IMG/VR virus record: IMGVR_UViG_3300023313_000006
Span: 11,324-75,323 of that record
Origin: a virus
Direction: 5' to 3' (one strand)
Length of the DNA: 64,000 nt
The number at the start of each line of letters is the position of its first letter. Position 1 is the first letter of the stretch. This document shows positions 1-64,000 of this stretch, in pieces. The notes below the pieces were generated by a model that was not told the DNA's origin, made no database searches, and saw only the letters and a list, made by a program, of their open reading frames with translations. The position numbers were made by a program, and so were the translations under genes.

Positions 1-1501
1 TGACGGTCGGTGAATTGGTGTTGTTGTCAACGAACGATGAAACATTGTTGTTTGTTTGTGCTGACAATTCCGAAAATTTGTTTGTCACGTTTTCTTTTCT
101 GACTTGAACCGCTTTTGCTGATTGATTGACAGCAACTGCTTTTCGTTTTTCGTCGGCAATTTTTCTTGCTTCTTCAATAGCACTTTTGCCACTGATTTGT
201 TGTTCTTTGGTTGGCACGTTGTTATTGTCGTCCGAAGCAAAGGACTTGATCACATCATAGCCGGTTAGCATAGCACCGCCAATAGCAATAGCACCAGCCA
301 ATTCTGGAGCAAGCAGTGTCGCGCCGGCAGCAAGAGCGATTTTTGACAGAATGCTCTTGCTGAACCATGCGCCAACTCTGGCAGCAGTTTTGCCTTTGAA
401 CAAAGAAGATGCTTTTTCTTTGATCGATTTCATCAAACCAACTTTCTTTGATTTCTTCCCCTCGGTTGGTTTTTCTTGATTCTGAATCGGGACGGTTGTC
501 ATTCGTCTCGTTGCTGACGAACCAGCAACGGCACCAGCAGCAGAAGCGATGCCACGTTTCCCGAAAATCTTAATGAAATTCCAAAACGATGTCAAGGCTC
601 GCTTCAATCCTTTGAAAATTCCGATTGATGCGACAAGCGAAACACCAAAAGACGTGATCGATCCAATGACAGAAGTGATAGCAGATACCAAGCTAGAAAA
701 AACAGCAACCAAAATGCCACCAAGAGCAAGCAACATTCGTCCAAAACCAAAGCGTTTTTGCTTCGTTGTTTTCTTTTCGATTTTGTTCTGATGTTTCGTT
801 TCGCGGCTTGTTTCAATCGCCAGTTGCTTGTCAATCGACGATTCTTTGTATAGACTGGCGACCGACGTTTGATCTTCGCCTTTTTTGATCGTGTTAGCAA
901 TCAATTTTGCGCGTTCCGCTTTCATTTCTTTGCGCATTTTCATTCGATCGCGAGCCGAATTGTATAGACTGGCGACCGAATTTTTTGCTACATTGATGAT
1001 TGCCATTCCTACGGGAGACGTACCAAGCGCACCTGCCATACCAGCAATCAATGAATCTGACATATTGCCGATTTTATTTGCTAGACTATCAAGACGATTG
1101 TCGGATGAAGCAAAACCGCGCTTCAAGGTCTTGATTTGTTCTTCTAGCAATTCGCGTTCTTCGTCTGAAATGTTTTTATCTTTCTCAACGATTCGCGTCA
1201 ACTCTTTTAGTTGTTCTCTGGCAACTTTGTTTTCTTCCGAATTGCCACGACCTTGTTGTGCTAATTCGTCCAATTTGGTCACGACGTGTTTGGACAATTC
1301 CGATTTTTCCGAAACAGCAGAAAAGGTGCTATCATTGACTGAACGAATGATGTCAAAGATGTGAAAGGCGGCATTTGCTCTGCCAACCAAACTAACAAGA
1401 GCTTTTTCGTTTTGGTCATTTTCCGCTATTGGCGATCGACGAAAATCGCCGCTTGCGTTGCTGGCTTCGACTTTCGCCTTCACTGCCGACAAATCGTTCA
1501 T
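1..1501 (-). CDS. Tape-measure-like / baseplate hub protein (gp29-like), truncated by the window edge
   Basis: Not in the ORF track because it runs off the window. ATG at 1501-1499 (MNDLSAVKAKVEASNASGDFRRSP...) overlaps the gp51 stop. Helical, Ala/Gly-rich and hydrophobic stretches; position after gp26/gp51 matches T4-like synteny. Confidence 0.65.
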   Translation of the reverse strand, partial: MNDLSAVKAKVEASNASGDFRRSPIAENDQNEKALVSLVGRANAAFHIFDIIRSVNDSTFSAVSEKSELSKHVVTKLDELAQQGRGNSEENKVAREQLKELTRIVEKDKNISDEERELLEEQIKTLKRGFASSDNRLDSLANKIGNMSDSLIAGMAGALGTSPVGMAIINVAKNSVASLYNSARDRMKMRKEMKAERAKLIANTIKKGEDQTSVASLYKESSIDKQLAIETSRETKHQNKIEKKTTKQKRFGFGRMLLALGGILVAVFSSLVSAITSVIGSITSFGVSLVASIGIFKGLKRALTSFWNFIKIFGKRGIASAAGAVAGSSATRRMTTVPIQNQEKPTEGKKSKKVGLMKSIKEKASSLFKGKTAARVGAWFSKSILSKIALAAGATLLAPELAGAIAIGGAMLTGYDVIKSFASDDNNNVPTKEQQISGKSAIEEARKIADEKRKAVAVNQSAKAVQVRKENVTNKFSELSAQTNNNVSSFVDNNTNSPTV

Positions 1502-1665
1502 GCTTTCGCTTCCTCTTTCTTTTCGCGCAAACGAGCGAGAATCATATATGTATAGATTTCTCGTTCCCACGGCAACATATTTTCCAATTCGGTTAAGCTA
1601 TAATGAAGTTCGTGAATCAGCTCGAAGTTCAATTTATAGAACGATTGGAGATCATCACTTATCAA
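1498..1665 (-). CDS. gp51: Baseplate hub assembly catalyst gp51 (55 aa; may be made only by frameshift from gp26)
   Basis: Manual translation LISDDLQSFYKLNFELIHELHYSLTELENMLPWEREIYTYMILARLREKKEEAKA*, carrying the SLxELENMxPWERxIY motif of T4-like gp51. Confidence 0.85.
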   Translation of the reverse strand: MISDDLQSFYKLNFELIHELHYSLTELENMLPWEREIYTYMILARLREKKEEAKA

Positions 1666-1667
1666 GA

Positions 1668-2390
1668 TTAGTCGAAAAAACTATCGATCCCCGAAATGCG
1701 AATTGTGTCTGTTGCACCACATTGAGCGCATCTATATTTAACGTCAAGATATAGTTGTTGGGTCGATGAAATCCAATTTTCAATTTCTTTCATTTGATCG
1801 TCCGAAAAACTATCGACAAAATCAGCGATTTCATCTTTGGTCAAATCCTTTGTCAACCAGACTTGATCGTTGTCGTAAATCGATTCGATATGCGCATACA
1901 GCACAAGAAAATGCTTCTCGACTTCCGAAAAATCCGAATTTTCAATAGCAGACAACACTTCAACCGACGGCACTGCCATCTTGATCCCAACTTCTGGTGT
2001 CAATTCTATGACGTTATTTTCGTTTTGTTCGGTGACTTTGACATCGTGCAAATCAACGTCGATGTCATTCACCATTCCGCATTTTTCGCCATCAACTTCG
2101 TTTTCGCAACGGAACGATAGTGTCGTTGTATAGCCTTTGGCTTTGGCTCGAATTTGTAAAATCAACCATTCGAGATCGGTAGCACACAATTTCTTGGTGT
2201 CAACTTTTCCGAACGTACAATTATTGACGATTTGGTGAACAGCAGCAATCATATCTTTTTCTTCGCCAGACGATTCGGCGATAATCAAAATCTTTTCTTC
2301 TTTGACCAAGAATGGTCTATATTCAACTTCTCTGCCAGATACGGGAAGCGTCGTTGTTGAAATTGGTGCGTTTAATACGGGTAGTGCCAT
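1668..2390 (-). CDS. gp26: Baseplate hub assembly protein gp26
   Basis: MALP..., YRPFLVKEEKIL, LQIRAKAKG, C-terminal CxxC and GIDSFF ending, typical of T4-like gp26. Confidence 0.9.
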   Translation of the reverse strand: MALPVLNAPISTTTLPVSGREVEYRPFLVKEEKILIIAESSGEEKDMIAAVHQIVNNCTFGKVDTKKLCATDLEWLILQIRAKAKGYTTTLSFRCENEVDGEKCGMVNDIDVDLHDVKVTEQNENNVIELTPEVGIKMAVPSVEVLSAIENSDFSEVEKHFLVLYAHIESIYDNDQVWLTKDLTKDEIADFVDSFSDDQMKEIENWISSTQQLYLDVKYRCAQCGATDTIRISGIDSFFD

Positions 2391-2401
2391 AAATTAAATC
2401 C

Positions 2402-3322
2402 TCAAATTGTTGACCATTGACGATAAGCAAACTGTACTTCGAACGTGGCGATTGTGTCCGTCGTGTCAAAAGACAATTCGATCGATGATATATTCGTCGG
2501 GAATACATCAACACATCTAATGGTCTTTGACTTGTTTAGATCGTTGGTTAGTTGCGTTACTTCAATGGTTCCGTAGTATGATTTGGCGAAGCGGAATTGA
2601 GCATTGGCTTCGTCGTATATATAATTATGCCAGTTTTCAAAGAAGGTACGTTCTGAATGATCGTCTGACAAACGGAACGTCAAGCGCAACTCATCATAAA
2701 TGTTGTCATAGGGCAATTTGGTCTGGATTGGACTACCGCGACGAACATCGAATGTGCTGAATGATTTGCCGGGCATCGAAGCAGACACGCATTGAAAGGT
2801 GTGATTTCTCGAATCGCCAATAGCCGTCGGAGCAAAAACACTGACTTCATATTTCGTGGGGCGCGCAAACGTAAATTTACTGAAAACCGAATTTACGTCT
2901 GTTGCTTCTGTTCCGGGTGTTGTTGGTTTGATGAATGAACCTAGTGGTTTGACTGAATAGAAACCAAAGAATTTGCCAATATCAAAAGTTTTCAAAGCAT
3001 CCGACAAAACATTGCTGCCGAGAATGTCATTCAAAGCAGCAGCACTCACTCTCGTTGCTGTTGATAAAACTTCATTGGTGACAGTACCAAGAACAGAGCC
3101 GACCAATCCACCACTGTTTAGCGTCACATTCACCCAACTAGGCAAAACTCTACTTTTCGTTAATTGTATTCCCTTCTCTACCAGAATTGATGGGTTCTGA
3201 ATATCAGTGACGCCAGCAACATGAATGTTACCAACGCCCAATTCTCCGGTGATACCATTTACCGTTTTTTGGACGTTGGGCAGGGACTCTAGCGGATTGA
3301 TTATTGAATCGAGAAACCCCAT
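2402..3322 (-). CDS. gp54: Baseplate/tail-tube initiator gp54-like, with N-terminal extension
   Basis: ARPTKYEV...SMPGK...KLPY...LRLTF...FFENW tube-protein fold in the C-terminal half; synteny. Confidence 0.75.
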   Translation of the reverse strand: MGFLDSIINPLESLPNVQKTVNGITGELGVGNIHVAGVTDIQNPSILVEKGIQLTKSRVLPSWVNVTLNSGGLVGSVLGTVTNEVLSTATRVSAAALNDILGSNVLSDALKTFDIGKFFGFYSVKPLGSFIKPTTPGTEATDVNSVFSKFTFARPTKYEVSVFAPTAIGDSRNHTFQCVSASMPGKSFSTFDVRRGSPIQTKLPYDNIYDELRLTFRLSDDHSERTFFENWHNYIYDEANAQFRFAKSYYGTIEVTQLTNDLNKSKTIRCVDVFPTNISSIELSFDTTDTIATFEVQFAYRQWSTI

Positions 3323-3822
3323 TATTTTCTCCTATTTCGATGAAACTTGGCCAGCGGCAGATAAATGATGTTCTCCCATTCCTCTTTGGGAATTTCTAGC
3401 AAGTTTGATTTGAAATGACTGAACAGATACATTTTGACTGCTGGCTTGAACCGTTCTTGTTTTGCTATAGCAGATAAGGTAGCAGCAGCAATTTGTGGAT
3501 ATTTGCGCTTGCCCGACGCTTTGTTCAAAGCATTCAACAATTTAGTTCGCACGTCTGGTGTTAAATAGTGGAAATTCAAGCCGTAAATATGCTTTGCGTC
3601 CGCTTTCCAGAACATCGTTAGTGGTGCGGCGTCCCAAATCGGCAATGTGTCTTTGTATTTTGCGTCATATATACACAGATACATTTTACCACCGACCGGC
3701 TTGGTTACTTCCTTGAAGCCGGTACTTTTCAGCTTAATTTTCAACCAAAGAATCGATTGTCTTGCTTTTGCTGCTAGACGCGACGATGATATTTTGGTTT
3801 TTAGTCCCGATAAAATCGACAT
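3322..3822 (-). CDS. gp2: DNA end protector protein gp2
   Basis: GKMY..YDAKYKDTLPIWD..PL and GLNFHYL motifs. Start moved to ATG 3822, just after the late promoter TATAAATA. Confidence 0.9.
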   Translation of the reverse strand: MSILSGLKTKISSSRLAAKARQSILWLKIKLKSTGFKEVTKPVGGKMYLCIYDAKYKDTLPIWDAAPLTMFWKADAKHIYGLNFHYLTPDVRTKLLNALNKASGKRKYPQIAAATLSAIAKQERFKPAVKMYLFSHFKSNLLEIPKEEWENIIYLPLAKFHRNRRK

Positions 3823-3845
3823 AATATTATTTATAGAGGTTATCA

Positions 3846-4298
3846 ATGGCATACAAAGGATTTTTCACACCCACAAATCCCGAAAAATGGATTTCGACAA
3901 CAAAAGGTCTGGGTGGTGGACGCATCCAATATCGCAGTTCGTATGAACGCAAATTCATGGGATGGGCCGACACATGCCCGGACGTGTTGAAAATTGCTTC
4001 GGAAGAAGTGGTCGTGCCCTATCGTTCACCACTAGATGGCAAGATTCATCGTTACTACGTCGATTTCTATATCATGCTACAATTACCGAATGGCGAAATC
4101 GTTGAAAAATTGATTGAAATCAAGCCAGCGAAAGAAACAAAAATGCCACGACAAAAGAAGAACCAAAAGCGTTACATCCAAGAATGTAAAACGTATGCGG
4201 TCAACCAAGCAAAATGGGAAGCGGCACGAAAAGTGGCGAAAAAGAACAACTGGGAATTTGTCATTATGACTGAAAAAGAGCTTGGGATTCGCCGCTAA
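3846..4298 (+). CDS. gp4: Head completion nuclease gp4
   Basis: MAYKGFFTPTNPEK, YRSSYE, HRYYVDF, IEIKP, VNQAKWEAA. Confidence 0.95.
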   Translation: MAYKGFFTPTNPEKWISTTKGLGGGRIQYRSSYERKFMGWADTCPDVLKIASEEVVVPYRSPLDGKIHRYYVDFYIMLQLPNGEIVEKLIEIKPAKETKMPRQKKNQKRYIQECKTYAVNQAKWEAARKVAKKNNWEFVIMTEKELGIRR

Positions 4299-4307
4299 AT
4301 AATAGTC

Positions 4308-5108
4308 ATGGCATCAATGACTTATCCTTCGGAATTTGACGATTACAGTTCATTCGTTTACTTTGAAGCATACAAGTACATCCCAACGGTCGAGAATGAA
4401 CCTAGTCAATCCGGCGAAGGCTCCAACATCAAGAACAAAAAGTATGACTTGTCGCTATTGGACGACATCACGCTCTATTTCCCAAACGAAAGTCAATCGA
4501 CGCAAACGCTTTCATGGAACGAAAAAGAAGGCGGGATGCTGATGCGAATGTTGAAGCGCGGTGGTGTTGTTGCTGACGCATTCAAAAAATCAACGTTGTC
4601 CGACCATAGCGCATTGACCAACGCATTGAAAGATCAAGGATTGGAAGCAGCCAAAGATATTTTCTTCGGTGGTTATTTGCTAGATAAACTTGGTAAATCG
4701 GAAGGCCAGATTCAAAATCCCTTGAAAGATATGTTTTTTGGTGGCGTCAATTTCAGAGAACACGAATTCAGCTTCGATTTTTCGCCGGTAAATCAAAGCG
4801 AAGCAAACGAAGTTAGAAACATCATCCGAGCATTCAAGAAAAATTCATTGCCAAGCAGTGTCAATGGTTCAATGATGCCATATCCTCCGACTTGGAAAAT
4901 CACAGCAGTTCGTGGTGGTCAAGAAGTGCAGCAATATAAAAAGTGTGCTATCACTTCAATCAACACAAACTATTCACCAGATCAGGTGATTGCTAACCTT
5001 GAAGATGGTTCGCCAGCACACATCAAACTGACACTATCCTTCAAAGAGATTGAATTGGTGGCAGGCAACGACTATGATTCTTTGCCTGACAATTCTTATG
5101 GTTATTGA
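4308..5108 (+). CDS. gp48: Baseplate tail-tube cap gp48
   Basis: NP...FGGVNFREHEFSFDFSP...EA..VRNII..FK, C.ITSINTNYSP, LSFKEIE. Confidence 0.85.
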   Translation: MASMTYPSEFDDYSSFVYFEAYKYIPTVENEPSQSGEGSNIKNKKYDLSLLDDITLYFPNESQSTQTLSWNEKEGGMLMRMLKRGGVVADAFKKSTLSDHSALTNALKDQGLEAAKDIFFGGYLLDKLGKSEGQIQNPLKDMFFGGVNFREHEFSFDFSPVNQSEANEVRNIIRAFKKNSLPSSVNGSMMPYPPTWKITAVRGGQEVQQYKKCAITSINTNYSPDQVIANLEDGSPAHIKLTLSFKEIELVAGNDYDSLPDNSYGY

Positions 5109-5578
5109 CAATGAATTATTTTGACAATATCCCACTACTAACGATCAATGGTTATACAACCAAAGACATCACTCGCAGAGCGCACATTTCCAATTTGATT
5201 AAAAACAAAGCGGACTTCTTCTATTTCTACAACGTCAAGGATGGCGAAAAGATCGAAGATGTTGCTTACAATCACTACGAAGATGCCGGGCTTCATTGGT
5301 TGGTGATGCTGATGAATGATATTGTCGATCCATTCTATGACTGGGTGTTGAGCAACAAAGAATTGGATGCGTACATAGCAGCAAAATATACCGACCCGGA
5401 AGCAACCCACCACTGGTTGCTAAATGGTGTGATCTATAATCACAATGTTCAAGGTTCAGTTGCTATTTCAAACAGACAATTCGAGATTGACGAGAACGAG
5501 AAGAAGCGGAAAATTCAACTCGTTCGCCCGGATTATATCAATCAAATCTTGCGTGAAATCAAAACTCTGCTATTATGA
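5105..5578 (+). CDS. gp53: Baseplate wedge gp53 (LysM-like)
   Basis: YNVKDGEKIEDVAY..Y....HWLVMLMNDIVDPFYDW; NEKKRKIQL. Confidence 0.9.
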   Translation: MTMNYFDNIPLLTINGYTTKDITRRAHISNLIKNKADFFYFYNVKDGEKIEDVAYNHYEDAGLHWLVMLMNDIVDPFYDWVLSNKELDAYIAAKYTDPEATHHWLLNGVIYNHNVQGSVAISNRQFEIDENEKKRKIQLVRPDYINQILREIKTLLL

Positions 5579-6858
5579 AACGCTATATTCAGGGCGGAAT
5601 CAGTATATATTCGATGACACTAACTTCGGATGGTGGCAAATCCGTTGACATCACCAATTTGTTTGTCGAAATGTCAATCTATGAAGATATATTCTCTAAT
5701 GGCATTTCTGGTCATGTGAAGCTGGTCGATTCTTTTCATCTACCGGAAACGCTGCCAATCATAGCAGAAGAAACGTTGACTGTTTCGTTCAATTCAAACA
5801 AAGATAGCAAGTGGCAGTTCACCAAGAGCTTTAGAATCAACCGAATCGAAAAATATACGGTCGATGAAAACGAAAATCTATCAACTTATGTTCTTCAATT
5901 CGTTTCACCAATGTTTGAATTGAATCAAAAACTGCGGCTGAACATGAGCTTTGGTTCAGAACAAAAGGGAATGCTAGCAAGCGACATCGTGACAGAAGTT
6001 GCTACTAAGCACATGGGAATTCCGGCGAAAGAATTGAAGGTCGAAAAATCACGATTTGATCGACACGTCATTTGCGGCAACTGGACGCCATATCAGCTAT
6101 TTAATTTCTTGGCTCGAACAGATATATTGGACGCAGGTGCTGTTGAAAACAACAAAATGTCATCGTTTTTGTTCTTTGAGGACAGAGACGGCTTCAAATT
6201 TGTTTCGATTGCTTCAATGGTCGAAAACAAACTACATTCGGGCGAAGATTTGTTCGAAGCAATCAATTTTCGACCAAAGCCAGATCAGAACAAATCAAAA
6301 ACGATGCTGACTACAGAAAACCAAGTATTGTCGTATGATATTGTGTCGTGGCAGGATTCGTTGGACAACACGATTTCTGGACTTCATTCATCGCGCAACA
6401 TCTATCACGACATCATTAACAAGACGATCACTGTATCGGATTTGCTATACAAAGACGCATTCAATCAAATGACGCACGTTGACGACAAATTGGCTTATCC
6501 GCTTGAATCGAACAGAAAGACGATGCCAAAAGAATCGACTTTGGTTCTGCCGAGCGAATATCACTATGCTAATGATTTGAAATTGACCAGAAAGTGGAAG
6601 CAAGAACGAAACATTGCTATTCAGGAATTGAAAAACTACAACATCGTGGCCGTTGTGAATGGTAGCACTAGATATAAGGTGGGAATGGTTGTTGATTGTC
6701 ACAACATTCATTCCACCAGAAGAAAGCCAAACGACACCAACTATGATTATGAAAATCTGAACGGGAAATATGTAGTGACTAAAATCCGACACGATTTCAC
6801 GAAGCACAAATACGTTCAGGCTCTCAATCTAGCCAAAGGGAGTATGAAGCGGATATGA
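5575..6858 (+). CDS. Baseplate hub protein (gp27-like)
   Basis: Between gp53 and gp5; SIYEDIF...G...D, FLFFEDRDGFKF, GKYVVTKIRH. Confidence 0.7.
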   Translation: MKRYIQGGISIYSMTLTSDGGKSVDITNLFVEMSIYEDIFSNGISGHVKLVDSFHLPETLPIIAEETLTVSFNSNKDSKWQFTKSFRINRIEKYTVDENENLSTYVLQFVSPMFELNQKLRLNMSFGSEQKGMLASDIVTEVATKHMGIPAKELKVEKSRFDRHVICGNWTPYQLFNFLARTDILDAGAVENNKMSSFLFFEDRDGFKFVSIASMVENKLHSGEDLFEAINFRPKPDQNKSKTMLTTENQVLSYDIVSWQDSLDNTISGLHSSRNIYHDIINKTITVSDLLYKDAFNQMTHVDDKLAYPLESNRKTMPKESTLVLPSEYHYANDLKLTRKWKQERNIAIQELKNYNIVAVVNGSTRYKVGMVVDCHNIHSTRRKPNDTNYDYENLNGKYVVTKIRHDFTKHKYVQALNLAKGSMKRI

Positions 6859-7799
6859 TTAACTCAATGGGCATGTTTCCGTTCTTTTGGTATGGTGTGG
6901 TCGAAGATCGAAACGACCCGCTGAAATTGGGTCGCGTTCGTGTGCGCATTCTCGGTAAACATTCAAAAGAATTGAAAGAGAACATCAAAACGGGCGAAGG
7001 TGTGCCAGTGACATCGCTTCCTTGGGCGCATCCAGCAATGCCAATCACCAGCGCTAGCATGAATGGCATCGGCGAGACGCCGGTCGGACCGGTCGAGGGC
7101 ACATGGGTCATCGGAATTTCGCGCGACGGCGATGCCTGTCAAAACTTGGTGTATATGTTCACGTTGCCGGGCATTCCACAAACAGAGCCGGCGATGGAAG
7201 GCTTTAACGATACAGAAGAAACAATCAAAGCAGCAGATCGTCCGCATCCATTAGGCGAAAGCGGTTCAAAATATCCAAAGAAATCTCACTTGAAAGAAGC
7301 AGACACCAATCGTCTTGCTAGAAACGAAAAGATCGATCAAACAATCGTCAAGAAAAAACGCGACAGTGAAGATAAAAACGTCCATGTTGCGCACGGTGGC
7401 AGTTGGAATGAACCGACGACACCATATCAAGCAACCTATCCATTCAATCGCGTTTTTGAATCAGAAAGTGGTCACATCCACGAGATCGACGACACGCCCG
7501 GAGCAGAACGCTTACATGAATACCATAGAAGCGGCACGTTCAATGAAGTTCATCCAGACGGCACGAAAGTTGAAAAGATCGTCAAAGACAACTATGAAAT
7601 CATTTTAGGCAACGATAACATTCACGTCAAGGGGAATTGTAACATTTCCATCGATGGCGACGCGAAAGTTTACGTCAAGAACAACGCAGATATTGAAGTC
7701 GGTGGGAATTTGACAGAAACAGTTGCCGGTAACTATTCATTGACAGCCGAAGGTGTAGTGACAATCATCGGTCGACAAAAGATCGACCTGAACCCGTAA
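6855..7799 (+). CDS. gp5: Baseplate central spike gp5 (OB fold plus beta-helix, no lysozyme domain)
   Basis: GVVEDRNDPLKLGRVRVR, LPWA, YPFNRVFESESGH..EIDDTPGAERL..YHRSGTF. Confidence 0.95.
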   Translation: MINSMGMFPFFWYGVVEDRNDPLKLGRVRVRILGKHSKELKENIKTGEGVPVTSLPWAHPAMPITSASMNGIGETPVGPVEGTWVIGISRDGDACQNLVYMFTLPGIPQTEPAMEGFNDTEETIKAADRPHPLGESGSKYPKKSHLKEADTNRLARNEKIDQTIVKKKRDSEDKNVHVAHGGSWNEPTTPYQATYPFNRVFESESGHIHEIDDTPGAERLHEYHRSGTFNEVHPDGTKVEKIVKDNYEIILGNDNIHVKGNCNISIDGDAKVYVKNNADIEVGGNLTETVAGNYSLTAEGVVTIIGRQKIDLNP

Positions 7800-7800
7800 A

Positions 7801-8322
7801 ATGCCCGGTTTCACACCATCAAACGCCGATATGGGAACGGTCAATGTTGGTGATGTGCTGAACGACACGATCACTTGGAGCAAGACCAATTTCCAACTAG
7901 ACGGATTTCGCATCGAAGCAAATGAATTTCCAACGTCACCAGATTTTTCGATTGTAGCGTCAACAACTGACGTTCAGATCAGCGGCATTGTGCCGAACCC
8001 GTGGGGTTACATTTCAGCGCAATACACTGACCACAACGACACACTACACACGATGAATGACATAATCGATCCAATCGTCGATTTGCCCAACAATGACATA
8101 ATGCTACATTTGGTGAAGCTCGAATATGATTCAACACCAAGCCAAGTCTTTCATTTTACAGTTCATGCCGACTGGAGCGAGCTTGACCCAAACACAAACG
8201 CACCAAAAGTACCAGCGGTAACAGGAACAGACACACAGACCTATTTCTACACCGTGCTGAACAATTGGACGGGAAACAAAAACAATTTTGACACACTGAA
8301 AGCAACGGGAAGGATTAGATAG
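7801..8322 (+). CDS. Hypothetical virion protein between gp5 and PAAR
   Basis: Tightly packed ORF in the baseplate operon. Confidence 0.6.
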   Translation: MPGFTPSNADMGTVNVGDVLNDTITWSKTNFQLDGFRIEANEFPTSPDFSIVASTTDVQISGIVPNPWGYISAQYTDHNDTLHTMNDIIDPIVDLPNNDIMLHLVKLEYDSTPSQVFHFTVHADWSELDPNTNAPKVPAVTGTDTQTYFYTVLNNWTGNKNNFDTLKATGRIR

Positions 8323-8613
8323 ATGCCAGCGGTTCATCTAAAGGGGCAAAAGGGCAGTGGGCATGGTTGCTTTTCTCCACGACCGAACATTCAGGGTTCG
8401 CCGAACGTGTTTGTCAACAGCACGCCAGTTCACAGAGAAGGCGACGCATGGGATTCGCATGGATGCGGTGTTTGTATTCCTCATGCCGGCAGCTTATCAA
8501 AGGGTTCATCGACAGTGTTTGTTAATGGTTCAGGAATCGCTAGAATCGGCGATCCAGTTGATTGTGGTTCCGTCTGCGCAGAAGGTTCGTCGAATGTGTT
8601 TGCTGGCGGCTAG
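8323..8613 (+). CDS. PAAR spike-tip protein (gp5.4-like)
   Basis: GHGCF.PRP...GSPNVFVN, H...C.PH, ARIGDPVDCG. Confidence 0.95.
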   Translation: MPAVHLKGQKGSGHGCFSPRPNIQGSPNVFVNSTPVHREGDAWDSHGCGVCIPHAGSLSKGSSTVFVNGSGIARIGDPVDCGSVCAEGSSNVFAGG

Positions 8614-8630
8614 CGAGCATAAATAATAAT

Positions 8631-9011
8631 ATGCCAAAATTCATTGATTTGAACCCGACATTTGCTGCTCATCCTAAAACTGGCGATCTAACTCGCCTAT
8701 ATGATGAAAATTCAATAAAAAATTCAATCAAATCTTTGATTTTGACAAATCACTATGAAGTTCCCTTTGCTCCTTGGAAAGGTGGCAATTTGATCGATTT
8801 GTTGTTTGAGCCAGTGACGCAACTAACATCGTTCAAAATCAAAAAACGAATCGAAGATACAATCACCAACGAAGAACCGCGCGTGACACTGAAAAACGTC
8901 TATGTTTCATTCAATGAATCATATAACGCTTATGACGTGAAAATTCATTTTACGATCAACAATGACAACACACCGATCATTCTCAATATGATACTACGGA
9001 GAGAAAGATAA
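8631..9011 (+). CDS. gp25: Baseplate wedge gp25
   Basis: HPKTGDL, SIK.LILTN.YE.PF.P, EPRV. Start moved to ATG 8631 after a late promoter. Confidence 0.9.
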   Translation: MPKFIDLNPTFAAHPKTGDLTRLYDENSIKNSIKSLILTNHYEVPFAPWKGGNLIDLLFEPVTQLTSFKIKKRIEDTITNEEPRVTLKNVYVSFNESYNAYDVKIHFTINNDNTPIILNMILRRER

Positions 9012-10768
9012 TGTCGGCATCGAATACTGTAGCAGAATTAGATTTTGCCAAGATCAAACAAAGTCTAATCGACACGTTCAAAACAAATCCAACATTCACT
9101 GACTACGATTTCAGTGGTTCAACTGTTTCAGCACTGCTCGATATGCTGGCTTATGTTACTCACTATCAGGGCGTATATGCCAATTTAGCATTCGCAGAAC
9201 GATTCATTGATACAGCACAACTACGCAACAGCATCGTTTCATTAGCAAAGGAATTGGGTTATTTTCCGGCGCAAGCAGCACCAGCGAAAGCGACGTTGAC
9301 ATTATCAATCGATGCTGCGAACGTTCCGGGCAATCCTAGCAGCATTATTTCAAATTCAAAGATCAATTTTGTTGGCGTTGACACCAACGACAACAATCAC
9401 GAATTTTGGTCGCAAGCAGACGTGGTGTTCAATCTAAACAATGGTGTCTATAGTGCCGATTTGACGCTGACACAAGGCACACCAGTCGAACAACGATTTG
9501 TATATACGAATGTTGGTCATAGAGCAGAGTTCATTCTTCCCAATTCAAACATCAATCTTGACACAATCGTCGTGAAAGTGAAAGATAATTCGTCTGTTCC
9601 TGATTCACAAGCGGTCACATGGAACAGATCACAAAACATTGGCAACAACACCAGCAGTTCATTGATTTGGTTTATTGAAGAAACAACTGACAATAAGCTA
9701 CGTTTGAGCTTCGGTGATGATGTGATCGGCAAAGCGCCGGCATTGAACAATGAAATCATTGTGACGTATGAAATCAGCGAAGGTAGCGCAGCAAACACAT
9801 CAAAAGGGTTTTCAATCACGTCTGCTAACGTCGCTGGTTATAGCCCCAATCTATTCACAATCAGCAATGAAGTTCAAGCACAAGGCGGTACTGACCCAGA
9901 ACCGATTGAATCAATCCGCTTGAATGCTCCGGGTGTCTATGCTTCACAACAACGAGCAGTGACGATAACCGACTATAGAGCATTGCTATTAAACAAGTTC
10001 CAATGGATCAAATCGATCAACGTCTGGGGCGGCGAAAACAATTCCGTTCCTCAATATGGACAAGTTTATATTTCTATTGTGCCGGATTTTGGGACGAAGA
10101 TGACACTGGCCGAACGAGATAACGTTTCTGCCTTTTTGAACACGGTGTCAATCGTCGGCACAGGCATTCACTTCGTCGATCCGTCAATTCTATATGTTGA
10201 CACAACGACAACAGCAAAATATAGCAGAGATTTGACTTCTGATTCGCACGTTCTAGTTGAGGCCGCTATTGACGCTGCTATCGATTCATATTTCACGACA
10301 ACAAGCGGACTGCTCAACCAAAGCATCAATTTCTCCAAACTGCTAGCAGCAATCGATGCTGCTCATATTGGCGTGACATCAAATATCACTGACCTGAATT
10401 TTCACATGGACATCATTCCTGACACGGTTCATTCAGCGGACGTTGTTCTGGACTTCACCAATGCTATTGTTGCCGGTTCGGTGATGACGAACACTTGGAC
10501 TTCACCAAACGGCGATTCGGTTTATATGAAAGATGACGGTAACGGCAACATTCATTATGTTGTTAATGGCGTTGAATTAAAGAATAGCGGCAACCAATAC
10601 AACGTCGATTATACCAACGGCATCATCACACTGAACGGATTTCTACCGAACATCGCGCCAGCTTCAACAATCACATTCAATGCTAAACCACAATCGAACG
10701 ATTTGGTTGGTGGGCGTTCAACAATCATTGAAATCGGCAACAAAAACACAACGGCAGTTCTAGCATGA
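9011..10768 (+). CDS. gp6: Baseplate wedge gp6
   Basis: ELDF..IK, FTDYDFSGS...LLD.LAY, FGDDVIGK, QQRAVT..DY, WGGENN. Confidence 0.95.
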   Translation: MSASNTVAELDFAKIKQSLIDTFKTNPTFTDYDFSGSTVSALLDMLAYVTHYQGVYANLAFAERFIDTAQLRNSIVSLAKELGYFPAQAAPAKATLTLSIDAANVPGNPSSIISNSKINFVGVDTNDNNHEFWSQADVVFNLNNGVYSADLTLTQGTPVEQRFVYTNVGHRAEFILPNSNINLDTIVVKVKDNSSVPDSQAVTWNRSQNIGNNTSSSLIWFIEETTDNKLRLSFGDDVIGKAPALNNEIIVTYEISEGSAANTSKGFSITSANVAGYSPNLFTISNEVQAQGGTDPEPIESIRLNAPGVYASQQRAVTITDYRALLLNKFQWIKSINVWGGENNSVPQYGQVYISIVPDFGTKMTLAERDNVSAFLNTVSIVGTGIHFVDPSILYVDTTTTAKYSRDLTSDSHVLVEAAIDAAIDSYFTTTSGLLNQSINFSKLLAAIDAAHIGVTSNITDLNFHMDIIPDTVHSADVVLDFTNAIVAGSVMTNTWTSPNGDSVYMKDDGNGNIHYVVNGVELKNSGNQYNVDYTNGIITLNGFLPNIAPASTITFNAKPQSNDLVGGRSTIIEIGNKNTTAVLA

Positions 10769-11922
10769 CACCAAAAAAGCTATCAATTTTCATAGATAGG
10801 TTTTTGCCTTCGCATTTAGTCGAAGAATATCCATACTTGAGAGATTTCATGTATGGATATTTACAGTTTTTGGAAAGAGACAACGGACCCTATGACATCA
10901 TAGCAAAATTGCTGGTTGATGAAAATATCAGCAACTCGGTTGCTCTATATCTCGATTCATTCCAGCAAAAATACACGCCATTCATGCCGAAGGTGAACGT
11001 TGCTGATATTGAGCTAATTGTTCAGCAGATTCGCGCCTTCTACAACAAAAAAGGAACCGAGGACTCTTTCCGTTGGTTGTTCAGGGCTTATTATGGGCAA
11101 GAAATCGATTTCTATTACCCAAGAAACGACATTCTTCGGGCTAGCGACGGCGATTGGTATGCTCCGATCAAATTGGTTTTGGTTGACCAGAATGGAACGT
11201 TGATTGCCGACAAGACAAAATATGTTGGCACAACTTTCGTGGGCAAAACTTCTGGTGACAGATCGAAAGTTGAAAAAATAGAAGTCGGAATCGATGCTAC
11301 TACTGGAACGAGCATCACTTATGCTACAGTCATTGGTTCGTATGGACTGCTACAGCAGGGCGAGCAAATCGTTTGTCTTGAATATCCAACCGATCAAATT
11401 TTCATTCGTGATGCGGCAAATTCGATCATAGAGGTCGGCGGGAAGTGGCGAAATACCAACGGCCACATATCATCAAACAAAATGATTCAAGACAATTACT
11501 ACTATCAGGATTTGTCTTATGAGATCACGGTCGGTATTTCGCCCGACACGTTTTTACTTTTAGCAAATAACGCAATTCATCCGGCGGGACGCAAACTATT
11601 CGCTAAAGTTTACATTAAAAATTCGGCACAAGACACCAACAATGTTGTAGCACTAAGCGAACGACTTTTGTCTATCTACAATAAATACACCATAAGCGCG
11701 TTGATTGGATTGAACGACGTTATTATTAGTGCTGTTCCGACAACACCGTCAATCATGTATTTTTCAAATGTGTTCAACACCACGCCAAACACAATTTACT
11801 TGAACGACAACACGATCAACTTGAACAACGGCAACACATTTTTGAACAACACAACTTATGTTAGTGGCGTTAGTTGGTCGAACCAAACGCAGTTGTTTTC
11901 TGACAACGCATACGTTAGATAA
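10765..11922 (+). CDS. gp7: Baseplate wedge gp7-like (short)
   Basis: FYNKKGTEDSF..LFR, ILRASDGDW, IQDNYYYQDLSY, HPAG. Confidence 0.8.
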   Translation: MTPKKLSIFIDRFLPSHLVEEYPYLRDFMYGYLQFLERDNGPYDIIAKLLVDENISNSVALYLDSFQQKYTPFMPKVNVADIELIVQQIRAFYNKKGTEDSFRWLFRAYYGQEIDFYYPRNDILRASDGDWYAPIKLVLVDQNGTLIADKTKYVGTTFVGKTSGDRSKVEKIEVGIDATTGTSITYATVIGSYGLLQQGEQIVCLEYPTDQIFIRDAANSIIEVGGKWRNTNGHISSNKMIQDNYYYQDLSYEITVGISPDTFLLLANNAIHPAGRKLFAKVYIKNSAQDTNNVVALSERLLSIYNKYTISALIGLNDVIISAVPTTPSIMYFSNVFNTTPNTIYLNDNTINLNNGNTFLNNTTYVSGVSWSNQTQLFSDNAYVR

Positions 11923-11933
11923 AAGAGGACAAA

Positions 11934-12761
11934 ATGGCAGCAATTCTTTCATATTCAAACAAATTAGCACAAGCCAAAGCATTCATCGACAATCACAAAT
12001 CGACGAATGTTCTATATTATGGCATTGGGCACTCTGTTCCGTGGACAAACGAAACAAATCCACCGGCACCAGTGGCCAGCATTTTCGAGGAAAAAACAGT
12101 TTTTGGTGATTTGCTTGGCGCTCATCTAGTCAACACCAAAGACATTGTGCCAGTTGTCCCAAGAAAAGATTGGACGATCAACACCGAGTATTTTTTGAAA
12201 GATGACACAATCGCTAACACACATAGCATCGATTTCTATATTCTAACGTCAAACAACGAAGTTTATTTGTGTAACTCAAAAACAAGTGCTGGTACTCTTT
12301 CTACGGTCGAACCAACTGGCACTGGTGTTGGTGGAATTGTTGACACCGGTGATGGTTACACATGGAAATTTTTGTATGACATCAATGCTTATGATGCCGC
12401 GAACCTAATGAATACGACGTGGATGCCTGTAAACTATTCAGACCACATTTCGACGCTTCAAACATCTTCTGGCGATACCAACGCAATCAGAACACTTGAC
12501 GCGAATGCCGTGTTGGTTTATACGAAGATTGGCGACTTGGATTTACCGTCTGGCATCACTTATCGTCAAGTTTCGATCATTGAAAATCCACTTGAAGCAA
12601 ATTCAAATCCAGCAACAGCACCAAACTATTCACAACCAGCAGACCCGACCAATCCAGATTGGCTAACTGACAGTGGTTCGATTTTGTATATTGACAATAG
12701 ACCACCAATCACGAGAAACATCGGACAAAACGAAGAATTTTTCACCGTACTCGAATTTTAA
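11934..12761 (+). CDS. gp8: Baseplate wedge gp8
   Basis: VVPRKDW, VYLC, GDGYTWKFLY, YRQVSIIENP, GSILYIDNRPPITR. Confidence 0.9.
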   Translation: MAAILSYSNKLAQAKAFIDNHKSTNVLYYGIGHSVPWTNETNPPAPVASIFEEKTVFGDLLGAHLVNTKDIVPVVPRKDWTINTEYFLKDDTIANTHSIDFYILTSNNEVYLCNSKTSAGTLSTVEPTGTGVGGIVDTGDGYTWKFLYDINAYDAANLMNTTWMPVNYSDHISTLQTSSGDTNAIRTLDANAVLVYTKIGDLDLPSGITYRQVSIIENPLEANSNPATAPNYSQPADPTNPDWLTDSGSILYIDNRPPITRNIGQNEEFFTVLEF

Positions 12762-12790
12762 GCGATAAATAGGTTCAAGGAGTTTATTCA

Positions 12791-15700
12791 ATGCCATCTT
12801 ACAATGTTTCGCCATATTACGATGATTTCGATGCGGCAAAAAATTATCTTCGCATTTTGTTTCGTCCGGGACGTGCTGTTCAAGCGCGCGAATTGACGCA
12901 AGCACAAACCATTCTTCAAAATCAGATTGCTTCATTTGGCAACAACATCTTCAAAGACAATTCGCGTATTCTTGGTGCTGAAATCTATGTCAAATCACAA
13001 AAAATCACACTGACGGTCAACCCGGTTGATAGCAATAATGCTTCGGTCGATGTCAATGCTCTGCTGAATCAAGAAATTCAAAAGCTGAATGACAACACCA
13101 CCAAAGCACTAATTTCACACGTTGACGCGACAAACAACAAAGTTTTGCTGACTCTACATGGCGGCAAGTTTGCTGTTGGCGATCAATTCGTCACAATCGA
13201 TCCGGTCACCGGAAATCCGAATGCCGTCAAATATACCATCGACGGAATCAACAACTCTTTGATGGCATATATCAACGATGGCATTATCTATACTGGCGGC
13301 TTTTTCGCAACGGTAGCCAAACAAGAAATTGTTGTCGATACATCCGACACTATGCTCAATAATGAACACGTCGTCGGCTATATCGTCACTGAAACAACGG
13401 TCGATTCGGTAGCAGACCAGACTTTGAATGATAATGCTGCCGGAACAATGAATTTCAACGCACCGGGCGCAGATCGTTTGAAGAAAACAATCACACTATC
13501 TTCTGTTCAAGTGGTGCGTGATGCTGGTGGTTCGGACGTAACTGTTTATCCTGACAACTTTCAGAAGATTCTTGTCGTCAAGAACGGCGTGTCTGTTTCG
13601 GACAACATTCAAAAAGTCAAATATGCTGAAATTCTTGATTTGATGGCCGAACGGACAAAGAAAGAATCGGGCAACTATACAATCAGCGAATACACATACA
13701 CAACTGAAAACGACCCCAATTCTCAAACAACTTTCAATTTGAAGATCGGACCGGGAGAAAGTGTTGTTGATGGCTATAACTATATCAATCAATCGACATA
13801 TACGATGCCGATTCCTAAAGCAAGAACAACCGAAACAGCAAACAATCAGCAACTATATTTTGCTGCTGGCATCGCTGTTGAATTAAGTTCGGTTTCGGTA
13901 GCAGCATTTGACGTTGATGCGGAAGAAACGGTTGAAATCTATAACGACACTGCTGCTGTTGGCACGCTGCTAGGAACAGCAAGAGTTTTATCAGCAGGCT
14001 TAAACACTTATGGCGAATTGACGCTCTACCTAGAAGAAGGTTCTAACGTTGTTAGTAAATTGGCGTCTGCTCGCTCAATCAAAGGATTGACTAGTGGCGC
14101 GATCGGTGTCGTCAAATTGTCTGCTGGCGCTCCGGTATATCAAGTGCTGAACAAGAATGATGCCATTATCGATGTTATCAGTTCATCGCTATATGACAAC
14201 ATTTCAAATATCCCCAACACAAGCGTTTCCTACGATATAGTAAAAACGTATAAAGCCGTACCAGAATCAGCAGTGAATGTTCACACGCTGACAGCACCCG
14301 ACACAACAACCGACTTCTACATTTCATCCGGCGTTTATTTGGTCGTGGATAGTGCTACCGGTGCTGTTCTAACGAACCCAACTGACTACACCTATAGCGT
14401 AGCAAACCAAAATGGTGGACTATCGTCAATGACAATCACCACCGCCGCTACTCATGCTAACATCGATGTCATTGTTCCTATGTATAAATCGGTTGGTTCG
14501 TTGCGCACCAAGACGTTACACAAAAACGTGCAGGAAACATTGACAGCAGACGCAAATGGTGTTATCACTTTAACAAATTATGATATTCTTCAATTCATTT
14601 CAGTTGAAGATATGACTGATCCAGCAAACCCAGTTGTCGTCCCATCATCGTCTTATACGACAGACAATGGACAAACTGACTGGGCATATAACGTTGGTTC
14701 TGTTTCTGGTTTGACAGCAGGAACCAGTTATCGTGTGACATACGATCACTTTTCTCACTCATCGACCGGCGATTATTTCTCCGTCAATTCATACATGAGC
14801 GCAGCGAACACCGATCCAGTTACCGGCTATGCTAATTTGTATAGCATGATTGGCAATTATATTTCACCATCAACCAACTACACCTATAAATTGATTAACT
14901 GTATTGATACTCGACGTTCGCCAGCAATCGCTTCGTCTAGCAAGATTCGAGCCAATAGTCAAAATCTACAGTTGGACTATGATTTTTATGTTGCTCGAAT
15001 TGATAAAATCTACATTTCAAAGACTGGGGTGTTTTCTCGAATTGAAGGCTATCCAGCAGCGGTTCCGGTTGAACCAGCAGCAAAAGACGGCATGGTGTTG
15101 ATGTCGCTGTTCGTTCCACCATACACGCACGACGCGAAAGATACGCAGGTTGCTTTGGTTGAACACAAACGATTCACAATGGCCGATATTGCTGCTATCG
15201 AAAAACGTTTGAGCAACGTCGAAGATTATGTTTCGTACAACATGCTCGAAAAAATGGCGTCTGACCTGACGATCACTGACGCGAATGGTTTGAATCGATA
15301 CAAAAACGGAATTTTCGTTGACAATTTCTTAACCCACTTGAACGGTGCTACAAATCACCCAGACTATTCCGTTACAATCGACGCAATCAACGGTGGCATC
15401 ATTTCGAGACAGATCGAAGATTTTAATGCTCTAGTCATCGATAAAGTAAACAGCAGCGGGATTGTGGTCAACGAAAATACGACCGATCCAGCAATGAGTT
15501 CTGATACTGCTACTCTTGCTTATACCGAAGTTGCTTATATCGAACAATTAGCAAACACCAACACGATCAATGTGAACCCGTATGCTGCTATTGTTTGGCA
15601 TGGCACAATGTCGATCAATCCGGCCACCGATATTTGGGTCGATACTCAATACGAGCCAACAATCAATTTGAGCTATGGTCGCGTTGTTCGTCCAGCTTGG

Positions 15701-17959
15701 ACTTCAACTTCAACGACAGCAATTCACGACGAATATACGATGGTTTATAACCCGTGGAATGATCCGAATGTTGATATGACTAGCCTAATGGCGACGCTCA
15801 ATTCGCGCAAAGATCAGGGCATTCCACACCAAGATACAGCAGCACAAAGAAGCGCAAATATCGATGCTGCTTTCAATGGTGGTGAACAGACTTCTGGTTG
15901 GGTTCAGTTGATCTATGAACGTGACAGAACAATCACAACAACCACAACCACGACCAGAATCGTTCCGACGACCACTTATACGTCAACGGACACGGTTGTT
16001 GGTTCGGCGATGCTTCCTTTCATGCGAGCAACGCAGATCAACTATACGGCGAAAGGAATGCGTCCGAATACACAACTCGTGGCCACGTTCGACGGCATTG
16101 ATGTATCAGCAAATTGTTCTAATTTGATGGTTGACCAATATGGCAACTGTTCGGGCACATTCAGTGTTCCGGCGGGCAAATTCAACACCGGCACAAACGT
16201 TCTGATTCTCGAAGATGTGGACAAAACAACCGACGCATCGGCTTCTCACGTTAGCAGCGGTCGCGTCGATTATCACCAGATCACAACGACCGCTATCCAC
16301 AGCTATCGGGTTATCACGACATCATGGACAAACACAACCACACAAGATAGCTATGCTACGGTGTGGGCAGACCCGATTGCGCAGAGCTTTTTGGTCACAA
16401 CCGAAAATGATGCTGCCGGTGTCTATGTGTCTAGTGTTGATCTATATTTCAAGACGAAAGATGCCACGCTACCCGTCACTGTTCACATCGTTGAAATGTC
16501 AAACGGGATGCCAACACAAAAGATTGTGCCAGACTCAACCGTGACACTGAATGCCGCAGATGTCAATGTTTCCGAGAATGGTTGGACACCGACGACATTC
16601 AAGTTTGAATCGCCCGTTTATTTGCTCAATTCGCACGAATATGCGTTGGTCATTACGTCCAATAGCAACGAATATCTAATTTGGTATGCTAAACAAGGCG
16701 AACCAACTCTGCTAAATCAAGCGGGACAAACAGAAACGAATAGAAGCGGGCAAGCGATTTCCAAGCAGCCATATTTGGGCGTGATGTTCACTTCACAAAA
16801 CAGTTCAACGTGGAGCGAAGATCAAACAGCAGATTTGAAATTCTCGCTGAAACGCTGCGATTTTTCTTCAACAACAGGAACTGTTCTATTAGACACCGAA
16901 GATTTGGTTGCTGCTGGCAAAGACGGGATGACAATTTCCCGCTTTATGACAAACATTTCTCATGTCACACCAGAAGGAACAAATCTAACGTTTGAATACT
17001 CAATCGACAATGGAGCAACGTGGACATTCTTCAACGATCTTGAGAAGAATTACTTTAATGCTGTTCAAACTCTTTCAACGGCGGGCGGCAACAAACCATT
17101 GACAATTAGAGCAAACATGACTTCCACAAACACTTGGGTCACGCCAATCATCGACCTACAACGTTGCGGTTATGCCACGTCAATCAACGTATATGACGCA
17201 ACGGGGAATGCTGGCACTTATATTTCCAAGACGGTCAATTTGAACAATCCTGCTCACGATTTGAGAGTTATGATTGATTTGCTCGAACCAACCGGAACAG
17301 CAGTCAATGTGTTCTTTTCGACACAAACACCGCAAGTTGCTCTATCGGCAGCAAACTTGGTTGGACCAGACGTGGCGGCAGTTCAATCAACAGTGGGTCA
17401 AGATATGTTCGTCTATCATCGTGACGCAACAACTGGAGCATTGACCGAAGCTGGTTCATTCGTGTTGGCGAAAGTTGATAGCACCAACACCTATTTCAAT
17501 GCTATCAGCAACATCGATATAATTAACACACCAGCGAGCTTTGTCAACGTCGATAAAGTGTTCTATACAAACATTTCTGGCTTGACTAGCGCGGTCGATT
17601 GGGCTGCTGGAACACACACCATCGGAACCTATGTGTTCTATCAAAACAATTTGTGGAAAGCACTGGTCACAACTACCACAACACCGGCAGTTAATTCGAC
17701 GGACTGGCAGTTGATTCCTTCAATGACAACAACCAGCGCGATCACACAAGGAACCGAGACCGTTTGGCGTGCTATGAAGAAAGAGACAACTCTACCAGCA
17801 ACCGTCGATCCGGGCAAGAAATTCTACACTTATACAATGATACCAGATGTCGTCATTGAAGAACCTTTCACGGCATTTTCGATTCGAATTGAATTGACTG
17901 GTTCCGACGGTGCTATTGCTTGTACAGCACAAAATCTAAGGGCTATTGCGGTGACATAA
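12791..17959 (+). CDS. VrlC-like (DUF4815-type) large baseplate/structural protein
   Basis: PYYDDFD..KNY.RILFRPG.AVQARELTQAQ.ILQNQI, APGADRLK, DPIAQSF. Confidence 0.85.
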   Translation: MPSYNVSPYYDDFDAAKNYLRILFRPGRAVQARELTQAQTILQNQIASFGNNIFKDNSRILGAEIYVKSQKITLTVNPVDSNNASVDVNALLNQEIQKLNDNTTKALISHVDATNNKVLLTLHGGKFAVGDQFVTIDPVTGNPNAVKYTIDGINNSLMAYINDGIIYTGGFFATVAKQEIVVDTSDTMLNNEHVVGYIVTETTVDSVADQTLNDNAAGTMNFNAPGADRLKKTITLSSVQVVRDAGGSDVTVYPDNFQKILVVKNGVSVSDNIQKVKYAEILDLMAERTKKESGNYTISEYTYTTENDPNSQTTFNLKIGPGESVVDGYNYINQSTYTMPIPKARTTETANNQQLYFAAGIAVELSSVSVAAFDVDAEETVEIYNDTAAVGTLLGTARVLSAGLNTYGELTLYLEEGSNVVSKLASARSIKGLTSGAIGVVKLSAGAPVYQVLNKNDAIIDVISSSLYDNISNIPNTSVSYDIVKTYKAVPESAVNVHTLTAPDTTTDFYISSGVYLVVDSATGAVLTNPTDYTYSVANQNGGLSSMTITTAATHANIDVIVPMYKSVGSLRTKTLHKNVQETLTADANGVITLTNYDILQFISVEDMTDPANPVVVPSSSYTTDNGQTDWAYNVGSVSGLTAGTSYRVTYDHFSHSSTGDYFSVNSYMSAANTDPVTGYANLYSMIGNYISPSTNYTYKLINCIDTRRSPAIASSSKIRANSQNLQLDYDFYVARIDKIYISKTGVFSRIEGYPAAVPVEPAAKDGMVLMSLFVPPYTHDAKDTQVALVEHKRFTMADIAAIEKRLSNVEDYVSYNMLEKMASDLTITDANGLNRYKNGIFVDNFLTHLNGATNHPDYSVTIDAINGGIISRQIEDFNALVIDKVNSSGIVVNENTTDPAMSSDTATLAYTEVAYIEQLANTNTINVNPYAAIVWHGTMSINPATDIWVDTQYEPTINLSYGRVVRPAWTSTSTTAIHDEYTMVYNPWNDPNVDMTSLMATLNSRKDQGIPHQDTAAQRSANIDAAFNGGEQTSGWVQLIYERDRTITTTTTTTRIVPTTTYTSTDTVVGSAMLPFMRATQINYTAKGMRPNTQLVATFDGIDVSANCSNLMVDQYGNCSGTFSVPAGKFNTGTNVLILEDVDKTTDASASHVSSGRVDYHQITTTAIHSYRVITTSWTNTTTQDSYATVWADPIAQSFLVTTENDAAGVYVSSVDLYFKTKDATLPVTVHIVEMSNGMPTQKIVPDSTVTLNAADVNVSENGWTPTTFKFESPVYLLNSHEYALVITSNSNEYLIWYAKQGEPTLLNQAGQTETNRSGQAISKQPYLGVMFTSQNSSTWSEDQTADLKFSLKRCDFSSTTGTVLLDTEDLVAAGKDGMTISRFMTNISHVTPEGTNLTFEYSIDNGATWTFFNDLEKNYFNAVQTLSTAGGNKPLTIRANMTSTNTWVTPIIDLQRCGYATSINVYDATGNAGTYISKTVNLNNPAHDLRVMIDLLEPTGTAVNVFFSTQTPQVALSAANLVGPDVAAVQSTVGQDMFVYHRDATTGALTEAGSFVLAKVDSTNTYFNAISNIDIINTPASFVNVDKVFYTNISGLTSAVDWAAGTHTIGTYVFYQNNLWKALVTTTTTPAVNSTDWQLIPSMTTTSAITQGTETVWRAMKKETTLPATVDPGKKFYTYTMIPDVVIEEPFTAFSIRIELTGSDGAIACTAQNLRAIAVT

Positions 17960-17960
17960 C

Positions 17961-18158
17961 ATGAATAGAGACAAAGAAACACAAAGTCTAGTCAACACCG
18001 ACGTTTCTGCTTATCAGCGACGCTTGAATGAAATCAAGCTAGCAAAAGAAGCGGCGAGGAAACAGCAACAACAAGAAACATTGATGGATCGGGTTGCTGC
18101 TCTCGAAGAAAAGGTCAAAAAGCTAGAACAAAAACTCAAGACCAGCAAGGCTAAATAA
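17961..18158 (+). CDS. Small coiled-coil protein following VrlC
   Basis: RDKETQSLVNTD...Y plus a heptad C-terminus. Confidence 0.7.
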   Translation: MNRDKETQSLVNTDVSAYQRRLNEIKLAKEAARKQQQQETLMDRVAALEEKVKKLEQKLKTSKAK

Positions 18159-18163
18159 TAATC

Positions 18164-18685
18164 ATGGCACAGCAAATTTTAGATACCGTAGGAACCGGCG
18201 ATACCATTCAATCCGGTGCTGTAAAAACAAACGCCAACTTTACCGAATTGTATAATTGGCGAGGTTCAGCAAATGGCGTAGCACCGCTCGATAGCAATGC
18301 GCTGATTCCTCAACAATATCTACCAGCAATAGCAATTTCAAACACATACGTCGTATCGACACAAGCGGCGATGTTAGCATTGACAGCACAGACCGGCGAC
18401 ATTTGTGTTCGTACAGATACGAATGAAACATATATCTTGAGTGGAACAAATCCGTCTGTTCTCGCTGAATGGACGGTCATTCACACACCGACCAACGTGC
18501 CTGTTCAGAGTGTTGCTGGAAGAACGGGCAACATCACTTTGACGGTAGCAGATTTGACGGATGCTGGTACTTCGGCAACCAAGAATGTTGCTGCTGCTGG
18601 CGATGCTGCTGCTGGCGAAGTCGTGATGGGAAATGATAGCAGATTAGTTTCAAAAGCCAAATTGTTCTTTTTCGGACAACTGTAA
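18164..18685 (+). CDS. Fibre anchor/adaptor with gp9/gp10-like N-terminal motif
   Basis: GTGDTIQSGAVKTNANFTELY; module shared with 27592 and 32565. Confidence 0.7.
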   Translation: MAQQILDTVGTGDTIQSGAVKTNANFTELYNWRGSANGVAPLDSNALIPQQYLPAIAISNTYVVSTQAAMLALTAQTGDICVRTDTNETYILSGTNPSVLAEWTVIHTPTNVPVQSVAGRTGNITLTVADLTDAGTSATKNVAAAGDAAAGEVVMGNDSRLVSKAKLFFFGQL

Positions 18686-18702
18686 AAACAAAGGAGAAAT
18701 AA

Positions 18703-19014
18703 ATGGCATCGGGTCAACTAGGCGCTGCGGACTTAACCGCATTGACAAACACTACATTATATACAGCACCGGCTGGAGTCACTAGCACTGTAAATGTCAA
18801 TTTGTGTAACAGAACAGCAGCACCCGTGACTGCTCGTATTGCGCTATCAACAACAGCCACTCCAACTTTGGGCGAATATATTGAATATGATGTATCTATT
18901 CCAGCAAACAGTGCTATTGAGCGCACTGCTATTGTTGTTGGTGGAGGACAGAACATCGTCGTTTATGCTGGTGCGGCTGGTGTTAGTGCTGTAGCAACTG
19001 GCTTTGAAGGGTAG
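18703..19014 (+). CDS. Small beta-rich virion protein
   Basis: Strong AAGGAG RBS; TTLYTAPAG...VNLCNR...YIEYDVSIPAN. Confidence 0.7.
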   Translation: MASGQLGAADLTALTNTTLYTAPAGVTSTVNVNLCNRTAAPVTARIALSTTATPTLGEYIEYDVSIPANSAIERTAIVVGGGQNIVVYAGAAGVSAVATGFEG

Positions 19015-19019
19015 TTGAA

Positions 19020-19727
19020 ATGGGACGTTTTGTTGACAAAAGTTTGAGAGGGCTGACGCTCAAGACACAAGAGTTCACGACCAGCGGCACATTTACACCA
19101 AGCGATGCTTTGCTATCCGGGCTTGGTTTGGTCGAAGTGTTCTTGATTGGTGGCGGCGGAGCAGGAAATGGATTGCCGACTAGCACCACTTCTGCTGGTG
19201 CTTCATCTTTTGGTTCTTTTTTGACTGCTAATGGTGGAAGCGGTGGGTATAATAGAAACACATATTATAACACAAATGTAACAGCTACACCACCACCAGC
19301 AGCAGGTGTACCGACACCATCAAGAGTTTTGAATTATATAACCGGTGCGGGCAACACACCGACCAACGCTTATATTAGCTGGGCACCATCATATTCACAA
19401 CTGTTCGTAGGAAGCGCAGGCGCAAAAAGTCCGTTTGGTGCTGGTGGTGGTGGCTATGTGACAACAAACGTGTCATCATACGGCAACGGAGCGGACGCAC
19501 CACCAACACATTATGGTGCTGGTGGTGGCGGGGGTTATGGTATATCTGGCAATTTATATTACATTGGAACTGGTGGCAGTTCTGGTGCGTGGGTTTATGC
19601 TAAATTGTTCATAAACGAACCAGTCGCCGTCACAATAGGCGCCGGCGGCATAACAACTTCGTCGAATAGTTTGGGTATCGGCGGCAATGGTGCTCCCGGC
19701 TATTGCTTGGTGAAATGGTACGAATAG
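19020..19727 (+). CDS. Glycine-rich fibre tip / receptor-binding protein
   Basis: FTTSGTFTP...IGGGGAG...VTIGAGG...GGNGAPG.C.V.W glycine-rich domain. Confidence 0.7.
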   Translation: MGRFVDKSLRGLTLKTQEFTTSGTFTPSDALLSGLGLVEVFLIGGGGAGNGLPTSTTSAGASSFGSFLTANGGSGGYNRNTYYNTNVTATPPPAAGVPTPSRVLNYITGAGNTPTNAYISWAPSYSQLFVGSAGAKSPFGAGGGGYVTTNVSSYGNGADAPPTHYGAGGGGGYGISGNLYYIGTGGSSGAWVYAKLFINEPVAVTIGAGGITTSSNSLGIGGNGAPGYCLVKWYE

Positions 19728-19735
19728 GAGACATC

Positions 19736-20299
19736 ATGCCTAAATTATATGCTATTCTAAACAACAACACAGTCGAAAACGTCATCCAAGCAGACGCCGA
19801 TTTCATTGCGAACAATTTTCCAGATGCCGTCGATGTCACCGATCAACCAGTGTCGATTGGGCAAATCTATAACGCAAAAACGAAAACCTTTTCGGATTCG
19901 ACGAAATCAAATCAACAATTGTCGCAAACAATCAGCGAATTGTGCGATGAAATCGATAAAACAGCCGAACAAACACGCACAAAATTCGTCACCGTCGGTC
20001 AACTACAACAAACCGTATATGACATCAAAGCGCAAGAAGCAGAACGCTATAAGCAATTGGGCTATCCAAAAGCAACTGCTGATTTTCCCTTGATTGAAGC
20101 TCAAGCCAAACACAAGGGAACATCGGTGAAGCAAGAAGCGGACGAAATCATTGCTACCAAGCGTTTGTGGTTGTCATTAGCGGGACAAATTGAAGGGATC
20201 AGACTAGCAGCGAAGAAACAAATCAAAAACAGTTCGTCCGAACACCAAGCAAGAACATATTATGATGAAGCAGTCAACAAACTATCACAGCTAGGATAA
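19736..20299 (+). CDS. Tail-fibre assembly chaperone-like protein
   Basis: YAIL....VENVI.AD; D..AE..R..F...Y..K..EA. Start moved to the ATG after GGAG. Confidence 0.6.
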   Translation: MPKLYAILNNNTVENVIQADADFIANNFPDAVDVTDQPVSIGQIYNAKTKTFSDSTKSNQQLSQTISELCDEIDKTAEQTRTKFVTVGQLQQTVYDIKAQEAERYKQLGYPKATADFPLIEAQAKHKGTSVKQEADEIIATKRLWLSLAGQIEGIRLAAKKQIKNSSSEHQARTYYDEAVNKLSQLG

Positions 20300-20303
20300 A
20301 AAT

Positions 20304-21680
20304 ATGGCACAACAAATAATTGACACCGTAGGAAATACCGATACGATAAAAAGTGGTGGCGATAAAATCAATGCCAACTTCACGGAATTATATTCCAAGA
20401 TTGGTGCGCAATACGGTTATGCTGAATTGGATGCGAATGGTGAAGTTGTCCAATTTCAGGCTTCGCTTCGTCAAGCAATCGGCAACATCATGTCTCCGTT
20501 GGTTCACATTCCATTCAAACGTCAAGATGACGAAGTTGCTTTGTCTGGGCTACAGACATTCACTCGTGCGTCAACCGCGACTTATGTTGACCCGTTGGAT
20601 GGATTGGTCAAAACAGCAGCGATTGATACGCCACGTTTTGAGCGGATGAGCGATGGCGAAACTGGGATTTTGTTGGAGGGTGCTAGCACGAATTTGATGT
20701 TGGATTCCGAAGCGTTTAACAGCGGCCAATGGACTGTAAGTGCAACTACTATTACTGGCAATGCCACTGTTGCTCCTGACAGCACTACAACTGCTGACTT
20801 GATCGTTGGTGACACGACGAATGCATATCATCGAGTGTTCCAATATGCAACTGTACCGGCAAATACCGATATAACAATTTCTCGCTATGTGAAAGCAGCG
20901 GGATACAACTGGTTTGCACTCAATGCTGCTGGCGTCAGTAATGGTTGGATATGGTTTGATCTATTAAATGGCACTGTAGGTTCGATCGGGTCAGCGGTCA
21001 AAAACTATGGTATTACACCTTTAACTAATGGGTGGTACCGAGTTTGGTTGGCCGTGAACACAGGGGCATTAGCAGGTGTCGGTAATGATGGGTGGTTTTG
21101 CCCAGCAGACTTTGTAAACACATATATTGGAGATGGAACAAGCGGAGGGTATGTCTGGGGCGCACAACTCGAAGCTCTCCCATTCGCATCATCGTACATC
21201 CCAACCACCACAGCAGCAGTGACGAGGGCGGCTGATAGTTTGAGTATCGGCGCATACGGAAACAAACCAATGCGCACAAATTCGATGACATACGTTTGCG
21301 ACGCCGATCTCATTGGTAACGACCCAACAACGAATCAATATGTTTTCAACGTTGTTGGTGGAAATCAAGATAGCATTCACATAGAGACCACTTTAGCAGT
21401 GTCGTCGTATTGGGGTGGAAATTGGAATCACGGCAACCCAAACGACATTTCTCCCACACAAACAAACAGATTGGCACTAATTTCGGACGGCAGTGTATTT
21501 CATACCGCGATAAATGGTACAGCCAATAATTCGAGCATGTCTATTGGTGGTGGATCAGTGACAGAATCAACCATAATTATCGGTGCTAGTGGCGCGACGA
21601 ACGGGAAATTATACGGCCACATCCGCAACTTCCGCATATACGACCGCGCGTTGACACCAGAAGAAATAGCAATGGCGTAA
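20304..21680 (+). CDS. Fibre/spike protein: anchor, CBM-like domain and LamG/ConA C-terminus
   Basis: N-terminus paralogous to 18164; TFTRASTATY..PRF..GILLEGASTNL; WGAQLE...SSYIPT; GHIRNFRIYDRALT. Confidence 0.75.
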   Translation: MAQQIIDTVGNTDTIKSGGDKINANFTELYSKIGAQYGYAELDANGEVVQFQASLRQAIGNIMSPLVHIPFKRQDDEVALSGLQTFTRASTATYVDPLDGLVKTAAIDTPRFERMSDGETGILLEGASTNLMLDSEAFNSGQWTVSATTITGNATVAPDSTTTADLIVGDTTNAYHRVFQYATVPANTDITISRYVKAAGYNWFALNAAGVSNGWIWFDLLNGTVGSIGSAVKNYGITPLTNGWYRVWLAVNTGALAGVGNDGWFCPADFVNTYIGDGTSGGYVWGAQLEALPFASSYIPTTTAAVTRAADSLSIGAYGNKPMRTNSMTYVCDADLIGNDPTTNQYVFNVVGGNQDSIHIETTLAVSSYWGGNWNHGNPNDISPTQTNRLALISDGSVFHTAINGTANNSSMSIGGGSVTESTIIIGASGATNGKLYGHIRNFRIYDRALTPEEIAMA

Positions 21681-21692
21681 AGGATAATTCAA

Positions 21693-22103
21693 ATGTTCGA
21701 TTTAATCACTTATTGCAAAAACTCCAAAGCATTTCTCAAAGAAGTACAGCAAAAATTTCCCGACAAGGTGATCTATGACGAATCCGATCCACCAGTTGCG
21801 ATTGGTGTGTCAATCACCAAGACACCGACAATCAAAAACACAAAAGGAACGCTGGCCGTCGTTCGTTGTGATGCGAAAGAACTTGCGGACATCAAATCAT
21901 TGAAATCGATCAAAATTCTAGCAGAAGTTCCAATGGGTGGCGATTTGCTTGGTTCAATGACGAAAGCAAATCGTAAAATCTATGATTCAATTCACGACCA
22001 GAAACCAAAGCCAGTGCTGGACGAAAAAGGGAAGCCGATGAAAGATAAAAATGGAAAGAAAATCATGTTTACGCCACCGGCATTGATCGGTTCGTTTGCT
22101 TAG
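21693..22103 (+). CDS. Hypothetical basic protein, possible fibre chaperone
   Basis: AAGGA RBS; follows the fibre gene. Confidence 0.6.
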   Translation: MFDLITYCKNSKAFLKEVQQKFPDKVIYDESDPPVAIGVSITKTPTIKNTKGTLAVVRCDAKELADIKSLKSIKILAEVPMGGDLLGSMTKANRKIYDSIHDQKPKPVLDEKGKPMKDKNGKKIMFTPPALIGSFA

Positions 22104-22116
22104 GGGAGTTTGATAA

Positions 22117-22476
22117 ATGGCACAACTGAAATCTAGTCAAGCAGTTCGAGCAGACAATTTACTAACCGATATATTGACAACGACACAAACTCACTGGTCA
22201 ACAATATCTGCTAACACAACAGCGTCAAATTTCCGACATCAAGGATTTTTCGTTGACACAACAGCAGCACCAGTAACACTAACTTTGCCAGCGTCACCAC
22301 AAAACGGCGATAGCGTTTCATTCGTCGACGATAAGGGGACGTTCGCAACTAATATCTTGACGATTAACGGAAATGGTAATTTGATTATGGGCTTAAATAC
22401 ACCAATGACAGCTTCGACGAATTTCGCCAGAAACACTTTAGTTTATTTTAATTCCGATTGGAGACTCACACAATGA
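22117..22476 (+). CDS. Fibre segment protein
   Basis: VDTTAAPVTLTLPASPQNGD...NILTINGNG repeat unit, also found in 22473 and 29427. Confidence 0.65.
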   Translation: MAQLKSSQAVRADNLLTDILTTTQTHWSTISANTTASNFRHQGFFVDTTAAPVTLTLPASPQNGDSVSFVDDKGTFATNILTINGNGNLIMGLNTPMTASTNFARNTLVYFNSDWRLTQ

Positions 22477-24008
22477 GCAAATACGAAGATTTTTTTGATT
22501 TTGGTAAAATAAACTGGCAAACATACACGACTAATGTAACGGCCACATCCAATAGCGGGATTTTGGTTGATACGTCGGCAGGTGTGGCATTTACAGTAAC
22601 GCTACCAGCGACACCAAATCCGGGTGATTTTGTTGTTGTTCGTGATGGTGGTAATAACCTAACAACGACCAATGTCACAATCAGCGGCAACGGAAACACG
22701 ATCAACGGTTCGACGACTTATGCGATGAACGTTTCTGGTTCATACAAATCGTTCACTTGGTTAGGTAACGAATGGCGAGCAGAAGAAGTGTCGCGGGGCG
22801 GGTCAACATCAATTGGTATTGGCGAAATTGTTGAAATGGCTAGCGGCCTAGAATCACCAAATTTCGTCGAAATCGATAAAGCGAATGAAACGCACGTCGA
22901 TTTGACACAATATCCAGATTTGAATAATGTGATCACAAACAACGGAACAAAACCGGCGCCTTTGGCTGCGATTCAAACAGACACATTAACAACCGCCACT
23001 ACTAACGCAAACAATGGTATTCGATCTGCCTTCGATTCTACCGGCACAAGATTTGTATTCAGCGATTTCGACAGCACTTTATCCAGAACAGCAAGTGTTT
23101 ATATTAGAACCGGAGAAACTTGGACAAAAGAAGCCGATTTAACATATACAACAGCAACAATCGATTTATATTATACGGCATATTGCGATATTACAGCAGC
23201 AGGCGATCGAATTGTTTTAGGTGGCACAACAAGCGGCAACATTGGCGTCTGTAGCATATTTGTTAGAAGCGGCTCGACATGGACACTAGAAGCAAAAATA
23301 CAAGCCACAACACCGGCGGCGGGAGATGGGTTTGCTGTCTATGGTGTCGCTATTGATGGGACAGGCACGAGAATTGCTATTGAACAAGGGAATACTGGCA
23401 CACACATTTACGTTAGAAGCGGAACGACGTGGACTCTTGAGCAATCAATATCAACGGTAGGTACATATTCAAGAATTTCCTTGGATTCGTCTGGAACAAG
23501 ATTTTTGAAAAAGGGTACCGGAACACAAGCCCTAATTTACACCAGAAACGGGACAACGTGGACTCTTGAACAGGGCATAACGGTTCAAACAACAAGTGCC
23601 GCTTATGCCACAATGAACAAGAACGGTGATACAATAACAATTGCTTCAAAAATTTATCGTAGGACTGGAACCACTTGGTCTCTAGTCGCAGATTTGTTCG
23701 GCGAATCAATTTTAGATTTAGACGATACTGGCGATTATGTTCTAGCATATTCGACAAATTCGCAAATCGGTCTAAACGTATTCTCTCTATATCGTTATCA
23801 GAACGGGACATACAGAAAAATAAACGACTATATTAGCAGTTGGAATGGTACAACACACTTAGATTTGAGTGGCGACGCTGGACACTTTTACGCATCATAC
23901 TCTGGCTTAACGACACCGTTGATGTTCAAATTTCAACCAAACACGCTAACACTAAAAGACGTTAGTGCGACAAATTTTGGCTTTTCGAAATATATGAGGA
24001 TTCAATAA
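22473..24008 (+). CDS. Fibre protein with FG-GAP-like beta-propeller repeats
   Basis: Five repeats of the form (I/V)Y.R(T/S)G(T/E)TWTLE separated by D..G.R motifs; ATGA overlap with the upstream gene. Confidence 0.7.
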   Translation: MSKYEDFFDFGKINWQTYTTNVTATSNSGILVDTSAGVAFTVTLPATPNPGDFVVVRDGGNNLTTTNVTISGNGNTINGSTTYAMNVSGSYKSFTWLGNEWRAEEVSRGGSTSIGIGEIVEMASGLESPNFVEIDKANETHVDLTQYPDLNNVITNNGTKPAPLAAIQTDTLTTATTNANNGIRSAFDSTGTRFVFSDFDSTLSRTASVYIRTGETWTKEADLTYTTATIDLYYTAYCDITAAGDRIVLGGTTSGNIGVCSIFVRSGSTWTLEAKIQATTPAAGDGFAVYGVAIDGTGTRIAIEQGNTGTHIYVRSGTTWTLEQSISTVGTYSRISLDSSGTRFLKKGTGTQALIYTRNGTTWTLEQGITVQTTSAAYATMNKNGDTITIASKIYRRTGTTWSLVADLFGESILDLDDTGDYVLAYSTNSQIGLNVFSLYRYQNGTYRKINDYISSWNGTTHLDLSGDAGHFYASYSGLTTPLMFKFQPNTLTLKDVSATNFGFSKYMRIQ

Positions 24009-24416
24009 ATGAAAACCATTTATCTATACGATCAAAGAACAAAACAATTCATCGGAGAACGAAAAGTACCAAAAGGCGTCGAAATTCCATTTTCGACAAC
24101 AACAAAACCATCATCATCTTTGAAAACGCCTGCGTTTGTTGGGGGGAAATGGCAAGAATTTGATCCAACAACAGTCGTCACACAAAAAACAATCGAACTA
24201 TCAAAGTTGGATTTTATGAATTTGTTTACGAACGCAGAATTAGTGTCGATTTACACGGCGGCGAAAACGGACGTTGCTGTTGAAGTATGGGTTAAAAAGA
24301 TGGAAGCAGCGCAAACAATTAACCTATTTCACCAAGATACAATCGATGGCGTGAATGCGCTAGAAGCAAATGGTCTTTTAGCTGCGGGCAGAGCAAAGGA
24401 AATTTTAGCGGCATGA
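24009..24416 (+). CDS. Tail-fibre assembly chaperone-like protein
   Basis: IYLYD..TKQFIG...P.FVGGKW; LSKLDFMNLFT..E. Confidence 0.65.
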   Translation: MKTIYLYDQRTKQFIGERKVPKGVEIPFSTTTKPSSSLKTPAFVGGKWQEFDPTTVVTQKTIELSKLDFMNLFTNAELVSIYTAAKTDVAVEVWVKKMEAAQTINLFHQDTIDGVNALEANGLLAAGRAKEILAA

Positions 24417-24913
24417 CAAAAGCAATCTTTTTCTACATCATCGATCTAATCAAATGGCTTTCTGCTATTCTAGCAGGGTTCATCGTCTATCCAATTTTTC
24501 CGAAAGATATGAACTATCAAACGTCAAGAGGATATGGAAGATTCAAGAACAAGACAATCGACAAGATTTGGGGCAATGAAATCGACGGTCTTTCCGGTGA
24601 CGAACCATACCGCAACAACCAAGCGAAGAAATGGTACAGAAAATTGTGGCCGTCGTTCTGGTGGTCTTGTATCCGCAATCCGGCAAACAATCTAGCAAGA
24701 CACATTCGTTACGAAGGTTCAATAACAGAAAAAACAACGAAAGGAAATTTGACGATCTACACACTGAACACTGGCGATAAAGTTTTCTTTTTCTTCACAC
24801 CAAACAATCTGCTAATGTGGAAGATTGGTTACAAGTTGTGGCCAGATTCAGCGAAAGTTGGCGATTATGTAATTCCAGAATTAGCGTTTTCTCTCCAACG
24901 AGGCAAGAAATGA
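24413..24913 (+). CDS. Hypothetical membrane-anchored phage protein
   Basis: N-terminal TM segment; W.N..DG..GD and WW..IRNPANN. Confidence 0.6.
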   Translation: MTKAIFFYIIDLIKWLSAILAGFIVYPIFPKDMNYQTSRGYGRFKNKTIDKIWGNEIDGLSGDEPYRNNQAKKWYRKLWPSFWWSCIRNPANNLARHIRYEGSITEKTTKGNLTIYTLNTGDKVFFFFTPNNLLMWKIGYKLWPDSAKVGDYVIPELAFSLQRGKK

Positions 24914-25206
24914 TTTTTGAAAAAATCAAAACTCACTACGACAACCATCGCGCAGACGGTCATCCGTCCGTCGGCGCTATTTTCTCGTTCTTTCTTGCTG
25001 GTGTTCTTGGTTTATTTTTCGGTTTCACTGGTTATCTAATTGGCTTGATTTGCGGCGGCTTAATCATCGGAATTGTCATTGAAATCGCACAAAGAATCAA
25101 TCGACACTTTTCTAATTCAAAACAAAACACAATCAAAGAATCGTTGCTCGATGCTGCTGTTACTGCTTGCTGGCCATTTTTCATCTTTCGTGATTTGAAC
25201 CGCTAA
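24910..25206 (+). CDS. Small membrane protein
   Basis: ATGA overlap; two or three hydrophobic segments. Confidence 0.55.
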   Translation: MIFEKIKTHYDNHRADGHPSVGAIFSFFLAGVLGLFFGFTGYLIGLICGGLIIGIVIEIAQRINRHFSNSKQNTIKESLLDAAVTACWPFFIFRDLNR

Positions 25207-25277
25207 AACTGCGATTTTCATAAATAAACGAAAGGAGTTGAAAATGCCACCGATTTCAGATAAAGCGAAAGTTTGAT

Positions 25278-25613
25278 ATGAAAGAATTGAATCGCAGAGC
25301 AACAGATCATATTGAATTGAAAAGAAAAACGGATGATGTCGTTTCCAGACATGAGTTTGACATTCTAACGGGAATGGTTCAAGATCATCACAAACGCTTG
25401 AGAGAAATGGAAAAGTTTGTTGAAATGTCACCAGACACCGCCGAACACCACGACGATCACATTTTCGTTCAACAATCAAGAGAAAAGATGAAAGTGTTTA
25501 CTAATTCAATGCTCGATAATGCCGGTCGATTAGCATTTCTGATTTTGACGACTGGTTTTTTTGGTTGGATCATTTTCAAAACCGGAATCATCAAAATTGC
25601 AGGTGGAAGTTAA
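25278..25613 (+). CDS. Holin-like protein (RRATD motif, C-terminal TM)
   Basis: Single TM segment; two genes upstream of the amidase, after a late promoter. Confidence 0.5.
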   Translation: MKELNRRATDHIELKRKTDDVVSRHEFDILTGMVQDHHKRLREMEKFVEMSPDTAEHHDDHIFVQQSREKMKVFTNSMLDNAGRLAFLILTTGFFGWIIFKTGIIKIAGGS

Positions 25614-25614
25614 T

Positions 25615-26007
25615 ATGCCTTTGATCGAACAAATCACTCTGACCGTGCTAAATCTAATGGTGGCATTGGTCATGCTGACCACCATTTCTGAAACTTTGGA
25701 ATTCCGTCGCTTGTCCAAAGAAAATACAGTCATGGAAAAATTGAAAGGTGTCGCGTTACTTCACTTCCAAGATCACGCGATTGCTGTTTTCCTTTCGTAT
25801 CTTGGTTCGTGGGTCGGCTTAATTGCTTCACTCTATTCAATTGTAGCAATTAACATTTTTGGTTCAAGCGATCTATTCAATCAATACGCGGGGATGTGTA
25901 TTGCTATAACATTGGCGTCGATTTCCCGCTGGCTATTTTTGCGTCACATGATTGCCGAAGAAACGCCGGGTCATCCATTCTACATCATGGAACACCGAGA
26001 GAAATGA
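25615..26007 (+). CDS. Multi-TM membrane protein, holin candidate
   Basis: Three hydrophobic helices; ATGA overlap with the amidase. Confidence 0.55.
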   Translation: MPLIEQITLTVLNLMVALVMLTTISETLEFRRLSKENTVMEKLKGVALLHFQDHAIAVFLSYLGSWVGLIASLYSIVAINIFGSSDLFNQYAGMCIAITLASISRWLFLRHMIAEETPGHPFYIMEHREK

Positions 26008-26558
26008 AAATTGCCGTTTGTGCTGGTCATCACGAAGCCGCTCAAGGAGCGGTCAATGCCAAACACAAAATTTCTGAACATGAAGCAGCAACACCAATCG
26101 TCGAATTTTTGGCCAAAGAACTCAAAAATTTCGGACACGAAGCTGCTATTTTTCATGGAAGATTAAAAGAAAAAGTTAGAGCGATCAATGAAGGACATTT
26201 CGACTTAGCAATCGACCTTCATTTCAACGCTTCACCGAACAAGAAGGCTAAGGGTTGTATGGTGATGTACTACCCGACTTCTACCACCCGTAAACAGCAA
26301 GCCGACAAAATGAGCAAAACTATCGCCGATGGATTGGGACAAGACGATCTCGGTGGTCGGCCTGCTTGGTATTGGGGTGGTTCTAATCCGGGGACAAAAC
26401 CAGACTATTTTACCGATAAAACAAATTGTCCCGCATTCATCCCAGAACCGGGTTTTATCGATCAAGACGATTTTGTCGAACAATATCTACTAGATGAAAA
26501 CGGTTACAAACGAATCGCTAAAGTTGTCGCTGCTGCTCTAAACGATTTCAAAATTTAA
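26004..26558 (+). CDS. N-acetylmuramoyl-L-alanine amidase (Amidase_3), endolysin
   Basis: AGH...E, L.E.V..IN, DLHFNA, PAFIPEPGFID zinc-amidase motifs. Confidence 0.9.
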   Translation: MKIAVCAGHHEAAQGAVNAKHKISEHEAATPIVEFLAKELKNFGHEAAIFHGRLKEKVRAINEGHFDLAIDLHFNASPNKKAKGCMVMYYPTSTTRKQQADKMSKTIADGLGQDDLGGRPAWYWGGSNPGTKPDYFTDKTNCPAFIPEPGFIDQDDFVEQYLLDENGYKRIAKVVAAALNDFKI

Positions 26559-26621
26559 TGCTAAATAAAATTGATGATTTGAACAAATCATCAAAAAACA
26601 TGAATTTTGAGGTGTGGAAAC

Positions 26622-27059
26622 ATGAAGATTGCTCTTTTTGAGCCTAATTGGGACAGCTTTTCGAGCAGACTAATCGCAAAAACGACTAAAACCCCTTGGT
26701 CACACGCGGCAGTTGAAATCGACGGGCAATGGTACGACGCATCCGAAACTCGTGGTGATTTCAACAAAGTTGACATCAACAAAACAATGAAAGGGCGCTT
26801 GGCTCACGTTTGGCGAATTGGAAACAGAAAGAAAGTTCGCAAAATGATCGAAGAAAATCTTGGCAGCGAATATGACTATAAAGGCATCTACAAATACTTC
26901 TTCAAAAAAGGTGTCGATCGAAGATTCTATTGCTTTGAAGCAGCAATGGTTCTTGCTCTAGCAGTAAAGGAACCAGAATATGAACCAAAACTCAAAAACG
27001 TCACCGGCAAAGACATAGTTAATTTGCTTGGTGTACCGAATGAAATAAAGACGTTCTAG
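26622..27059 (+). CDS. Permuted papain-like (NlpC/P60, YiiX/YaeF-type) enzyme
   Basis: TKTPWSHAAV (His before Cys), G.EYDY, FYCFE. Confidence 0.8.
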   Translation: MKIALFEPNWDSFSSRLIAKTTKTPWSHAAVEIDGQWYDASETRGDFNKVDINKTMKGRLAHVWRIGNRKKVRKMIEENLGSEYDYKGIYKYFFKKGVDRRFYCFEAAMVLALAVKEPEYEPKLKNVTGKDIVNLLGVPNEIKTF

Positions 27060-27063
27060 TGGT

Positions 27064-27393
27064 GTGTCGATTCAAAGAATTGATGTTGCTCCAAACGCAC
27101 AAACGACAGTACCGATCGGGTCACTCGGAGCAACAAAAACACTTTCATATAGGTTAGAAATAGAATCGAGCACACTAATCGCTGCTTATGATATTCATAT
27201 CATCAACGATTCAAACGGGCTTGGTCATTTCGAGACGAATGGAATGGGAGACACAATCTCTCATTCCATCGATTTTTCTATCGATGCCAATATGATTGTG
27301 TCCGTCATAATAAATAACAACGAAATCAACAAAACAACGTTTACATTCATCGAGTTGTTAAACAAAGGACTATCAAATTGCGTATATTTGTAA
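27064..27393 (+). CDS. Hypothetical virion-associated protein
   Basis: Beta-rich ORF in the operon. Confidence 0.55.
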   Translation: MSIQRIDVAPNAQTTVPIGSLGATKTLSYRLEIESSTLIAAYDIHIINDSNGLGHFETNGMGDTISHSIDFSIDANMIVSVIINNNEINKTTFTFIELLNKGLSNCVYL

Positions 27394-27575
27394 AATCGAT
27401 CGGATTAGCAGCATATATCAAGATGAATGGACACGATTTGCTAAATATCACTGACGGGAAATTCGTATTTGATTCTGACATTTCCGTTCACGAATGGAAC
27501 ATCAAGTACGCAAACTCATGTTGTTCTAAGCACGATTCTGAAGTCTGTAATATGCGACGTTTAATTAAACAATAA
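27378..27575 (+). CDS. Small hypothetical protein
   Basis: AAGGA RBS plus TTG start; LAAYIKMNG. Confidence 0.55.
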   Translation: MRIFVKSIGLAAYIKMNGHDLLNITDGKFVFDSDISVHEWNIKYANSCCSKHDSEVCNMRRLIKQ

Positions 27576-27591
27576 TTCAGGAGAAAAATAG

Positions 27592-28998
27592 ATGGCTCTA
27601 CGCTTAACACAAGTCGGTAACAAGCACGGTTTTTCTGATGGCAACATTCACTATCTTTCTGGAGCAACAACTCCGGGTGGTGATGCTAGCTTTCAGGACG
27701 CCGCGCCTATCGGCTCAAAATATACTCACACAACTGCTGGCGACACCTATGTCAAAATCAGCACTGCCAACAACAGCATTCTTGACTGGGAAATTGTACC
27801 TACGGATGCTCGCGTTGCTGCTCTCGAAGCATCAACATCAACCAACGCAACAAATCTAGCAAACGAAATTTCTCGTGCGCAGGCAGCCGAAGCAGCTAAT
27901 TCTGCTCTAATCGGCACACAGGTTGCTGGTAACTACTATCTAGCAACAGACGACATGGCAACAGCCGTAAATAAAGTTGACGCACAGGTCTCAACCAATG
28001 CTGCTGCTATTTCTTCAAATACTACCGCTGCTGCCAACGCACAGACAACCGCTGACACTGCTCTTGCTAATGCTGCTACCGCTCAAGCAACAGCAGACGC
28101 AGCCATTCCACTAGCACAAAAAGCTGCTGTTAATGGTGTTGCTTCTCTTGACGCAACTGGCGTCATCCCAACAAGCCAGATTCCGGCTCTTGCTATTCAG
28201 ACAGTAACAACAGTCGCATCACAGGCTGCTATGCTCGCTCTGAATGCTCAATCTGGCGACGTTGCTATTCGTAGCGACCTTACCGCTGCTGCTGGTAATG
28301 TGTTTATGCACAATGGTGGCACAACCGGCACTATTTCTGACTGGACACAGATTGACGCTGGTGGTTATGCTGTTTCTAGCGTAAACGGCCAAACTGGCAC
28401 AATCGTTCTAGGTTTCGCTGACGTTGGCGCAGATGCCGCTGGTTCTGCTGCTGCTGTTCAAACCAACCTAGACGCAGAAGTTGCTCGTGCGCAAGCCGCC
28501 GAAACAGCAAACAGCACTGCTATCGGCAGCCGCGTTGCTGGTACTTATTATCTGGCAACAGATTCTCTAGCTGCTGCCGATGCTAAGCTAGATGCTGCTA
28601 TTGCCGCTAACGCAGCCGCAATCGCAACAAACACAACCGATATTGCTACCAACGCAGCCGCAATCGCCACACTACAGAGCAACACTTCTGGTTATGTTAC
28701 CGCTTCTTATACAGCAGTTACTAACCAAGTTGCCGATTCCGTGCCTGCTGCTGGAACACACCGTATCGAATGGGACATCGCTGTTACAGACAACGGTGTT
28801 CGTGGTAACATGGAAACTCTCAAGATTTCCGCTGCTTACGACGGCACAATCGTTGACTATGACGAAGATGATGTACTATCATTCGGTGCTCCAATTCCCG
28901 GCCTAACCTACAGCGTGGCCGTCAATGCTGGTAACATCGAACTAACAGTTTCGGCAACTGGCGCAGTTGATATTTCAATTGTTCGTCGCTCTTACTAA
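27592..28998 (+). CDS. Ala-rich coiled-coil fibre (whisker/head-fibre-like)
   Basis: Strong RBS, internal duplication, followed by a terminator; codon usage resembles gp18/gp23. Confidence 0.7.
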   Translation: MALRLTQVGNKHGFSDGNIHYLSGATTPGGDASFQDAAPIGSKYTHTTAGDTYVKISTANNSILDWEIVPTDARVAALEASTSTNATNLANEISRAQAAEAANSALIGTQVAGNYYLATDDMATAVNKVDAQVSTNAAAISSNTTAAANAQTTADTALANAATAQATADAAIPLAQKAAVNGVASLDATGVIPTSQIPALAIQTVTTVASQAAMLALNAQSGDVAIRSDLTAAAGNVFMHNGGTTGTISDWTQIDAGGYAVSSVNGQTGTIVLGFADVGADAAGSAAAVQTNLDAEVARAQAAETANSTAIGSRVAGTYYLATDSLAAADAKLDAAIAANAAAIATNTTDIATNAAAIATLQSNTSGYVTASYTAVTNQVADSVPAAGTHRIEWDIAVTDNGVRGNMETLKISAAYDGTIVDYDEDDVLSFGAPIPGLTYSVAVNAGNIELTVSATGAVDISIVRRSY

Positions 28999-29022
28999 TA
29001 GAGAACCGAAACTACAATAAAT

Positions 29023-29054
29023 AAAGGGGTGGGTGCGAAAGCATCCACCCTTTT
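29023..29054 (+). terminator. Rho-independent terminator
   Basis: GGGTGGGTGC-GAAA-GCATCCACCC followed by TTTT. Confidence 0.85.
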
Positions 29055-29072
29055 CATTTTGGAGAGATAAAA

Positions 29073-29408
29073 GTGGCAGTAACACTATCAACAAAAGGAC
29101 TACATCGCTACCCCACCGGTGTTGCTTTCGGTGGGAAAAGAGAAGTTGCTATTTTTAGAAGCGATGGACCACCAATCGGAAAAGATGACGGTTCTGTTCC
29201 ACAAGGATCAATAGCACTAGATTATGTCACGCCCGCCATTTGGCAAAAGAAAAGCAATGTCGCAACCGATTGGGTTGAAATCGGCAATTCGCCTAGCACA
29301 ACAAATCCAATCGGTCTTGAAACAATTTCAGCATTAAATCCAGCGACGGGCTTAATAGAATCGGTTTATGATGATAAAGATATTTTGGTTGGTTTGCTGC
29401 CTAAATAG
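29073..29408 (+). CDS. Hypothetical virion protein
   Basis: GGAG RBS; PQGSIALD...WQK. Confidence 0.55.
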   Translation: MAVTLSTKGLHRYPTGVAFGGKREVAIFRSDGPPIGKDDGSVPQGSIALDYVTPAIWQKKSNVATDWVEIGNSPSTTNPIGLETISALNPATGLIESVYDDKDILVGLLPK

Positions 29409-29426
29409 TCAAAAGGAGTTTGTTTT

Positions 29427-32267
29427 ATGATTCACGGTGAATTGAGAGGGCAAAACGTCCACGTTCCATATTCGTTTGAGTTTGCTAATTTGGCTGCCAG
29501 AGACGCAGCAACGGGTTTCGTTGTAGCGGACGAAGGGAAGTTTTGCCGTGTTCTCGACACAAACACAATCTACATGCTTGCTTCTTCTGCTCCTGTTACA
29601 TGGGTTTCGATTGCGTCCAATTCATCGACTGGTTCTACAAGTGTTATTTCTTCTGGTGCTACGTTCCCAACAGCTCCGGTTAGTTGGGAATTGTTTTATA
29701 GAACAGATTTAGATAACGTTTTTGTTTGGAACCCATTATCGTCTGCTTGGGTTGACGTAACAGCAGCAAACGTGTCTGGCGATATGTTCAAGGCAACGTA
29801 TGATCCAAACAACGTTTCTGGTGATACTTTTGCTATGGACAACATGACACAAGGAACGGTCAATTTCTTTGTGTCTGCTACAGAAAAAGCAAAAATCGCT
29901 GGTTCCGAACAAGTTGCGAACAAGGGTGTTGCTGGTGGTTATCCGTCACTGGACGCGAATGGTGAAGTTGCTCAACTTCCTGCTGGTGCTTCGGCTGCTG
30001 CCGTTGGTACGTTTTTGAGACAGGATGGCCAATGGGTCAACGTATCTAGTGGGACAAGTTCTGGAATTCCCAATTTCACTCAAGCACAAATCAACGCACT
30101 AACGCCAGTTGACGGTCAAGTTGTTTATAATTCGTCAACAAGTGCGCTACAATTTTACTCCGCTTCTAAGGGTGCGTGGATCGTTGTCCCAAGCACAATC
30201 AAAAAAACACAAATCGTCACAAGCAATCTTGTGTTAGACAGTGCTTTTCACCAGCACATATCTGTTAGCGCATCAACTTCACCAATCACAATCACCGTTC
30301 CCGATCCAGCATCAAACGCCGGTGTCGAATTTTCAATCACAGCAATTGATTTGACGAACACGATCACCGTTAGCATTCAGAATGGGTTGCTAGACGGCGT
30401 GAATGTTTTTTCGTTTGTATCACCATATGATTCGATCACGATTGTTTCAAACGGCAATCAGTGGGTCACGACAAGTTCAAACATCAAAGATTTAGATGTT
30501 TCGTCTGCTCCGGTCGATCTAACTAGAGTTTATGATATGATTCGCCAAAACATCTACAATACTGGTATCAACACGTTTAGGCTAATGGCAAGCACGTCAT
30601 TGAACACAACTACTATTTCTGGTGGATTTGTTGACGATTATGTGACGACGAACTATATCGACAATGTTGTGTCGTCCTATGGTTACAATCCCGGCAATTC
30701 GTTTTTGACGAACGGCAACCAAGACCCGATTTTTCACAACGCGACAGTTTTTGAACCGACCGTCCCAACACAACACAACTTCGCTAATGTTCAACCAAAC
30801 GAAATCATGGGCGCATCGTTTGTTATTCATGGGACGAAAGTAATCACAAACATCAAAATTCCAATTTTCAATTGGTCCACCGCGACAAATGTGTGGTCAT
30901 CTACTGGAACAGGAACGTTAGATTTCTTCATTTGTGCTATGCCGGCTGGAATGAGCATTGGTGCTGCTACAGATAAGCCGCTTCATGCTTACGCTTCTGA
31001 CCCAGCAAATCACTTGTTTTCAAAAACATTCACAGAAGGCGAATTGATCAATTTGTTGTCTGACAGACAATCATTCAACTTCACTGGTTTGAATTGGCTT
31101 GATGTGCCGGTCGCTTTGCCGTTCATTCTTAGAGACGGCGAGTATTTCTGGGGAGTTAGAGACAACGGGCTACCGGCTCAATCTGGCGCAGCCGTAGGTA
31201 TAGGTTATTATCTACAATCAAGCGGATATGAAGTTGGGCACTTGCTACAAATCTTCCCGTTGACGACTCTAAACAACACCTTTTCAGCACCGTCAATCAT
31301 TTCTTGCCAAACGACAACGTCACCATCTGTTCTTGACGACAACCCATTGAAAACGTTGAATTCTACCGTCGCTATTGGCATTCGCGATGTAACGTATGAT
31401 GGAGAAATTGGTATCACATTCAGAGTGTCCGACTATTGTACGGTCGATTCGGTCGAATTGCCACTATGCGCTACATGGAATCATCCGGTTCCAAATTCCG
31501 CTAGTGCTGGTGGATTGCGCATAGCCATTCAACAAGTCGAGTATGGTTCAATGGCAGCGGGAACGGCTGTTGCTTATGCTTATTCGTCCGCATCGAGAAC
31601 AGCAACAAACATTGTTGAAAAAACGTTGACTGGCGTTGATTTTGGTAACATCTTCTCGACAACGTTAATGTTCCCATCCGTTTCTTTGGCAGCATCGCAC
31701 TTTCAAACCGGTGGTCAAATGTTCGTGGTGAATTTCACTCCATCTGTTCTAGCGCCCGGTGAATATGTCATCACGATTGACACAAGAACAAATCCGTTCA
31801 CCGCTGGTGAATTTGTTGAATTGATTGCTAGTAACGACCCCTCCCAATCAGCAACATTGTCAAAAATGTTGAGAATTGGAACAGGCAACACTTTACAAAA
31901 GACAGAACACCCAATTTTCCGTGTTATTGGTTCATGGGACGGCGGAACAAGCAACGTTGTCGTCGAAAGCACAGCACAAACAGCAGCAACAGCACCGACG
32001 GAAATCTATGCTTCATTCGTCATTGACGATTATATCGACATCATCAATGATATTGCGGTTAGTGTTAGTCGAGATAATGGCACAACATGGACGCGAATTA
32101 ACAATTTGTCGGCAGTGAACAACAACGCTTCTATTGCTGGAACAAAAATCATCAATGGTTTCGCTAGTGTGACATCACAACCAACGGGAACGCAAATTCG
32201 CTACAAGTTTGAATCGTTTAACGGCGCAGCCGTAAAAATTCATGCTTCTAGCGTACAGTGGAACTAA
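29427..32267 (+). CDS. Large modular fibre/virion protein
   Basis: Mosaic of fibre modules: GDMFKATYDP, GYPSLDANG, VYNSSTSALQFY, VSRDNGTTW. Confidence 0.7.
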   Translation: MIHGELRGQNVHVPYSFEFANLAARDAATGFVVADEGKFCRVLDTNTIYMLASSAPVTWVSIASNSSTGSTSVISSGATFPTAPVSWELFYRTDLDNVFVWNPLSSAWVDVTAANVSGDMFKATYDPNNVSGDTFAMDNMTQGTVNFFVSATEKAKIAGSEQVANKGVAGGYPSLDANGEVAQLPAGASAAAVGTFLRQDGQWVNVSSGTSSGIPNFTQAQINALTPVDGQVVYNSSTSALQFYSASKGAWIVVPSTIKKTQIVTSNLVLDSAFHQHISVSASTSPITITVPDPASNAGVEFSITAIDLTNTITVSIQNGLLDGVNVFSFVSPYDSITIVSNGNQWVTTSSNIKDLDVSSAPVDLTRVYDMIRQNIYNTGINTFRLMASTSLNTTTISGGFVDDYVTTNYIDNVVSSYGYNPGNSFLTNGNQDPIFHNATVFEPTVPTQHNFANVQPNEIMGASFVIHGTKVITNIKIPIFNWSTATNVWSSTGTGTLDFFICAMPAGMSIGAATDKPLHAYASDPANHLFSKTFTEGELINLLSDRQSFNFTGLNWLDVPVALPFILRDGEYFWGVRDNGLPAQSGAAVGIGYYLQSSGYEVGHLLQIFPLTTLNNTFSAPSIISCQTTTSPSVLDDNPLKTLNSTVAIGIRDVTYDGEIGITFRVSDYCTVDSVELPLCATWNHPVPNSASAGGLRIAIQQVEYGSMAAGTAVAYAYSSASRTATNIVEKTLTGVDFGNIFSTTLMFPSVSLAASHFQTGGQMFVVNFTPSVLAPGEYVITIDTRTNPFTAGEFVELIASNDPSQSATLSKMLRIGTGNTLQKTEHPIFRVIGSWDGGTSNVVVESTAQTAATAPTEIYASFVIDDYIDIINDIAVSVSRDNGTTWTRINNLSAVNNNASIAGTKIINGFASVTSQPTGTQIRYKFESFNGAAVKIHASSVQWN

Positions 32268-32555
32268 ATGGCTTTTCCGTTAAACGCAACTGACGGCGAT
32301 TTATACACAAACCCAAGCACGGGACAGACGTTTGTTTATAATGCCGGTGCGTGGATGTTGTATGTTCAGCAACCAAACACAACGACCATCGACGCACCAG
32401 TTGTAAGTTCTTCACCAAACATGACAATAGTCGCAGGAGAACAAACAGGTTTGCCTTATATTTCCGTCAACGGGACAAATGAACGATTGATTTTGAAAAG
32501 TGAACTAGACGGAACGAAATATGATACAGTTGAAATCAACGCAGGATATTTTTAG
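32268..32555 (+). CDS. Small virion protein
   Basis: MAFP..ATDGD.Y....TFVYNAGAW motif. Confidence 0.6.
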   Translation: MAFPLNATDGDLYTNPSTGQTFVYNAGAWMLYVQQPNTTTIDAPVVSSSPNMTIVAGEQTGLPYISVNGTNERLILKSELDGTKYDTVEINAGYF

Positions 32556-32564
32556 GAGAACAAA

Positions 32565-33356
32565 ATGGCAATTCATCCGAATACAATTAGAATCAAAAGA
32601 TCAGCAACAACAGCCACGCCTCCGCTTCTAGCGGAGGGAGAACTCGCCTATTCGGAGGCTAGTGGCAATCTGTTCATCGGTACTGCTGGCGGGAACATTC
32701 AGGTTATCGGTGGCAATACTGCTATCACAAAATTGAATGGGATTGAACCCGGAGCAACCGCTGACCAGACACCAGCAGAAATCCTTGCTGCTCTACTAAC
32801 AGTCGATGGTGCTGGTTCTTTGCTTGACGCAGATACGCTCGATGGTCATCAAGCAACGGATTTCGCTCTTGGCACTGACTTAGCAAACTTCATCCCAGCT
32901 TCCGAAAAGGGTGCCGCTAATGGTGTAGCAACACTAGACGCGAATGGTCACGTTCCTACAAGCCAAATTCCTGCTTTGGCAATCACTACACCGAATGTTG
33001 TAGCGAATCAAGCAGCCATGCTTGCTTTGACAAACGTTCAGGTTGGCGATGTTGCTATTCGAACGGATTTGAACAAGTCATTTATGCTTTCTGATACCGA
33101 CCCAACAGTTCTAAGCAACTGGGTTGAGATTTCGGCTTCCGGACAAGTAACGTCTGTAAATGGGCAGATTGGTGTTATTGTTTTGACTGCTGCTGACGTA
33201 AATGCCGATGCGGCTGGTTCAAGTGCTGCTGTTCAAGCAAACTTAGACGCACATATCGCTAACACAAACGATCCACACGGCACTTTATCGTTAATGAATT
33301 CGACGTTGGTTAGTTACATCAAAGATGGCGATGAATTAGATGGAGGTTCGTTCTAA
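32565..33356 (+). CDS. Fibre protein with IKRS...L..GELA N-terminal (gp36/37-like junction) motif
   Basis: IRIKRS...PPLLAEGELAY; KLNGIEPGATADQT; LDADTLDG. Confidence 0.7.
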   Translation: MAIHPNTIRIKRSATTATPPLLAEGELAYSEASGNLFIGTAGGNIQVIGGNTAITKLNGIEPGATADQTPAEILAALLTVDGAGSLLDADTLDGHQATDFALGTDLANFIPASEKGAANGVATLDANGHVPTSQIPALAITTPNVVANQAAMLALTNVQVGDVAIRTDLNKSFMLSDTDPTVLSNWVEISASGQVTSVNGQIGVIVLTAADVNADAAGSSAAVQANLDAHIANTNDPHGTLSLMNSTLVSYIKDGDELDGGSF

Positions 33357-33941
33357 TTGGCGATCAAGCGTGTTGATTTGACAGTCAAACGTTCTAGCGT
33401 TGCTGGAACAATTCCGTCTGTTTTGAAAAACGGAGAACTTGCGGTCAATACAGCAGACGGCAAGTTGTTTGTTGGTGATGGAACAACAGTCATCGATTTG
33501 ACCGAAATCGATCATGCCACGATTCAAGACCAAAGACCGCTTGGTGAAGATGGTGGAACTTCATTCGATAAAAAGTGGAATGTTCGGACAGTCAACACAA
33601 TTGTTCATGGCGACAACATCGTTTCTCTTGTTGGCGATGATTTCAAGCTAATTCCGGGAGAATATCTAATCGAGATCACTGCTCCAGTCGAAGAAGCGGA
33701 TGAACACAAACTTAGATTATTTAACGAAACACAAGGATTTACTGTAATAGAAGGCCCAAATTTCAGGACAGAAAAGGTTGGGTTTGCTCGTTGTTGTGGG
33801 ACGGTTGTATCAAATGGAACCGATTTGTTTGAAATTCAGCATTATACGAAGAAGGGCGAAGATCGACACGGGCTTGGTAAGGCGATGAAAGTTGGTTCGT
33901 TTGAAGTCTATACCGAAGTTTCAATAATCAAGGTGAAGTAA
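33357..33941 (+). CDS. Fibre protein with KRSS..G..P..L..GELAVNTADGKLF motif
   Basis: T4 distal-fibre-like N-terminal motif. Confidence 0.7.
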   Translation: MAIKRVDLTVKRSSVAGTIPSVLKNGELAVNTADGKLFVGDGTTVIDLTEIDHATIQDQRPLGEDGGTSFDKKWNVRTVNTIVHGDNIVSLVGDDFKLIPGEYLIEITAPVEEADEHKLRLFNETQGFTVIEGPNFRTEKVGFARCCGTVVSNGTDLFEIQHYTKKGEDRHGLGKAMKVGSFEVYTEVSIIKVK

Positions 33942-34451
33942 ATGTCGGCTATTGATATTCCATTGGTGTTGAAGAAAAACTATCCAACAGCAAAGTGGGG
34001 CGGTTCTGCTGCTACTTACGATTTACTTGTCTGGAAAGACACAACAATTCCTAAACCAACTTTAGCAGAACTTCAAGCACAGTGGAACGTTATCGATCTG
34101 GAATATGCTAAAATGGATAAAATTAAAGAATTGTCCGATGCTTGCGAAGCAGAAATCCTTGGTGGGTTTCAATCATCCGCGCTCGGTACACCATATTGGT
34201 ATGGTGGAACTCAAGAAGATCAACTGAATTTGATCGGTGTTGTTGCTTCTGGACAACCTTCACCGTTCTCCGTCAAGAAGAATAAGACGGACATTCAGAA
34301 AACTTACATCAATCATACTGCTGCTCAACTACAACAAGTGATGTATGACGGCAAAATGTTCAAGCTACAACTACTACAAAAATTCAATAATTTGAAAGAT
34401 CAAGTTCTGGCTGCGACTGACATTCAGACAGTTCAGTCTTTCGTGTGGTGA
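33942..34451 (+). CDS. Fibre chaperone (XkdW/DUF4376-like)
   Basis: W....IPKPT.AEL; AC...I..GF.S.ALG...Y....DQ.NL; HTAAQL.QV. Confidence 0.7.
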   Translation: MSAIDIPLVLKKNYPTAKWGGSAATYDLLVWKDTTIPKPTLAELQAQWNVIDLEYAKMDKIKELSDACEAEILGGFQSSALGTPYWYGGTQEDQLNLIGVVASGQPSPFSVKKNKTDIQKTYINHTAAQLQQVMYDGKMFKLQLLQKFNNLKDQVLAATDIQTVQSFVW

Positions 34452-34455
34452 TCTA

Positions 34456-35166
34456 ATGTCTATTAAGCAAACAGTTGGTAGCATGGCAATCATTCATGCC
34501 GATATCGGAGAATGGTACACTGGGCAAGCGACGAAATTCAGCGCCACCATTCTAGATATGTCAACAGGAATAGAATCGCCTGTAAACATACCTTTCGTTG
34601 AGCATAGAGCAGGCGATTATACGCTCGAAATTTCCCCAGTTGCTGGACAATACACAATCTACATCTTCAATCAAGAATTATGGGCTGGTCATAAATCGGT
34701 ATCTTTGGAAATGGTTAGCCCCACCGTTTCTACAACAAGTTCTGGCGGAACAGGCGCAACAGCAGCGGAAATTCGAGCAGAAATTGACGCAAACAGCACC
34801 AGATTAAAGACTATTTTTGATAGAGTGACGAAACTGCCGGTCGATCCGGCATCTGAAACAACACTTGCTACAATTAGAACAGATATAACAAATATACCTT
34901 CTAACCCATTGCTGGACAATGACACCAGATTGAACAATTTGGACGCACCAATAAGTTCAATGGCAGACAAAACAACAATCGATTTGATAGCAACCGACGT
35001 TGATTTCATTCGCAACATGGCGGCTGGTTCATTCGAAATCGTGAACAATCAAATCATATTCTACAAGACAGACAATGTTACTGAAATTGGAAGAATCAAC
35101 ATGATTGATTCTAGCGGCAATCCGACGACGAATCCGGCGAACGCCAGCAAGAGGACAGTTGTGTGA
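34456..35166 (+). CDS. Hypothetical virion protein
   Basis: LP.DPASE, RL.NLDA.ISS motifs. Confidence 0.6.
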   Translation: MSIKQTVGSMAIIHADIGEWYTGQATKFSATILDMSTGIESPVNIPFVEHRAGDYTLEISPVAGQYTIYIFNQELWAGHKSVSLEMVSPTVSTTSSGGTGATAAEIRAEIDANSTRLKTIFDRVTKLPVDPASETTLATIRTDITNIPSNPLLDNDTRLNNLDAPISSMADKTTIDLIATDVDFIRNMAAGSFEIVNNQIIFYKTDNVTEIGRINMIDSSGNPTTNPANASKRTVV

Positions 35167-35309
35167 TTTTTTCTGCTCACATCATATTCGGCAACACAGC
35201 AGTTGCTTCGAATGGTTGGGGTTGGTCGATTCACCAATCAGCAAACATGCTGCGCATCAAAAGAATTGCTATGGAAAATAGATTTGTTTTTGTTAGAGAA
35301 GAATTATGA
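35163..35309 (+). CDS. Small ORF (48 aa)
   Basis: GTGA overlap upstream and ATGA overlap downstream; below the ORF-track cutoff. Confidence 0.5.
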   Translation: MIFSAHIIFGNTAVASNGWGWSIHQSANMLRIKRIAMENRFVFVREEL

Positions 35310-35440
35310 TTCGTTCGAGGAAAAAATTAGTCAAAAACGACAACAGGCGCGATTACATTAAACCAGACAAGCGAATAAATAATATAAGCGACGAAAATAG
35401 AAAAAGTGTCATCATGGAAAAGAGGTTCAACAAGGCATGA
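35306..35440 (+). CDS. Small basic ORF (44 aa)
   Basis: ATGA overlaps at both ends. Confidence 0.5.
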   Translation: MIRSRKKLVKNDNRRDYIKPDKRINNISDENRKSVIMEKRFNKA

Positions 35441-35706
35441 TTCAGTATATCAAAGACCCGAACGCAAAACTTGATTATGGATGGGATTGGTCGGAATGGC
35501 TGAACGGTGACAATATCGTTTCTAGTACCTTCACTGCTTCTTCTCCAGACATCAACATCGTTTCGTCAACAAATTCTTCGTTCGACACGACAGTTTGGTT
35601 GTCTGGTGGTGTCGTCGGACAAAAATATACAATAACAAATCACATCGTGACAGCAGCGGGCAGAGAAGATGATCGTTCGTTTGATGTGAAAATTCAGAAT
35701 CGATGA
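35437..35706 (+). CDS. Fibre-tail adaptor-like Ig-fold protein
   Basis: KDPNAKLDYGWDWSEWL, VWLSGG..G..Y...N...T..GR...RS. Confidence 0.7.
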   Translation: MIQYIKDPNAKLDYGWDWSEWLNGDNIVSSTFTASSPDINIVSSTNSSFDTTVWLSGGVVGQKYTITNHIVTAAGREDDRSFDVKIQNR

Positions 35707-35921
35707 CATTGTTAGAAATCATAAGGAAATACAGACTAATAAGCGTTTTGTTCGTTTTATTTTCTTGTGTTTTGGCCTACAATATAACAATGTGGTTCAT
35801 GGGACTAGACAACCCAAACAACAGCCAAAGCGCGTTTGCTTCCGCAGCAGTGCTAGCATTGATCGGGATTGGTAAATACTGGATGGAAACAAAAGCGAAC
35901 GACAACAAAGGGGATGATTGA
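35703..35921 (+). CDS. Two-TM membrane protein
   Basis: Two hydrophobic helices. Confidence 0.6.
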   Translation: MTLLEIIRKYRLISVLFVLFSCVLAYNITMWFMGLDNPNNSQSAFASAAVLALIGIGKYWMETKANDNKGDD

Positions 35922-36484
35922 TGCTTAGTATTTTGGGTTCATTGGTTAGTGGTGGCTTGACTGGAATTTTGGGAACCGCTTTAACCGGCATTCTTAGTTA
36001 CTTCAAACGCAAAGAAGAAAACAAATTAACAATCGCTCTCAAGAAAGAAGAACGCGAAACGATGAAGCTGAAAAGCGATCTCGATTTGAAGAAGATTTCT
36101 TTGTTGAGCGAAACAAAACTAGCCGGAATACAAGAACAACAGGCTGCCGCGATCAAAAAAGAAAGTTATGCGAACGACAAAGCAACTTACGCATCTTCAA
36201 GAGCAAGAGACAGCAAATGGCTGGTGTTTGTTGATTTCTTGCGCGGCATCATTCGTCCTACTTTGACAATTTATCTAATTATATTGACGACCTTCGTTTA
36301 TATGGAAGCGAGTGACATTGTTTCTGCTATCGGTTACGAAAGATTCGAAGCAGCGAAAGCAATAGCAATCGTCGAAGAAATAACAGCAACAATTCTCTAT
36401 CTAACAACAACGTGCGTTTCATGGTATTTTGGTAATCGCTCGCTAGAAAAACACGACCTAAAATTGTATGGTGACAAAAAATGA
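35918..36484 (+). CDS. 3TM holin-like protein
   Basis: RGIIRPTLT...SWYFGNRS. Confidence 0.65.
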   Translation: MMLSILGSLVSGGLTGILGTALTGILSYFKRKEENKLTIALKKEERETMKLKSDLDLKKISLLSETKLAGIQEQQAAAIKKESYANDKATYASSRARDSKWLVFVDFLRGIIRPTLTIYLIILTTFVYMEASDIVSAIGYERFEAAKAIAIVEEITATILYLTTTCVSWYFGNRSLEKHDLKLYGDKK

Positions 36485-37653
36485 CAGCATTTTCAACGAT
36501 TGAAGATTTGAGAGGCTATTGCTTTAGACAACTCGGTTCGCCTGTAATCAACATCGAGGTCGATCACACACAGGCATATGATAGAATCGAAGATGCTATC
36601 AATTATTTCACAGAGCGCCATTATGACGGTGTTGAACACATCTATTATCATAAAACGATCAAATACGCTGACGAAGTGAATGGTTATTTTTCCGTTCCGC
36701 CAGAATATAGCGCCATGATCGAAGTGATGAATTTATCAAATCAGAGCACGTCAATCGATAACTTGGACAACTTCCAATTCAATATGCGAATGAATTTGAA
36801 CGAAGAAATGATGCGCGGTAGCACTAGCAACATTTCCGAGTATTTTATGAGCATGAGCCATTTGAATTTAATCAATGATATTTTATCAAACGACAAGAAC
36901 TTTGACTACAATTCGACCACAAACATTTTGCGTCCACGCTGGAAATTGTCATCGGTGGGTTCAAGCAATTTATTGAAGTCGCCAACAAATTTTGCCACAC
37001 AAGATTGGACATTGGTCAACTGTTCGTCCGAAAGTAGTGTTGCTGACAGCATTGGTGGTTCTTCTGCTGTTAGAATCACGACAAATGCTGCTGGTTCGTT
37101 TTCCGTTTCACAAACAATTCCATCCAAGCGTTATCTATTGGGCGATTATTCCGCAAGATTAACATTGATGTCCGAAACGTTCGCTGGAAATGTCACTGTA
37201 ACGCTATCAGATGGCTCAGGATCAATTTTTGGGACACTGACCATACCCAACCAGCAGAAATGGAATGAAAGCGTTTTAGAGGCCAAATTTGACGCCACAG
37301 CGACAAATGATCTTGTTTTGACAATTTCCGGCACTGCTACAGTAGCGGGCGAATCGCTGGTGTTGTTTTCTCCGTATGTGTATATGAATAACATCATTGT
37401 TCTGAATGGTTATAGAGAATTGATGGAAACCGACGTATCGCTATTAAACAATCGCTGGTTGCGCGAATATGCTACAGCAATGATTAAGCTACAATGGGGC
37501 AACAATCTCAAAAAGATGAGCGGCGTTCAAATGGTCGGTGGCATCGAATTGAACGGCCAACAAATTTACGATGAAGCGAAAGAGGAAATTCAAACACTGC
37601 GCGAAGAATTTACCATGAATTATCAAGAGCCGGCTATTGGTGGGTGGTTCTAG
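36481..37653 (+). CDS. gp13: Neck protein gp13 with inserted domain
   Basis: LG.PVINIEVD..Q..DRI.DA, WLREYATA..K.QWG.NL.K..G....GG..LNG. Confidence 0.95.
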   Translation: MTAFSTIEDLRGYCFRQLGSPVINIEVDHTQAYDRIEDAINYFTERHYDGVEHIYYHKTIKYADEVNGYFSVPPEYSAMIEVMNLSNQSTSIDNLDNFQFNMRMNLNEEMMRGSTSNISEYFMSMSHLNLINDILSNDKNFDYNSTTNILRPRWKLSSVGSSNLLKSPTNFATQDWTLVNCSSESSVADSIGGSSAVRITTNAAGSFSVSQTIPSKRYLLGDYSARLTLMSETFAGNVTVTLSDGSGSIFGTLTIPNQQKWNESVLEAKFDATATNDLVLTISGTATVAGESLVLFSPYVYMNNIIVLNGYRELMETDVSLLNNRWLREYATAMIKLQWGNNLKKMSGVQMVGGIELNGQQIYDEAKEEIQTLREEFTMNYQEPAIGGWF

Positions 37654-38294
37654 TGGCAATCAACCCATTCATCATCACCAACACGAAGTGGAACACCAAC
37701 GAACAAAAACTCTTACATGATATTGTAACAGAAGCAATCCAGTTCGCGGGCGTTGATTTGACATATCTACCGAGAACGATGTCAAACGAAGATACATTGT
37801 TCCACGAAGCGACTGAATCGACGTTTTCGACCTATTATGTCATCGAAGGTTATCTAGACACATTTGAATCGTTTGAAGGTGATGGCGACATGCTTAGTGG
37901 TCTCGGTTTGACGATCAAAGATCAAGCATCAATTCACTTTGCGCAACGACGATTCAAAGCAGTGACAGGAAAAAATCTGCCAGTTGAAGGCGACTTGATC
38001 TATCTACCAGAAGCAAAAAGCATCTTTGAAATCAAGTTCGTTCAAAACGAAGATCAATTCTACCCACTTGGGACACTACCGTCATTCAAATTGAAATGTG
38101 AAAAATTTGAATATTCCGGCGAAACGTTTAGCACTGGCATTCAGGTTCTTGACAATCTTAGTTTGACAGCAGTTGATTCTGCTGGTGACAACGTTTCCGT
38201 TCCGGCACAATCGAACAGCACCAACATTGATATTCAAACAGAAGCAGATTCTTTCTTGGATTTCAGCGAATCAAACCCATTCGGTAGGGCGTAA
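37653..38294 (+). CDS. gp14: Neck protein gp14
   Basis: EQ.L...EAI...G....YLPR, P.EGDLIY, FSESNPFG. Confidence 0.95.
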   Translation: MAINPFIITNTKWNTNEQKLLHDIVTEAIQFAGVDLTYLPRTMSNEDTLFHEATESTFSTYYVIEGYLDTFESFEGDGDMLSGLGLTIKDQASIHFAQRRFKAVTGKNLPVEGDLIYLPEAKSIFEIKFVQNEDQFYPLGTLPSFKLKCEKFEYSGETFSTGIQVLDNLSLTAVDSAGDNVSVPAQSNSTNIDIQTEADSFLDFSESNPFGRA

Positions 38295-38296
38295 CA

Positions 38297-39031
38297 ATGC
38301 TAAACGGAGTTCCATTTTATTTTTCGACTATCAGAAAGGTTGTTGTTGGCGTCGGTGCGATGTTCAACAATCTTCATTTGGTGTCTGGCGGCAAAGACAT
38401 CAAAGTTCCGCTAGCATACGCAGCAAGAGAAGCATATTGGTCGAAACTTAGAGAACAAGATTCGACCGGCAATGTGTTGACCGAAACAACGCTACCAAGA
38501 ATGTCATTTTTTATGACAGGTGTTGCTTATGATGGGGAAAGACAAAAACACAAATTGACGAATCGTAGCGTTCAAAGCACGACCAACCCAAACAACGTTT
38601 TTTCCCAATTATCACCGGTGCCATACGATTTGAATTTTGAAATCAATATATACACAAGAGAAATCGAAGATTCACTACAGCTAATTGAGCAGATTTTGCC
38701 AACATTCACACCGTCATATAATTTGACGCTTAATTTGATTCCACAAATGAACGTGGTTCAGGACGTGCCGGTTGTTCTCAACGACGTGTCAATGGAAGAT
38801 AATTTTGAAAGCGGATTAGACGAAAATCGCTTGACGACGTGGACACTTTCTTTGGTTGCTAAAACGTATCTGTTCCCGGCGATTAAAGACACTGCTCGAA
38901 TTTCAAAAGCGACAATTTCCGAATATGTGGAACCGTCAATGACGACTCAACTACAACAAATTGGCATTGCCGTTGTTCCTTCAACAGCAACACAAACAGA
39001 CCCACATAACATCACGACGACGATAACATGA
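38297..39031 (+). CDS. gp15: Tail sheath stabilizer/terminator gp15
   Basis: FY..TIRK, KVPLAYA, LPRMSF, PVPY, EQILP.F.P. Confidence 0.95.
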   Translation: MLNGVPFYFSTIRKVVVGVGAMFNNLHLVSGGKDIKVPLAYAAREAYWSKLREQDSTGNVLTETTLPRMSFFMTGVAYDGERQKHKLTNRSVQSTTNPNNVFSQLSPVPYDLNFEINIYTREIEDSLQLIEQILPTFTPSYNLTLNLIPQMNVVQDVPVVLNDVSMEDNFESGLDENRLTTWTLSLVAKTYLFPAIKDTARISKATISEYVEPSMTTQLQQIGIAVVPSTATQTDPHNITTTIT

Positions 39032-39447
39032 ACAAGATAGAAGAAACGCTCGGACTAGCAGAATTTGAGGACGAAGAAAAGACGGCAGTGATGCGCGTTC
39101 AAACGCCAGTGCCGATCAGAGAAAAAAATTCAAAGAAGCCAACCAAACAAGACATCATCGACGACTACAACTATTCGCGCAAAACGCTAACGACGGTTAT
39201 CGATGCCGGAATGGAAGCATTGAACGGAGCATTAAACTCTGCTGCTGAAAGTGGACACCCACGAGCCTACGAAGTTGCTTCTAGCATTATGAGTCAATTA
39301 TCGAATGCTGCCAAAGATTTGTTGGCTTTGAGTGAAACGGCCAAAAAATTATCAGACATTGACGAAGGCGATTCACAAAAACCCGGATTTGTCGGCAGCA
39401 CCAAAGAATTGTCCAAGTTATTGAAAGAAACCGATGAAAAAAAGTAA
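39028..39447 (+). CDS. gp16: Terminase small subunit gp16
   Basis: DY.YSR, HPRAYEV, FVGST.EL. Confidence 0.95.
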   Translation: MNKIEETLGLAEFEDEEKTAVMRVQTPVPIREKNSKKPTKQDIIDDYNYSRKTLTTVIDAGMEALNGALNSAAESGHPRAYEVASSIMSQLSNAAKDLLALSETAKKLSDIDEGDSQKPGFVGSTKELSKLLKETDEKK

Positions 39448-41020
39448 CGGCTATCTCGGTAACATAAACTTAAAGCGCGAAGGCGAACAAATCGCGTTCA
39501 CGCAAGAACAAATCAAAGAATACATCAAATGCCGCGATGACAAGATTTACTTTGCCGAACATTATTTCAAAATCATTTCGCTAGACGAAGGCTTGATCAC
39601 CATTAAGTTGTGGGATCACCAAAAGCGATTCCTCGATCTATTGTCAAACAATCGTTATGTTGTTGGCTTGTGTGGTCGCCAAACGTCCAAATCAACGACA
39701 ATCACAATCGATATTCTCCATTATTTGTTGTTCAATGACCACAAAACTTGTGTCATTCTAGCAAATAAATTGGCGACAGCAAGAGAAATCTTTTCGCGCG
39801 TTCAGCTTGCTTATGAAAATCTACCCAAATGGCTACAACAGGGCGTGGTCGAATGGAATAAAAGCTCATGTAAGCTAGAAAACGGTTCGCGCGTTGTGTG
39901 CGCAGCTTCAACCGGCTCATCCATTCGTGGCATGTCGGTTGACTATTTGTTTGTTGACGAAGTTGCTTTCATCGAAGCAAATATCTGGAACGATTTTTAT
40001 TCGGCAACATTCCCGACAATTTCATCGGGCAAAAATTCAAGAATCGTCTTGGTGTCAACGGCAAACGGATTAAATCACTTCTACAAAATCTTCACCAAAG
40101 CGAAAGAAGGAAAATCAGAGTTTGCTTGGTTTGAGGCCGACTGGACGTGTATTCCGACGCGCGATGAAGAATGGAAGCGACAAACAATAGCAAACACCAG
40201 CGAAGAAGCGTTTGCTCAAGAACACTGTAACCACTTCATGGGTTCGTCACTGACGCTGATCAGTTCGAGCAAATTGTCAACGTTGACCGAAAAAACACCA
40301 AAAATAACAGAAGGGTCGCTCAAAATATATGAAGATGTGATTAAAGATCACAATTATATCATGGTTGTTGACGTGTCTCGCGGGAAGGGGCTAGACAATT
40401 CAGCGTTTTCTGTTATAGACATTTCAGATCATCCGTTTGTTCAAGTTGCGGCGTACTACGATTCAAACATTTCGCCGCTGATTTATCCGAGTGTGATAGA
40501 AAAAGTTGCTAAGCACTACAACGAAGCAGCAATTTTGGTCGAAACGAATGACATCGGCGAATCAATAGCAACCAACCTACACTATGACAAAGAATATCCA
40601 AACGTCATTTGGACACAAGACGCAACCAAAAAAGCAAAAAATATCGGCATCAGAACAACAAAATCGGTCAAATTGAAAGGTTGTCTAAACCTAAAAGATA
40701 TGATCGAAAAAGACGTGCTGATAACAAACGACAAAGACACCATTCAAGAATTGGTTGGATTCGTTCAGAGCGGCAATTCATACGAAGCGGATTCGGGTTA
40801 TCACGACGATCTAGTGATGACGCTCGTTCTGTTTGCTTGGTTCACAACAACACCACAATTCACACATTTCAAACAAGACTTTGCTATTGACCAAGCATTC
40901 AAAGAACACATCGATCACGAATTGGAGTCGTTCAACCAAATTTTCATCGACGATGGTTTGGACGAAGCAAATCAACACCAATTTGAAAACAACGACATTT
41001 TAGCAACCCATATTTGCTAA
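39434..41020 (+). CDS. gp17: Terminase large subunit gp17
   Basis: YLGN.NLK, RQTSKST, DEVAF, STANG.NHFY, DVSRG, HDDLVM. Confidence 0.97.
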   Translation: MKKSNGYLGNINLKREGEQIAFTQEQIKEYIKCRDDKIYFAEHYFKIISLDEGLITIKLWDHQKRFLDLLSNNRYVVGLCGRQTSKSTTITIDILHYLLFNDHKTCVILANKLATAREIFSRVQLAYENLPKWLQQGVVEWNKSSCKLENGSRVVCAASTGSSIRGMSVDYLFVDEVAFIEANIWNDFYSATFPTISSGKNSRIVLVSTANGLNHFYKIFTKAKEGKSEFAWFEADWTCIPTRDEEWKRQTIANTSEEAFAQEHCNHFMGSSLTLISSSKLSTLTEKTPKITEGSLKIYEDVIKDHNYIMVVDVSRGKGLDNSAFSVIDISDHPFVQVAAYYDSNISPLIYPSVIEKVAKHYNEAAILVETNDIGESIATNLHYDKEYPNVIWTQDATKKAKNIGIRTTKSVKLKGCLNLKDMIEKDVLITNDKDTIQELVGFVQSGNSYEADSGYHDDLVMTLVLFAWFTTTPQFTHFKQDFAIDQAFKEHIDHELESFNQIFIDDGLDEANQHQFENNDILATHIC

Positions 41021-41069
41021 ATAAATCAAAGTACATTTACTTGTAAAATCCACAAAAAGGAGATTTATC

Positions 41070-42866
41070 TTGGCTATTTCACTAAGTCCATCAGTCAACG
41101 TAAAAGAAATCGACTTAACGACTTCGATTCCAGCCGTAGCAACTTCTATCGGTGCTACGGTCGGTAACTATGCTTGGGGTCCGGTACTAGAACCAACACT
41201 CGTTTCTCGCGAAGATGAACTTGTTTCAACTTTCGGACTACCAAACGACGTAACTTATGCCGATTTCTTTGGCGCAGCTAACTTCCTAGCATACGCATCA
41301 AATCTACAGGTTGTTCGTGTTGTTGATGCCGCCGCTCGCAACGCATCAGACAACGGCACAGCTACCGCTGTTATTCATAATCTAACCGATTTTGAAGCTA
41401 AAAATGCTTCCGCTACAATCGATGGTTGGGGTTCCGCCGTCGTAGCAAAATATCCCGGCACATACGGTAATGACATCACCGTTGAAGTTGCCGATAGCAC
41501 AACTTTCAACAATGTTCGCCTGACCATTGGTGCTGTAACCGGTACTGCTTTTGCTGTTGGTGACACAATCACCGGTGCTACTTCTGCTGCTACAGGCACT
41601 TTGGTTCGCATCATTTCAGCGAATCAGATCGAAGTTGCTCCAATTTCAGGCACGTTCACCATCGAAGCAATTTCTTCTTCTGGTACTGGCACTTCAAACA
41701 TCACTGCTATTGCTAACTGGGACGAAACATCAGTATTTGATTATGCGCCCGACGTAAACGAGCTAGCAGTCATCGTCAAGAAAGCTGGTGCTATTCAAGA
41801 AAAATTCATCGCTTCAACTGTTGCTGGCACAAAAGACTTTCAGGGCAATTCAATCTTCGTCGATGACATCATTGCTCGCCAGTCCAGCCTAATTTGGGCC
41901 AATGCTCCACTGCTAACTGGCGCGGATGTTAATGGTGCTGCCAACGTTTACACTCTATCGGGTGGCGTTGATTCCGGTGTTCCTACAATCGGCGAATATG
42001 AAGCTGGTTGGGATCAGTTTGCTAATCCTGAAACCATCGACATCAATCTCTGTATTGTTGCTAATGGTGGCGCTGCTGTTGGCAAATACGTCACACAAAA
42101 CGTAGCAGAAGTTCGTCTCGATTGCGTTGCTTTCGTTTCACCCGATAAAGCAGACGTGGTTGGTGTTTCAAACGCAGCAGAACTAATTGCTGCTCAACGT
42201 GGCGTGGGTGGCAACCTTAACTTCTCAAGCTCTTATGCTGTTATTGACGGCAACTACAAATACCAGTATGACCGCTACAACGACGTATATCGTTGGGTAC
42301 AGCTAAATGGCGATGTTGCCGGCTTGTGCGCCCACACCGACTATGTTGCTGATCCTTGGTTCTCTCCCGCTGGCTTCAATCGTGGCAACATCAAGAACGT
42401 TGTCAAGCTAGCGTTCAACCCCAATAAAGCAGAACGTGATTTGCTGTTCAAAAACAACATCAACCCAATCGTTACGTTCAAGGGTCAAGGAACCGTGCTA
42501 TTTGGTGACAAGACAGCACAAACAAAACCGAGCGCATTCGACGCAATCAATGTTCGTCGCTTGTTCATCACGCTTGAAAAAGCGATTGCTACTGCTGCCA
42601 AATATATGTTGTTTGAGAACAACACTCGTCAAACGCGCGAAAAATTTAGGTCGATGGTTGAGCCGTTCCTCCGTGATGTGAAGGGCAGACAGGGAATTTA
42701 CGACTTTGCGGTGGTTGCGGATGAACGCAACAACACACCACAAGTCATCGATTCCGGCGAATTTAGAGGCGACATCTACATCAAACCGGCTCGTTCAATT
42801 CGCACAATTTCTCTATCGTTTGTTGCCGTTCGTTCTGGTGTTTCCTTCAAGGAAGTCATCGGTTAA
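41070..42866 (+). CDS. gp18: Tail sheath protein gp18
   Basis: SPSV.VKEIDLT, WFSPAG.NRG, INVRRLF; AAGGAG RBS plus TTG start. Confidence 0.97.
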   Translation: MAISLSPSVNVKEIDLTTSIPAVATSIGATVGNYAWGPVLEPTLVSREDELVSTFGLPNDVTYADFFGAANFLAYASNLQVVRVVDAAARNASDNGTATAVIHNLTDFEAKNASATIDGWGSAVVAKYPGTYGNDITVEVADSTTFNNVRLTIGAVTGTAFAVGDTITGATSAATGTLVRIISANQIEVAPISGTFTIEAISSSGTGTSNITAIANWDETSVFDYAPDVNELAVIVKKAGAIQEKFIASTVAGTKDFQGNSIFVDDIIARQSSLIWANAPLLTGADVNGAANVYTLSGGVDSGVPTIGEYEAGWDQFANPETIDINLCIVANGGAAVGKYVTQNVAEVRLDCVAFVSPDKADVVGVSNAAELIAAQRGVGGNLNFSSSYAVIDGNYKYQYDRYNDVYRWVQLNGDVAGLCAHTDYVADPWFSPAGFNRGNIKNVVKLAFNPNKAERDLLFKNNINPIVTFKGQGTVLFGDKTAQTKPSAFDAINVRRLFITLEKAIATAAKYMLFENNTRQTREKFRSMVEPFLRDVKGRQGIYDFAVVADERNNTPQVIDSGEFRGDIYIKPARSIRTISLSFVAVRSGVSFKEVIG

Positions 42867-42910
42867 GCAATAAACTAAGCCAATTCACACAAAGATAATA
42901 GGAGAAAAAC

Positions 42911-43411
42911 ATGGCACAAAATATCGACGAATTTCGATCAAACGTAACGAACTTCGCTCGTCCAACACTGTTTAAGGTGACGTTCCCGCAAATCATTGAC
43001 GATATGATTCAGTTTACTTGTAAAGCGGCAAGTTTACCGGCATCAACCGTTGGTATCATCGAAGTTCCATACATGGGTCGCAAAATCAAGATTCCGGGTG
43101 ATAGAACATTCACTGAATGGAACATTACCATTATGAACGACAAAGACATGCTCGTTCGCAAGCAGTTCGAAGATTGGTCAAACACAATCAATGCTCACGA
43201 ACTCAACGTCGGACCAAACCAATATGGCGCAGTGACTTATGACGCCAAGGTTCAGCAGCTAGGCGTTGACGGTGGTGTGGTGGCCGAGTATCAGCTTGTC
43301 GGAGCATGGCCAACTGAAATTGCCGAAGTTGATCTTGGTTGGGAAAACAACGACACAATTTCCGAATTCCAAGTCAATCTGGCTTACACTTACTGGAACC
43401 GTTTGGTTTAA
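42911..43411 (+). CDS. gp19: Tail tube protein gp19
   Basis: ARPTLF.V, CKAASLP, GRKIKIPGDRTF.EW. Confidence 0.97.
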   Translation: MAQNIDEFRSNVTNFARPTLFKVTFPQIIDDMIQFTCKAASLPASTVGIIEVPYMGRKIKIPGDRTFTEWNITIMNDKDMLVRKQFEDWSNTINAHELNVGPNQYGAVTYDAKVQQLGVDGGVVAEYQLVGAWPTEIAEVDLGWENNDTISEFQVNLAYTYWNRLV

Positions 43412-43415
43412 TTGT

Positions 43416-43446
43416 GATGGTGGCCGCAGAAATGCGGCCATCTTTT
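43416..43446 (+). terminator. Rho-independent terminator after gp19
   Basis: TGGCCGCA-GAAA-TGCGGCCA followed by TCTTTT. Confidence 0.85.
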
Positions 43447-43462
43447 CACATAAATAATCATT

Positions 43463-44938
43463 ATGGAACTTTTCGGATTCAAATCAACAAAAAAGAAGGA
43501 CAAAAAGCTAAATCCTTCGTTTGTAGCACCGACAGATTTTGACGGTTCGATTGATTTTTCAGTCGAATCAAATCAATTTGGCACGAATTTTGGATTTCAG
43601 CAAGAACCAGATTCTAATTTCACCGAATCGGCGATCAAAACTTATCGCACGATGAGTGAAAATTCGGACGTTTCTTGTGCTATTGAAGAAATCGTCGATC
43701 AAGCAATCGTCAATGATTCGGTGAACGAAATCATCGAAATTCAGCTCGATGACATCGAAGAACTTTCCGCCAACATCAAGAAAAAAATTGCTGCTGAATT
43801 TGAAAACACCAAGCGTCTATTCAATCTAACAGATTCGGCAGACGATTTGTTCAGAAAATGGTTTGTCGATGGCAAGCTAGTCTTTCACATGATCACCAAC
43901 AAGAGTGGTTCAGAAATCGAAGAACTGCGGATGATCGATCCGATCGAAATCAAAAAAGTTCAGGAAATCAACAAGAAAAAAGATAGAAATGGTGTTGAGA
44001 TCGTCGAATCAATCGACGAATACTATCTCTGGGAACCAAAGAACCTAAAATCAAGAAACAGAGCCGTCAAAATTGCCGTTGAATCGATTTTGTCTGCTAA
44101 TTCGGGCATCAAATCAGCGGACGGCAAGCACAACATTTCATATCTCCATAGAGCAATCAAACCATACAATCAACTTGTTGCTCTCGAAGATTCGATGGTT
44201 GTCTATCGTATGGCACGCGCACCAGAGCGACGTGTGTTTTATGTTGACGTTGGTAACTTGCCACCAGCGCGCGCAGAACAATATATGCGCAAAGTTATCA
44301 ACAACTACAAAAACAAAACCGTTTATGATTCAAGAACCGGATCAGTAAAAGACAACAAGCATTTGGTGTCGATGCTAGAGAACATCTATTTGCCAAGAAT
44401 GGATGGGTCAAGAGGCACTTCCGTTGAAACACTACCAAGCGGCACGGATATGAGCATGGACGACGTGCTATATTTCCAGAAAAAGCTATACAAAGCTCTT
44501 GGTGTTCCCGTTTCGCGTTTGGACACCGACAATTCCGTTTTGGCAGTTGGTCGAGCTTCTGAAATTTCAAGAGAAGAAGTGAAATTCGACGCATTTATCA
44601 ATAAGTTGCGCAGACGCTTTTCTAAGTTGTTCACCGATTTGCTGGAAACGCAAGTCGTGTTGAAAAAAATTATGACAAGCGAAGAATTTGAAGCAATCAA
44701 GCAAAAGATAAAATATAAATATAACAACAACTCTTACTTTGCCGAAAACAAAAAGCAAGAGCTTATGACTGCTAGATTTGAGCTTCTACAAGCGGTCGAT
44801 TCATACGTCGGCAAATATATGTCGATTGATTATGTGAGAAAGAACATTCTAAATCAATCAGACGCTGAAATGGAAGCTGAAAACAAACAAATCGAAGCAG
44901 AAAAGAAAGCAGGGCTTCACGATCAAGGAGACTTTTAA
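43463..44938 (+). CDS. gp20: Portal protein gp20
   Basis: SYLH.AIKP.NQL, YRMARAPERRVFYVDVGNLP. Confidence 0.97.
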   Translation: MELFGFKSTKKKDKKLNPSFVAPTDFDGSIDFSVESNQFGTNFGFQQEPDSNFTESAIKTYRTMSENSDVSCAIEEIVDQAIVNDSVNEIIEIQLDDIEELSANIKKKIAAEFENTKRLFNLTDSADDLFRKWFVDGKLVFHMITNKSGSEIEELRMIDPIEIKKVQEINKKKDRNGVEIVESIDEYYLWEPKNLKSRNRAVKIAVESILSANSGIKSADGKHNISYLHRAIKPYNQLVALEDSMVVYRMARAPERRVFYVDVGNLPPARAEQYMRKVINNYKNKTVYDSRTGSVKDNKHLVSMLENIYLPRMDGSRGTSVETLPSGTDMSMDDVLYFQKKLYKALGVPVSRLDTDNSVLAVGRASEISREEVKFDAFINKLRRRFSKLFTDLLETQVVLKKIMTSEEFEAIKQKIKYKYNNNSYFAENKKQELMTARFELLQAVDSYVGKYMSIDYVRKNILNQSDAEMEAENKQIEAEKKAGLHDQGDF

Positions 44939-44940
44939 TA

Positions 44941-45522
44941 ATGAAATACGATTTTAGTTCACCATCCAAGTTTGAAGAACAGGTTAAGGAACAACTAGCA
45001 CAAAAAGCGATGGAAGCAATCGATAAAATCAGAGAAGAAATGCGCGGAGTCAATGAATCGGAAGATGGTAGCGACGACGAAGAAGTTGAATCAGAACTAG
45101 TCATTTTAATCAACGACGAAGATAACGTACAAGTCGAAAAAATCGCTGGCAGTCTTGGGATTGAAACAAGCTATAACGATGATGCCGGCACGGTTGAATT
45201 AGAAGATTATGATGAAGATGCGCTTGAAAAGTTTTTCGATGAACTAGAACGAAATGACATTGAATATGAAGTTGTCGATGATAACTTTTTCTCATCGGAC
45301 GACGACGAAGATATGGACGAAGCAACCAAACTTCGCGTCCACACCAAAGCATCGGATAAACTAGCACACAAGCGTTACTACAGAAAGAACAAGAGCAAAC
45401 TGAAACTTAAAGCTCGTCGTTTTCGCAAAACTTCAAAATTCAAACGTTACGTCAAACTAGCAAAAAGAAAGGCGAGGGTCGGTCGCACCGCTAGAGGAAA
45501 ACGCCAAGTCAAGAGGATTTAA
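44941..45522 (+). CDS. Prohead core protein (gp67/gp68-like)
   Basis: Between portal and protease; very acidic N-terminal part and very basic C-terminal part. Confidence 0.65.
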   Translation: MKYDFSSPSKFEEQVKEQLAQKAMEAIDKIREEMRGVNESEDGSDDEEVESELVILINDEDNVQVEKIAGSLGIETSYNDDAGTVELEDYDEDALEKFFDELERNDIEYEVVDDNFFSSDDDEDMDEATKLRVHTKASDKLAHKRYYRKNKSKLKLKARRFRKTSKFKRYVKLAKRKARVGRTARGKRQVKRI

Positions 45523-45523
45523 T

Positions 45524-45763
45524 ATGATCTCGTTCAAGGAATATGTAACCGAATCAAAAGAGAAAGAATTGCTAATCAAATTTACGGATGTGATCGAAGC
45601 AATGACTAACAAAAAGTATTCAGACGAAACAGTTATGAATGTTATTTCACATCTAGCGAAAATGAAGAACCTACAGAAAAAAGCAGTTCATTCGATGCTA
45701 TCAAAAAATGGCATCAAGGATTCGGACGTTTCCGGTTTTGCTGCTGCTATTATGAAAGCATAG
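45524..45763 (+). CDS. Small internal head protein
   Basis: MISFKEYVTE resembles the capsid-targeting / gp21 cleavage motif of T4 internal proteins. Confidence 0.6.
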   Translation: MISFKEYVTESKEKELLIKFTDVIEAMTNKKYSDETVMNVISHLAKMKNLQKKAVHSMLSKNGIKDSDVSGFAAAIMKA

Positions 45764-45772
45764 GGGTTATCA

Positions 45773-46390
45773 ATGTACATCATTACCGAATTTGACGAAT
45801 CAAACGAAATCATCACCGAAGCAAAAGAGAAAAACCTGTATATCAGCGGCATCTTTGCTCAAGCAGAAAAGAAAAACCGAAACGGTCGAATTTATCCGGT
45901 ACATATTCTCGAACGTGAAATCAATCGCTATAATGAACAATATGTCAAAACAAGTCGGGCTATTGGTGAATTATCACACCCAAGCAGTCCCACGGTTAAT
46001 CCAGATCGAACTTCGCATCTAATCACTGAATTGAAGAAATCTGGCAATGATTTCTATGGCAAAGCCAAAATTCTAAACACGCCCGTTGGCAACATCGTTC
46101 GTGGTCTAATTGAGGGCGGTGTCAAAATTGGCGTGTCCACTCGCGGTCTTGGTTCAATCAGCGAAGAAAATGGCGTGAAGGTTGTCAACGAAGATTTCAA
46201 GCTATTGACAATTGACATCGTGACCGATCCATCGGGTATCGATTGTTTTGTTGACGGTCTGGTTGAACACGTTGGTTTTGGTATGAAAGAAGAAAAAGCA
46301 GCGGCAATTCGCAAGAAGGTTCTCTGCGCACCAAAATCAAAACTAGAAGAAGTTAAGCTAAACGCTTTCAAAAGCATTTTTGCTAAATAA
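45773..46390 (+). CDS. gp21: Prohead protease gp21
   Basis: GIF.QAE.KNRNGR.YP, GEL.HP, GVS.RG.GS, D.V.DPS. Confidence 0.97.
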   Translation: MYIITEFDESNEIITEAKEKNLYISGIFAQAEKKNRNGRIYPVHILEREINRYNEQYVKTSRAIGELSHPSSPTVNPDRTSHLITELKKSGNDFYGKAKILNTPVGNIVRGLIEGGVKIGVSTRGLGSISEENGVKVVNEDFKLLTIDIVTDPSGIDCFVDGLVEHVGFGMKEEKAAAIRKKVLCAPKSKLEEVKLNAFKSIFAK

Positions 46391-46418
46391 AATAAACACA
46401 AAACTAAAAGGAGTAAAC

Positions 46419-47309
46419 ATGGACTTTTTATGCCCAAAATGTGATTCGGAAATGACGCTTTCTGAAAACACTCACGTTTGCGCTGAATGCGACCATAAAA
46501 TTTCCATCGATGAAGCAACACAGTTGTTTGAAGATGGTAAATTGGTTGGCATTGTGGCCGAAGATGAGCTAACAGAAGAACAAAAAGAAAAACTTGTCAT
46601 TTCTTCAATCGATGAAGATATTGCTGCTTTGGTCGAAGGCGAAGAACTTTCAGAAGCATTTGTCGAAAAAGCCAAAGTGATCTTTGAAAGTGCTGTTGCT
46701 GCTCGTGTCGAAGAAGAAACAGCCGCAATCAAACAACAAGCAGAAGAATATCGCGCACTCATTGAAGAAGAAACAATGAATGAAATGGTCGAAAAAATCG
46801 ACGGTTATCTCGATCATGTCGTTTCTCAATGGGTCGAAGAAAACAAACTCGCAATCGAATCTGGTATCAAAGCAGAGATGAATGAAGCGTTTGCCGAAGG
46901 CATTGCTGAATTGCTCAAATCTCACTACATCAAAGCGCCAGAGGATCGTTGGGACATCGTTGAAGGGCTAGCAGATAAAGTTGAAGAACTTGAAGCCAAG
47001 CTAGATGAATCAATCGAACGCGAAATTGAAGCCAAGAAGAAAATCTTTGAAGCTGAAAAGGTTGTCAAATTCGCCGAACTATCGGAAGGTTTGACAGACA
47101 CCCAGAAAGAAAAACTTGAAAAACTAAGCGAAAAGCTAGAAGCCGACAACATCGAAGAATACACTTCTAAAGTTGAAACTCTAGTTGAAAGCTATTTTTC
47201 AAGCAAAAAGAAAGAAGAAGTTGTTGTTGAGGAAAAAGACGAATCCGAAAACAGCAATCAATTCTTCGATCTTTCCGAGGCAGTTCGGTTGTTGTCTAAG
47301 CGCGACTAA
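46419..47309 (+). CDS. gp22: Prohead scaffold gp22, with N-terminal zinc ribbon
   Basis: ELSE.F..KA..IFE.AV, D.YLD.V...W..EN..AIE.G; AAGGAG RBS before ATG 46419. Confidence 0.9.
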   Translation: MDFLCPKCDSEMTLSENTHVCAECDHKISIDEATQLFEDGKLVGIVAEDELTEEQKEKLVISSIDEDIAALVEGEELSEAFVEKAKVIFESAVAARVEEETAAIKQQAEEYRALIEEETMNEMVEKIDGYLDHVVSQWVEENKLAIESGIKAEMNEAFAEGIAELLKSHYIKAPEDRWDIVEGLADKVEELEAKLDESIEREIEAKKKIFEAEKVVKFAELSEGLTDTQKEKLEKLSEKLEADNIEEYTSKVETLVESYFSSKKKEEVVVEEKDESENSNQFFDLSEAVRLLSKRD

Positions 47310-47326
47310 TTCAACAAACGATTTTT

Positions 47327-47334
47327 CATAAATA
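47327..47334 (+). promoter_or_regulatory. T4-type late promoter for gp23 (representative of many TAAATA sites)
   Basis: CATAAATA. Similar TAAATA cores lie near 4296, 8620, 12767, 18152, 25221, 26562, 29402, 41018, 43451, 46384 and 50199, and on the minus strand at 3833 and 53024. Confidence 0.8.
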
Positions 47335-47374
47335 CAATATGACTTTACATAAACAACAAAAAGGAGTATCTTAA

Positions 47375-48637
47375 ATGGCAAAAGAACTATTGTCAGAAGA
47401 AGTAAAAGAACGCTGGAAACCAGTGATCGAAGCACCCGACGTTGCTCCGATCACCGACCGTAACGTTCGTAACACCACAACCATCGTTCTTGAAAACACT
47501 GCTCGTGAACTAATGAACGAAGCAGGTAACACCACATCAACAGGCTTTGGCGCTGCTGGTCCGACTCACGGTGGTTTCGATCCCGTACTAATCTCAATGA
47601 TTCGTCGCACCATGCCTTCTCTTGTTGCTCACGATCTAGTTGGCGTTCAGCCAATGTCAATGCCTACCGGCCTAATTTTCGCCATGAAGTCTTACTATGG
47701 TGGCGCTGGCTCTAACGGTGGTACAGCAACCGAAATGTTCGGCACTACTGCTCCAGACAACACCTTCACTGGTGACGGCACTGGCGCAGCACAGACAACC
47801 GCTTCTGGTGAAATCCTCGGCACAAATCAGCAGGTTGACGCCGCTGCCGTTGGTTTGACTCCTGTTCTAGAAACCAATCCTTGGCCAGAAGTCAGCTTCG
47901 AAATCCAGAAAGTGTCTGTTACTGCTAACACTCGTAAGCTGAAAGCAAAATACACTCTCGAACTAGCACAAGACCTAAAAGCAATCCACGGTATGGATGC
48001 GGATGCTGAACTTTCTAACATCCTATCCACCGAAGTTATTGGCGAAATCAACCGCGAACTCGTCAACTTCATCAACACTCAAGCTGTACAGGGTTGTGCT
48101 ACTGGTACTGTTCTAGCCGGTACTTTCAACCTAGCAAGCACGGACGCAGATGGTCGTTGGGAACTTGAAAAATACAAGAACCTATATCTACAGATCATCC
48201 GTGAAGCCAGCCTAATCGCTACTTCTACTCGTCGTGGTGTTGGTAACACCTTGATCGTTTCTCCGCTAGTTGCTGCTGCTCTTGAACAGGTAACAACTCT
48301 CAAGAACACCGAAGCAGACGTACCCGGCAACGTTGACGCTCGTGACTTCCTCGGCGTCACATATCTCGGCGTACTCGGCAACCGCTTCAAGGTATTCGTT
48401 GATCCTTACGCAACGCAGGAATTTGTAACAGTTGGCTATAAAGGCGCTAATGTTTATGACAGCGGCATCTTCTACTGCCCATACGTTGCTCTACAATTCC
48501 TACGCACACAGGGTTCAGACGACTTCCAGCCTCGTGTCGGCGTATCTACCCGCTACGGTTTGACAACCAACCCATTCGTGACTGGTGCCGCCGGAGCAAA
48601 CGATTACTATCGTCGATTCCTAGTAACCAACCTATAA
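47375..48637 (+). CDS. gp23: Major capsid protein gp23
   Basis: DPVLIS.IRR.MP, GVQPM..PTGLIFAM, LKA.Y..ELAQDLKAIHG, FYCPYV.L, FQP. Confidence 0.98.
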   Translation: MAKELLSEEVKERWKPVIEAPDVAPITDRNVRNTTTIVLENTARELMNEAGNTTSTGFGAAGPTHGGFDPVLISMIRRTMPSLVAHDLVGVQPMSMPTGLIFAMKSYYGGAGSNGGTATEMFGTTAPDNTFTGDGTGAAQTTASGEILGTNQQVDAAAVGLTPVLETNPWPEVSFEIQKVSVTANTRKLKAKYTLELAQDLKAIHGMDADAELSNILSTEVIGEINRELVNFINTQAVQGCATGTVLAGTFNLASTDADGRWELEKYKNLYLQIIREASLIATSTRRGVGNTLIVSPLVAAALEQVTTLKNTEADVPGNVDARDFLGVTYLGVLGNRFKVFVDPYATQEFVTVGYKGANVYDSGIFYCPYVALQFLRTQGSDDFQPRVGVSTRYGLTTNPFVTGAAGANDYYRRFLVTNL

Positions 48638-48660
48638 TAGGTTCGTTACAAATCCAAACG

Positions 48661-48692
48661 AAAAGGGGAGCCAGCAATGGTTCCCCTTTTTT
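48661..48692 (+). terminator. Rho-independent terminator after gp23
   Basis: AAAAGGGGAGCCA-GCAA-TGGTTCCCCTTTTTT. Confidence 0.9.
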
Positions 48693-48751
48693 GTTGTTGA
48701 CTTTTCGCTAAATCATGCTATGCTTGCTCGATTAAAGCTAGGAGTCCATTT

Positions 48752-50233
48752 GTGTACACCCAAGAACTGAAAGATTTTTGCTTCGATACAAAAGACAAAT
48801 CAACAAACACGCTACATCAAAACAAGCGAATGATGTCACTTTTGCTTTCAGAAACTTCGTTCTTGAATCACCACAACCCAACATTGAGAGTTAGACGTGA
48901 TTTTGTTGTAAAAAATTCAAAATCAATCCCTAGTTGTTCATTTTGCGGCAACGAAACAGTGATGACGACAAGAAACGACAAATTCAAAAAATACTGTTCA
49001 TTAGATTGTGAAAGAAAAGCGAAAACGAAAACATGCGACAAAATCTTTGACAAGGAATGGTTGATCTATCAAAGAACAGAACTCAAAAAATCGAAAGATG
49101 ATTTGTCCAGAGAATTAAACGTTTCGTACAAAACAATCGACGAAGCATTGTCTAATTTTGACATCAACGACAACATTTGCTTAGTTGACAAAAGAATTCG
49201 TACTATTTTGACAAACAAAAAACGATTAGCAAGATTCTACAACAAGTTTTCGACGCACGAAATAGCAGACTTGTTTGGTGTGTCCGTTGGAACAGTCATC
49301 AAGCATTTGAAAAAACATGAAATCGAAATCAAACCACCGAATTATTGGCACAAAAGTTTCAAGAAACGAAGCAAAGGCGAAAAAGAATTGTTTGATTTCG
49401 TTAATTCTTTGACAAAAGCAAAGCATTCGGATAGAACGGTTTTGAATGGCAAAGAACTGGATGTCTATGTGCCATCGCTCGGTGTCGCATTTGAATTTAA
49501 TGGCATCTACTATCATTCAGAACGATTCATCGACAAAAACAGTCACTATGAAAAAACAAAGCAATGTCAGGAAAAAGGTGTGACGCTATATCACATTTGG
49601 GAAGATGATTGGACGAACAAACAAGCCATCTGGAAGTCGAGAATCAGATCAATTTTGGGGAAAACAGAACGAAAAATCTATGCTAGAGATTGTCGGGTCA
49701 AAGATATTTCATCGAAAGAGAAAAACGATTTTCTTGAACGAACCCATTTACAAGGGCGAGATTTCGCCAAGCACAAGTTGGGATTGTTCCACAATGACAA
49801 ATTGGTGGCCGTGATGACATTCAGCAAAGATCGATCGAACAAGAACGATCATGTTCTTTCAAGATTTTCATGCGAATTGAACGCGACCGTTGTTGGTGGG
49901 TTCTCGAAATTGCTAGCACACTTCAAGCGAAACAACGAAGGCAACATTGTCACCTATGCCGATTTGTCATATACGGACGGCAACGTTTACATTAAAAACG
50001 GATTTGTTGAATCCAAGCTCTACAAAAGCAATTACTGGTATGTGATCGATTCGAAGCGCGCCCACAAATCAAATTTCTCAAAATCAGCAATGAAAAAGAG
50101 ATTTCCAAATTTCGATTTCAAATCAAATACAGAAACCGAAATGGCACACGAGTTGGGTTATTTTAGACTATTCGGTGCTGGAATGAAAACGTTTTCTCTA
50201 AATAATCATCATGCTAGACTTTCTGAAATCTAA
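48752..50233 (+). CDS. Hef-like free-standing endonuclease (HTH/Zn, Vsr/PD-(D/E)XK-like, GNAT-like C-terminus)
   Basis: SKGEKELF, ELDVYVP...AFEFNGIYYH, HIWEDDW, KIYAR.C, HLQG, GGFSKLL, TYAD; candidate promoter at 48697-48724. Confidence 0.75.
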   Translation: MYTQELKDFCFDTKDKSTNTLHQNKRMMSLLLSETSFLNHHNPTLRVRRDFVVKNSKSIPSCSFCGNETVMTTRNDKFKKYCSLDCERKAKTKTCDKIFDKEWLIYQRTELKKSKDDLSRELNVSYKTIDEALSNFDINDNICLVDKRIRTILTNKKRLARFYNKFSTHEIADLFGVSVGTVIKHLKKHEIEIKPPNYWHKSFKKRSKGEKELFDFVNSLTKAKHSDRTVLNGKELDVYVPSLGVAFEFNGIYYHSERFIDKNSHYEKTKQCQEKGVTLYHIWEDDWTNKQAIWKSRIRSILGKTERKIYARDCRVKDISSKEKNDFLERTHLQGRDFAKHKLGLFHNDKLVAVMTFSKDRSNKNDHVLSRFSCELNATVVGGFSKLLAHFKRNNEGNIVTYADLSYTDGNVYIKNGFVESKLYKSNYWYVIDSKRAHKSNFSKSAMKKRFPNFDFKSNTETEMAHELGYFRLFGAGMKTFSLNNHHARLSEI

Positions 50234-50459
50234 CATCAAGGACTTGGGCTGGACGGGTGTTGTGATCGTCATGGTGACAAGCGCATGGCTAGCACAAGGC
50301 CAAAAAATTAACAAGCTATCGCTCGAATTGGGCGAATTGAGATCTGACGTGAAGCACATGAACGTCTTATTTGAAATCACGACCAAAAATTGTAGCAAAA
50401 TGGCTGGGATCGATCTACCCGAAATTCCAAGATTAGAAACGTTAGAGATCGAAAAATGA
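50211..50459 (+). CDS. Small TM plus coiled-coil late protein
   Basis: Late promoter TAAATA at 50199-50204; one TM segment. Confidence 0.55.
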   Translation: MLDFLKSNIKDLGWTGVVIVMVTSAWLAQGQKINKLSLELGELRSDVKHMNVLFEITTKNCSKMAGIDLPEIPRLETLEIEK

Positions 50460-50617
50460 GTTGGGTGTTAGTCATTATCGCCGTCTATACTTCGCAAGGT
50501 TGGATTCCTTACAATCAACCAAAAGAAGTTGCTGCTTTTGCTGATCGGCAGAGCTGTAAAGCGGCTTTGTCAAGTTATCAAGCAAAAGGCTTTCAAGGCT
50601 ACTGCTACCCGCGCTAA
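50456..50617 (+). CDS. Small secreted/membrane ORF (53 aa)
   Basis: MSWVLVIIAVY...F..RQSCKAA...CYPR; ATGA overlap; below the track cutoff. Confidence 0.55.
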   Translation: MSWVLVIIAVYTSQGWIPYNQPKEVAAFADRQSCKAALSSYQAKGFQGYCYPR

Positions 50618-52101
50618 ATCTCGACGTTCATCACCGTATAGTCAAATTTTTCATCATTGTAGTATTTCACGCGCTCAATGAAATGCTGTAACGAATAATT
50701 TTGTCTCGATTTCCACGACAAATCATCACAAATATCATACAACACCACGTCTGTTTTTTGAGCATTCATCCGCAAACCACGACCGATCGATTGTAGCGTT
50801 CGGATTTTCGATTTGGATGGTGAACAAAAGAACACTGAATGAATGTTTTTGATTGACACGCCGGTCGAACTTGTACCAAGCGAAGCAATCAAAATAGCAT
50901 TCTCTTTTTGTTCCATGCTTTTGCGAATTTCATCACGCTTGTCCGCAGAAACAGAACCATCAATGAAATAGACTGTTCTGTTTTCATCAACCATATTTTT
51001 AATCGTTTCGAACAAAATCTTGCCGTGCCGTTTATGATTGAACAACAATAAGCAGTTGCGCTTTTGAAGAACAGCACTTCTTGCTATAAACAAATTCCTG
51101 TTCGCGTTTTCATAGAGCCATTTCATTTCGTCTTGATACTTGACCTTTTTCATGTTCTGGCAAATTTCTTGCGGATATTTCAACACGACTGCTCGAATGC
51201 TCAAATCAGCAACTTTCTTGGCATCCATCAATTCTTTTGTTGTGATGACTTTATAGATGTCACCAAACAAACCATTCAAAGTCAATTCGTTTGTTTTAGC
51301 ACCACTCAATGTGCCGGTCAAGCCAAATTTGTAGGGGCAGTTGGTCAACGAATTCATAATTTTCTGGATGCTGTTTGCTGTTGCTAGATGACATTCATCA
51401 CAAATAATAGCATCAAACATATCGAAAAACTTGGGCGGCATTCGGAAAATGCTCTGCCACGTCGAAATGTAAACTTGCTTGTCCGAATACTTGTCTTTGC
51501 CGCTCATAATCTGGTGACAATTATCAGCAACATCCCATGAATCATGCGTCGAATAATCGGCAAAATCCGAATACATTTGAAGCACCAAACCAGTTGTCGG
51601 CACAAGAATCAAAATTTTCTTGTTGGTGATGTTTTGAAGGAACCTAGTAACGATATAGACAATCAAGCTCTTGCCGCTGGACGTTGGCGACAAAATCAAT
51701 CCTCTTTTGTTGCGCAACATTTCGCAAACAGCTCGCTTTTGATAGTCGTATGCTTCGATTTTCGTTTCGCCGCAATGAAGATTCAAGCTAGACACGAATT
51801 TGTCAATCAATTTTTCATCGATTCGCTTGTCAATCGACACCGCCTTTGGTTCGATCGACACACTATAGCCACGACTTTCAGCAAAAGCGACGATGTGGCT
51901 AATCAGTCCAATATAAATCGAGCAATCAAATGTGCGGAACAAGCGGATTTTGCCGTCCCATTGTTTGTTTTTATATTTGGGTGTGAATTGAAACCCATCG
52001 ACATAGAACGAAAAGTATTCGTTCAATTCTTCGGCGATGCTGCGCACACAATCGATGCGAGCATACACGTCGTCTTTTTTATAAATCACAATGTCCGTCA
52101 T
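50614..52101 (-). CDS. uvsW: UvsW SF2 helicase
   Basis: WDGKIRL, SPTSSGKS, DECH, GLTGT, QSIGRGLR. Confidence 0.95.
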   Translation of the reverse strand: MTDIVIYKKDDVYARIDCVRSIAEELNEYFSFYVDGFQFTPKYKNKQWDGKIRLFRTFDCSIYIGLISHIVAFAESRGYSVSIEPKAVSIDKRIDEKLIDKFVSSLNLHCGETKIEAYDYQKRAVCEMLRNKRGLILSPTSSGKSLIVYIVTRFLQNITNKKILILVPTTGLVLQMYSDFADYSTHDSWDVADNCHQIMSGKDKYSDKQVYISTWQSIFRMPPKFFDMFDAIICDECHLATANSIQKIMNSLTNCPYKFGLTGTLSGAKTNELTLNGLFGDIYKVITTKELMDAKKVADLSIRAVVLKYPQEICQNMKKVKYQDEMKWLYENANRNLFIARSAVLQKRNCLLLFNHKRHGKILFETIKNMVDENRTVYFIDGSVSADKRDEIRKSMEQKENAILIASLGTSSTGVSIKNIHSVFFCSPSKSKIRTLQSIGRGLRMNAQKTDVVLYDICDDLSWKSRQNYSLQHFIERVKYYNDEKFDYTVMNVEI

Positions 52102-52496
52102 ATTCCAGCAGCAAACTTCCTAAATTCAATCGCGTCTTTAATCAGATATGATAGACCAGAAATCTGTTTACACACGCTCTCCAAGTAATTAGCGCACGAT
52201 TTCTCATATTCCAATTTCATTTTCAGTTTTTGAAGCTCTTTGTCACCGGCCATCATCACATCGATTTCCGCTTTATTTTTCAACACAACTTCATAGTCGT
52301 TGCGATAGTACATATATTTCTTAGCAGCCAGCTCGTCATATTCACTTTGAAGTTTCAAGCACATCAACACGCACTCACTATGGAGTTGTAGGTACTTGGA
52401 ATACAGGATCGGTACTTTGACGGCAGATTCATCGAGATTGTTTTTGTCGATGACCAAATCTCTTGCTACTTGTTGATGTAAATGCTGTAAATCCAT
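52098..52496 (-). CDS. uvsY: Recombination mediator UvsY
   Basis: DL.ID...LD....P.LYSKYL, YLE.....I....Y.IK.AIE.RKF.AG. Confidence 0.9.
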   Translation of the reverse strand: MDLQHLHQQVARDLVIDKNNLDESAVKVPILYSKYLQLHSECVLMCLKLQSEYDELAAKKYMYYRNDYEVVLKNKAEIDVMMAGDKELQKLKMKLEYEKSCANYLESVCKQISGLSYLIKDAIEFRKFAAGI

Positions 52497-52502
52497 GAAG
52501 CA

Positions 52503-52531
52503 ATCTTACCAGAAACGAATCAAATTGTCAA
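52503..52531 (-). promoter_or_regulatory. Sigma70-type promoter for uvsY-uvsW (leaderless)
   Basis: TTGACA-17 nt-TAAGAT, with the ATG 6 nt after the -10 box. Confidence 0.8.
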
Positions 52532-52539
52532 GCAAAAAA

Positions 52540-53013
52540 TCAAACGCTCACTGAAAAGTCTTGATAGTAAAATGTGACCGATGCGGTCAACACACGATTG
52601 TCGCCGACCGATGTGAATTGAACTTCGCTCAACACCGACGGGAACATTCCAACAAAAACGAATGTCATCAGCGGCGTCGAATTGTTCGATAGAATCGTCA
52701 ATGAACCATCGCTCAACAAATCGCGTCGATTAGCAGCGCCAGCATTCCCCGTTCCCATGCTTCGCATCCAGTTGAAGATGTCAAGATATGATTTCAAATC
52801 TTCGTCGATGGCGAAAGTGACGATCATTGGGTCGAACGTCATCTTTTCGGACGGGAATGGAATGTCATTGAATGTGTTGGGTTGAACAACAGCACCAACA
52901 CTAACCGTTGGCAGTGTCGCCTCAATGATTTGAAAATTGAAGTGCGGACTTTTCTCGATGGTGAGAAGATAGTTTGACGAATAAGCGTCGTTGGTTGTGA
53001 ATGTTGTAGCCAT
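52540..53013 (-). CDS. gp3: Tail completion / tube terminator gp3
   Basis: P.FNF......LP, FDP..V.F.IDEDL..Y..I..WM, SD..L.IL.N, FP..L. Confidence 0.9.
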   Translation of the reverse strand: MATTFTTNDAYSSNYLLTIEKSPHFNFQIIEATLPTVSVGAVVQPNTFNDIPFPSEKMTFDPMIVTFAIDEDLKSYLDIFNWMRSMGTGNAGAANRRDLLSDGSLTILSNNSTPLMTFVFVGMFPSVLSEVQFTSVGDNRVLTASVTFYYQDFSVSV

Positions 53014-53051
53014 GATTCTATTTAGTTGGTTGACGAGAGACTTAGAAGCCG

Positions 53052-53129
53052 TAAAATCGATTATATGGCGTTTTAGATTGTCTGAAAGGGGTAAGCATAT
53101 CCAACAACGTTAAAATGAATCCTAGCGCA
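53052..53129. repeat. 78-bp three-box element, copy 1
   Basis: Ungapped match to 54775-54852. Confidence 0.85.
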
Positions 53130-53139
53130 AATATGGACG

Positions 53140-53610
53140 TTTGACGACGATGACGGAACGATGAAACGAGATCGATTGAATGGTTGAACGAGAAAATTGA
53201 TTTGAATGGTTGGAAGAAGATCAGCGATGGAATGGCGAAAAGAAAATCGATTGAATGATGACGATTGCTGATCGTTGATTGTTGAATGAAAGATGAGTTG
53301 AAGAAGAACATTGAATGAAATCGATTTGAAGAAGATAATTGAATGATGACCAAAAAGAGAATTGATTGCTGATCGTTGATTGTTGAATGAAAGATGAGTT
53401 GAAGAAGATCGATTGAATGATGTGATTGTTGTCTATCGATAATCAATTCAGTTAGCTATTGCTGTAATCTATTCAGTTAGCTATTGCTGTAATCATCTAT
53501 TCAATCAATGCTGTAATCATCTATTCAGTTATCTGTAGTTGTTCTTGTTGTTATCTGTTGTTCTATCTGTTGTCTATTTCTCTTTCTTTTTCCCATAATC
53601 ATCTTTAATC
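53140..53610. repeat. Strand-skewed low-complexity repeat tract, putative replication origin
   Basis: 45-bp perfect direct repeat at 53263-53307 and 53364-53408; 24-bp repeat at 53446-53469 and 53471-53494; purine-to-pyrimidine switch near 53440. Confidence 0.65.
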
Positions 53611-53634
53611 ATTTCAAAATGCATGCAGGCTGCC

Positions 53635-53744
53635 GCCTGCGGAGGTCGGAGAACGTCAACTACTCACGAAGCACTGAAAAACAAGGGACAAAAAAGCCCC
53701 TTTTCAGCCCGTGAGTGGTGAACATTCTCCGACCTCCGCAGGCG
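53635..53744. other. Long GC-rich hairpin
   Basis: CGCCTGCGGAGGTCGGAGAA pairs with TTCTCCGACCTCCGCAGGCG (20 bp perfect), with further internal stems. Confidence 0.9.
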
Positions 53745-54583
53745 CTCTTGGTAAATTAACCAATAGAACAAAAAATGTTCCGTCTGCGTTTAGGCCGTGT
53801 TCACGCCATCGTATGCTTTTCAAGAGCAGGGCATACGATTAGAGAGATTCCTTACCATCCGCTGCTGTCGGACGGGATACCACCCCGTTCTCTCTACCCT
53901 ATTTGCATGTTGCCAACAAATCGACGAGCGATTTGCGGTGTACGATAGTAATGGTGTTGTCCAATCACCATGAAGGTCAGATCGATTTCCGCCCCAACCT
54001 TCTTTTCCTACCTAAGCGATGACACCATAGCAAAACAGGACGTGTATTTTTCGAGTTGCTATTGTTTTACAGTGTCTCGCCGTTGCCGAACACGCGGCCA
54101 TCGTTTCGTGACGTGATTCTATGCTATTCGTTTTCGTCTAATGAAGCTATTTGTCGTTTCTTGCTTTTCGTGCCTATGGTCTATTGCGACTCTTTGCGGC
54201 TAATTTCGTTGCTAATTTTTTTGACACTTCATTCTTGCGACTATTTTCATGCTGTCACTTTGTTGTCACTAACGACGTTACAACAATTCAATAAAGCCGT
54301 ACTGGGGTTGCCGCCTTTGGTATCGCACTTCCGTTAAGCGGCTTGCCAATTCTTCGGGGGACGTAGTGCTATCAAAACCCTGATTGCGGAATGTGTCCAT
54401 TCAGCATGATCGTTCACTTCATGCCCAAACGCAATCCTGCTTCCGAAGTTTATGCTTCAACAATCATCGAATCAACTTTGCCCAACAATCCATCTTAGAT
54501 GCGCTCTTGCTGGCACGCCGTATCATCTATGTTTCCACAAAGGCTCGAAATTCAAATGAACACCAAATGAATAACACGCCTTG
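53635..54583 (-). ncRNA. Putative large structured non-coding RNA (family not recognised)
   Basis: No credible ORF; downstream of two perfect promoters; more than 12 helices including long-range closures; GCAA tetraloops on the minus strand. The 3' end is uncertain. Confidence 0.65.
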
Positions 54584-54589
54584 TAGCGA

Positions 54590-54618
54590 ATTATAGCACA
54601 AAGAAAATACCGTGTCAA
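54590..54618 (-). promoter_or_regulatory. Perfect sigma70 promoter P1 (leftward)
   Basis: TTGACA (54618-54613), 17 nt, TATAAT (54595-54590). Confidence 0.9.
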
Positions 54619-54727
54619 GCACTTTTTTTCGATGCGCTAAAAATCAGCTACAGTTCTACTTAGGTTTTTTTTGAAATCAAATTCAACCCCTGATTTCAAA
54701 ATCGTGTCAAATTGACACACGCGACAA

Positions 54728-54756
54728 ATTATAGCGCGGTTGATTCCTCTTGTCAA
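54728..54756 (-). promoter_or_regulatory. Perfect sigma70 promoter P2 (leftward)
   Basis: TTGACA (54756-54751), 17 nt, TATAAT (54733-54728); shares about 30 bp of upstream sequence with P1. Confidence 0.9.
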
Positions 54757-54774
54757 GCACTTTTTTCGACGCGC

Positions 54775-54852
54775 TAAAATCGATTCTATGGCGTTTTAAT
54801 TTCTTGGCAGTGGGTAGGCATAGGCAAAGCCATTAAAATCAATTCTAGCGCA
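54775..54852. repeat. 78-bp three-box element, copy 2
   Basis: Ungapped match to 53052-53129. Confidence 0.85.
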
Positions 54853-54888
54853 CTTTTCGGCACCAGAACAGCATGAAAAAGATTTTGC

Positions 54889-54917
54889 TTGACAAATTCA
54901 ACCCGAGCATATATAAT
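54889..54917 (+). promoter_or_regulatory. Perfect sigma70 promoter for dda (leaderless)
   Basis: TTGACA-17 nt-TATAAT, with ATG at 54925. Confidence 0.9.
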
Positions 54918-54924
54918 TCTCGCC

Positions 54925-56400
54925 ATGAAAAAAGAAATCATCATCACGCCGCTCAATGGCGAAGCAGTGCGCAAAGCAAAACAGCATATCGGCAAGACGT
55001 TTGATCGTTTTGATTTTGTCTGTCGTCCCGGTTTCATTGATATTGACGGTATCGGTAGGTGTAAGTGGAACGCACCGGCCAATGAAATCAGTAACATCAA
55101 TTCGGTTCGTTTGGTCACCAAAAACAATCGATTCGTTTTGTTGATCTCCGCCGAATCGAACGACAAGAAAATCAACAACGAAAAATACTCACCACCAAAA
55201 CCGACGAAGGAACAACAAGCTGTCATTGATTCTGTTTGCGATTTGGTTGCTGTCGGGCAGCATTGTTGTATCGATGCTCCCGCTGGTACGGGTAAAACAT
55301 TCATGCTTCGTTTTTTGATTAACGCGATTGAAGGCAAAGCCAATCGCAGAGTTAGTGTTTGTTCGACCACACACAAATCAATAGCAGTCATCGAAAAAAA
55401 CATTGGTTTCAAAGACGTTTTCACCATTCATTCATTGCTTGGCGTGAAGCCCGTCATTGATTATGAAACGGGAAAAGAAAAATATACGATTGACACATCG
55501 ATACCCGCGAAGATTCGTGCTGGCGAAGTTGTTATTTGTGATGAATCATCGATGATTAACGCTGAATTGCTTGAATTGATCGTCGAATGTATCAACGAGT
55601 TGAAGTGCGTTTTTGTTTTCATTGGTGATTCAAAGCAGTTGCCGCCAGTGAATGAAGATATTGCTATGGCTCTGAACATCCCGAACAAATTTACTTTGTC
55701 AAAGATTGTTCGTCACGATAATTCGATTGTTGACGCGTCTGTTTACATGCGAGAATGTATTGATAGTGGTGTCGTTCCATCGGTCGAAGTCTTTGAACAA
55801 TATGAAGATATTGAAATCATCCGCGACGAACGAAAATTCAATTCACTGTTCTTTGACATGGTTGAACATCAAAAATCGGTCTTGTTTGTTGCTTGGACGA
55901 ACAGACGTGTCGATGCTCATGCTCGCGCGACGAGAAAGCATTTGGGTTATCCAGAAGATAATTTTGTCCGTGGTGAAGTGATTGTCTTGAATGCTCCGGT
56001 TGTTGTTGGTGGCAATATCAAAGCACAAAACAATTCGGTTCACGTCATCAAGAATGTCAAAGACGTTGTTATCGAAGATGTGCCAATGAAAGCGGTGACG
56101 ACTTATGAAGGATTGAAATTCAACACCGCTGTTGACAACACGCTGATCGAAAGCAAATTGTCTAGTTTGGCGAATGCTGCTAGAAAGAATCCGATCACTG
56201 GATGGAAGAAATACTACCGATTCAAAGAAACGTGCGTGCCTATATCATTTCACCATTCGTGTACCGTTCATAAATCGCAAGGTTCGACGGTCGAAAGCGT
56301 TTTTGTTGACTATAACAATATAGCACAAGCCGACATTGCTTCAAAGTTGCTCTATGTAGCAATCACGCGCGCGTCAAAGCGAGTTTACATTCTTGCTTGA
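54925..56400 (+). CDS. dda: Dda/RecD-like SF1B helicase
   Basis: APAGTGKT, TIHSLL, DESSM, GD.KQLPPV, TVHKSQGST, LYVAITRA. The track's start at 54889 is the -35 box. Confidence 0.9.
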   Translation: MKKEIIITPLNGEAVRKAKQHIGKTFDRFDFVCRPGFIDIDGIGRCKWNAPANEISNINSVRLVTKNNRFVLLISAESNDKKINNEKYSPPKPTKEQQAVIDSVCDLVAVGQHCCIDAPAGTGKTFMLRFLINAIEGKANRRVSVCSTTHKSIAVIEKNIGFKDVFTIHSLLGVKPVIDYETGKEKYTIDTSIPAKIRAGEVVICDESSMINAELLELIVECINELKCVFVFIGDSKQLPPVNEDIAMALNIPNKFTLSKIVRHDNSIVDASVYMRECIDSGVVPSVEVFEQYEDIEIIRDERKFNSLFFDMVEHQKSVLFVAWTNRRVDAHARATRKHLGYPEDNFVRGEVIVLNAPVVVGGNIKAQNNSVHVIKNVKDVVIEDVPMKAVTTYEGLKFNTAVDNTLIESKLSSLANAARKNPITGWKKYYRFKETCVPISFHHSCTVHKSQGSTVESVFVDYNNIAQADIASKLLYVAITRASKRVYILA

Positions 56401-56425
56401 CAATCTCTTTCTGTTATGCTATAAT
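56397..56425 (+). promoter_or_regulatory. Sigma70 promoter for gp55-gp47-gp46
   Basis: TTGACA-17 nt-TATAAT; the -35 box overlaps the dda stop codon. Confidence 0.85.
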
Positions 56426-56442
56426 TCAAAAAATAAGTTGAG

Positions 56443-56994
56443 GTGTTTGTTTTGTCCAAGAAGGAAAACAACTATTATGTTGACAACAAGAAATTCTATG
56501 ACGAAATGGTGAAGTGGAAGGCCGAATTGGAAGTGAATCCAGACGCCCCAATGTCAAACACCATTGGCCGAAAGATTTTGCTCATCTGCCAGCGCATGAT
56601 GACGCGACCCAACTTCATTGGTTATTCATATCGAGACGAATTTGTTTCCGATGCCATTGAAATTTGCGTCAAATATGCCAAGAACTTCGATCCCAACAAG
56701 ACAAAAAACCCGTTTGGTTTCTTTTCGCAAATCGCCTACTATGCTGCTGTTCATCGAATCACCAAAGAAAAGAAGCATCATCACACCAAAGCAAAGATGG
56801 TTCAACAAGCGGGCGTCCATGCTATGAGCGACGATTTTCATCTTGATTCGCACCAGAGCGACGACGATTATGTCAACACCTATAGAGATTTTTTGCGTGA
56901 TTTTTATGACATTGAACTAGAGCAACCAGAAAAGAAAGAGCGAAAGAAAAAAGAACCAGAAAAACCGGCTTTTGACGTGACGCAGGGTATTTGA
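56443..56994 (+). CDS. gp55: Late sigma factor gp55
   Basis: YVDNK.F, PNF.GYSYR.E...DA.E, NFDP.K..NPF.FF.QI.Y.A...RI..EKK. The true start may be TTG 56452. Confidence 0.95.
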   Translation: MFVLSKKENNYYVDNKKFYDEMVKWKAELEVNPDAPMSNTIGRKILLICQRMMTRPNFIGYSYRDEFVSDAIEICVKYAKNFDPNKTKNPFGFFSQIAYYAAVHRITKEKKHHHTKAKMVQQAGVHAMSDDFHLDSHQSDDDYVNTYRDFLRDFYDIELEQPEKKERKKKEPEKPAFDVTQGI

Positions 56995-58055
56995 TGAAGA
57001 TTGTCATTCTTGGTGATACTCATTGGGGTATTAGAAACGACTCCGATCAATTTGCGGATTATTTCATGTTGTTTTATGACAACATCGTTTTCCCCTATAT
57101 GAAAAAACACAATATCGACACAATCATCCAGACCGGCGATTTTCTGGATAGGCGCAAAGGCATATCATATAAAACGCTTCATTTCATATCAACGCGCTTT
57201 ATGAATGTCATCGAAAAAAACGGCTGGCATATTCACATGATACCGGGCAACCATGACATTTATTATCGTCATTCAAACGAAGTTAATTCGATCACCGAAT
57301 TGTTTTCGTGGATGAAAAACGTTCACATCTACAACGAACCAACAACAGTCAAGTTTGATTCGTCAACCATCGATTTCATTCCTTGGATGAACAAGCAGAA
57401 TTTCGACGACTATTTGAAATTCATTGAAGCCAGTGATTCCGAATGTTGTGTTGGTCATTTTGAAATCGATGGTTTTGAAATGTATTCGGGTGTCGCTGGT
57501 CATGGAACATTGAGCGCTAGCGCATTTTCCAAGTATAAACGTGTGATTTCTGGTCACTATCATCACAAATCAACAAAGAAGAATATCACATACGTCGGCA
57601 CGCCCTACGAAATGACGTGGAGCGATTTCAACGACCCGCGCGGTTTTCATGTTTACGATACAGAGACAAATGAATTGACGTTCGTCAAGAATCCGTTTAG
57701 TATGTTCGTCAAGGTGTTTTTTGATTCGGATATGGATTATTCCGCGTTCGATTTTTCTGTCTTGAAAGACAAGATCGTTAAAATCATCGTTCAAAATCGT
57801 TCAAATCCGGCGATATATGAATGGTTCGTCAACGAAGCGGAAAAAGCAGCACCGATTGATTTGAGTATCGTTGATTCGGATGTCATTGCTGTTCATGGCG
57901 TCGATCAAAGCGAATTTGATTCGATTGATGTCTTGACAACGTTGATCGAATCTGCTAAATTGACGGCTCAAAACAATTCGCTTAAATCTGATGTCATGGC
58001 GAAGCTGGTCAAAACCGTGTACGCAGAAGCAATCGAAAAGGGAAGAATGAATTGA
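56991..58055 (+). CDS. gp47: Recombination endonuclease gp47 (Mre11/SbcD-like)
   Basis: GDTHWG.R, GDFLD.R, GNHD, GH.E, SGHYH. Confidence 0.95.
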   Translation: MMKIVILGDTHWGIRNDSDQFADYFMLFYDNIVFPYMKKHNIDTIIQTGDFLDRRKGISYKTLHFISTRFMNVIEKNGWHIHMIPGNHDIYYRHSNEVNSITELFSWMKNVHIYNEPTTVKFDSSTIDFIPWMNKQNFDDYLKFIEASDSECCVGHFEIDGFEMYSGVAGHGTLSASAFSKYKRVISGHYHHKSTKKNITYVGTPYEMTWSDFNDPRGFHVYDTETNELTFVKNPFSMFVKVFFDSDMDYSAFDFSVLKDKIVKIIVQNRSNPAIYEWFVNEAEKAAPIDLSIVDSDVIAVHGVDQSEFDSIDVLTTLIESAKLTAQNNSLKSDVMAKLVKTVYAEAIEKGRMN

Positions 58056-60259
58056 TCGTTTTTGAACAAGTAACATACAAAAACTTTTTGTCCGCTGGCA
58101 ATAAACCGATTACAATTCAACTGAATAAAGTCCCAATTACCGTAGTCGTGGGGCAAAATGGTAGTGGTAAATGCCTCGACCCGCACACGCGAATAAATGT
58201 TAGGGGAATAACAGACGAAGCGCACGAAGCATTACAAAGGTTCGTTGAAGATGATTTTGGTGATTGTTTTTATGTGTCTATTGGCGAACTATATGAATTT
58301 ATTAAAGAAAATCCTAATTATTCAGCGAGTTTTGAAGTCGAAGGGCGTCATGGATTCAAGCAAATCCTAGATTGTTTTGTGTCGTCTATCGATGATGATT
58401 GTGTTGAAGTTTCTCTTGAAGATGGGAATTCTGTTATATCATCATTCGATCATATCTGGATGATGAAAGATAAAGGGTGGATTTCTGCTAAATGCTTGCG
58501 CGTTGGTGATTGCTTAGAAACAAAGTCTGGCTATAGCAAGATCGTTTCGTTGGATGTGTTGCCAGAAAAAAGAGATTTGTTTGATTTAACCGTCGCTGAA
58601 CAGCCAGAATTTTATGCCAATGGTATTGTGTCGCATAATAGTTCGGGCGTGATCGATTCTATCTTTTTCGCTTTATACGGGAAATCGTTTCGCAAGTTGA
58701 AAAAAGAACAGCTTGTCAATTCAATCAACCGCAAAAATTGTGTCGTCGAGCTTGTCTTTTCAATTGGTAGCACGAAGTATAAAATCGTTCGTGGCATCAA
58801 GCCGAATGTGTTTGAAATTTACGTCAACAACAAACTACACAAACAGCCGGCATCACTGAAAGATTATCAGGATTGGCTCGAAAACACCGTCTTGAAGATG
58901 AACGAAACGACGATGAAACAGATCGTCTTTCTCGGTTCTAGCACTTACGTCTCGTTCATGCGTCTTTCAGCCAAAGAACGTCGCAACGTGGTCGAAGAAA
59001 TCCTTGATATTCAAGTTTTTTCTTTGATGAACGAAGTCGTCAAAGAAAAATTGTCGAAGCTGAAAGAGACCTATCACGACACACAAAAGAAAATTGACAT
59101 CATCAATAGCGAAATTCGATTGCTAGAATCACACAAAGAAAAAATGAATGCTGAACGTGTCGATCGAATTGAAGATTATAGAGCAAAAATCGACAAGGCT
59201 CTTGCTGTTCTTGCTGATTTGAACGAAGCGGCGAAAAAGGACACCGAACAAATCGATTCGTTGTCTGCTTCTATTGTCAAGAAGGAACAGACGGAAAAAG
59301 AAGCAAATGAATTGAAATTCTTGAAGAAGCGAATTGACGCCAATGTGAAAAAGCTGAAATCGTCGCTTTCGTTTTTTGAAACGACCGACGTGTGTCCAAC
59401 ATGCGAACAGGCAATTTGCGATGAAGTCAAGTCAAACAAAGTTGATGAACTGAAAAACAAGTTGAGCAACGTTGTTCTTGGTAGCGAACAAGCAGAAAGG
59501 GCGCTAGAAGAATTTGAAAGCAAGCTAGCGGAAATGAATGCTATTCACGAAAAGATTTGTTCGATTGAAAAGCGAATCATTGAAACCAATAGCAGAATAG
59601 CGTCCGGCAAACAATATATTGAAACGCTGGAAAAAGAAATGAATGATTTGGTCAACAAAGACAAAGATGATTCGTCGTTGACCGAAATCGATGATGAAAT
59701 TTCAAGCAAGCGTGCTGAAAAAATAGAAGCAGAGAACGAGCTATCGGAAATTGCTGATATGTCACAATATCACAAAACGTTGATGGTCATGCTCAAAGAC
59801 GACGGCATTAAAAAGCAGATCATCAACAATTATTTGCCGACGATCAATTCTTTGATTCGCAAATACTTGGAAATCTTGGAATTTCCATGCGAATTTACTT
59901 TCGACGATGAATTTAATGAAACGATGAAGTCGCGCTATCGTGACGTGTTTTCGTATGAGAATTTTTCGGAAGGACAAAAGCTGCGCATCGATCTCGCAAC
60001 GCTGTTCACATGGCGTGAATTGGCGAAGTTGAGAAATAGCGCATCGTGTAACTTGCTTGTTTTGGATGAGATTGGTTCGTCGTCGCTGGACGCAGAAGGA
60101 ACGGAAGCGTTCTTGAAGATCATTTCTGCTGTATCAGCCGAAAATAATAACGTGTTTATTATATCGCACGATTCGTATGTGAATGAAACGGATTCGACAT
60201 CGAGATTCCTCAAATATACGATAAAAAACAACTTTTCCGTTGTTGAGGAAGTGGCATGA
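58052..60259 (+). CDS. gp46: Recombination ATPase gp46 (Rad50/SbcC-like), intein-containing
   Basis: KNFLS.GN, G.NGSGK, CPTC zinc hook, FSEGQK.RIDL, LDE, ISH. Confidence 0.95.
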   Translation: MIVFEQVTYKNFLSAGNKPITIQLNKVPITVVVGQNGSGKCLDPHTRINVRGITDEAHEALQRFVEDDFGDCFYVSIGELYEFIKENPNYSASFEVEGRHGFKQILDCFVSSIDDDCVEVSLEDGNSVISSFDHIWMMKDKGWISAKCLRVGDCLETKSGYSKIVSLDVLPEKRDLFDLTVAEQPEFYANGIVSHNSSGVIDSIFFALYGKSFRKLKKEQLVNSINRKNCVVELVFSIGSTKYKIVRGIKPNVFEIYVNNKLHKQPASLKDYQDWLENTVLKMNETTMKQIVFLGSSTYVSFMRLSAKERRNVVEEILDIQVFSLMNEVVKEKLSKLKETYHDTQKKIDIINSEIRLLESHKEKMNAERVDRIEDYRAKIDKALAVLADLNEAAKKDTEQIDSLSASIVKKEQTEKEANELKFLKKRIDANVKKLKSSLSFFETTDVCPTCEQAICDEVKSNKVDELKNKLSNVVLGSEQAERALEEFESKLAEMNAIHEKICSIEKRIIETNSRIASGKQYIETLEKEMNDLVNKDKDDSSLTEIDDEISSKRAEKIEAENELSEIADMSQYHKTLMVMLKDDGIKKQIINNYLPTINSLIRKYLEILEFPCEFTFDDEFNETMKSRYRDVFSYENFSEGQKLRIDLATLFTWRELAKLRNSASCNLLVLDEIGSSSLDAEGTEAFLKIISAVSAENNNVFIISHDSYVNETDSTSRFLKYTIKNNFSVVEEVA
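58172..58639 (+). mobile_element. Mini-intein (156 aa) in the gp46 Walker A motif
   Basis: GSGK|CLDPHT...S.DH...DLTV...FYANGIVSHN|S; no endonuclease domain. Confidence 0.92.
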
Positions 60260-60393
60260 TTTTTGCTACAACAAGGCATGGATGTTCTGCTGATCGCTTT
60301 TGCTTTGTTGGTCATCTATTTTTTCCGTTGACAAACGCCATCGAATGATGTAGCGTTTGGTTTGTTGTTGGCGGCACAAGGAAACAAAAACGC

Positions 60394-60422
60394 TTGACAA
60401 CGTGTTTTTGTTATGCTACAAT
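60394..60422 (+). promoter_or_regulatory. Sigma70 promoter
   Basis: TTGACA-17 nt-TACAAT. Confidence 0.8.
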
Positions 60423-60448
60423 TGCGCTATTGAATGAGTGAGGTTATT

Positions 60449-62464
60449 ATGTCCAAAGAAATTTATCTAGCAAAATTGATGGCAGAAGAAGATATTGACG
60501 TTCTTTTCAAGAACGTTGACACCGCTGCTTTTGATCTGAAAAATCGTGTTCTTGTTCTCCCGTCTTATATTAAATCGATGCCAGAAGATGTGCGCTACGG
60601 TTTAACTGCGCATGAAATCTCTCACGCGCTGAACACGCCACTGAATGAACGTTGTGGCGAAGATTTGGTGAACGTGCTGGAAGATATTAGAATCGAAAAG
60701 ATTATCAAGCGCAAATATCGCGGTTCCGCTCGCTATATGCGCAACATGGGCAAAATCTTTTTCGATGAAGAATGGTTTGGGACAAAATCCGAAACAGAAA
60801 TCAATTCAATGAATTTTATTGATCGTCTCAACGTATATGCCAAGACGTTCGAATCAAACATTGGTATTGATATTAAATTTTCTGATGAAGAACAGGTTTT
60901 CGTCAAGCGCGCGTTTTTGACTTCTTCGTTCGACGATGTGCTGAAACTTGCCGACGAATTGAAAGACTTTGCTGAAAATGAAAGTGAATCGTCGTCTGGT
61001 GATGTCATTACCGATAATTGTGACAGCGTTGATTCTATGGACGAAGGGAATGGTGCCGATAATGGCGAAGGTTCCGAATCGGGCGATGACAATGCCACCG
61101 ACAATTCAGATAGTGTTGATTCCGCGAATGACGAACAAGAAGGTTCCGACGACGAAAATTCTGCTTCTAGTGGTACTAGCGGTCATAACGTTCATAACGA
61201 AGGCGATTTTGAATCTGAAACGCTTGATGCCATGAAGAAAAAGATCGAAAGTTTGACCAACGACGATGACGAAGAAACACTTTCGATTCTTCTGCCCAAC
61301 AAACAACTTTCTAAAATTCGGCCATTTGACGATTTCTTTACTGTCTATGAAAGCACGATTTCTGATTATTTGAAATCGAAGCGCGAAAAGAAAGCAAAGA
61401 AATTCGTCAAGGAAGCAAAACCGCAAGTGAATCATCTGATCAAGCAGTTTGAAATGCGGCGCAATGCTCAAGCTTGGGCAAATCGAACCAATCAGCGCAC
61501 CGGAGAGATTGATTGTGATGCTTTGTCACAATATAAATTCACTGATGATATTTTCATGTCAACCGACCTGCTCCCGAACGGTAAAAATCATGGACTGGTG
61601 ATGTATGTTGATTTTTCTGGTTCGATGAGCGTTATGATTGAAGATGTTTGCCAGCAAATTGCCATCCTCTCAATGTTCGCTCGTGGTGCTGGAATCAAAT
61701 TCCGCGTTATTGCTTTCACTTCAACTTCGATTTTTGAGCATTATGGATGCGATAAAATTGGAAGAATTGAAGATGATTCACCGTTCCCGTCGTTTCGTCC
61801 GTTTTATGATGCGGTCGAACTGTCAAACGATTCAATGAAACAAAAAGACTTTGATCGGTTCATTGAAACGATGGTGAATATCGATGATTTCTTTATGTAT
61901 GTTTCTGGTGGCACCCCACTGTTTAATTGTCTGGTTGACACTTCGCTGGAAGTTGTGAATTGGAGAAACAGGCACAATATCGAAGTGCTGAACACAATCG
62001 TTTTTACTGATGGTTTGTCGCAGGGTTTGAGCGTTGACTATAAAGGTGAACGGATATATAACAAAAAACATGAATATATTGATCGTGTAACCAAGATCAC
62101 TTATTCTGGTCGGTTTGATGAAGCAGAAGTCTATGATATTTACAAGAATAGAACCCAATCGCGCCTTTCTGTTTACTATGCCGGCGTTGCTAGAAATCTG
62201 AAATATCGGTTCTATAATTCTGCCGAAATCTTTGATGCTATTGCTAGAGCAAGAAAAGACGGTGTAGCAGTCTTTGATCACATGAGCGATGTTGTTGATG
62301 TATATTTCATCTATCTTGTGAACAAAAAGATCAGCACTTTTGACTCTGCTAATGACATTGATATTCCAAGCGGCAAAGCAGCAGCATCGGCGTTCGTCAA
62401 GAAAGCCCGCGCGAAGAAAAAGTCAAAAGTGTTTGCTAACTATCTGATGGATTTAATTGCTTGA
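60449..62464 (+). CDS. HExxH metalloprotease-like plus vWA (CobT-like) protein
   Basis: AHEISH, N..ED.RIE, acidic linker, DFSGSM MIDAS, TPL, FTDG; GAGG RBS before ATG 60449. Confidence 0.8.
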   Translation: MSKEIYLAKLMAEEDIDVLFKNVDTAAFDLKNRVLVLPSYIKSMPEDVRYGLTAHEISHALNTPLNERCGEDLVNVLEDIRIEKIIKRKYRGSARYMRNMGKIFFDEEWFGTKSETEINSMNFIDRLNVYAKTFESNIGIDIKFSDEEQVFVKRAFLTSSFDDVLKLADELKDFAENESESSSGDVITDNCDSVDSMDEGNGADNGEGSESGDDNATDNSDSVDSANDEQEGSDDENSASSGTSGHNVHNEGDFESETLDAMKKKIESLTNDDDEETLSILLPNKQLSKIRPFDDFFTVYESTISDYLKSKREKKAKKFVKEAKPQVNHLIKQFEMRRNAQAWANRTNQRTGEIDCDALSQYKFTDDIFMSTDLLPNGKNHGLVMYVDFSGSMSVMIEDVCQQIAILSMFARGAGIKFRVIAFTSTSIFEHYGCDKIGRIEDDSPFPSFRPFYDAVELSNDSMKQKDFDRFIETMVNIDDFFMYVSGGTPLFNCLVDTSLEVVNWRNRHNIEVLNTIVFTDGLSQGLSVDYKGERIYNKKHEYIDRVTKITYSGRFDEAEVYDIYKNRTQSRLSVYYAGVARNLKYRFYNSAEIFDAIARARKDGVAVFDHMSDVVDVYFIYLVNKKISTFDSANDIDIPSGKAAASAFVKKARAKKKSKVFANYLMDLIA

Positions 62465-62488
62465 CATTTGATTTTGAATGTGTATAAT
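62461..62488 (+). promoter_or_regulatory. Sigma70 promoter
   Basis: TTGACA-16 nt-TATAAT, overlapping the upstream stop codon. Confidence 0.75.
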
Positions 62489-62540
62489 TGCGTTTGTTGG
62501 CGACGTTGACCAACACTAAAATTGAATAGGAGATTTCATT

Positions 62541-63680
62541 ATGGCTAAAAAAACTCGCGTTACGATTGACACTTTTGCGCAGATGGCGTTCGATGTATAT
62601 GGACGCACGGAATTGAAGCGCGCCGAAATCAAGGCTGTGGCTGAAAAGAATAACGTTCAAATCCCCGGAACAGCATTTGATAACAAAGTGACTCGTGGTG
62701 TTTTCGATGTGTCCGCGGGTCACAATTTCAAAACGAAAAAAGTTGCTGATCCGGTTGTCGAAGAAAAATCTATTCCGGCACAACCAACGTCAATCCAAGC
62801 TGTGCGAAATGCGCAAGACAACTTTTTCATTGACGTTGATCCGAACTATGTTCCTTGGGGCAACTTCAAAGATATTTCAACCATCATTAAATCCAAAAAG
62901 TTTTTTCCTGTTTTCGTCACTGGTTTGTCTGGCAATGGCAAGACAACTGGAATCGAACAGGCTTGCGCAAAACTTGGTCGTGAATGTATCCGCGTTAATT
63001 TTGATCGTGGTACGACCGATCTCGATTTGATTGGTGGCATGAGCTTGGTCAATGGCGACACCGTTTTTCAATATGGGCCAGTTGTTGAAGCATATATGCG
63101 TGGTGCTGTTTTGATCCTTGATGAAATTGATCTGGCATCTCATAATGTGATGTGCCTTCAAGCGGTTCTTGAAGGAAAGCCAATCTTCATCAAGAAACTA
63201 GGCAAAAAGATTTACCCAGAAAAGGGTTTCACTGTTTTCGCTACAGCTAACACGAAAGGCAAAGGTTCGCACGATGGTCGTTTTGCTGGAACAAACGTTT
63301 TGAATGAGGCGTTTCTTGATCGTTTTCCGATCACTATTGAGCAGAACTATCCATCGCTTGCTATTGAGCGCAAAATCCTCGCCGCTTATAGCAAGAATTT
63401 TGCCGATGAAATCACTGATCGTGATTCAGAGATCATTGAAAATCTGGTTCGTTGGGCACAAACCACGCGAAAGAGCTTCTTTGAAGGTTCGATCGACGAA
63501 CTAGTCTCGACTCGCCGCTTGGTAGCAACTCTTGAATCATATTTCATTTTTGGTGACATCAAGAAAGCAATTTCTTATGCCACCAATCGCTTTGACGAAG
63601 AAATCGCCGAATCGTTTGTTGAACTTTATCAGCAAATCGACGAAGGTTTGGTTGAATTCGACGAAGAAGAAAATGCTTGA
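62541..63680 (+). CDS. MoxR/CobS-like AAA+ ATPase
   Basis: GLSGNGKT, LDEID, ATANTKG.G...G.F.GTNVLNEAFLDRF, STRRL. Confidence 0.9.
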   Translation: MAKKTRVTIDTFAQMAFDVYGRTELKRAEIKAVAEKNNVQIPGTAFDNKVTRGVFDVSAGHNFKTKKVADPVVEEKSIPAQPTSIQAVRNAQDNFFIDVDPNYVPWGNFKDISTIIKSKKFFPVFVTGLSGNGKTTGIEQACAKLGRECIRVNFDRGTTDLDLIGGMSLVNGDTVFQYGPVVEAYMRGAVLILDEIDLASHNVMCLQAVLEGKPIFIKKLGKKIYPEKGFTVFATANTKGKGSHDGRFAGTNVLNEAFLDRFPITIEQNYPSLAIERKILAAYSKNFADEITDRDSEIIENLVRWAQTTRKSFFEGSIDELVSTRRLVATLESYFIFGDIKKAISYATNRFDEEIAESFVELYQQIDEGLVEFDEEENA

Positions 63681-63705
63681 CAACTAGAACAACTTAGATT
63701 AAAAT
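63677..63705 (+). promoter_or_regulatory. Sigma70 promoter for gp45
   Basis: TTGACA-17 nt-TAAAAT, overlapping the upstream stop codon. Confidence 0.75.
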
Positions 63706-63727
63706 TAGCCTTCAAAAAGGAGTGGAT

Positions 63728-64000
63728 ATGAAACTATCAAAAGAAACGATTGAAGCACTGAAAAACTTTTCTGGAATCAACACGTCTCTGGTGTTGCGCA
63801 AGGGCAACCGTCAAAAAACCGTCGCTTTGGCAAAAAACATTCTAGCAGAGATCGATGTTCCTGACGCTTTTCCAATGACTGTTGGAATCTATGATTTGCC
63901 GGAACTGTTATCGATTCTTTCCGTCATGCCAGACGCAGATGTTGAATTTGGTGAAAAGGCGATGACGATTTCTTCTGGACGAATGAAAACCAAGTATGTA
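63728..64000 (+). CDS. gp45: Sliding clamp gp45 (partial)
   Basis: MKLSKETIEALKNFSGINTSL...GIYDL.ELL; AAGGAG RBS; runs off the window. Confidence 0.92.
   Translation, partial: MKLSKETIEALKNFSGINTSLVLRKGNRQKTVALAKNILAEIDVPDAFPMTVGIYDLPELLSILSVMPDADVEFGEKAMTISSGRMKTKYV

Follow-up and report, generated by a model that had tools for sequence, protein, structure and literature searches.

What does a phage keep in the one large interval of its genome that encodes no recognizable protein? The DNA analyzed here is a sequence of 64,000 nucleotides from an uncultured T4-like phage (the window; positions 11,324 to 75,323 of IMG/VR record IMGVR_UViG_3300023313_000006); positions in and around the interval are given in window numbering, and positions marked "genome" follow the numbering of the record. 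The interval, at 53014-54924, contains no ORF with a family match (no Pfam match). A preliminary description had singled it out as the only large ORF-free gap and placed it between uvsY/uvsW and dda, and both statements hold: all other gaps in the 75-kb contig are 292 nt or shorter, and the neighboring genes are gp3, uvsY, and uvsW on the minus-strand side and dda, gp55, and gp47 on the plus-strand side. Transcription diverges at the gap as described, but not genome-wide; gp3, uvsY, and uvsW form an island of three minus-strand genes, whereas the genome is otherwise transcribed almost entirely from the plus strand. GC content rises here to 47-51% vs. ~41% for the genome.

Homology searches do not assign the interval to a described class of gene or RNA. 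Rfam 15 (including GOLLD, ROOL, group I and II introns, 6S, and tmRNA) gave no match to the gap at the gathering score and only chance-level miRNA and snoRNA matches at a permissive E of up to 5; a tRNA scan found neither tRNA nor tmRNA, and blastn against 50,697 phage records returned no match for the gap or for the related RNA locus on contig L019 that is considered below. A decayed gene was rejected, as the gap holds no trace of the TnpA/TnpB genes of the related phage L020 or of gp32 or gp59 coding remnants, and it shares no peptide with the L019 locus. The sequencing runs listed as containing the sequence include no RNA run, and the metatranscriptome of the source sample (one small run, 4 million letters) has no reads on the locus. 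The reading that we tentatively favor is that the gap encodes an early noncoding RNA (ncRNA) of ~1 kb serving as decoy or platform for a factor binding the leader of gene 32, presumably gp32 itself.

Promoters and the proposed transcription unit

The transcription signals around the gap are as follows.

54728-54756, minus strand: early promoter P1, TTGACA-17-TATAAT, 12/12 match
54590-54618, minus strand: early promoter P2, TTGACA-17-TATAAT, 12/12 match, with a TG extended -10
54889-54917, plus strand: early promoter of dda, 12/12 match, divergent from P1
54704-54718: perfect palindrome GTGTCAAATTGACAC, just 3' of the expected P1 start, unique in the window
53014-53030, minus strand: late-promoter-like sequence CTAAATAG, 8-15 nt 5' of the gp3 ATG

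The two perfect minus-strand promoters of the preliminary description are confirmed as sigma70-type promoters (54756>54728 and 54618>54590). Together with the dda promoter they belong to one family, CTTGACA-N16-18-TAnnnT, which occurs 10 times in the window vs. 0.35 expected. The 35-nt repeat found upstream of P2 is also upstream of P1, and the 5' end of an RNA from P2 is expected near 54583. The palindrome was considered as a repeated operator and rejected, given its single occurrence in the window. Expression of gp3 is probably independent of P1 and P2, because the late-promoter-like sequence adjoins its ATG; the (C)TAAATA motif of this type is also found upstream of structural genes and upstream of gp3 in L019 and L020, and this phage does not use the T4 late promoter consensus, TATAAATA. 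The uvsY gene has an early promoter of its own (52532>52503). The interval has early promoters of its own and, in L019, a syntenic counterpart; both support the dedicated noncoding transcription unit that had been suggested. From tandem P1 and P2, host RNA polymerase would transcribe an early minus-strand ncRNA of ~0.9-1.1 kb that ends at or just past a long hairpin.

Structure of the predicted RNA

Within the predicted transcript, the following features are distinguished.

54482-54513, minus strand: 5' hairpin H2, a 7-bp outer stem around the 20-mer AGAGCGCAUCU(A/U)AGAUGGAU
54104-54263, minus strand: A-rich platform, 45-50% A, the least paired segment of the RNA, in which (A/U)UAG motifs are numerous
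54172-54202, minus strand: copy of the gene 32 leader stem-loop, in a match (54203-54171) of 89% identity with the leader between gp59 and gp32
53634-53744, minus strand: long terminal hairpin with 35-nt arms (53634-53668 and 53710-53744) of 89% complementarity

The ~0.85 kb of dense secondary structure that had been attributed to the region is not borne out. With the terminal hairpin, the RNA region has a minimum free energy z-score of -5.5; once the hairpin is removed, the stability of the 834-nt body does not exceed that of shuffled sequences (z = +0.16), and "structured RNA" is therefore supported for three local elements only. As modeled, the RNA would be unevenly structured, with a hairpin at the 5' end, a central, weakly paired A-rich platform of ~160 nt, and a long hairpin at the 3' end.

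The 20-mer of H2 is near-invariant, 19 of its 20 positions being identical in our phage and L019. When H2 is aligned with positions 241-272 of the L019 locus, 100% of cells are paired, with compensatory changes at four of the seven outer pairs and one G-U/A-U exchange; the RNA has two members (ours and L019), so that this covariation comes from a single pair of sequences. Sliding the partner by 1-3 columns reduces pairing to 27-50%, and the G-U pair fits the minus strand only. A covariance model of H2 matched only our locus and that of L019 in 643 kb; the core pattern was found in L019 only in IMG/VR, apart from chance matches inside coding sequence, and in none of the GTDB genomes.

The 110-nt hairpin of the preliminary description is present, with the arms listed above. 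Its tip (53683-53702) is terminator-like and followed by a U-run, and a second small hairpin with UUUUG lies at 53625-53640; the 3' end of the RNA is placed at ~53676-53615 on account of these signals.

A copy of the gene 32 leader

The most informative feature of the gap, missing from the preliminary description, is the copy of the gene 32 leader. In the 50-nt leader itself the element is located at genome 10103-10135, downstream of gp59 and 22 nt 5' of the ATG of the gene for the single-strand binding protein (SSB; phrog_224), which occupies genome 10157-11017. The match between leader and gap is the best non-self, non-repeat match in the genome. The copy in the gap has the layout UAGCC, inner hairpin G(U)C-GCAAUA-G(A)C, AUAGGC, forming a two-tier stem-loop, and has neither a Shine-Dalgarno sequence nor an AUG. 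As it is not in the 5' leader of gene 32, it is a mimic rather than an operator. The inner stem is GCC/GGC in the leader and GUC/GAC in the gap copy; because this change is compensatory, nested pairing is favored and an H-type pseudoknot disfavored. The two-tier stem-loop is predicted alike for three gene 32 leaders and for both RNA copies (ours and that of L019). Of six matches to a descriptor in a two-strand scan of 1.13 Mb, five are gene 32 leaders or the large RNAs and one is a stray; the leader hairpin pattern of L067 and L125 matched only gene 32 leaders and chance sequences in IMG/VR, with no second RNA among them.

In both RNAs the leader copy sits in the most A-rich and least paired segment. 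The unpaired probability of the platform is 0.49-0.71 vs. ~0.3-0.5 elsewhere in our RNA, and 54051-54250 on the minus strand is the top 200-nt window of the genome for WTAG (10 vs. a mean of 1.5). A folded element followed by A-rich unstructured RNA is likewise present ahead of the ribosome-binding site (RBS) in the gene 32 leaders of the phage clade. By our proposal, the platform would present an RBS-less copy of the gene 32 leader stem-loop, and the RNA would titrate or load the leader-binding factor, presumably gp32, such that gp32 synthesis is buffered or de-repressed early in infection.

Conservation in related phages

L019 has 1.1 kb of syntenic ORF-free DNA upstream of gp3, in a phage whose UvsW is 60% and gp3 47-48% identical to ours. 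A promoter at 153-181 of this locus is equivalent in position to P2; positions 428-560 are the counterpart of the A-rich platform, a long terminal hairpin lies at 879-981 with no clear U-tract terminator after it, and positions 1000-1060, 3' of the hairpin, are purine-rich. An nhmmer search with our RNA against 1 Mb of collected loci gave no match, similarity to L019 being limited to short blocks, and the flanks of the two leader copies have diverged past detection by nhmmer and blastn.

Positions 458-507 of the L019 locus are 89% identical to the gene 32 leader on contig L068 (E = 8e-8), which is the only significant match between both contigs; within IMG/VR as a whole, a 16-mer common to L019 and L068 occurs in no other contig. 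The two probably belong to one phage, as they come from the same metagenome, are equally related to our phage, and share this unique 16-mer. With L019 and L068 paired in this way, the element is 89% identical between RNA and leader within each phage and 66-70% identical between the phages; the element has changed in step with the leader of its own phage. A short leader-like patch could stay similar by gene conversion, and the element could alternatively be a signal for RNase E processing or for stability, or the site of another protein.

Comparison of the gp3-dda interval across related phages, which had been put forward as a check, gave a syntenic candidate RNA locus in L019 and none in L020. 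In L020 the interval contains IS607-type TnpA/TnpB, and the 95 kb available has no RNA of this type and no leader copy; the RNA is therefore not essential to the clade. The interval in L065 and L066 has compact gene arrangements. A single-protein scan with Dda found nothing, and an alignment scan of metagenome contigs found only relatives of 34% identity or less.

DNA elements outside the RNA

The remainder of the gap holds the following elements, one further copy of which lies outside the window.

53528-53600, minus strand: purine-rich tract directly 3' of the long hairpin, GGGAAAAAGAAAGAGAAAUAGACAACAG..., with an AT skew of -0.33 on the plus strand
53165-53541, no strand: iteron-like repeat field, eight TTGAATGR boxes followed by units in the opposite orientation
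53042-53129, plus strand: 88-bp element, copy 1, with boxes AAATCGATTnnATG and TTAAAAT(C/G)AAT(T/C)CTAGC and no clear promoter
54765-54852, plus strand: 88-bp element, copy 2, between P1 (minus) and the dda promoter (plus)
genome 8301-8383, outside the window: 88-bp element, copy 3, between td and the dsbA promoter

Neither the repeat field nor the 88-bp elements, which are DNA-level features separate from the RNA, are present in L019. The purine-rich run that had been described is evident on direct reading of the sequence, and the direct repeats are indeed clustered in the gap. All eight TTGAATGR boxes are on the plus strand within 53176-53420, unevenly spaced at 26-49 nt, and a stretch of 45 nt is duplicated exactly; related tandem units of 25 nt, oppositely oriented, follow at 53440-53541, and strand composition flips near ATCGAT at ~53435. 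The repeat field is a putative array of binding sites whose conservation does not follow that of the RNA.

The preliminary description took the 88-bp elements for twin 78-bp sites flanking a module. Two repeats are present, but with a length of 88 nt and an identity of 75%; a third copy follows td, and they mark no module boundary. Copies 2 and 3 have a CTTGACA promoter within ~40 nt downstream. In the source metagenome (the only DNA read set carrying the contig, probably that of the source sample) the element shows extra depth, loose ends, and foreign flanks; the depth and loose ends point to additional copies with a CTTGACA promoter downstream of each, and these copies, together with the third copy elsewhere in the genome, argue against the elements as module limits. 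Recurrence of their boxes in the repeat field suggests protein-binding sites; DsbA, whose gene neighbors copy 3, is a candidate for the protein that binds the AAATCGATTnnATG and TTGAATGR boxes. The consensus fold of the element is weak (-3.9 kcal/mol, no covariation); only copy 2 folds better than shuffled sequences (z = -5.6, minus strand), whereas copies 1 and 3 do not.

Comparison with regulatory and phage-encoded RNAs

CsrB and RsmZ are decoy RNAs that titrate CsrA by mimicking sites in mRNA leaders. Like these, the gap RNA is a candidate ncRNA that carries the recognition element of a regulated leader on a long, unpaired platform in which short motifs recur; it differs in having one full stem-loop copy per RNA instead of many, in its presumed partner, a cooperative single-strand binding protein, and in being phage-encoded and predicted to be early, and there is no sequence relation.

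Autoregulation of T4 gp32 involves a pseudoknot in the gene 32 leader and unstructured A/U-rich repeats (PMC3014915, PMC535899); it has been demonstrated for T4, T2, and RB69 only, and RB49 is without the T4-type operator (PMC3014915). The leaders of the present clade resemble this operator in having a small fold and A-rich unstructured RNA before the RBS, an arrangement that is copied in the large RNA. They differ in the fold, a two-tier stem-loop (GCC/GGC outside, a GC hairpin inside) instead of the H-type pseudoknot of T4, and in the repeats, (A/U)UAG instead of UUAAA. The location of the operator, in the 5' leader and adjoining the RBS, is that of the element at genome 10103-10135 and not that of the gap copy. 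A decoy or loading-platform role is suggested because gp32 of T4 and RB69 nucleates on the leader fold and represses translation by spreading over the adjoining unstructured A/U-rich RNA. GOLLD and ROOL are large ornate phage-associated RNAs (PMC12286853), and the gap RNA is likewise a phage-encoded candidate ncRNA of a length near their 0.6-1 kb; unlike them, it has no Rfam match, no tRNA neighbors, and no excess folding energy in its body.

Alternative explanations

The interval could be an RNA-primed origin, at which an early transcript stays hybridized to the DNA of the purine-rich tract or the repeat field and primes the leading strand, as at T4 oriE/oriF or in ColE1; this proposal, drawn entirely by analogy, is distinctly unlikely. 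ColE1 RNA II is a folded pre-primer that hybridizes with the origin through a G-rich segment and is then cleaved by RNase H, and of this scheme the gap shows only a purine-rich tract after a hairpin, the RNA body being without excess folding energy. T4 oriE has 12-nt iterons, early-promoter dependence, a position in a zone of transcriptional divergence, and especial sensitivity to dda mutation, although the role of its iterons is unproven even in T4 (PMC3016281). The gap likewise has early promoters followed, in both phages, by a purine-rich RNA tract, clustered iteron-like repeats with a flip in strand composition, a local switch in transcription, and dda and uvsW/uvsY nearby, a likeness to oriE that is real but circumstantial. 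However, the repeats are irregular (26-49 nt), the repeat field and 88-bp elements are missing from L019, and the RNA is missing from the 95 kb available of L020. P1 and P2 have full sigma70 -35 and -10 elements, unlike the MotA-dependent middle promoters (with a -10 element and a MotA box at -30) of the R-loop origins oriF and oriG, with no TGCTT box at the right spacing, and are not followed directly by an A+T-rich unwinding element; GC content is 43-50% for ~900 nt past P2, and an AT-rich stretch (31-34% GC) starts only 3' of the hairpin. Terminator-like signals separate the RNA body from the purine-rich tract, and no initiator gene was identified. Cumulative GC skew, which the preliminary description had suggested as a check, has no switch at the gap and is uninformative; strand bias tracks gene orientation. 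In a variant compatible with the decoy, the leader mimic could bring gp32 (and gp59) to an origin.

It is also unlikely that the gap is a hyperplastic spacer, in which recombination at dispersed elements beside promoters has piled up promoter duplicates, repeats, and a stray leader patch, with transcripts as by-products. The model for such elements is the PeSL, a composite terminator/early-promoter cassette of T4-like phages (PMC4122927, PMC2839356), and the 88-bp element resembles it in being dispersed, intergenic, and upstream of early promoters (dda, dsbA, and the metagenome copies) and in flanking a variable region (PMC4122927), which contains an RNA in L019, IS607/TnpB in L020, and compact genes in L065 and L066; the thermodynamically ordinary RNA body also suits this view. 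The element differs from PeSLs in having no conserved terminator-like stem-loop, its conserved part consisting of sequence boxes. Against a spacer stand the same ordered layout in two phages ~40-50% diverged at the protein level, a 20-mer with 19 identical positions kept within a covarying stem, an 89% copy of its own leader kept in each phage while the flanks diverged beyond nhmmer and blastn detection, and the raised GC content. A processing signal, by which the element cuts the long RNA into stable halves with another role (counter-defense RNA or host-factor sponge), appears quite improbable. The T4 gene 32 leader is cleaved by RNase E to a stable species (work listed among the references of PMC3014915), the element lies mid-RNA in an A/U-rich single-stranded context, and terminal stems of at least 20 bp could be RNase III or 3'-protection signals; the close match of the element to the leader of each phage stays unexplained, because RNase E sites are low in specificity. 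Very improbable, finally, is a role of the RNA as an extended 5' leader that acts in cis on the gp3-uvsY-uvsW operon. The RNA does precede these genes in the same orientation, and L019 is without a clear U-tract terminator, but gp3 has its late-promoter motif 8-15 nt before the ATG in three phages, uvsY has its own early promoter, and ~600 nt of repeats and terminator-like hairpins intervene.

Significance

For the decoy or platform reading, a more specific and doubtful version is that a highly transcribed early long ncRNA with an operator mimic titrates or stockpiles SSB, and thereby sets the level of gp32 before replication or delivers gp32/gp59 to an adjacent RNA-primed origin. A literature search found no description, for T4-like phages, of a noncoding copy of the gene 32 operator without gene 32 behind it. 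That gp32 regulates its own synthesis through the gene 32 leader is a textbook case of translational control, yet how the gp32 set point is tuned in infection, and how the control evolved beyond the T-even phages, are poorly known, and more study has been urged (PMC3014915). A noncoding operator copy that, in each of two diverged phages, changes along with the genuine leader would be a natural decoy experiment. If the proposal is correct, the RNA would be the first case of a viral decoy directed against the autoregulatory loop of a replication protein and would represent a new class of phage long noncoding RNA.

The gp3-dda interval

The contig that holds the window is a 75.3-kb IMG/VR virus from a microbial-mat metagenome, estimated to be 42% complete. 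The phage is T4-like; its UvsW shares only ~44% identity with the nearest cultured relatives, Methylophilales phage Melnitz and T4-like cyanophages. Window positions 53014-54924 contain only short ORFs without a family match and form the sole large gap, as the preliminary description held, with all other gaps of the contig ≤292 nt. The main features in and beside the gap are:

52540-53013, minus strand: gp3, followed by uvsY and uvsW; left of the gap
53634-53668 and 53710-53744: arms of the long hairpin
54618 to 54590, minus strand: promoter P2, perfect σ70-type with extended -10
54756 to 54728, minus strand: promoter P1, perfect σ70-type
54889 to 54917, plus strand: dda promoter, perfect σ70-type
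54925-56400, plus strand: Dda-like helicase, followed by gp55 and gp47; right of the gap

P1 and P2, the two perfect minus-strand promoters already described, belong with the dda promoter to an early class (CTTGACA-N16-18-TAnnnT) that has 10 sites in the window versus 0.35 expected. Since gp3 and uvsY have promoters of their own, the candidate early non-coding RNA from P1 and P2 is not simply their leader. A perfect palindrome, GTGTCAAATTGACAC, occurs once in the window, at 54704-54718 (~+3 to +17 of P1), and looks operator-like, with TTGACA on both strands. At the far end of the gap, a σ70-like promoter (10/12, TTGACG-16-TAAAAT; 53030-53057, plus strand) is aimed rightward into the C-poor repeat field, and a possible plus-strand transcript from it would run against the same long hairpin. 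In three phages a late-promoter-like CTAAATA(G/A), without a Shine-Dalgarno sequence, precedes the start codon of gp3 by just 8-15 nt (window 53014-53030; 1125-1143 and 6308-6324 in the related contigs L019 and L020), an arrangement suggesting that late gp3 mRNA has almost no leader. An HNH/homing-endonuclease-like gene of 493 aa (phrog_3339; 48752-50233, plus strand) directly precedes the minus-strand island at its uvsW end.

The GC hairpin of the preliminary description is real, but the dense secondary structure ascribed to the RNA does not hold up: the MFE z-score is -5.5 for the whole predicted transcript of 991 nt (opposite strand, -2.1) and +0.16 for the 834-nt body left after removal of the terminal hairpin. 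Several repeat families are indeed present. The supposed twin flanking sites are genuine 88-nt direct repeats, but they belong to a dispersed element rather than forming a dedicated pair; a third copy, outside the window, is found between td and the dsbA promoter. The source metagenome covers this element at 3-4x local depth, with foreign flanks that lead into another CTTGACA promoter. No conserved fold was found for it. Boxes (AAATCGATTnnATG) are common to the element and the iteron-like repeat field (53165-53541), in which all eight TTGAATGR boxes are on the plus strand (53176-53420) and are followed by related units in opposite orientation (53440-53541), with strand composition flipping between the two groups. 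The middle of the element (GGTAGGCATAGGCAAAGCC, 54790-54812) looks similar to AATAGGCCATAGGCATAG (L002:1535-1555), from the 3' portion of the gene 32 leader element; the likeness could be chance or point to another connection among these regulatory sequences.

Counterparts in related phages

A UvsW search of IMG/VR yielded three relatives (L018, L019, and L020; 58-60% identity). L019 (6.9 kb) has 1143 ORF-free nt upstream of gp3, with a σ70-type promoter toward gp3 (153-181), a long inverted repeat (879-981), and a purine-rich tract after the hairpin; this ORF-free tract contains no direct repeats. L018 stops 159 nt upstream of gp3, and two more distant gp3 loci (L065 and L066) are compact. 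The dda-gp3 sequence of L020, a 95-kb contig (IMGVR_UViG_3300003873_000004), shows no resemblance to our gap and holds an IS607-type pair (4490-6269) comprising a serine recombinase (189 aa, N-terminal HTH) and TnpB (405 aa, zinc ribbon); this pair represents an insertion sequence at that plastic site of a lytic T4-like genome. Comparison across relatives gave an ORF-free counterpart in L019, without the repeat field, but none in the 95 kb of L020.

Our gap and L019 have no detectable overall similarity, only short colinear blocks. Clearest among them is a 20-mer located 60-77 nt past the expected start, with 19 identical positions. It is enclosed by a 7-bp stem (H2; 54482-54513, minus strand) in which, between these two sequences, four pairs are changed on both sides and one G-U becomes A-U. 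All cells of the stem are paired, versus 27-50% when partner columns are slid by 1-3, and the G-U pair is compatible with the minus strand only. An H2 model had no match in 643 kb of related loci beyond the two known loci, and scans for its pattern in IMG/VR and in GTDB genomes gave no further member; the known members of the RNA are two, and no catalogued RNA family matched it.

A copy of the gene 32 leader

Repeats aside, the gap has a single match elsewhere in the genome, a 35-38-nt stretch within the 50 nt that separate gp59 (helicase loader) from gp32 (single-strand-DNA-binding protein); the stretch stops 22 nt short of the gene 32 start codon. The gap copy (54202-54172) runs in the minus-strand sense, as would transcripts from P1 and P2. 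Among gene 32 loci of relatives, L068 shares its metagenome with L019 and is as closely related to our phage as L019 is. The central part of the L019 RNA matches the L068 gene 32 leader (52 nt, E = 8e-8), the only significant match between both contigs, and across the entire IMG/VR collection a shared 16-mer is confined to this pair of contigs; we infer that they come from one phage. RNA copy and leader are 89% identical within each phage, but the element is only 66-70% identical between phages; each RNA copy thus tracks the leader of the phage that carries it.

A two-tier stem-loop (UAGCC, an inner hairpin that is variable and GC-rich, and A(U/A)AGGC) is common to leaders of the clade. RNAfold predicts it separately for each of three leaders and for the two RNA copies; the inner stem of our RNA copy has GUC/GAC in place of GCC/GGC, a compensatory substitution. 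In 1.13 Mb, searched on both strands, the fold descriptor had six hits: three gene 32 leaders, the two RNAs, and one stray. In both RNAs the copy occupies the most A-rich, least paired segment, and 54051-54250, which overlaps our copy, is the genome's richest 200-nt window for (A/U)UAG motifs. Upstream of gene 32 in this uncultured clade (L067:2375-2500, L125, L069, and L070), the leaders carry a small GC hairpin that is flanked by A(A/U)UAGC motifs; its stem covaries between phages (GGCG/CGCC, GCGC/GCGC, GGG/CCC, and GCGG/CCGC), and it is distinct from the T4 pseudoknot. No remnant of gp32 or gp59 coding sequence is present in the gap, which rules out a decayed gene duplicate as its origin.

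Possible roles of the RNA

The gap could be a replication origin. Its layout recalls T4 oriE, an origin marked by an early promoter, iterons, location in a divergence zone, and sensitivity to mutations in dda (PMC3016281). However, the repeat field is not conserved along with the RNA, the 95 kb of L020 lack the RNA, and the promoters are not followed by an unwinding element; GC skew, proposed as a check, is uninformative because nearly all genes are on one strand. An origin could nevertheless coexist with a decoy role of the RNA. Alternatively, the element shared with the leader may be a processing or stability signal, or the match may have come about through gene conversion.

In T4, T2, and RB69, gp32 represses its own translation, nucleating on a folded leader element and spreading cooperatively over adjoining unstructured A/U-rich RNA (PMC3014915; PMC535899). 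The literature searched describes no decoy RNA for gp32. The simplest reading of the sense-strand copy is a decoy or loading platform for a leader-binding factor, presumably gp32. The copy has no ribosome-binding site and sits on a 160-nt unpaired platform (54104-54263) inside an RNA predicted to start at two consensus early promoters, and two diverged phages have each retained the match to the true leader. If transcribed early from P1 and P2, the RNA would present this copy to the factor, presumably gp32, whose binding on the platform would produce the decoy or loading effect.

Follow-up and report, generated by a model that had tools for sequence, protein, structure and literature searches.

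A candidate early non-coding RNA in an uncultured T4-like phage contains a paralogue of its gene 59-32 leader

Post-transcriptional autoregulation of replication proteins has its textbook example in the T4-type phages. In T4 and RB69, the leader between genes 59 and 32 is the translational operator of gp32, through which the protein represses its own translation; gp32 nucleates on a folded element and from there extends cooperatively along more than 40 nt of unstructured leader that contain repeats, and the operators drift in sequence from one phage to another (PMC535899). The surroundings of the locus described here, namely uvsY, uvsW, dda and divergent transcription, are in T4 also tied to replication origins. 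There, transcription diverges at oriE, oriF and oriG, and origin R-loops are unwound by UvsW; oriE depends on an early promoter, contains direct repeats and is the origin most affected by dda mutations (PMC3016281). The R-loop origins of T4 are about 100 bp long and consist of a promoter and an A+T-rich unwinding element, with no specific sequence (PMC3016281).

The window analyzed here is a stretch of 64,000 nucleotides (bases 11324-75323) of a 75.3 kb IMG/VR contig from a microbial-mat metagenome. The gene content of the contig is that of a T4-like phage, as yet uncultured, and CheckV estimates that it represents about 42% of a genome. Among cultured phages its nearest relatives, with gp47 identities of 37-39%, are T4-like cyanophages. 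The locus has as left-hand neighbors the minus-strand genes for a UvsW-like helicase, UvsY and a gp19-like tail-tube protein; on its right are plus-strand genes for a Dda-like helicase, the late sigma factor gp55 and gp47/gp46. The locus itself occupies the point of divergent transcription, within some 1.9 kb (53014 to ~54888) that contain no gene.

A preliminary description, made from the letters of the window, had proposed that 53635-54583 specifies a highly structured non-coding RNA of unrecognized family. On balance, our analysis favors the view that the unit is a real, conserved, early non-coding RNA gene that carries a mimic of the gene-32 leader. We know of no decoy of the gp32 operator and, to our knowledge, no non-coding RNA that takes part in the gp32 autoregulation circuit has been described. 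If the more specific decoy reading given below is true, this would be the first RNA mimic of a replication-protein autoregulatory operator in a phage.

Table 1. Features of the unit, with positions given in the window
Feature	Position	Strand	Description
P2, upstream early promoter	54728-54756	minus	TTGACA, 17 nt, TATAAT; 12/12 consensus; predicted start near 54721
P1, downstream early promoter	54590-54618	minus	TTGACA, 17 nt, TATAAT with TG extension; 12/12 consensus; predicted start near 54583
Conserved 5' hairpin	54482-54513	minus	7-bp outer stem; internal loop GAGCG/GA; apical CAUC-UNA-GAUG
"Second domain"	54352-54448	minus	Not supported as conserved or unusually stable
A-rich platform	54100-54228	minus	Unstructured, ~120 nt; core 54203-54171
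Domain 1	53790-54102	minus	Series of hairpins and a three-way junction
Rod hairpin	53634-53744	minus	111 nt, 47 pairs
Second small terminator-like hairpin	53625-53640	minus	At the foot of the rod

Non-coding DNA behind early-type promoters

As the preliminary description had supposed, the stretch is non-coding and lies behind strong minus-strand promoters. Every frame lacks an ORF worth naming; on the transcribed strand the longest has 40 aa, and a single frame of 53014-54924 contains 35 stops. A 134-aa "ORF" at 53042-53446, which would begin with TTG, is a translation of low-complexity repeat DNA. Comparison by tblastx with the homologous locus in another contig (L041, described below) revealed no peptide in common. 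We conclude that the stretch is real non-coding DNA.

The assignment to no recognized family was also borne out. None of the Rfam 15 covariance models reached its gathering score anywhere in the window, and at E <= 10 the search of 53000-55000 produced nothing beyond chance-level miRNA and snoRNA noise on the hairpin; L041 likewise matched no Rfam family. The Rfam 15 families for which no match was obtained include GOLLD, ROOL, RNase P, tmRNA, group I and group II introns, 6S and the HEARO/omega RNAs. ARAGORN detected no tRNA or tmRNA in the stretch, and blastn of the region against GenBank phages gave zero matches. In the metatranscriptome of the sample, a single tiny RNA run of 4 million letters, no transcript of the unit was seen.

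Both of the minus-strand promoters, P1 and P2 (Table 1), are directed into the ORF-free stretch. They have the full sigma-70 consensus including the -35 hexamer and are thus of the early type, and the UP-like and -35 segment of P2 repeats that of P1. A third perfect promoter, on the plus strand at 54889, serves dda. The contig contains seven perfect promoters in all, against about 0.08 expected from base composition by our own estimate, so that they are almost certainly genuine promoters of the early type. In P1, the segment with the UP and -35 sequences can be aligned with L041 131-158, and the promoter of L041 reads TTGACA-17-TAGAGT.

The region also contains repeats of two kinds. An element of 88 bp, which adjoins consensus promoters, is found at 53042-53129, 54765-54852 and G000:C1:8301-8383. 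The copies that bracket the unit are 75% identical, and there are further copies in the source run; no clear stem-loop terminator was found inside the element. Beyond the rod, direct repeats of 21-45 bp are irregularly spaced over 53140-53610, and this field has no counterpart in L041, where the distance from the rod to the next gene is 160 nt. A large inverted repeat to the left of the rod (53630-53014) was also considered and was ruled out (-91 kcal/mol for 617 nt).

One explanation for a transcription unit in this setting is an RNA-primed replication origin, in which the persistent RNA-DNA hybrid of an early transcript would prime the leading strand, as at oriE and ori(uvsY) of T4; the folded parts would then give shape to a pre-primer, in the manner of ColE1 RNA II, with the repeats at 53140-53610 serving as iterons. 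The location at a divergence point beside the uvsY, UvsW-like helicase and dda genes is consistent with this, as are promoters of the early type, like that of oriE, and the direct repeats beyond the rod; a platform that binds gp32 (see below) would also suit such a context. Nevertheless, we consider an origin unlikely, although it ranks next after the reading that we prefer. About 100 bp suffice for the R-loop origins of T4 (PMC3016281), whereas 0.8-0.95 kb with conserved hairpins have been kept here. The first 130-134 nt of the transcript have a G+C content of 42%, which is the contig average and implies that there is no unwinding element, and neither the purine content nor the G/C skew of the RNA is above that of some ordinary genes. 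Finally, the repeat field is missing from L041, and the whole unit is missing from a further relative, L006.

A single homologue and a partly folded RNA

Relatives of this phage are scarce. Among 5.8 billion proteins, only four Dda homologues exceed 40% identity. Searches of IMG/VR with alignments of Dda and UvsY yielded five related contigs, and a wider UvsY alignment led to the same five loci; a search of IMG/VR with Dda as a single protein found nothing. In L006, the order helicase, uvsY, gp19-like gene, slot and dda is retained, and the slot contains a serine resolvase and a TnpB-like protein (an IS607-like element) and no RNA unit. This is the closest relative in which the slot is assembled, and the absence of the unit from it means that the RNA is dispensable for this clade. 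In L042 and L043, gp22 and gp23 lie upstream of the gp19-like gene, and L040 ends 160 bp upstream of that gene. The sole homologue of the unit is in L041, a 6.9 kb contig with a UvsY 61% identical to ours and 1.1 kb of ORF-free DNA upstream of its gp19-like gene. Five parts are collinear between our minus strand and the plus strand of L041, namely the promoter, the 5' hairpin, the A-rich block, the multi-hairpin domain and the rod. Most of the sequence of the unit cannot be aligned with L041.

We also considered, and rejected, a reading of the stretch as a decayed gene: the region holds no remnant of the L006 resolvase or TnpB, and a TnpB family search of the contig was empty.

All 14 helices listed in the preliminary description are perfect Watson-Crick complements where it placed them. 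Its claim that the RNA is highly structured over 0.95 kb was, however, overstated, as about one-third of the length is supported. The whole interval does fold better than dinucleotide shuffles (z = -4.5 on the minus strand and -11.3 on the plus strand), but almost all of this signal comes from the 111-nt rod, which was not among the listed helices; without it, the remaining 839 nt (53745-54583) have z = -0.47 on the minus strand and -1.66 on the plus strand. Counts of perfect stems within 120 nt lead to a similar picture. Stems of at least 6 bp are as frequent as expected by chance (20, against 17.4 +/- 4.5 in dinucleotide shuffles), as are stems of at least 8 and at least 9 bp, and the 5-6-bp stems of the preliminary description are likewise at the level of chance; there is a modest excess of stems of at least 7 bp (9 against 4.1 +/- 2.2, a number reached by 1 of 60 shuffles). 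The middle of the RNA, 54110-54300, has z > 0 and is less folded than its shuffles. Outside the rod, thermodynamic support is weak, with z of -0.5 overall and about -2 for domain 1.

Some of the proposed details did not hold. The sequence GGCAAC, which had been taken to form tetraloops, is indeed present on the minus strand at both 53909-53914 and 54082-54087, but it makes a closed tetraloop in no predicted fold, and the positions are not retained in L041. The second domain, 54352-54448, lacks both stability and detectable conservation: over 54226-54470 z is -0.30, with 71 of 200 shuffles folding as well, and R3, a structure model of domain 2, scored 0.9 bits at the expected place in L041. We conclude that the RNA is modular and only partly folded.

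The first of its conserved modules is the 5' hairpin, which lies 55-100 nt past the predicted start. An ungapped alignment with L041 241-272, which was not fitted to structure, retains 11 of 11 pairs in both sequences. The outer stem is CCAGCAA/UUGUUGG here and CACAAUA/UAUUGUG in L041; in four of its seven pairs both partners have changed, and in one more a single partner has. Neither the internal loop nor the apical stem-loop varies between the two phages, and the hairpin is probably a recognition site. When viral contigs were searched with the motif, only L041 was recovered. Metagenomes gave 39 matches, all of them apparently due to chance and in unrelated sequence, and no second copy was found in any locus examined.

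Domain 1 fared better than the second domain. Its hairpins are retained in L041 through compensatory changes, but the long-range closure proposed between 53793-53802 and 54088-54099 (helix H1, 54099-54085 with 53803-53790) is absent there. We built a covariance model, R1, from the sequence of this phage alone and its centroid fold. With filters off, R1 found L041 542-812(+) at 16 bits (E = 2e-4, a rough value because the calibration of the model was shortened); with default filters this match was missed. Both its strand and its place, with the A-rich block on one side and the rod on the other, are as expected, and in a control of 100 kb of phage sequence the best R1 score was 9 bits. A sequence-only model of the same stretch, R2, found nothing at L041 542-812, implying that the R1 score derives from pairing terms. 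In the resulting alignment, which was fitted by the structure model and is therefore biased toward structure by construction, 27 of 81 pairs are altered on both sides, and 94% of the cells pair, against about 40% when partners are slid. As an independent check, the minimum free energy fold of L041 itself contains 32 of the 63 mapped pairs and recovers all or most of H2, H5, H7, H9 and H10. Overall, comparison with L041 backs helices H2-H5 and H7-H10 (~54081-53805), and the fold of domain 1 has z of about -2.1 to -2.5. Because there is a single homologue, the covariation is that of two sequences; MAFFT with RNAalifold misaligned the two RNAs outside the anchor blocks.

At the 3' end of the unit, the rod has a counterpart at L041 878-981 with a different sequence: both rods are 104-111 nt long, with z of about -10, and the structure is retained but the sequence of the stem is not. 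In both phages the rod is more stable on the promoter-sense strand (-80 kcal/mol against -71 antisense here, and -60 against -55 kcal/mol in L041), and its tip is a short hairpin with a U run. In our phage this tip (~53702-53676) resembles an intrinsic terminator, with the U run following the hairpin.

Could such a stretch nevertheless be non-functional filler, a decayed duplicate of the gene 59-32 region or the remains of a cassette between the 88-bp repeats, transcribed by virtue of the flanking early promoters? The slot is variable, as the IS607-like element of L006 demonstrates, the bracketing repeats have copies elsewhere, most of the sequence cannot be aligned with L041, and the overall fold energy is like that of shuffles. 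However, with flanking proteins about 60% identical, neutral DNA should be randomized; instead, four or five blocks are collinear, two stems covary and the helices of domain 1 are retained. Both phages have also kept the ORF-free state and the length, and L041 has the unit without the 88-bp repeats. Of the explanations discussed here, we regard filler as the least probable.

The position of the terminator-like tip within a longer duplex, seen in both phages, raises a different possibility. In lambda tI/sib, a longer hairpin, complete only in read-through transcripts, contains an intrinsic terminator. By analogy, the unit might be a cis-acting leader of the gp19-like, uvsY and helicase genes, with a 5' hairpin akin to a nut/put antitermination site; the rod would terminate transcription, and read-through would complete the long duplex, which RNase III would cut. 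The unit is oriented like these downstream genes, the interval from the rod to the next gene contains no sigma-70-like promoter, and the distance of the conserved hairpin from the start site is compatible with such a role. Against this, the gp19-like gene has its own late-type motif, CTAAATA, 12-13 nt before the start codon and conserved in four relatives, so that the RNA need not be its leader. Moreover, a length of 0.8-0.95 kb, a multi-hairpin domain and a copy of the gene-32 leader far exceed what such control would need, and L006, L042 and L043 have the same genes without the unit. We therefore give a leader function little credence.

The A-rich platform and the gene-32 leader

The best-conserved sequence of the unit is the A-rich platform, which lacks structure in this phage and in L041 alike (z >= 0 at 54110-54300 and at L041 450-530). 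When the region was compared with the entire contig, a 36-nt match (E = 4e-6) emerged at G000:C1:10099-10136, in the gap between the genes for a gp59-like helicase loader and a gp32-like SSB, the latter at G000:C1:10156-11016; it ends about 20 nt ahead of the Shine-Dalgarno of gene 32. The core of the platform (54203-54171) is a paralogue of the gene 59-32 leader, at G000:C1:10102-10136. In this phage the resemblance continues across the positions of the Shine-Dalgarno and the AUG, both of which have been lost in the RNA copy. That the A-rich block is paralogous to the leader between genes 59 and 32 of the same phage is new here.

A search for relatives of gp32 led to L085, a contig from the same metagenome as L041, in which the gene-32 leader resembles the RNA block of L041 almost base for base. 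We infer that L041 and L085 come from one phage, two separate contigs joined only by their common metagenome. Over the 36 columns of the core, the RNA block of our phage is 88.6% identical to its own gene-32 leader, and the block of L041 is 85.7% identical to the leader of L085; for the four cross-phage pairs, the identity is 60-64%. Local alignment scores were 51 for this phage and 59 for L041/L085, against 20 +/- 3 for shuffles, with 0 of 300 reaching either; the two cross-phage pairs tested scored 24-25, which 18-38 of 300 shuffles reached and which is not significant. The simplest reading of a match between block and leader within each phage is that they share a trans-acting factor, most likely gp32.

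The word WUAGV, a motif defined after sight of the sequences, occurs 6.2 times per 100 nt in the platform and 5-7 times across both RNA blocks and both leaders, against 0.45 per 100 nt over the contig and about 1 in the rest of the RNA. By eye, nested 3-bp G+C stems (GCC...GGC enclosing a 3-bp hairpin whose loop has 6 nt) can be traced in four of four copies, although they are too short for an energy test; in the RNA copy of our phage, again by eye, the inner stem is kept through a double change from C-G to U-A. Elements common to the gene-32 leaders of the wider clade are a UAGC box, a small G+C hairpin and, preceding the ribosome site, an A-rich run. Relatives that lack the RNA yielded no second copy of the gene-32 leader in their records. 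A MotA box or a sigma-70 promoter was also considered for the shared block and was rejected by eye, as the spacings do not fit.

A common factor is not the sole way to account for these matches. They could have been kept by gene conversion, without any shared function. Alternatively, the shared element could be an RNase E site, a stabilizer or some other signal instead of a gp32 site.

Proposed role and comparison with known systems

The reading that we prefer, an early RNA carrying a mimic of the gene-32 leader, suggests the following model. Host RNA polymerase would start at the two tandem sigma-70 promoters on the minus strand and produce a transcript of about 0.9 kb from P1 and about 1.05 kb from P2, from which no protein would be made. 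This RNA would comprise, in order, the 5' hairpin, a poorly conserved spacer (domain 2), the platform (about 120 nt), a domain of hairpins and a three-way junction that spans about 280 nt, and the rod with its terminator tip, at which transcription would end or within which the RNA would be processed. The platform is a copy of the gene 32 leader minus the Shine-Dalgarno and AUG, matched to it within each phage as both diverge between phages. The RNA would then bind whichever factor the leader binds, most likely gp32. It might be an early decoy or reservoir that sets the amount of gp32, or it might borrow the processing and stability properties of the leader.

More specifically, the RNA might serve the phage SSB protein as a dedicated decoy or sponge, tuning gp32 autoregulation or storing gp32 before replication; we put this proposal forward tentatively, as possible but doubtful. 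On this view an abundant early RNA would display a copy of the operator and co-evolve with it, and the folded 3' domain and the rod would give the RNA stability. The idea that an RNA acts as decoy for an SSB protein is open to direct test. Should the decoy idea fail, the unit would still be a new phage RNA family with a defined architecture.

How does this unit compare with systems already described? Like GOLLD (RF01998) and ROOL (RF03087), to which the preliminary description had likened it, it is a large (0.8-1 kb) candidate phage non-coding RNA with several hairpin domains. The likeness goes no further than size, however: unlike GOLLD and ROOL, which it matches in neither sequence nor structure, it is demonstrably folded over only about one-third of its length and is known from two contigs. 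The PeSL cassettes of T4-type phages (PMC2839356, PMC4122927) offer a parallel to the promoter-associated repeats of about 88 bp that bracket the unit and to the variable slot; unlike the unit, these cassettes carry small ORFs, and the L041 RNA does without the repeats.

The predicted, promoter-driven, untranslated transcript at a divergence point beside uvsY, uvsW and dda recalls oriE and oriF/ori(uvsY) of T4, and a long structured RNA, as predicted here, recalls ColE1 RNA II. Unlike oriF and oriG, however, the unit has promoters of the early type instead of middle-mode (MotA-box) promoters, and its first 134 nt contain no A+T-rich element. The R-loop origins of T4 require no particular structure. 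Early promoters are a point in common with oriE; the repeats here are irregularly spaced and missing from L041. Unlike that of lambda tI/sib, the hairpin here closes a non-coding RNA and follows no gene.

The closest comparison is with the gp32 operator itself; the RNA block is a copy of the leader and not the operator proper. Unlike the operator, the block is not upstream of gene 32 but 55 kb away, and it has neither Shine-Dalgarno nor AUG; no T4-like pseudoknot is evident in it, the nested 3-bp stems being the only folded element. The repeated words also differ, UUAAA/UAAA in T4 and WUAGV here. As in the T4 operator, a short word recurs in an A-rich tract that is unstructured and longer than 40 nt, and a small, putative G+C-rich folded element lies beside it.

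Repeats and promoter-associated elements around the module

The stretch left of the rod, the 111-nt terminal hairpin of the non-coding module, consists of direct repeats: a 21-nt unit present five times, two identical 45-bp copies spaced 101 bp apart, and tandem units of 25 nt and 22 nt. Strand composition flips within this field, at about 53440, and folding the field yields no large hairpin. It has no counterpart in L041, the related contig carrying the module's sole homologue. A 134-aa TTG "ORF" (53042-53446) was rejected as an artefact of the direct repeats.

The whole module is bracketed by copies of an 88-bp element, which are 75-92% identical to each other. Further copies lie in other contexts in the source run, each followed by TTGACA. 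There is a likeness between this element and the PeSL cassettes found in T4-type phages.

Features in and around the module (G000:C1, source contig in its own coordinates; L-numbers, related contigs)
Feature	Position	Strand	Remark
Direct-repeat field	53140-53610		left of rod
88-bp element	53042-53129; 54765-54852; G000:C1:8301-8383		adjoins consensus early promoters; third copy outside window
Perfect 12/12 sigma-70 consensus promoters	54889-54917; 56397; 62461	plus	
Two further perfect sigma-70 consensus promoters	upstream of window		
CTAAATA motif	53019-53025	minus	ahead of gp19-like gene
CTAAATA motif	4295, 18151, 29401, among others	plus	
HNH/homing-endonuclease-like gene, 493 aa	48752-50233	plus	
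Serine resolvase (189 aa) and TnpB/Cas12f-like protein (405 aa)	L006:5590-7369 (IMGVR_UViG_3300003873_000004)		occupy module's slot
Gene-32 leader	G000:C1:10102-10155; L084, L085, L086-L089, L142		first outside window; others upstream of gp32

Promoters and the host polymerase

Because the contig carries seven perfect 12/12 sigma-70 promoters, we infer a host whose polymerase uses canonical TTGACA/TATAAT sites, which argues against a Bacteroidota host. A second motif, CTAAATA, lies 12-13 nt upstream of the gp19-like start codon in four related phages, and also precedes several structural genes in the window. It is probably the late promoter of this clade, the counterpart of T4 TATAAATA; as such, it would leave almost no leader on the transcripts.

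IS607-like and HNH-like genes, and gene-32 leaders

In L006, the closest relative in which the module's slot is assembled, the resolvase and TnpB/Cas12f-like pair is an IS607-like element within a T4-like phage. In the window, gene direction switches just after the HNH/homing-endonuclease-like gene.

Three features recur in the clade's gene-32 leaders: a UAGC(A/C)A box, a small G+C hairpin and, ahead of the ribosome site, an A-rich stretch. Together they make a candidate architecture for the gp32 operator that differs from the pseudoknot type of T4.
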